Source: Candidatus Caldarchaeum sp. (GTDB lineage: Archaea > Thermoproteota > Nitrososphaeria_A > Caldarchaeales > Caldarchaeaceae). From it: a DNA stretch of 21,288 nucleotides. The notes beneath the pieces were generated by a model, which saw only the letters and a program-made list of their open reading frames with translations, did not search any database and was not told the origin of the DNA. A program made the position numbers and the translations under genes. The stretch is taken from positions 1 through 21,288 of the forward strand of contig JAWBRA010000027.1 in NCBI GenBank assembly GCA_038844785.1. The letters are read 5' to 3'. The first letter of the stretch is position 1. The number at the start of each line of letters is the position of its first letter. This document shows positions 1-21,288 of this stretch, one piece after another.

Positions 1-1295
1 TGGAGCTTCCCGTTGTGGAAGACGTATGTCTTCCTTCCCTTCAGAATCTTTTCCAGACGCCGTATGTCGTAGGCTCTGAAGACGTCTTTCAACGCGTCGG
101 GAACGGCCTGTAGTCCTATAGAGACTACGGCTGCAACGTCTCTAGCCATGTGCCACGGTATCTGTACTGGGTCTGGGCTTATCAGCAGAACCCCTACGCC
201 GTATGCTCTGAGCTCGTTGACTATCCTCTCGCCTATCGAGGGGGGCTCGTCGAACCTGCGTCCCCTGACGTAGTTCTGACACTCTTCAGCCACCACAAGC
301 CTTCTCAGGCCCAGCGTCTGCCCCTCAGACACAGCCTCGTAGTAGACCCTCGTCAGAACCACCAGACTGTATACGGTCTTCAGGTATACCGAGCCCAGCT
401 GTGACATGTCGTAGACGGTTACCGTGGGAGACCCTACGGTGTTGTGAGCCTCCCTCTCCTCGTCTATCAGAAGCCATAGAAGCCTTCTAGTCAAAGCCGC
501 AGCCATATTTGCTTCAGCAAGCCGTCTCTCAGCCATAGCTGTCTTGAAGAACGTTTCCAGAGCATCAACGACTTCGGATGTCTTCGGAACACCTCTCTGG
601 TAGAGCTTAACAAGCTCTCTTAGAAGCAGGGCTGCTGACGCAGAGCTTACGTCGGCTATGTCTCTCGTTATCTCGCGGAGAAGCTCAACGGCTATAGCGG
701 CCTTCTCCTTAGCCGAACGTCCTCCAACATCCCATGGATTCAGCTTGCGGATTATCGTGGCGCCTTCTATGAAGGTGGTGTACTCTCCTCTCCGGGCTGG
801 AGGGTGGCTGGGAGCTCCCGAGCGACATCACCCTCTTCCCCTGAGGTGATGCCGCCCACGGAACAATCCGTTCACTCTCAGGCCCGTGAGCCGGCCACCC
901 CCAGCTTTCCAGTCGAGGACAACCACCTGAACGTTGTTCTTCAAAGCCATGGTTATCGCCTGTTTTGCCGTGTTCGTCTTACCGCTGCCTGTAGGCCCTA
1001 GGACCAGCAGGTGTTTCTGGAAGTCTTTGAACGGTACGACTCCGAGAAGCCTTCTGCTCGCAACCACCGCCCTCACCACCAGTATCGCTACTAGGGTGAG
1101 GACGGCGGCTGCAAAGCCCACAGACAGCCAGTAGGTTATCTGGCTCGTCAATGTTTTGACGTCGAATAATGGTGTGGTGTTGACGCCCTTGATTCTCAGG
1201 TAGGTTTGCTGAGCGGTGTACATCGCATAGTAGCCAAGACCTATCAGGAACACTATCGACATCAACGTAGCCGCTACCCTTATCAGGAACGTCAT
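1..1295 (-). CDS. Membrane-anchored HerA/VirB4/FtsK-superfamily (DUF87-like) ATPase, interrupted by a candidate intron; join(1295..907, 789..<1); 3' end lies outside the window
   Basis: Exon 1 encodes two TM helices, HLLVLGPTGSGKT (Walker A) and VVVLDWK. Manual translation of the same frame from 788 to the window edge is open. It reads GEYTTFIEG..KLNPW..VYDMSQLG..LVVAEECQNY (Walker B)..ELRAYGVGVLLISPDP, the HerA/VirB4 motif order. A GGAGG SD lies upstream of ATG 1295. Confidence 0.9.
790..906 (-). other. Candidate archaeal BHB/BHL-type pre-mRNA intron (117 nt)
   Basis: A 4-bp helix CUGG(912-909)/CCGG(795-792) is followed by 3-nt AAA(908-906) on one strand and AGA(791-789) on the other. The intron stem is GCUGGGGGUGGC/GCCACCCUCCAGC and the exon-exon stem includes AGGUGGU(928-922)/ACCACCU(779-773). 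The insert has an in-frame UGA (830-828). Cutting after the second nt of each bulge gives TGG AAA GGA GAG TAC (WKGEY). Confidence 0.85.
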
Positions 1296-1298
1296 GCC

Positions 1299-1574
1299 TC
1301 ACGCCTCCTTGACCCGTCGGCGTTCATAGAACCTTCGGCAGTTTTTGCAGTAGTACAGTCCTTGAACCTTCTTCATCCATTTTCCGCAGACCATGCATGT
1401 CCTGTTGGATAGTGTCTTAGAGACAATGTATTCAACGTAGGCAGCAGCCATCATACCCAAGAAAACCAGCAGAAAAGCCTCTGGAATTCTCTCCTCGTTG
1501 AGAAAGCTCATAGCGAAGTAGACAGCCAACGCTATTACAGCCATGCTCAGCAGACTCATCGACATCTCCGACAC
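1299..1574 (-). CDS. Small membrane protein (2 TM) with C-terminal C4 zinc ribbon
   Basis: Two hydrophobic helices, then CMVC-x12-CKNC and a basic tail. Ends 3 nt before the ATPase start. The true start may be ATG 1565. Confidence 0.75.
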   Translation of the reverse strand: MSEMSMSLLSMAVIALAVYFAMSFLNEERIPEAFLLVFLGMMAAAYVEYIVSKTLSNRTCMVCGKWMKKVQGLYYCKNCRRFYERRRVKEA

Positions 1575-2260
1575 CCCTCACCCACTTGAAGGCCTAGCCC
1601 TTGCCGGAGGCCGGCAGCCTTCCACACCAGCCTCCGCTCCCCTGCCAAAACCTGCGCCGGGGAGCAGGCATCAGCCACCTGAAAGCCCGGTGGCCCGGCT
1701 CGGGAGGAAAAGCTCATACCCCTCCCCATGTAGAGGTTGGGGAGGGCGGCGTGTGAGGCCGTGTAAAACCTCCTCAAGCCAAGCCACCAGACCATGGGTG
1801 GGAGGATATCTTCGGAAACCTCTGAACGTAGTTCTCTGTCTTCGTGTCTCCAGCATCCATCCACAAACCTTTCTCAAACACCTCCATGGCGTCTGAGAGG
1901 GTTTTAGCAACCGTGGAGAGACCCCATGCCTCCCCGCAGAACCCCAGACACCTCCATGGCGTCCGGGAAGCGCAGGTGGAATGGATGTGGCGAACTATGT
2001 CGAGCAACGTCTGGATGTTATCTTAATCGTCTGTCTCCCTACCGCGCGCCTGTCGGTCCGAGCGAACCGTCCTGAAACCGGAATCATCCACCAGCTTTAG
2101 CGGAAGCTGCTCCACAGACCTGACCCACTCAGGCAGAGAGCTCGTGGTCCGGAGAACGCTCACGGTTAGGGACTCGAGTGTCTGGCAGTGGACTTGGATT
2201 GAAACAGCCACCTGTTACTTTCTGGCTGGGGGACAATCTGGCACGGTGACAACTACATGC
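1575..2260 (-). ncRNA. Putative large structured RNA or long structured 5' leader
   Basis: No protein-like ORF. Contains many hairpins (about 1587-1622, 1633-1668, 1685-1792, 1872-1898, 1942-1968, 2036-2172). Imperfect pairs are mostly G-U on the minus strand and would be A-C mismatches on the plus strand. Boundaries are uncertain. Confidence 0.5.
1878..1963 (-). repeat. 16-nt direct repeat (ACACCTCCATGGCGTC, 1878-1893 and 1948-1963) forming the tips of twin hairpins
   Basis: Two exact copies 70 nt apart. On the minus strand each folds as GACGCC-AUGGA-GGUGUY, with different but still paired lower stems. Confidence 0.85.
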
Positions 2261-2262
2261 TA

Positions 2263-2269
2263 GGAGGTG
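2263..2269 (+). promoter_or_regulatory. Shine-Dalgarno site GGAGGTG for ATG 2275
   Basis: Perfect archaeal SD 5 nt before the ATG. The same motif precedes ATG 15483 (15471-15477) and ATG 16483 (16467-16473). Confidence 0.8.
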
Positions 2270-2274
2270 GTGTT

Positions 2275-3714
2275 ATGAGGGTTTCGCATAGTAAAGCTGT
2301 TTCAACCGCGCTGGCCACGATAGCTATTATACTGGTTCTGATACTTGGTATGTCTTGGATGGCGTACATGACCGTCAACGCAGCCCAGCAGGCGCGTCAC
2401 GCAGGGGCGGCTGAGACAGCAGCCCTGAAGGCCAAGGAGCTGGTCAGGGTCTACATTTGGCTCGACCCGGCTAACCAGCCCGGCGGAGGCTACCGGAACC
2501 TGACGAGGATAAGCTTCGTCAACACGTGGAGCGGTGAGACGACGATAAACAGCCTCCTCATAGTCTGGAGAGACGGCAGGTACGAGGAGAGGCCTGTCTC
2601 GATAAGGCTTGGAGCCGGAGAGGACAAGACATACCTGCCCTCCCAGCTCGGGCTTGAGGGGCTGGACAACTACCAAGCCGCCCTAGAAAGAATAAAATAC
2701 ATACAGGTCCACACAAGCCTGGGCAACGACTTCGTATCGCTGTGGGGAAGGCCCGACAAGCCAGCCCTCTACGTGACAGGAACAACCAGAACTGTCACAT
2801 ACACAGTGACCAGAACCTTCACCACAACAACTACATCGTCTCCACCTCCACCACCAACAACAACTACATCGAGACCTCCACCACCACCAACAACTACTAC
2901 ATCGTCTCCACCACCTCCACCACCAACAACAACTACATCGAGACCTCCACCACCACCAACAACAACGAGCACCACAACCCAGCCCCCCGCCGCAACAACA
3001 TATACAATCACACAGACCGTGACCAGCACGAGCTTCGTATATGAGTGGGTAGCCACCACAAGGACAGTAACTGTTCAAGGAACCACATATGCGACCGTCA
3101 CGAGCACTTGGGTTTCCACAATGGTGTGGTACACTACCGTCACACAGATACACTACCCCCCATGCGTAGAGTGGAGGACAGTCGTCTTGGATGACCCGAA
3201 CCCATTCTGGTTGAGGGACTGTCAGGCTCCCCAGACCCTCAACCAGCCGGCTGGCGCAGAACCCATCACACCGTTTGAGACGCCGCAGTTTGTTTACAGC
3301 CGGACGCCGGTCGCGTCGCTTTCGCTGATAGGCATGCTGGCGGCCATCCAGCTGACCGGCTCCAAAAAACTCAGGAGAACCGCCCTGCCGCTCCTAGCAA
3401 TCCTCCTCTACACGATGCTCCTGACCCAGATTATGTCTTTGAAGCCGGCTCAGGCCCAATACGTCTACACCACTACAACCGTAACGGAATGGGTGACCTC
3501 AACAATCACCGTCACCTACACAGTAACACACACCGTCACTCAAATGACGACATGGACCATAACGCGATGGGTGCAATCCTACGTACATACCACAATCACT
3601 GTAACGGAGACCGGTTGGTGGTGGTGGACATGCGCCGGAACAACGATTGTCAACTATGTAACAAGATGTGAGTGTGGATTCGGGTTCTGTATATTCAACT
3701 GTTTCGGCCCATGA
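2275..3714 (+). CDS. Type IV pilin-like protein (class III signal peptide) with mucin-like Thr/Pro stalk, internal TM hairpin and C-terminal Thr/Trp/Cys-rich domain
   Basis: MRVSHSKA|VSTALATIAIILVLILGM fits the [KR][GA]|hydrophobic prepilin pattern. A globular pilin-like region follows, then TTTTS(S/R)PPPPP repeats. It is the first gene of an operon with pilus ATPase and platform genes. Start moved from 2257 to 2275 because of the SD. Confidence 0.8.
   Translation: MRVSHSKAVSTALATIAIILVLILGMSWMAYMTVNAAQQARHAGAAETAALKAKELVRVYIWLDPANQPGGGYRNLTRISFVNTWSGETTINSLLIVWRDGRYEERPVSIRLGAGEDKTYLPSQLGLEGLDNYQAALERIKYIQVHTSLGNDFVSLWGRPDKPALYVTGTTRTVTYTVTRTFTTTTTSSPPPPPTTTTSRPPPPPTTTTSSPPPPPPTTTTSRPPPPPTTTSTTTQPPAATTYTITQTVTSTSFVYEWVATTRTVTVQGTTYATVTSTWVSTMVWYTTVTQIHYPPCVEWRTVVLDDPNPFWLRDCQAPQTLNQPAGAEPITPFETPQFVYSRTPVASLSLIGMLAAIQLTGSKKLRRTALPLLAILLYTMLLTQIMSLKPAQAQYVYTTTTVTEWVTSTITVTYTVTHTVTQMTTWTITRWVQSYVHTTITVTETGWWWWTCAGTTIVNYVTRCECGFGFCIFNCFGP
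2824..2958 (+). repeat. Coding tandem repeat, 4 units of 33-36 nt encoding TTTTS(S/R)PPPPP(P), arranged ABAB
   Basis: Units at 2824-2856, 2857-2889, 2890-2925 and 2926-2958. Units 2 and 4 are identical. Confidence 0.95.
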
Positions 3715-3729
3715 TGAGGTGTTTGTTTG

Positions 3730-4497
3730 ATGGTTGGCGGATTGGTTAGAAGAGTTGGGATGGCGCTGTTTGCATACGGCTTAATGTATGCTGTCATAAG
3801 GCTGACAACTTGGCTTGTGTATCTCGACGTGCCGGTTTTCCGGATAATTCCATGGCTTCCGGGCTGGGTCAACTTCTTCATAATTTGGAACCTTCCGGGC
3901 ATAGCGATGGCGGTGCTGGTGTTGATCGGCAAGCCGGAGAGAAAATACGTCCTAGCAGGGGCAGCGGTACTGCTTTCGGCAGCACTCTGGAACGGGTATG
4001 CCGCGGTAGAACCGTTCCCCATACAGCCTGAAGTATACCTCCAGACAGCAGCCGAACACGGCTTTGAAAACTGCGGAGTCTTCCAGACAATTCCAGGAGA
4101 GAACATCATAGACTACAACTGGACTGTTAAGGCCGGCAAATGGTGTGTATTCTATATAATCAGGCCTGAGCCGAGAAACCAGTACATTCTAAGGATTAAA
4201 GACGGATGGTCGAACGCCCAAGTTATCCGGGAGAAGTCCGAGGCCGGCATCTTCTACTTCGACCACAGAATAATGCCGGCTGGCACAACATTCATACGGC
4301 TTTTGAAACAAGGAAGGCTGGACGAAAAGAGCATGCATTATTCGATAAACAACGACTACAGGGGAGGTAATGACTTCGTAGCGTATGGTAGAACGTACAG
4401 GGACGATTTCGTCTTCTGGTTCATGTCGCGGCCTGCAGACAACATGAGCTCAACACTCTTGGTGCGGCTTCACGTAGTGATTGAGGCTAGAAGATAG
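3730..4497 (+). CDS. Hypothetical membrane protein (3 N-terminal TM segments plus beta-rich soluble domain)
   Basis: ORF of about 255 aa in operon order, with GAGGTG SD at 3716-3721. No family recognised. Confidence 0.75.
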   Translation: MVGGLVRRVGMALFAYGLMYAVIRLTTWLVYLDVPVFRIIPWLPGWVNFFIIWNLPGIAMAVLVLIGKPERKYVLAGAAVLLSAALWNGYAAVEPFPIQPEVYLQTAAEHGFENCGVFQTIPGENIIDYNWTVKAGKWCVFYIIRPEPRNQYILRIKDGWSNAQVIREKSEAGIFYFDHRIMPAGTTFIRLLKQGRLDEKSMHYSINNDYRGGNDFVAYGRTYRDDFVFWFMSRPADNMSSTLLVRLHVVIEARR

Positions 4498-4499
4498 GC

Positions 4500-5255
4500 A
4501 TGAGACGCGCGGCCTCAGCACTGTTGGTCTCATTGATTGTTTTACTGTACTCCCTACCCGTATCAAACATGCTGCAAGCCGACACCTATGTTTTCAACGT
4601 CACCCCGTTCGTAGACTACCTGCCTAAAATAGTGACCGTATGTGCGCCCGAAAACATCCGATACGACGTGGAATGGGCCGCGAGAGAGTGGAACTCTGCA
4701 ATAAAGCAGTATTCATCCATTGTTGGAGAGCCTTGGTTGAATGAGCCGGCCATACACGTAGTTGAGACAAACTGCTTTGCGAAAATCCATCTGACGCAGA
4801 CACCGGTATCCCCCACCGAGTATGGAAGAGTTGAATTGGCTTTGAACAGGACGACGTTCAGGATAGAAGGCCTCAACGTATTTGTCTGGAACACAACGGA
4901 CAGGGGTTTATTTCGGGCTATATTAATCCATGAACTCGGCCACGCTCTCGGAGCCCCGGACATATACGTCTACGGCTCCAACTCCAAAAAACCAATAATG
5001 GCGCATGTCCTCACCTCAATCCCGGAGAAAATAGAAATCACCTTCATCGATGTTTATCTTATCCACATGACGAAGGTTAAAAGACTGGAATGTCTGGGCA
5101 CAAGATGCTCCGCTTACTCTGTACGGCTTCCCAACGACCCGCTATCTCAGACTCTGGCCATGCTCGCTCCTCCGCTGACAGCCGGCGTGCTAACGTACCT
5201 CCTGCCGCTACTCGCGCCGCTGGTGAGGAGGTGGTACACCCGTGCGGTTGGCTGA
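4500..5255 (+). CDS. Membrane-anchored extracellular zinc metalloprotease (metzincin, matrixin/snapalysin-like)
   Basis: N-terminal signal/TM segment, HELGHALGAPD (HExxHxxGxxD), a PIM Met-turn and a C-terminal TM anchor with basic tail. Confidence 0.85.
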   Translation: MRRAASALLVSLIVLLYSLPVSNMLQADTYVFNVTPFVDYLPKIVTVCAPENIRYDVEWAAREWNSAIKQYSSIVGEPWLNEPAIHVVETNCFAKIHLTQTPVSPTEYGRVELALNRTTFRIEGLNVFVWNTTDRGLFRAILIHELGHALGAPDIYVYGSNSKKPIMAHVLTSIPEKIEITFIDVYLIHMTKVKRLECLGTRCSAYSVRLPNDPLSQTLAMLAPPLTAGVLTYLLPLLAPLVRRWYTRAVG

Positions 5256-6519
5256 CGTCCGGACAAATCTCAAGAAACAGGCTTGGATTCTGGCCCCCAT
5301 CACATACTTAATGCTCAGAGCAAGCCTAACCCCTCTGGTCCAGCCCTCAAAACATCCGCTTGAATGCATTACCGGGCCCTTCGACGGATGCGGCTTCATC
5401 TTCGACGAAGCCCACTACATACCGGCCGTGAGGAGGATGCTCATGGGTGAGGCTGTCAACCTAGAGCACCCGCCTCTAAGCAAGTGGGTTATAATGCTCG
5501 GCATAGGCATGCTTGGGGACAGCCCGTGGGGCTGGAGGCTTCCGATGGTGTTCTTCTCAGCCCTCACGATGGCTGTCGTAGGCCTTCTGGCCAGAAGGCT
5601 TGGCGGGGAGAAGTACGTCCTTCCGGCGCAGATGCTTCTCTTCACAGACGTCACCTTCTTCAACCTTGGCGGGGTTGGCATACTCGACCCGCCGGCCCTC
5701 TTCTTCATGACGCTCTCAGCCTACCTGTATGTCTCCGGCAGAAAGGCTCTGGCAGGGGTTGCCGCAGGCCTTTCGATGCTGGCCAAAAGCAGCGGCATAC
5801 TCGTGATACCAACCCTGCTGGCTCTCGAGGCTCTGCACGAGTATGGGAAGACCAGAGACCTTGACAGGGCTGTCGACGCCGTTAGGCGGAGTGTTAGGGT
5901 TTTCGCCATACTTCCCCTGCTCGTGTTCTTCGCGGGCATAGCTGTCTGGGACTCTCAGACGAAGGCATTCCCAACCCCGCTCCACCACCTCGACTTCATG
6001 CTCAGCTACCACACTAAGCTGAGCTACAACGAGCCGTGGAAGGTTGAGCTCCCACTCTCGTGGATAATACCGCCTATATCAAGGATGCCCTCTCCATACT
6101 TCGTCTCCACAGTAACACCGCCGGGATACCATCCAGTAGCGTTCTGGGGTGTTTCCTCCCCCCTGTGGTGGAGCGTATGGCTTATGGTTCCTATAGCCTA
6201 CCAGCTTATAAAAACCAGCAGGATACACAACCCATGCCCTGAGGCAGTTGCCCTAGGATGGTTCGGAGTAAGCTTCGGAGCCTTCGCCTTCCTCGCCTAC
6301 CTGTTTAAGAGGTGGACGTACAGCTTCTACTTCCTCCAGATAAGCCCCATCCTAGCCGCTACAATCCCATACATCTTCGACAGGCATCTGCCCAAGACAG
6401 CCTACAAACTCTTCCTAGCATTCCAGATACTCTGGTTCATTATGTTCTTCCCCAGCAAGCCCGACTGGCTTATCCATCTCCTCGGAAGCCTAGGCCTCGG
6501 TGAGGTTCCATGGATATGA
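5242..6519 (+). CDS. Polyprenyl-phosphate-sugar:protein O-glycosyltransferase (PMT/GT39-like, GT-C fold)
   Basis: FIFDEAHY (catalytic DE), NLEHPPLSK, PWGWRLP and LAKSSG motifs in a multi-TM protein. Confidence 0.88.
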   Translation: MRLADVRTNLKKQAWILAPITYLMLRASLTPLVQPSKHPLECITGPFDGCGFIFDEAHYIPAVRRMLMGEAVNLEHPPLSKWVIMLGIGMLGDSPWGWRLPMVFFSALTMAVVGLLARRLGGEKYVLPAQMLLFTDVTFFNLGGVGILDPPALFFMTLSAYLYVSGRKALAGVAAGLSMLAKSSGILVIPTLLALEALHEYGKTRDLDRAVDAVRRSVRVFAILPLLVFFAGIAVWDSQTKAFPTPLHHLDFMLSYHTKLSYNEPWKVELPLSWIIPPISRMPSPYFVSTVTPPGYHPVAFWGVSSPLWWSVWLMVPIAYQLIKTSRIHNPCPEAVALGWFGVSFGAFAFLAYLFKRWTYSFYFLQISPILAATIPYIFDRHLPKTAYKLFLAFQILWFIMFFPSKPDWLIHLLGSLGLGEVPWI

Positions 6520-7652
6520 GAAACTGGATGACAGCGGTCGCGATAACCATATCCATGATAGGCCTGAGCGTTCTCCTGCACTCGCCCTTCACCAACCCCA
6601 GCCTGTACACGGACATTCTCGGCTTCTTCTGGAATGATTTCGCAAGCAGAGATAGGATACCCTATCAACAACTCGACGAAACAGGCAGTCATTTCGAATA
6701 CCCGTTCGTTTCAGGCTTACTCTCCATACTGGCTTGGAAGACGGGCGGAGACCTTGCAGGGTTCTACGCCGTATACTCTGGAATGGTGGCTGCTTCAGCG
6801 CTCGCCATGGTGTACGCCATGATGCGTCTCCACGGGAACAACGGCTTCTGGATGTATCTCGTGTCCCCAAGCCTCGTCGTCTACGGTGTTTATGGATACG
6901 ATGTGTTCCTAGCCGCCTTGACAGCTCTAGCCGTACTCTTCTTCACCAGAGAAAGATACAGTCTTTCAGCGATACTGCTGGCTCTGGCCTTCCACACCAA
7001 GCTTCTCAGCATACTCTTCCTCCCCTACGCGTTGCTGAGGCTTGACGGCAGACAGAGGCTGAAATACCTAGCTGTCTTCGGGTCAGTGGCTGGAGCACCC
7101 ATCATAGCGATGCCGGAGGCGTTCAGAGCCGTCGTAGAAGCCCAGACCGTCTGGAGCCTTGAAAACGCGTGGTACGTCCACGTATTCCCAGACGCCGCCT
7201 CCCCGGTCGGACCCAACACAGCCCCCGGCCTCAGCACGGCCATTCTCTTCGGGTTAATCGGCATGTCCATGCTCTATGTTCATGTTCTCAGGAAAGCCCT
7301 CAGCCCTGCCCAGTTCATGCTTCTTGCCACGGCCTCATACCTGATGTTCACGCCCAGATACAGTCCTCAGACAAGCATATTCCTCCTGCCCTTCCTCCCA
7401 GCCTCGGGCGTCCTTACGCTGGGGTTCCCCTTATGGGAGCTGTCGAACGCAGCCATAATACTGACGTGGTTCACCACATCCGAGCCCTTCAAACCGTGGA
7501 GCGTACCGCAAACAATGACGTTGGTCAGGTTCATAGCCCTGTCAACAATATTCGTCCAAAGCCTGCACGCCGCAGGCCTGCTGAAAAAACCATCGTCAGC
7601 GATACCGTACCTTCCCAGAATCGTCTCTGTTCTGAGGAGGCTCAGGGTTTGA
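6516..7652 (+). CDS. GT87/DUF2029-like GT-C glycosyltransferase
   Basis: YTDI, FEYP, YDVF, HTKL and YSPQ motifs in a multi-TM protein. ATGA overlap with the upstream stop. Confidence 0.78.
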   Translation: MRNWMTAVAITISMIGLSVLLHSPFTNPSLYTDILGFFWNDFASRDRIPYQQLDETGSHFEYPFVSGLLSILAWKTGGDLAGFYAVYSGMVAASALAMVYAMMRLHGNNGFWMYLVSPSLVVYGVYGYDVFLAALTALAVLFFTRERYSLSAILLALAFHTKLLSILFLPYALLRLDGRQRLKYLAVFGSVAGAPIIAMPEAFRAVVEAQTVWSLENAWYVHVFPDAASPVGPNTAPGLSTAILFGLIGMSMLYVHVLRKALSPAQFMLLATASYLMFTPRYSPQTSIFLLPFLPASGVLTLGFPLWELSNAAIILTWFTTSEPFKPWSVPQTMTLVRFIALSTIFVQSLHAAGLLKKPSSAIPYLPRIVSVLRRLRV

Positions 7653-8254
7653 GGGCTCTGCTGATAGCTTTTATAGTGTCCGCCGCCGTCTCCGCAGCCC
7701 TCTCCCTGACAATAGGGCCGCAGGAGTTCATGAAAATAGTATACATGACTCCTCAAGGGCTTGTCCTCATCGGCAGGGGTTTAATGACTTACTGGCTCGT
7801 ATATCCAGCTACTGGAAGCGAGCTGGCCGCGGTGTTCGCAGCCATTCTCTTCAACAACACGGTGAGCCTGACAGCGGTTCTCTCAGCTCCAGCCGTAATC
7901 CACCTAGCACACAGTAGATGGAGATGGGATGGTGGACGACCTTATACAAACTGGCTTCTAAGGAGCTGCGGCTGGAGCTGTTGTCGGAAAGCAATAGCAA
8001 CGATAGCCATCATATACATAACCATGCTTGGTCTGACTTTGTCGGCGGCGGTTCTTTTCCGTGGACCGGCACTGTTCATGCCTCTGGAGTCCGCCTACGT
8101 AGCCATCGCTTCAATCACCGTCTACAGGGCGTCACAACTTCAGGAGGAGGAGTTCGGAGTATTTTATCCGAAGATGGTTAGAAAAGTCCTACCCACCATA
8201 GCCACTTTACTCATAACCTCAGCCATAATTGAAGCCTATGAACTACTATGGTAA
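7649..8254 (+). CDS. SpoIIM-family (DUF95-like) membrane protein
   Basis: ILFNN, PLE and terminal SAIIEAY motifs. TTGA overlap with the upstream stop. The 7169-7648 extension in the ORF track looks spurious. Confidence 0.7.
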   Translation: MRALLIAFIVSAAVSAALSLTIGPQEFMKIVYMTPQGLVLIGRGLMTYWLVYPATGSELAAVFAAILFNNTVSLTAVLSAPAVIHLAHSRWRWDGGRPYTNWLLRSCGWSCCRKAIATIAIIYITMLGLTLSAAVLFRGPALFMPLESAYVAIASITVYRASQLQEEEFGVFYPKMVRKVLPTIATLLITSAIIEAYELLW

Positions 8255-8657
8255 GCTGTGGGAAAGAGTAGCTAGACACATCCCCTACCTCTGGAGGTTC
8301 TCAGTCGTCGGGCTGTCCGGAGTCGCCGTAAACCACGCGCTTTTTACCTTCCTGCTGTCGCAGGGTTTCAGCCCGGTGGTTTCAAGCGCCGCAGCCGTTG
8401 AGCTCAGCGTTCTGAACAACTTCGTCCTCAACGATGTCTGGACCTTCCGGGGGGCCGGCAGGCGAGGTCTGGCATACAGGCTGGGGATGTTCCATGTGTC
8501 AAGAGCTCTGGGAGCAGTTGTCAATGTTTTGACAGTGGCGGCTATGACGGGCTTACTTGGAGCTAATCCAAATATATCCAACTTCGTCGGAATAGCTCTC
8601 GCCATGCTCCTTAACTATTTTACAAGCGTTGGGGTGGTGTGGCGTGCTGGAGGATAA
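8238..8657 (+). CDS. GtrA-family lipid-linked sugar flippase
   Basis: RFSVVGLSGVAVN, ELSVLNNFVLNDVWTF and NY..S..VVW motifs with 4 TM segments. Confidence 0.9.
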   Translation: MNYYGKLWERVARHIPYLWRFSVVGLSGVAVNHALFTFLLSQGFSPVVSSAAAVELSVLNNFVLNDVWTFRGAGRRGLAYRLGMFHVSRALGAVVNVLTVAAMTGLLGANPNISNFVGIALAMLLNYFTSVGVVWRAGG

Positions 8658-9309
8658 AGCCGCCCTGCTGACCCTGTCGCTGGCCGTCGCCTCACTGCTA
8701 TCTGGAGCCGTCTCCGGAATATTTCTCCAGACGTTTTACAACGTGGGCTTCGCAACAGCTCTCACAGCCTTCGTGGAGAAAGCCTCGCGGACGACTGCCG
8801 TGGTCCCCAACGTAGCCGAGCAGGCCGTCGCAGCGTCCACGGCCATACAGCGGGCTGTAACAGGCCAGCCGGCTGAAAAACCCAAGCCCGTCTTCCTGAT
8901 GATGGGTATAGCGCTGTCCAACCTCAGGCCACTGCTTCTGATACCGGCCATACACTCGGTCATGCCTTTCGGCATGCTTCTGGAGGGCAGGGGGAGGCTG
9001 AAAAACCTAGGAACAAGGCATGAAAGCGTCATAATGGCTTCAGCGCTGGCACCCCTAGCCATTAACGGCTACGCCATGGGTGGCAGTATCTCAGAATACC
9101 CCATCATAACCTATCTCCTTGTCCTCGAGCTCCTCCCCCTAGCGCTCGTCTCCTACATCGCCGCTAAAGCCTTTCTCTCGCCTTCGACAGGCCTTGAAAG
9201 GCTGAAGACGGCTTACACAGGCTGTCTAGGCATCTTCACAGCCAGTCTGGTGATAACCTTCGCCGCAGCATCCATGGAGGCATGGCTTGCAGGTGGTTTC
9301 TATGACTGA
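8644..9309 (+). CDS. Second SpoIIM-like membrane protein
   Basis: IALSNLR, AINGYAMG, LELL and terminal AASMEAW motifs. GTG 8644 is preceded by GGGGTG. Confidence 0.7.
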   Translation: MLEDKAALLTLSLAVASLLSGAVSGIFLQTFYNVGFATALTAFVEKASRTTAVVPNVAEQAVAASTAIQRAVTGQPAEKPKPVFLMMGIALSNLRPLLLIPAIHSVMPFGMLLEGRGRLKNLGTRHESVIMASALAPLAINGYAMGGSISEYPIITYLLVLELLPLALVSYIAAKAFLSPSTGLERLKTAYTGCLGIFTASLVITFAAASMEAWLAGGFYD

Positions 9310-11086
9310 AAACGTCCTCATATGCCCTTCTTGCGGCGCGGAAAACCCAGACGGCGCAGGCTTCTGCATGCTCTGCGGACGAAAGCTAACCGTGGCCGTG
9401 GAGAAGGAGACAAAGAAAACGAAGAAATCCGAGCCTGTCAGAGAAAAACCCGTCCCGAAGAAACACGTCAAAGACACCGCAGCCGGCGAAAAAGCTGAAA
9501 ACATCCTCAAAGCACTGCAACAGTTCCTCCTCACAAACCTGCCCACCCCAAAGCCTCTCTCAGAGCCTGACGAGCTGACGGAAGCCGAGACGCTGGCAAG
9601 GTATCAGGTCGGGCTCTCGACCGTGAGGATAGCTAGGCTCGACGCAACAGGCTTGTATCTGGTGACCGAGCCGCCGATATCAAGCGAGGGGAAGCTGGTC
9701 TACGCCCTCACGCTAGACACGCTTTTCAGAGAATCCACGCTGCCGCCGGTTGAGTTCATTAGACAGCCTATGAGAGTCGGCAGGGAGGGCGTTCACACGG
9801 AGGCCGCAGCCCTAGACAACATGATAACCGCCGTTATAGTCAAGCAGCTCAATAGACTCGGCATACAGCCCACCAACGAGAGAATCCTTGAGGTCAAATA
9901 CTACGTCAACAGAAACGTTTTCGGATACGGTCCGGTAGACGTACCGGTCAACGACCCCGCTGTCGAGGACATTTCATGCGTCGGCCCCAGAATACCCGTG
10001 ATGATAGCGCACAGAGACTTCGGCCACCTCCACTACCTTACAAGCAACATAGTCTTCAGCTCGGACGACGAGATAAACGACTTCATGAACAGACACGCCC
10101 ACAGAAGCAACACCGTGATGACGCTCCACAAACCATACGCCGACTTCCCCCTAACCGACGGAAGCAGGTTCGCCGGCATCCTCGGAAGAGAGCTGTCGGC
10201 CTTCGGACCAACGTTCACCATAAGGAAGTGGCCGACAGACCCCTGGAGCCTGCCACGCATCGTCAGGATGAAGATGCTCACACCCCTCATGGCTGCCTAC
10301 GTCTGGTTCGCCCTCGAGAACAAGGCCCTGATAGGCATTGCTGGGCCGACAGCCTCAGGGAAGACAAGCCTCTTCACAGCGCTTCTCGCATGCCTGGACC
10401 CCAACAGCAAGATAATCACGATAGAGGACACCTACGAGATAAACATCCCCCAGAGACACTGGCTCCCATTAACCGGGAGAAGGTCCGCTATGATATCGGC
10501 TGGACAGCTGGAGATAAGCGAGTCCGAGCTTATAGACATAGCCATGAGGATGAGGCCCGACTTCCTAGTCATAGGCGAGGTACGCAAAGACGAGTCCGTG
10601 TACCATCTGCTCAAGTCAGCCTTCACCGGGCACGGCGGAGGCTTCACGTTCCACGCAGGCTCCCCATCCGAGTTCTACTCAAGGCTTTCACTCATGCTGA
10701 GGAAAACCGGGATGTCGGAGGCTATGCTCGCCTTCCTGTGGGGCTGTGTCATAACCAGCTTCCAGGACACCCCCAACGGAAGAGCTAGAAGAGTAACCTC
10801 GATAGCCGAGATATTCCCATCACCTGAGAAGCCGGAGGGAATTGACGTCCTAGACATCTTCAGATACAAGGCCTCGGACGACACCTTCCACCCGGACAGC
10901 ATCGACGAGGTTATATCCAGAAGCAGGAAGCTACGCTGGTACCTCCAGTCGATGGGCTACGATGAAGAACATCTGGCGAAACAGCTACGCTACAGAGTTG
11001 AAGCCATCCAGTACGGCGTCGAACGAAACATGAGCAGCACGGTATTCCACCAATACGTCGCGGAGGTGAGACGACGCTGGGCGTGA
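9302..11086 (+). CDS. Type IV pilus/secretion ATPase (VirB11/TadA/FlaI family) with N-terminal zinc ribbon
   Basis: CPSC..FCMLC ribbon, GYGP..VNDP.VEDI, Walker A GPTASGKT, Asp box TIEDTYE, MRMRPDFLVIGEVR and His box TGHG..FHA. Confidence 0.95.
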   Translation: MTENVLICPSCGAENPDGAGFCMLCGRKLTVAVEKETKKTKKSEPVREKPVPKKHVKDTAAGEKAENILKALQQFLLTNLPTPKPLSEPDELTEAETLARYQVGLSTVRIARLDATGLYLVTEPPISSEGKLVYALTLDTLFRESTLPPVEFIRQPMRVGREGVHTEAAALDNMITAVIVKQLNRLGIQPTNERILEVKYYVNRNVFGYGPVDVPVNDPAVEDISCVGPRIPVMIAHRDFGHLHYLTSNIVFSSDDEINDFMNRHAHRSNTVMTLHKPYADFPLTDGSRFAGILGRELSAFGPTFTIRKWPTDPWSLPRIVRMKMLTPLMAAYVWFALENKALIGIAGPTASGKTSLFTALLACLDPNSKIITIEDTYEINIPQRHWLPLTGRRSAMISAGQLEISESELIDIAMRMRPDFLVIGEVRKDESVYHLLKSAFTGHGGGFTFHAGSPSEFYSRLSLMLRKTGMSEAMLAFLWGCVITSFQDTPNGRARRVTSIAEIFPSPEKPEGIDVLDIFRYKASDDTFHPDSIDEVISRSRKLRWYLQSMGYDEEHLAKQLRYRVEAIQYGVERNMSSTVFHQYVAEVRRRWA

Positions 11087-12900
11087 AAACAACGTACTGG
11101 GCCATAGCCGCAGCCCTGTCAGCAGTATGGACAGCCTACATGGAGCTTCTGGGACCCGGTTCAATACAGTACCTCATACCTGTTCCCGCCACCCTCATAG
11201 GAGCCGCTTTAGGCTCGGCCCTCAGCGGCAGACTGTCTGAGAAGCTGGTCACTTATGCCACCACGCTCGTGGAGAAGGCTCAGGTGAAGAAGATACCGGT
11301 TGACGTAGCGGATGAAATGGGGAAGCATATAGGAATGAGTATAGCTATTGCAGCCGCTTTCACGCCGACGGCTGTTGCCACACTCATTGGCATGGGACCC
11401 GGAATGCATCTACTACTGGTAACTCTAGCCGTAGCACCAATAATACCCGCCTCCACATACATGCTGTCATGGTCTAACAGGGTTGGGGAGAGGAAGGAGA
11501 GAACCGACTGGGAGCTGCCTTTCTTCACAGTTTACGCAACCATTCTAGCCCACTGCGGACTAACGCTTTACGCCAGCATGCGGCTGCTGGCCAAAACCGG
11601 GAGAAGGCTTTTCCACCAGATAACCAAGGAGGCTGAGAGTGTTGAAAGGCTGACAGAGCTGACGGGAAGAGGAGTCATCGAAAGCCTCGAGATACATGCG
11701 TCAAACCATCCTCATGAAGGCTTTCAGAGCCTTGTGTACAGCGTCACAAGCGTCTGGAGAATGGGCGGAGACATTGTTTCCACGCTGGAGGACCGTGCGA
11801 CAGAGTTCCTCAAATCCCTCGAGGAGAGATACGATAGATATGCTACGCTTGTCTCCGCCGTGATGGAGGCCTTCATCATACTTCTCCTGCTTCTGCCTAT
11901 GGGGCTTGTTCTAACCGCCGTCACAAGCCCCGGTCACAGCGCCTCAATAATCGCTTCGATGACTGTGGGCGTCATACCCACAACAGGAATCCTGATGTAT
12001 TTCTTCGTGAGAAGCAAGTCTCCCAAACATCTGGACGATATAAGAGCCAGACCCGTGGACGCTGCTTTCGCCGCAGCCATGGCCGCGGCGACGCTTCCAC
12101 CGCTCATAGTCGTCAACGCCCCCCAGACGCTTCTCTTCACAATACCCGCCGCAGCGTTCTCAACAGGACTTTACATCAGGATGAGGCCGCTTATAGCTGA
12201 GCTGAGGGAGTGCGACACAGAGGCTAGGAGGTGGCTCAAGGATGTCACGGAGTTCAGAAGGCTGGGCAACCCTCCGGCCACAGCCGTAATGAAGACCGCG
12301 AACCATAGATACAAGCCTAGGTTCATGAAAATACTCGAATCCATCATAGCTAGGATGAACATGGGGCTGACCATATGGGAGGCCGGGGCAGGCGTCGTGA
12401 AAAGCTGGCTTCTCAGAATGAGCCTCTTCCTGCTCCACAGCATCAACATGTCGGGAGGAGGCTCGCCATTCCTGATGGAGAAGCTCGTCGAGCTTCTGAG
12501 AAGCTACAACCTGGCCAGGGAGAAGGCATCTGGAAGGCTTTCGCCCTTCAAGTATCTGGCGTTCTCGATGCCCTTCATAACAGCCCTCACGATAGGCATG
12601 GTTCTCCCGATAGCGAACCTAGGCGGCCTGTTCCAGACAACCGAGGGCGGGCAGGTAGTCGGCGGAGCAGGGCTGCCGATAGCCGCCATAACCCCGGAGG
12701 AGATGCTTATGGTCGCTGACTCGGGAATGGTGATGATAGCCGTCGGCAGCCTCTTCTACATGCTGATTATAAGCAGGGCGGTGGACGGCCATCCCTACAA
12801 CACGTGGCGAATAGCGCTGGTCATGCTGGTCACAGCCGCATCGTACTATTTGATGACCCCCATCGGCGACATCATGACATCCATGCTGAGGTGGAGTTAG
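11083..12900 (+). CDS. Pilus membrane platform protein (TadC/FlaJ/GspF family, two cytoplasmic repeats)
   Basis: GTGA overlap with the ATPase stop. Two ELP/GG-type cytoplasmic domains alternate with TM bundles. Confidence 0.88.
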   Translation: MKTTYWAIAAALSAVWTAYMELLGPGSIQYLIPVPATLIGAALGSALSGRLSEKLVTYATTLVEKAQVKKIPVDVADEMGKHIGMSIAIAAAFTPTAVATLIGMGPGMHLLLVTLAVAPIIPASTYMLSWSNRVGERKERTDWELPFFTVYATILAHCGLTLYASMRLLAKTGRRLFHQITKEAESVERLTELTGRGVIESLEIHASNHPHEGFQSLVYSVTSVWRMGGDIVSTLEDRATEFLKSLEERYDRYATLVSAVMEAFIILLLLLPMGLVLTAVTSPGHSASIIASMTVGVIPTTGILMYFFVRSKSPKHLDDIRARPVDAAFAAAMAAATLPPLIVVNAPQTLLFTIPAAAFSTGLYIRMRPLIAELRECDTEARRWLKDVTEFRRLGNPPATAVMKTANHRYKPRFMKILESIIARMNMGLTIWEAGAGVVKSWLLRMSLFLLHSINMSGGGSPFLMEKLVELLRSYNLAREKASGRLSPFKYLAFSMPFITALTIGMVLPIANLGGLFQTTEGGQVVGGAGLPIAAITPEEMLMVADSGMVMIAVGSLFYMLIISRAVDGHPYNTWRIALVMLVTAASYYLMTPIGDIMTSMLRWS

Positions 12901-15233
12901 TGAGACAGGTTGCCGTAATAATTACAGCACTCATACTGTTGTTGTCCACAGCCGCTCAGGAACAGCGGGAGTACGGAGTATCCCTGTCGGCAAGCCCTCC
13001 AGAATGCGCAACAGCCCTGCTTGGCGGCGGCAGTTATAGAGAGGGGTCTCAGGCCGTGTTAGAGGTGAGAACAAGCCTCGAATGCAGGTTCGTCAAATGG
13101 GTTCTGAGCGGCGGCGGTCTGCCGCGTGAGGTGTCGGCAAACCCCTTCACATTCTACGTATTCGGAGACGTTCAAGCCACAGCCATGCTCGAGAAACTCT
13201 ACAGAGACAACGGAACCGTCATAACCAGAGTTTACGTAGCTTTCACAGCCAACATAACATCCAACGCCCTCAACTTTCCCAAGCCACGGATAGTGAAACC
13301 CGGGGAGGTTGTTGAGTTCTCAGCGCCAACCGAGGTGCTTGACGGAGACTTCAAGTATGTATTCCTTTTCTGGAGCGGGCCTGAAGGGCTTAGATTGGAC
13401 CGGCCGCATGGAAGAATAGCGGTCAACGCCTCCACAACGCTCGTAGCCAACTACTACGCTTTCAAAAGATTTCTAGACGAGTACTATCCGCTGCACCTCT
13501 TCGTCCGGCCGTCTTTCCAAGACATAGAGCTTCCCGACGGAAGGGTTCAGCGAGTCGAGGCGATGAAAGTAGCTGGAGTCAACAAAACACTTCCCATACA
13601 ACCCGTTCCAGAACCCCTGCTCAGCCTGATAGAGCCAGTATACCGGACGTACGTCCCGTACATAATATCGGTGGACTCGCCTAAACCCGTCAAGGTAACC
13701 GTCAACAAACTACCGCTGGAGATAGGCTCCTCCGTTAAAATGATGGACAGGGAGGGGAGTTCAGTCGTTATCGAAGCCCCCTCCAAGACACCAGCCGTCA
13801 GGCTTGTTGGAGCCGACCTATCCGGACGCATCCTACCTCTCACAGGCAGCGACGCCGAGCTCATAGCAGTAACCCTCCAAACACCTGTCATCATACACTT
13901 ACGCTACATAGCCACGCCTCATGGATTCTTGACAGAGATGCCTATCATAGGCGAAGCGGCTTACAGCGTCGCCGACATGTTCTACAGCCTGCTAAGCCTC
14001 TTCACACGGGACGCCTACAGCATTCCCGTATACGTCGCTATAGCCGCACCCCTCGCAGTCGTAGCTACGGCAGGAGCTGGAGCGTACTTCGGCGTCAGAA
14101 AAATCACCCAAGGAGGGGTGAGGGCAGCAATCAGGACAGCCGGGAGCCTGAGGCTAAGGGATAGAATATCTCCGCTCCTCGAAAGAGAGTCCGCGCCCGA
14201 GATAGTGGTCCGCAGGACCGAGCTGCCTCCGAACAGCAGGCTAACCATGCCGGAGAGCCTGAAACTTAGGCTGCAAGACATAGAGTATGAACCCGTTCCA
14301 GAGCCATCCGTGGAAGATGACACGACGGATGCGTGGGGTAAAGGCCATAATCTTACCGAGAAAGTGGACGAGCTTCTCGAGAAACTGCATGCCGGGGAGG
14401 AAGGCACCTTCCCATCCTCGATACTCCAGCTAATACCTTTCGACGAAGAACTGTTTGAAGCGGTACAGTCCCGTAGAATCAGGTTGAACACCGACGACAC
14501 GCCAGCCCTATATCTCACGCAGGCCGCAAGGCTCTACTCCAGGGTCACATCCATGCCTTCAGGTCTTATAACCGTCTCGGGAGGCGATGAGGAGATGAGG
14601 AACAACGCCATCGAATACGCCTTGAAAAACGCTGGAAGAAAATGGGTTAGACTGGGTAGGGACACGATTCTCCCCACCGACGAAGCAGGGATTAGAGCGT
14701 TTTTGAAAAAGCTCAACGCCGACTCAATCATACTTTACGGATACAACTCCAGACAGCTTTCTCAGGCAGCCATCACGTCCAAGAAGCTGGTGATATCCAT
14801 TCTACAGGACGGTGGAGACATAGTTTTTCCAGAGATTTCCGACGACATGCTGCCCGGAGTAGCGGCGTCAATGCTTGCGGAGAAAGACCTTATCAAAAGA
14901 CTGTCCTACACAGAGTTCGAACATCTGCTGGGAATAGCGAGATGTTTCAGGAAAACAACAACGGTCAAGACGTTCATAAACCTGCTCGACGAAGAAGGTC
15001 TGCCGCCTTCAGAAGCACTGGACCAGCTGTGGACAAGAGAGTTCAGAGAGGCTTTCCCCGGCTTCGAGACCAAGATAGCCCTAACAATCCTGAAGCAGAA
15101 CATGACGTATGAGGCTGCTAGAGACCTGTACATCACGGCATACAAGCAGGTCACTCCCGGAGGAGACGCGGCTGCTGCGTGGAGAGCCTTCCTAAGCAAG
15201 CTGGAGAAGCTGGGGATGAGGATTGAAAACTGA
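12900..15233 (+). CDS. Large single-pass protein: signal peptide, InlB-B-repeat-like extracellular domains, TM, cytoplasmic alpha/beta domain
   Basis: Repeats GGGSYREGSQAVL..CRFVKW..NPFTFYV and PGEVVEFSAP..YVFLFWSG. TM segment IPVYVAIAAPLAVVATAGAGAYFGV followed by RK. Start moved to GTG 12900. Confidence 0.75.
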   Translation: MRQVAVIITALILLLSTAAQEQREYGVSLSASPPECATALLGGGSYREGSQAVLEVRTSLECRFVKWVLSGGGLPREVSANPFTFYVFGDVQATAMLEKLYRDNGTVITRVYVAFTANITSNALNFPKPRIVKPGEVVEFSAPTEVLDGDFKYVFLFWSGPEGLRLDRPHGRIAVNASTTLVANYYAFKRFLDEYYPLHLFVRPSFQDIELPDGRVQRVEAMKVAGVNKTLPIQPVPEPLLSLIEPVYRTYVPYIISVDSPKPVKVTVNKLPLEIGSSVKMMDREGSSVVIEAPSKTPAVRLVGADLSGRILPLTGSDAELIAVTLQTPVIIHLRYIATPHGFLTEMPIIGEAAYSVADMFYSLLSLFTRDAYSIPVYVAIAAPLAVVATAGAGAYFGVRKITQGGVRAAIRTAGSLRLRDRISPLLERESAPEIVVRRTELPPNSRLTMPESLKLRLQDIEYEPVPEPSVEDDTTDAWGKGHNLTEKVDELLEKLHAGEEGTFPSSILQLIPFDEELFEAVQSRRIRLNTDDTPALYLTQAARLYSRVTSMPSGLITVSGGDEEMRNNAIEYALKNAGRKWVRLGRDTILPTDEAGIRAFLKKLNADSIILYGYNSRQLSQAAITSKKLVISILQDGGDIVFPEISDDMLPGVAASMLAEKDLIKRLSYTEFEHLLGIARCFRKTTTVKTFINLLDEEGLPPSEALDQLWTREFREAFPGFETKIALTILKQNMTYEAARDLYITAYKQVTPGGDAAAAWRAFLSKLEKLGMRIEN

Positions 15234-15504
15234 AAAAAACCCCGTATCGGAGGCGTTAGTACAAGCCGCTGAGACAATATACCACAAGCTTCCCGAGATG
15301 GCGGACATCGACACCGACCTCCAACCTGAGGAAATTTTTTCAAGGCTGAAACGGTTCTTCGACGACGGTGAAGACCCTCTCGCCAGCCATATTTTACTCT
15401 CACGCATAGTCAACCTGTCTTTGAAGATGCTTGGGGAAGACTGGCAGGTAAGACTGCTCAAGCTTCTGGAGGAGGTGAACACATGTCAGGCCAGCCAACC
15501 ATAA
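15223..15504 (+). CDS. Small hypothetical alpha-helical protein
   Basis: 93 aa; overlaps both neighbours and fills the operon gap. Confidence 0.7.
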   Translation: MKTEKNPVSEALVQAAETIYHKLPEMADIDTDLQPEEIFSRLKRFFDDGEDPLASHILLSRIVNLSLKMLGEDWQVRLLKLLEEVNTCQASQP

Positions 15505-16490
15505 CGATACCCGTGGTATACGGGGTTGGAAGCGGCGGAAGCCGTCTCGCCGCAACACTGGTTCACGGGAAAGGGCCGGGAGGAAGGTGGATTGCTCAGA
15601 GGCTTTCAGGCGTCGAAGCAGTATGCATAAGCAGCAGCAGGATGGACATCGAACAGCTCAAAGCCTACCAGCAGAGAGGCCTGTATGTAATAGGGGATGG
15701 GACGGGAAGCGGCATGAACCCTGAGAAAGGCAGGAGAGACTATCTGGACAGCCCCTCCAGACAGGAGATATTGGAGCTTCCTAAAAAAATAGCTCAGGAG
15801 AAAGGCTACGACAGGATAGACCTCATACCGGTCATAGCTACTCTAGGTTTTGGATGCGGTTCCGGAGCAGGGCCAGCCCTCCTAGAAGACCTCGTGAGAA
15901 AATATCCAAACTCATGTGTTCTGGGAATCTTCACACTTCCATTCACTTGGGAGGGTGAAGAGACACGTAAGAGGGCTGTCAAAGCTCTTCACCAAGCGTG
16001 TAAACACGCACCCGTCATACCTGCCAGCAACTCGTACCTCATAAAAGACTACGCGGAAACTGACTTCACCAGAGCCATCAACGCCGCTAACGAAAGAATC
16101 GTCAAACCGCTCACCACAATCCTCAGAGCCATGTCGAACACCAGAGCCATAACTGTCATAGACAGCAGCGACCTGAAAAGAATCCTTAAGCCAGCCGTAC
16201 TAGTCATGACCTACACTCTCCCAACACCGGCCGAAATACAAAACCTCTCCCAGCACAACTCCAGCACCCTATCACCCATAGCCAAAGGCTTAAACAAAAT
16301 ATCGTGCTTAGCTCTGGTGGAGGCTGGCAAAGGTCAGCTCACGCCACAGCACGTGGAGGCCCTACCGGAACAGCTTAGAGAGGTGCTGGGCTCACAGCCC
16401 ATAGAGGTGAAAACACTCCTAGCCCGAAGACCTGAGTCGGAGAAAACATACGTAAGCATACTGGTAGGAGGTGTGGAGCTACATGGCTGA
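15483..16490 (+). CDS. Divergent FtsZ/tubulin-superfamily GTPase
   Basis: VYGVGSGGSR, GTGSGMNPEKG, TLGFGCGSGAGP (variant of GGGTGSG), TLPFTWEG, SNSYL, ANERI and VIDSSDL (T7-loop position). Confidence 0.9.
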   Translation: MSGQPTITIPVVYGVGSGGSRLAATLVHGKGPGGRWIAQRLSGVEAVCISSSRMDIEQLKAYQQRGLYVIGDGTGSGMNPEKGRRDYLDSPSRQEILELPKKIAQEKGYDRIDLIPVIATLGFGCGSGAGPALLEDLVRKYPNSCVLGIFTLPFTWEGEETRKRAVKALHQACKHAPVIPASNSYLIKDYAETDFTRAINAANERIVKPLTTILRAMSNTRAITVIDSSDLKRILKPAVLVMTYTLPTPAEIQNLSQHNSSTLSPIAKGLNKISCLALVEAGKGQLTPQHVEALPEQLREVLGSQPIEVKTLLARRPESEKTYVSILVGGVELHG

Positions 16491-19400
16491 CAAACGTTTG
16501 ACAGCCCTGCTGACGGCCATAACGCTAGCATCCCTGCTAATCCCCACTATGCCTGTATTATCCCAAGAGGCCGGGACAAAGCTCATCGTGGAGGTTTCCA
16601 CGCTAGACTGCGTGGCTGATGTTTCGGCACAGCCAGCCGAGCTAAAGCAGGCCAGCCCGATGTCGTGGGTTGCTAACGTCACTGGAGGCGTAATAGGCCT
16701 AGTAATCACGTTAAAAGACCTGAGGAGCTGTAGCGTCTCCGACGTTGTCCTGACAACAGCCACCGGCCAGAAACGGCCTGTATGGACTGTTTACGCGGGA
16801 AAACTCTACGCAAACATTCAAACAGAGCCCGGCGAGAACCACGTGACTATAGTGTTCAGCTACAGACAGCTCAAGAAGGTCTACGCCGTCATAAAACCCA
16901 CCAACAGAGAATGCGTTATGAACATTACTGCAAACGCACCGGTATCGTACACAGGTAATGAGTGGGTTGCAGGGCCTTGGCAGGAGGGTTCGCAGTCAGA
17001 GGTTTCAGCAACAGCTAGAGAAGGATGCTACATAGCAGGATGGATGATTGGTGAGAACCGTCTCACAACGAATAGTTTCTACAGCTTCACCGCTAAAGAG
17101 AACGTAACCCTGACGCTTTCAGCAGAGAAAAGAGGCGAACAGCCACCGCCGCCGCTCATAGACTTCTCCTCTGTCGAGATACGGGCAGTCGGGCCGGGGA
17201 AAGTAGCAGCTTCCACCAAGCCTATAGAAAAACCGTCCGGAACGCCTACTTGGCTGTCAGTCCTCAACCCGGGAACCACACTATACATAGAGGCTGTTCC
17301 GGAGGGCTGTGGAGAGTTCATCGGCTGGCGTGGCCCTTCAAAGCTGGAGAAAGTCGCTACACCCAGCCTCGTTCTCATTACCGAGCCCGGATTCACGGTT
17401 ATCGAGGCGGTTTTCAAGGAGATGAGCCCATGCCCATACATTTCAATAGGACCATACAGGCTAATCCACATCAACGACCTGCCTCTGGTCGCCGGCATTA
17501 TTGCGGCAGGCGGCTCAGGCATAGCCGTATACAGCATGACCCGGTCTTCTAGAAGGCGGAAAGAAACCGCCAAAGCTATAATGTCCAGATGGACTGATGA
17601 GATGCTCGCCACAACATCGAGCTGGGGCAAGGGAGTCTACCAGCTGATTCCACAACTCGTCAGGGAAAACCAACCCCCGGAAAACCCGCTGGACCACCTA
17701 CTACCTTTGAAGATGGTAAAGTTCGGACAGATGCAGGACATAATGGCCGAGCTCGAGTCCTGCGAGAACCTGTACGACGTACTGTTCACCATAAGAAGCT
17801 ACAGAACCTTCAGGCTGGAGGCCGCCGCAAGACAGGGCTACTGGGCTGGACAGCTGCTGGTGTCATACCTCGGCTTCAGAGGCGTCGCACCTCTTACGCA
17901 AAATATTCTCAACGAATGGGTGTCGAGAATGAAGCCTGTCAGCTCTGAGGAAGACGCAAAAGCCAACGTAGAGCTTCTCTGGACAGACGGCACGCTCCTC
18001 AAGATGCAGGAACAAACGCTGAAACAGATAGAGGACGCCGTGAAAGCCGAGGGGCTGACCGACGTATACGAAAACGCTCCAAAACCCTTCGCCAAAACCG
18101 TTAAAGCAATAATGGCGGAGCTTAGGAAAGGCCTATGCCCCATGTGCGGGCAGCCGGTAAAGCCTGACGCTAGATACTGCAATTCATGCGGGTCAAGACT
18201 CCAACGCGTTGACAAAGATAATCACCAAGCAATCAAAGTGCAAAACACCACAACAAAACACGAGCCAGCTGAACCTCCAGAGAACACTGTCGAGAAACCT
18301 ATACAGAAACCTCAGACAACTGCGCTACTCACATGTCCTGCCTGCGGTAACGAAATACCTCTGGGACAGTACTGTATCAAATGTGGAGCACTTATACCGT
18401 CATCAGCCCAGCCAGCCCAGCAGAAAACGCCGGACAACGAGACTGCCGAGATAAAAGAGGTGTTTAAGACCAAGTTCCAGCCTCAGCCCAGAGCCAGAGC
18501 AGAGGTCGTTCAGAAACCTGCCGAATCCCAGAAACACTTACAACCCGTCGCTAAACAAGACGTAAAAACTGTTGAAAAAACGGAGAAGCCTGAACCCATC
18601 CAGAGGCCTGAGCCCAGACAGCAGGCTCAAGAAAACATTCCACCGCAAGAACCTCAGCCGCGGCATGTCTGGAAGCCCAGCGACTGGCTGAAATCCAGGG
18701 TTGCCGACATGGGTGTAGACATCAAAGACCTGATAGAGGCGATATCGGCCGTTGTTGGAATCGAGGACATACGCAAAGCCGCCTACAAAGCCGCATCCCT
18801 GCTCGCCGATAAGATGGACATAGACGACGCAGAGAAGGGAGCTTTCATAGTGAACATGTCGAACGTGCTGGAGTATGCGGTAGCAGAGGCTAGGGCAGCT
18901 CAAGCGGAGGAGGAGACAAAGCCCGCCGGGACAGCGACCATGGTGAAGGCGGAGGCGAGGGAGGCGGGCTCTGAACAGATGGCACAGCCCCCGGCCACGT
19001 CCTCCACCACGACGCCCTCCACGGTGCCAGCAGGTAAGATATCGTTGACCAAGCTGGTCAGGGAGGGGCCTGAGCCGGGAAACATTTACCTTCTGCCGGA
19101 GAAGCATGTGAAAGCGGCTGCAGTGCCGTCGGACGTAATTGCAGCCCTGCTTCCAGACAGTGTGGTAAAGTATTCGTTGGAGACGGAGAGGGTCGACGCC
19201 GTTACCGTGGCGAGACTTTCTGCCGGCAGTGGACCGATATGCCTGATTCTCACGATGGGTTTTTCCCGCAGCGGGATATCCCACAGGCTTCTCAAACCAA
19301 GCGCAAGCCACGCCCCCCTTAAGACGCTGGTCAGCTTGATTACCGAGATGGATGAAGGGCTTATAAGCAAAACATCGGTCATCACGCACCCCGACATCTA

Positions 19401-19704
19401 CCGGCTGATACCAGCCAAAGCCGCCGGAAAGTTCAAGCTAGTGGAGATAACGATGGATGACGATGTTGCGGAGACTGGTCGAAGGCTCGCGCTATTAAAC
19501 GACGTCCTCACACCTTTCGCCGTAGCCGAAACCCTGATGCCGGGAGTATGCGAGGCAATGACGACTGGAAAGCTGTCGCAGTTCCTCAAAACACGCATCC
19601 GCGACGCCTGGCTTGCAGAATGTTTCGCAAGAGCCCTCAACCCGTGGAGCGGGGGCAGCGACGCCCCCAAGGCGATTCTGCTGGCGTTGGGGCTGGGTGA
19701 ATGA
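16483..19704 (+). CDS. Very large single-pass protein: signal peptide, InlB-B-repeat-like domains, TM, two cytoplasmic zinc ribbons, Pro/Gln linker, C-terminal alpha/beta domain
   Basis: Signal ending VLS|Q. Repeats AREGCYIAGW and VPEGCGEFIGW. TM LPLVAGIIAAGGSGIAVYSM followed by RRRK. Ribbons CPMC..YCNSC and CPAC..YCIKC. SD at 16467-16473. Confidence 0.8.
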   Translation: MADKRLTALLTAITLASLLIPTMPVLSQEAGTKLIVEVSTLDCVADVSAQPAELKQASPMSWVANVTGGVIGLVITLKDLRSCSVSDVVLTTATGQKRPVWTVYAGKLYANIQTEPGENHVTIVFSYRQLKKVYAVIKPTNRECVMNITANAPVSYTGNEWVAGPWQEGSQSEVSATAREGCYIAGWMIGENRLTTNSFYSFTAKENVTLTLSAEKRGEQPPPPLIDFSSVEIRAVGPGKVAASTKPIEKPSGTPTWLSVLNPGTTLYIEAVPEGCGEFIGWRGPSKLEKVATPSLVLITEPGFTVIEAVFKEMSPCPYISIGPYRLIHINDLPLVAGIIAAGGSGIAVYSMTRSSRRRKETAKAIMSRWTDEMLATTSSWGKGVYQLIPQLVRENQPPENPLDHLLPLKMVKFGQMQDIMAELESCENLYDVLFTIRSYRTFRLEAAARQGYWAGQLLVSYLGFRGVAPLTQNILNEWVSRMKPVSSEEDAKANVELLWTDGTLLKMQEQTLKQIEDAVKAEGLTDVYENAPKPFAKTVKAIMAELRKGLCPMCGQPVKPDARYCNSCGSRLQRVDKDNHQAIKVQNTTTKHEPAEPPENTVEKPIQKPQTTALLTCPACGNEIPLGQYCIKCGALIPSSAQPAQQKTPDNETAEIKEVFKTKFQPQPRARAEVVQKPAESQKHLQPVAKQDVKTVEKTEKPEPIQRPEPRQQAQENIPPQEPQPRHVWKPSDWLKSRVADMGVDIKDLIEAISAVVGIEDIRKAAYKAASLLADKMDIDDAEKGAFIVNMSNVLEYAVAEARAAQAEEETKPAGTATMVKAEAREAGSEQMAQPPATSSTTTPSTVPAGKISLTKLVREGPEPGNIYLLPEKHVKAAAVPSDVIAALLPDSVVKYSLETERVDAVTVARLSAGSGPICLILTMGFSRSGISHRLLKPSASHAPLKTLVSLITEMDEGLISKTSVITHPDIYRLIPAKAAGKFKLVEITMDDDVAETGRRLALLNDVLTPFAVAETLMPGVCEAMTTGKLSQFLKTRIRDAWLAECFARALNPWSGGSDAPKAILLALGLGE

Positions 19705-20219
19705 GGATGGCCAGGCCCACTAATAAACAGGAACGTGGTCTGCTGATGGGGTTGACGCAGAAAAGCCTGACCTTCTGGCGGCTAAGCCCCGCGCAGAGGA
19801 TGACCCTTGTCTGGAGTCCCGTAGCAGACGCCCTTAACTCAACCATGGTGAAAGCAAACGATAAAGCAACGAACGTTACTATGCGGGCGCCGCCATCAGT
19901 AACATACCACTACAGCGTGAGGATAGCTGGCTCAAGCGTCTACAAACTCTTCAAGATAAAGCCTGAGGTATGGTTGAGAGTACGACGCATCCCCGGCCGC
20001 TTCGACACAGACAGCTACACCGTAGTTGACCTCAGTGTGACACCCCCCATAACGTCCGAAAGCTTCATCCTGCAAAACTATCCGATGAGAGTGGTTACTA
20101 TGGACGGCTGCACGTGTATATCCGTGGTCGCAATAGACAGCACAGTGGAGAACGTGAGGCAGGCATGCTTCAGCATATTCAGGCTACAGCAGCTCCAGAA
20201 GGAACTGTCAATCATTTGA
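19701..20219 (+). CDS. Hypothetical protein, last gene of the operon
   Basis: ATGA overlap with the upstream stop; 172 aa; no family recognised. Confidence 0.7.
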   Translation: MRMARPTNKQERGLLMGLTQKSLTFWRLSPAQRMTLVWSPVADALNSTMVKANDKATNVTMRAPPSVTYHYSVRIAGSSVYKLFKIKPEVWLRVRRIPGRFDTDSYTVVDLSVTPPITSESFILQNYPMRVVTMDGCTCISVVAIDSTVENVRQACFSIFRLQQLQKELSII

Positions 20220-20297
20220 CATTTATATAGTTTTAGATGATTAACGTATTTTCACGCCATTAATTAGACAATTGTCGAGTCAAAAATTTGACAATTG
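20206..20297. promoter_or_regulatory. Repeated palindrome GTCAA-N4-TTGAC (20207-20220, 20279-20292) plus GACAATTGTC (20267-20276)
   Basis: TGTCAATCATTTGACA and AGTCAAAAATTTGACA in AT-rich DNA, with TATA-like TTTATATA (20222-20229) between them. Confidence 0.5.
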
Positions 20298-20472
20298 GCT
20301 ATCAGAACAGCCAGCGAAAATCAACCGAAGAAGGAGGTTTCATGAAAACGTGTCGTCCACATCCTCAAGCTTAACCCCTAACTTTTTATCTGGAAATGCT
20401 AGCCCGCGCCAGTCATTTTGATTTAGGTGATGGCCTCATCGGCTAATATACTTGAAGATTCTATAATGGTTT

Positions 20473-20931
20473 ATGATGGATGTGGAGCGTGGACAGCTTC
20501 TGTTCAGCGGTAGGGGTTTCAGGACGCTGGGACAGCTGATACTGGAGTGGATTGTAGGGCTTATAGCCGTCTTCTCGCTTTTTATGGCCGTTTTCAACCC
20601 GTTAATGCTGCTTGTGGCCCTAGCCTTCGGATACCTTCTATACCGGCTTCTGACGGGGTGGCATAGAAAGAGGGTTGAGGTGTGGAGTGGTGGAATCGTG
20701 GTGGGAAGAGAGTTCATTCCATGGAGCTCTGTGGAAGGTTTGGACGTTGGGGGAGATAGGGTTGAGGCAGGCCTCATTCTCGGACAGACCATACTAACCT
20801 ACGAGCATGTTGTGGAAGCTGTCATACGGCTTGCAGACCGTCATCTGAAAATCAGGCTTAAGAGCTCTGACTCCGAGAGGTTCGCCAGAGCCGTCGAACA
20901 GGCAAGGCAGGGAAGACAGCCAGAGCCATGA
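20473..20931 (+). CDS. Small membrane protein (2 TM plus PH-like beta domain)
   Basis: Two TM helices followed by GIVVGREFIPWSSVEGL, an IPW..I/V pattern typical of prokaryotic PH-like domains. TATA-like TAATATA lies about 25 nt upstream, consistent with a leaderless start. Confidence 0.7.
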   Translation: MMDVERGQLLFSGRGFRTLGQLILEWIVGLIAVFSLFMAVFNPLMLLVALAFGYLLYRLLTGWHRKRVEVWSGGIVVGREFIPWSSVEGLDVGGDRVEAGLILGQTILTYEHVVEAVIRLADRHLKIRLKSSDSERFARAVEQARQGRQPEP

Positions 20932-21288
20932 AGGCCACAGTATGGGTGGCGGTAGCTACTGCGGGTTTGGCGCTGCTGTCCATAGCTTTTCTCACCATCC
21001 AAAGTCCGCTGACAACTACTGTGACGGTTACGGTCCAGACCGTTACGGGAGTTCAGGGTATTGGAAACGTCGAGGATGTATGCTTCAGCAGGGTTTCCCA
21101 ATGCGACGCCGTCATAGCAGGCTTGATAAAGACCGCTAAGACAAGGATTCTGGTGGCTGTTTATTCTTTCACGAGCGATGTCCTAGCAGATGCTTTGGTT
21201 GAAGCTGCGGGAAGAGGTGTTGAGGTTAAGGTGGTTGTGGAGGCTGAGCAAGCTGGAGTTAGAGGGTCTGAGTATGAGAGGCTGAGGA
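20928..21288 (+). CDS. Phospholipase D/Nuc-family protein with N-terminal membrane anchor (partial, runs off the window)
   Basis: Manual translation: MKATVWVAVATAGLALL..VCFS..LIKTAKTRILVAVYSFTSDVLADALVEAAGRGVEVKVVVE. ATGA overlap with the upstream stop. The HKD motif is not within the window. Confidence 0.85.
   Translation, partial: MKATVWVAVATAGLALLSIAFLTIQSPLTTTVTVTVQTVTGVQGIGNVEDVCFSRVSQCDAVIAGLIKTAKTRILVAVYSFTSDVLADALVEAAGRGVEVKVVVEAEQAGVRGSEYERLR

What the first reader, a model, noticed from the sequence alone, without database searches (positions are those of the whole stretch)
773..928. Candidate BHB/BHL-spliced intron in a protein-coding ATPase gene
Seen: the ATPase ORF stops at UGA 830-828, but the same frame resumes and the family motif D-x-K-G-E-Y is split exactly (LDWK / GEY) by 117 nt. 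The junctions form a 4-bp helix CUGG/CCGG, a 3-nt bulge AAA and a 12-bp intron stem. The 3' site AGA sits in a small internal loop closed by an exon-exon stem (CUC/GAG, GU/AC, AGGUGGU/ACCACCU). Established: the archaeal splicing endonuclease EndA cuts after the second bulge nucleotide and RtcB ligates; TACK enzymes accept relaxed BHL sites; the classic mRNA example is crenarchaeal cbf5. Applying that rule removes 906..790 and gives W-K-G-E-Y in frame. Inference: this is a functional mRNA intron in a gene class where I know of none, making ATPase expression depend on splicing.
Basis: partly seen in the sequence, partly recalled or inferred. Interest (0 to 1): 0.95.

Follow-up and report, generated by a model that had tools for sequence, protein, structure and literature searches.

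The report
Spliced intron inside archaeal ATPase gene
A 117-base stretch that interrupts a membrane ATPase gene of a hot-spring archaeon looks like a real intron of the kind cut out by the tRNA-splicing enzyme, which would make it one of very few such introns known inside a protein-coding gene of archaea.

Summary
On the minus strand, a HerA/CedD-like membrane ATPase gene (1295..3, cut by the contig end) is interrupted between DWK and GEY by 117 nt (906..790) carrying an in-frame TGA (830-828).

A 4-bp helix CUGG/CCGG, an AAA bulge and an intron stem are present. The 3' site AGA lies in a small internal loop, so this is a relaxed BHB.

- **Related DNA:** 29 of 60 loci carry an insert at this codon boundary and 31 read DWKGEY uninterrupted.
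- **Insert variants:** the 22 distinct inserts are 69-170 nt. Twenty of them would stop or frameshift the gene. All 22 keep the helix and bulge, and the intron stem covaries.
- **Exon 2:** it stays under purifying selection.
- **Transcript evidence:** a metatranscriptome contig (run X1) joins 787 to 905, skipping exactly 117 nt. Its variant letters match, at 39 of 40 places, a relative whose genomic DNA runs from DWK into the intron.
- **Host machinery:** the genome has two EndA subunit genes, one RtcB, and a cbf5 gene with a mini-intron.

Verdict: a genuine endonuclease-spliced mRNA intron (about 0.9) and a new member of a known but very rare kind. It is not shown for this exact strain, and there is no enzyme assay.

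The parts
907..1295 (-). Exon 1. It runs from ATG 1295 through two transmembrane-like segments and Walker A (GPTGSGKT) to the first two bases of the Lys codon of DWK.
   Evidence: DUF87/HerA match at residues 90-129
790..906 (-). Intron, 117 nt, with an in-frame TGA at 830-828. 789-905 or 788-904 would give the same product.
   Evidence: The RNA joint 787->905 skips 117 nt with a 2-nt ambiguity.
3..789 (-). Exon 2. It starts with the last base of the Lys codon, then GEY, and holds the Walker B-like VVAEECQNY and the rest of the ATPase domain. It runs off the contig end.
   Evidence: In one search, synonymous-only codon differences dominate (19 against 2 amino-acid-changing, compared with L014).
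909..912 (-). 5' strand of the central 4-bp helix (CUGG, exon 1)
   Evidence: paired in 22 of 22 distinct variants
906..908 (-). 5' bulge AAA. The predicted cut is after the second A (907|906).
   Evidence: (AAA in 22 of 22)
894..905 (-). 5' strand of the intron stem (h')
   Evidence: compensatory changes
796..808 (-). 3' strand of the intron stem, with one bulged U (801)
792..795 (-). 3' strand of the central helix (CCGG, last intron bases before the bulge)
   Evidence: CCGG or CCAG in 22 of 22
789..791 (-). 3' site AGA. The predicted cut is after G (790|789). It faces the unpaired GA 914..913, making a 2x3 internal loop rather than a pure bulge.
   Evidence: (AGA 19, AAA 2, GGA 1 of 22)
915..928 (-). 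5' exon strand of the exon-exon helices (UCCUC 919..915; AGGUGGU 928..922)
773..790 (-). 3' exon strand of the exon-exon helices (GAGGA 790..786 in the MFE; ACCACCU 779..773)

Best explanation
The 117 nt at 906..790 (minus strand) are an archaeal endonuclease-type intron (BHB-like, relaxed at the 3' site) inside the coding sequence of a membrane-anchored HerA/CedD-like ATPase.

**Proposed mechanism.** The pre-mRNA pairs CUGG of exon 1 with CCGG at the intron's 3' end. The 5' site then lies in a 3-nt bulge (AAA) next to a long intron stem. The 3' site (AGA) lies in a small internal loop closed by exon-exon pairing. The host's heteromeric (alpha-beta) splicing endonuclease cuts after the second nucleotide of each bulge. 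RtcB then joins the exons, restoring the codon AA|A and the motif DWK|GEY, which gives one ATPase open frame. Unspliced RNA would yield only a 155-aa fragment ending at the intron's TGA.

**Shown:**
- the structure and its covariation;
- its conservation at one codon boundary in many lineages despite free change of length and interior;
- purifying selection on exon 2;
- an RNA molecule with the exact joint in a close relative;
- the enzymes' genes.

**Inferred:** that EndA and RtcB are the enzymes, the exact cut positions within the 2-nt ambiguity, and that this strain splices.
For: **Anatomy.** It is as described, with fold z = -4.1.

**Comparative.** I examined 81 related loci (L001-L006 and L009-L083).
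- The DWK..GEY junction is readable in 60 of them. 29 have an insert at exactly this boundary and 31 have none. L005 begins an insert but ends at its contig end.
- There are 22 distinct inserts of 69-170 nt. Ten are not multiples of 3, 10 more carry in-frame stops, and only 2 are open in frame.
- All 22 keep CUGG/CCRG (4 of 4 bp) and the AAA bulge. The 3' triplet is AGA in 19, AAA in 2 and GGA in 1. The adjoining intron stem is at least 5 bp in 20 of 22.
- The unconstrained MFE forms helix plus AAA bulge in 19 of 22.

**Covariation.**
- 93.7% of cells are paired against 81.9 +/- 1.6 in shuffles (0 of 500 reach it). The covariation score is 0.221 against 0.085 (0 of 500). Slid partners pair in 25-58% of cells.
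- In the end-anchored table, stem position 3 is GC 14, CG 4, UA 2, UG 2; position 4 is GC 16, CG 4, and unpaired in 2 rows; position 5 is GC 18, UA 4.

**Exon 2 is kept as coding sequence in intron-bearing genomes.** Window against L014 has 19 synonymous-only and 2 amino-acid-changing codons, with differences by codon position of 0/2/19.

**RNA.** In metatranscriptome run X1, one contig (1256 nt, word depth 156) lies on 905-1380 and 682-787. Its joint 787->905 skips 117 nt, with 106 letters on the shorter side and nothing in between.
- Its 40 listed variant letters equal those of L005 at 39 places. L005 is genome G008's DNA.
- L005 itself differs from the window at 44 of 474 places in that range.
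- L005 continues from DWK into 70 nt of intron.

**Host.**
- Two PF01974 genes. One carries the ...YRHG...DHAPF...K pattern that I read from memory as the catalytic subunit; the other lacks it.
- One RtcB.
- The host's own cbf5 is split by a 14-nt insert at GGTL|DPAVSG, with helix CCCU/GGGG and an AGA bulge.

**Literature.** Passages say that (alpha-beta)2 EndA occurs in Aigarchaeota and cleaves relaxed BHB/BHL motifs (PMC5829648). They also say Ca. Caldiarchaeum subterraneum has the heterotetrameric enzyme (PMC3082918).
Against: - **3' site is not canonical.** It is not a 3-nt bulge, because AGA faces two unpaired bases. In this window's MFE two of its three bases are paired, and opening it costs 4.5 kcal/mol. 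Only 9 of 22 MFEs leave the 3' triplet fully open.
- **The RNA evidence is indirect.**
  - It comes from a relative about 90% identical in exon 1, not from this strain.
  - It is a Logan contig, so it gives no ratio of spliced to unspliced.
  - An RNA library can hold DNA.
  - An intron-less DNA allele in that community is not excluded.
  - G008's contig stops 70 nt into the intron, and its exon 2 is not in the assembly.
- **Three of four runs were no test.** X2, X4 and X5 laid nothing.
- **Insert lengths.** 12 of 22 are multiples of three, more than a third. The rows are related, so this is no test, but I cannot explain it. Two inserts are open in frame, so translation through them is not excluded there.
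- **One decaying copy.** In G004 the gene has other stops and a changed Walker A, so some copies are decaying.
- **Missing.** No enzyme assay and no circular intron.
Confidence: 0.9

Rival explanations
1. The joined RNA contig reflects an intron-less DNA allele in the sampled community. On this view the insert-bearing genes are never spliced: they are pseudogenes, or two separate genes (an N-terminal Walker A fragment and a C-terminal fragment).
For: - Intron-less alleles are common in the family, in 31 of 60 loci.
- The tree needs at least 5 changes of state.
- G008's contig ends inside the insert and lacks exon 2. That could come from strain heterogeneity.
- Gene callers have filed exon 2 alone (P0004, P0008).
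- The G004 copy is decaying.
Against: - In the clade of this window every DNA locus seen has the insert: window, L014, L015 and L005, 4 of 4.
- The RNA contig matches the intron-bearing L005 at 39 of 40 variant places.
- Exon 2 shows strong third-position bias behind stops and frameshifts. It has no start codon near GEY: the first in-frame start used by a caller is 34 residues downstream of GEY (P0008).
- A pseudogene would not keep a covarying helix-bulge-stem in 22 variants.
- Splitting Walker A from Walker B into two chains is not known to me for this family.
Confidence: 0.05
2. The insert is translated or skipped by the ribosome. Either it is a 39-aa loop with the TGA read through or recoded, or there is translational bypassing between DWK and GEY.
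For: - The insert is in frame here (117 nt), and 12 of 22 lengths are multiples of three.
- Two variants, and P0003, are open through the insert.
Against: - Ten of 22 variants shift the frame and 10 more have 1-2 in-frame stops of differing kinds (TGA here, TAG in L002).
- The insert's translation is not conserved between families.
- It splits the HerA motif D-x-(H/K)-G-E-Y, which aligns without a gap to a solved HerA.
- An RNA molecule lacking the 117 nt exists.
- Lengths of 69-170 nt are far beyond the roughly 50-nt bypass that I recall for phage T4 gene 60.
Confidence: 0.02
3. A self-splicing (group I or II) intron, an intein, or a small DNA transposon (MITE) that happens to sit here.
For: - Inserts of different sequence families occupy one site.
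- One family carries an invertible core between inverted repeats, which is MITE-like.
Against: - No Rfam family matches in the window (gathering threshold), in 700..1000 (E <= 5, one chance miRNA hit at E 0.9) or in six other loci.
- 69-170 nt is too short for a ribozyme intron or an intein.
- The insert is single-copy in this genome.
- A MITE would not keep a covarying pairing with exon bases.
Confidence: 0.02

Closest known systems
cbf5 pre-mRNA intron of Crenarchaeota (Aeropyrum, Sulfolobales, Desulfurococcales); PMC2738675, passages read
   Same: - It is a short intron inside a coding sequence, bounded by a relaxed BHB-like motif.
- The hosts have (alpha-beta)2 EndA.
- It shows a patchy distribution with gains or losses.
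- It is mis-annotated as a frameshift or split gene.
- This genome's own cbf5 carries such a mini-intron.
   Different: - **Gene:** a HerA/CedD-like membrane ATPase.
- **Lineage:** Caldarchaeum/Aigarchaeota.
- **Size and structure:** much longer (69-170 nt against 14 nt in this genome's cbf5), with a long intron stem.
- **Diversity:** many sequence families at one site.
BHB intron in the 5'UTR of HVO_1309, Haloferax volcanii (PMC7714728; PMC10485636, passages read)
   Same: An mRNA substrate of the archaeal splicing endonuclease other than cbf5. The spliced form is seen in RNA-seq.
   Different: That one lies in an untranslated leader, in a euryarchaeon with an alpha2 enzyme and a canonical BHB. 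This one interrupts a codon in the reading frame.
Non-canonical tRNA introns (HBh', hBH, BHL) of TACK archaea (PMC5829648, passages read)
   Same: One perfect half (helix, 3-nt bulge, stem) and one relaxed half. The enzyme type with broad specificity is expected.
   Different: The substrate is an mRNA with no tRNA body, and the exon-exon helix is built from coding sequence.
IRE1/RtcB splicing of HAC1/XBP1 mRNA in eukaryotes (PMC13149111, passages read; details recalled)
   Same: Spliceosome-independent cutting of an mRNA at structured sites and joining by an RtcB-type ligase. Splicing changes the protein made.
   Different: The endonuclease and the site structure differ. Regulation by stress is shown there and not here.
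CedD / CedB DNA-import ATPases of Sulfolobales (PMC11868833, passages read)
   Same: For the host gene: a transmembrane segment plus a HerA-clade ATPase. CedD is the best NCBIfam match. A type IV pilus-like ATPase and platform protein lie 8-12 kb away.
   Different: The scores (76-90 bits) are far below the CedD cut-off of 600. The protein is shorter and lacks the N-terminal domain, and no function has been tested.

Membership tests
Archaeal endonuclease-spliced (BHB-type) intron | Central 4-bp helix with a 3-nt bulge holding the 5' site, followed by a helix | tested here: met
   CUGG/CCRG is 4 of 4 bp, AAA is bulged and the stem adjoins it in 22 of 22 variants. The MFE forms it in 19 of 22.
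Archaeal endonuclease-spliced (BHB-type) intron | A second 3-nt bulge on the other strand holding the 3' site, closed by an exon-exon helix (strict hBHBh') | tested here: not met
   AGA faces two unpaired bases (GA), giving a 2x3 internal loop. It is fully open in 9 of 22 MFEs, and opening it costs 0-7.6 kcal/mol. It fits the relaxed classes (hBH/BHL) described in PMC5829648, not the strict motif.
Archaeal endonuclease-spliced (BHB-type) intron | Base pairs kept by compensatory change | tested here: met
   93.7% of cells paired and covariation score 0.221, with 0 of 500 shuffles reaching either. Four pairs change on both sides, but 382 of 500 shuffles reach that count, so that measure alone says nothing.
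Archaeal endonuclease-spliced (BHB-type) intron | Removed at the RNA level, with cuts after the second bulge nucleotide | tested here: inconclusive
   An RNA contig has the exact 117-nt joint, with a 2-nt ambiguity that includes the predicted cuts. It matches a genome whose DNA has the intron. However, it is a relative, it is contigs only, and there is no DNA run of the same sample.
Archaeal endonuclease-spliced (BHB-type) intron | The host encodes a broad-specificity EndA and an RtcB ligase | tested here: met
   Two PF01974 genes of 179 and 189 aa and one RtcB. The specific loop with its lysine was not examined.
Archaeal endonuclease-spliced (BHB-type) intron | Cleavage by EndA in vitro; linear or circular excised intron | not testable with these tools
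   No assay is available, and contigs cannot show a circle junction.
Group I / group II self-splicing introns | Ribozyme core recognised by covariance models | tested here: not met
   Searches find no family. The length is 69-170 nt.
CedD (NF053655) / CedB (NF041017) DNA-import ATPases (host gene) | Score over the curated equivalog cut-off | tested here: not met
   For the intron-less homologues P0011 and P0005, CedD scores 75.8 and 89.7 bits against a cut-off of 600, and CedB scores 26-32 bits against 700.
HerA/FtsK-superfamily P-loop ATPase (host gene) | Walker A followed by the D-x-x-G-E-Y strand, then Walker B | tested here: met
   PF01935 DUF87 scores 35-36 bits over its cut-off of 23.2. 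The alignment to a solved HerA covers GSTGSGKS...D-I-H-G-E-Y without a gap.

The most novel reading that the evidence does not exclude
This is an ancient, family-wide mRNA intron of Caldarchaeales that does more than ride along. Splicing by EndA and RtcB would act as a switch for making a DNA-translocating, Ced-like ATPase. Unspliced RNA would give only a 155-aa membrane fragment with Walker A. Expression of a DNA-uptake or transfer machine would then be tied to the state of the RNA-repair and tRNA-splicing system, as XBP1/HAC1 splicing ties a transcription factor to stress. It would also mean that coding-sequence BHB introns are a regular, overlooked feature of TACK genomes, because this genome already has two.
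Probability: 0.12. Interest if true: 0.85.

Novelty: new member of a known kind. Interest (0 to 1): 0.68.

Why it matters
In the papers I could search, archaeal mRNA splicing by the tRNA endonuclease rests on two genes. One is cbf5, in the coding sequence, in Crenarchaeota. The other is HVO_1309, in the leader, in Haloferax. One review expects more to be found.

This case adds several things:
- a second coding-sequence example, in another gene and another lineage;
- 22 natural variants that together act as a mutational map of what the enzyme needs: the 5' helix-bulge-stem is fixed, the 3' site is loose and the interior is free;
- a transcript with the joint.

It also explains database errors. 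Public records either translate the intron as a 38-45 aa insert or call exon 2 as a separate protein.

Finally, it offers a test bed for intron loss and gain in prokaryotes, with at least 5 changes of state on the tree.

Tried and rejected
**Rejected readings**
- **Readthrough or recoding of TGA:** rejected because other variants frameshift or use TAG.
- **Ribozyme intron, C/D sRNA or other known RNA in the intron:** nothing in Rfam.
- **Repeat or mobile copy:** the insert is single-copy in the genome. The five other matches have E above 1.

**Steps that gave nothing**
- **tRNA genes in the window:** none.
- **Runs X2, X4 and X5:** nothing laid, so no test.
- **G008's exon 2:** I looked for it to complete that intron in DNA. 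It is not in the assembly, apart from one 26-nt match.
- **P0010:** this is an intron-less protein 76% identical to the window's. It is no closer than 76% to any locus, so it is simply another lineage. Whether it came from DNA or RNA is unknown.

**Steps considered and left out**
- A genome-wide scan for further BHB-split genes. Without a homology filter the motif is too loose; I estimated hundreds of chance hits.
- Structure prediction of the ATPase, as not needed for the question.

**Limits on the literature**
- The searches found no report of an intron in a Ced-like or HerA-like ATPase, or of protein-gene introns in Aigarchaeota.
- The library lacks most subscription journals, and supplements were closed and not seen.
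- Of the papers cited I read only passages returned by 'find'. I saw the rest only as search listings.
- Watanabe 2002 and Marck & Grosjean 2003 are known to me only through those passages and from memory.
Full report
**What is there.** The window is a whole 21,288-nt contig (C27) of a 1.74-Mb, 57-contig genome bin. Its closest protein relatives are named Candidatus Caldarchaeum.

On the minus strand a gene starts at ATG 1295 and runs off the contig at position 3. It encodes two hydrophobic segments, Walker A (GPTGSGKT) and a HerA-type ATPase domain.

The frame meets TGA at 830-828 and then stays open to the contig end. Between the codons for DWK (914..906) and GEY (788..780) lie 117 nt. Their translation is a Gly/Arg/Pro-rich string unlike anything in the family.

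**The fold.**
- Folded alone, 760..940 gives -89.5 kcal/mol, z = -4.1, with 0 of 200 shuffles as good.
- CUGG (912..909) pairs with CCGG (795..792).
- AAA (908..906) is bulged.
- Twelve intron bases (905..894) pair with 808..796, with one bulged U.
- The 3' triplet AGA (791..789) lies opposite the unpaired GA (914..913). In the MFE its G and A pair with UC of the exon.

The bulges lie 3' of the central helix on each strand. From memory, this is the geometry of archaeal BHB sites, and it is also the geometry of this genome's cbf5 intron. Cutting after the second bulge base removes 906..790 and rebuilds the Lys codon.

**Relatives.** Most homologous proteins read DWKGEY without interruption. A few carry an insert there (P0003, 38 aa; P0009, 45 aa) or begin just after it (P0004, P0008).

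I collected DNA from genomes of the same family, from species-representative genomes and from metagenome contigs.
- I examined 81 loci (L001-L006 and L009-L083). Of these, 60 show both DWK and GEY: 29 with an insert and 31 without. L005 starts an insert and then ends.
- Some loci are the same record found twice (L002=L009, L003=L011, L004=L012).
- There are 22 distinct inserts, of 69, 82, 83, 89, 95, 98, 98, 99, 113, 114, 114, 117, 120, 123, 135, 135, 156, 156, 156, 166, 170 and 170 nt.
- Ten are not multiples of three and ten more hold in-frame stops. Two (123 and 135 nt) are open.
- Even L015, 96% identical in protein to this window, has an 89-nt version.

The interior is therefore free to change and usually destroys the frame, yet the insert sits at one phosphodiester bond.

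**Structure is what is conserved.**
- All 22 variants have CUGG/CCRG, AAA and a stem that starts right after the bulge.
- Stem sequences differ by family: GCUGGGGG/CCUCCAGC, GCCCUCUU/GGGAGGGC, GCGGGUU/GACCCGC and GCGGGCGC/GCGCCCGC.
- On the MAFFT alignment A2, 93.7% of cells pair. No shuffle of 500 reaches this value or the covariation score, and sliding the partner drops pairing to 25-58%.
- The count of pairs with double changes (4) is not above shuffles (382 of 500). Four rows are gapped in part of the stem because MAFFT broke it.
- The end-anchored table avoids that problem and shows GC/CG/UA/UG at stem position 3.
- The 3' side is looser. The triplet is AGA in 19, AAA in 2 and GGA in 1. 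It always faces GA, is closed by UCCUC/GGGGA-like exon pairing in many loci, and is fully open in 9 of 22 MFEs.

This is a relaxed motif of the kind that passages of PMC5829648 assign to (alpha-beta)2 enzymes.

**Exon 2 is alive.** In intron-bearing pairs the differences behind the intron fall on third codon positions. Window against L014 has 19 synonymous-only and 2 amino-acid-changing codons. L020 against L026 has 68 against 25. One ungapped pair (L021/L022) does not show this, probably because of an indel that I did not align.

**RNA.** One search found RNA runs that hold parts of 1..2400. I laid X1, X2, X4 and X5 on 300..1400 at 90% likeness. X2, X4 and X5 gave nothing, which is no test.

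In X1, record 2 (1256 nt, word depth 156) covers 905-1380 with 45 other letters and 682-787 with 2 other letters. The two pieces are adjacent in the record. The result is a joint skipping 117 nt, with two letters that fit either side, so 788-904, 789-905 and 790-906 are all allowed.

The contig is not from this strain.
- Its listed variant letters equal those of L005 (genome G008) at 39 of 40 places.
- L005 has 44 differences from the window in that range, of which 39 are the shared ones. Its other five lie near the ends, where the table lists nothing.
- L005 is genomic DNA that runs from DWK into 70 nt of a closely related intron before its contig ends.

So the DNA of that population has the intron and an RNA-library molecule of the same population lacks it.

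A second X1 contig (record 3, depth 40) runs from exon 2 into a diverged intron. It diverges from the window just upstream of 771, where record 2 matches the window. It therefore belongs to a third relative and says only that unspliced or DNA-derived copies are also in the library.

Caveats:
- the evidence is contigs, not reads;
- there is no DNA run of that sample;
- G008 lacks exon 2.

**Host machinery.**
- The genome has two genes with the EndA catalytic-domain fold, of 179 and 189 aa. Only the first has the Tyr/His/Lys pattern that I recall as catalytic.
- It has one RtcB.
- Its cbf5 is read in two frames around GGTL|DPAVSG. The 14 nt between are bounded by CCCU/GGGG, an AGA bulge and a 6-bp exon-exon helix. 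This is the classical archaeal mRNA intron site type.

**History.** A maximum-likelihood tree used 49 distinct rows. I dropped two short rows (L004, L012) and nine duplicates. The spliced reading was used for the intron-bearing rows.
- The tree needs 5 changes of intron state, of which 3 are forced by well-supported branches.
- Each intron sequence family follows a protein clade.
- Intron-bearing lineages include the deep branches.

The root is a midpoint with one very long outgroup. 'Old intron, repeated exact loss' is therefore my reading and is not shown.

**The gene.** The best family matches are DUF87/HerA and, for intron-less homologues, NCBIfam CedD, far below its cut-off. CedD is a transmembrane HerA-clade ATPase needed for DNA import in Saccharolobus (PMC11868833 passages). 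A secretion-type ATPase (9287..11086) and a platform protein (11083..12900) lie nearby. I take the product to be a Ced-like DNA-translocating ATPase, by inference only.

**Comparison and novelty.** The passages read state the following.
- In 2009 no archaeal pre-mRNA splicing was confirmed beyond cbf5 (PMC2738675).
- In 2020 only cbf5 was known besides the newly found HVO_1309 leader (PMC7714728).
- In 2023 the endonuclease was said to splice 'at least two archaeal genes', with more expected (PMC10485636).

Six searches found nothing on this gene or on Aigarchaeota. The mechanism is the known one. The gene, the lineage, the size and the natural series of variants are new. I rate it a new member of a known kind, with confidence 0.9 that it is a spliced intron.

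Noticed in passing
L087 (G000:C3:27110-30868); on contig C3 about 29382..29369, minus strand: This genome's cbf5 is split by a 14-nt insert between GGTL and DPAVSG. The insert has helix CCCU/GGGG, a 3' AGA bulge and a 6-bp exon-exon helix. This would be the classical cbf5 mRNA intron, here in a Caldarchaeum genome. The searched papers place that intron in Crenarchaeota.
   Followed up: partly
L055:2270-2502 and L070:642-870 (introns of 170 and 166 nt): About 130 nt of the intron core of L055 aligns without gaps to the reverse complement of L070's core (score 180 against 96 direct). The core is flanked by inverted repeats containing GUCCGGAGCCGGAC. It has therefore inverted, or a small element with inverted ends entered in both orientations, while the splice-site ends stayed the same.
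   Followed up: partly
P0003, P0009, P0004, P0008: Public protein records translate the intron as a 38-45 aa insert where it happens to be open, or they call exon 2 alone as a 'hypothetical protein'. These are annotation errors caused by the intron.
   Followed up: partly
L015:429-580: A metagenome contig is 96% identical in protein to this gene but carries an 89-nt intron, 28 nt shorter inside and with identical ends. This is evidence of fast turnover of the interior.
   Followed up: partly
L004 / L012 (G004:C36): This copy has a 123-nt insert that is open in frame. It also has Walker A changed to TRSGKT and further stops (1 TGA, 2 TAG in the two matched pieces), so it is probably a decaying gene.
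   Followed up: no
window 2257..3714 (+): A 485-aa ORF with runs of Thr and tandem TTTTS(S/R)PPPPP(P) repeats and a hydrophobic start. It has no Pfam match and looks like a heavily glycosylated surface protein. Two glycosyltransferase-like genes follow at 5242..7652.
   Followed up: no
window 9287..12900 (+): A zinc-ribbon plus T2SSE-type ATPase and a T2SSF-type membrane protein, which form a type IV pilus-like assembly pair. They lie 8-12 kb from the Ced-like ATPase. The pairing recalls Ups pili with the Ced system in Sulfolobales.
   Followed up: no
the 22 distinct inserts: Twelve of the 22 intron lengths are multiples of three (117, 120, 123, 99, 69, 135, 135, 156 x3, 114 x2), although most of them hold stops. 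The rows are related, so this may mean nothing. I have no explanation.
   Followed up: no
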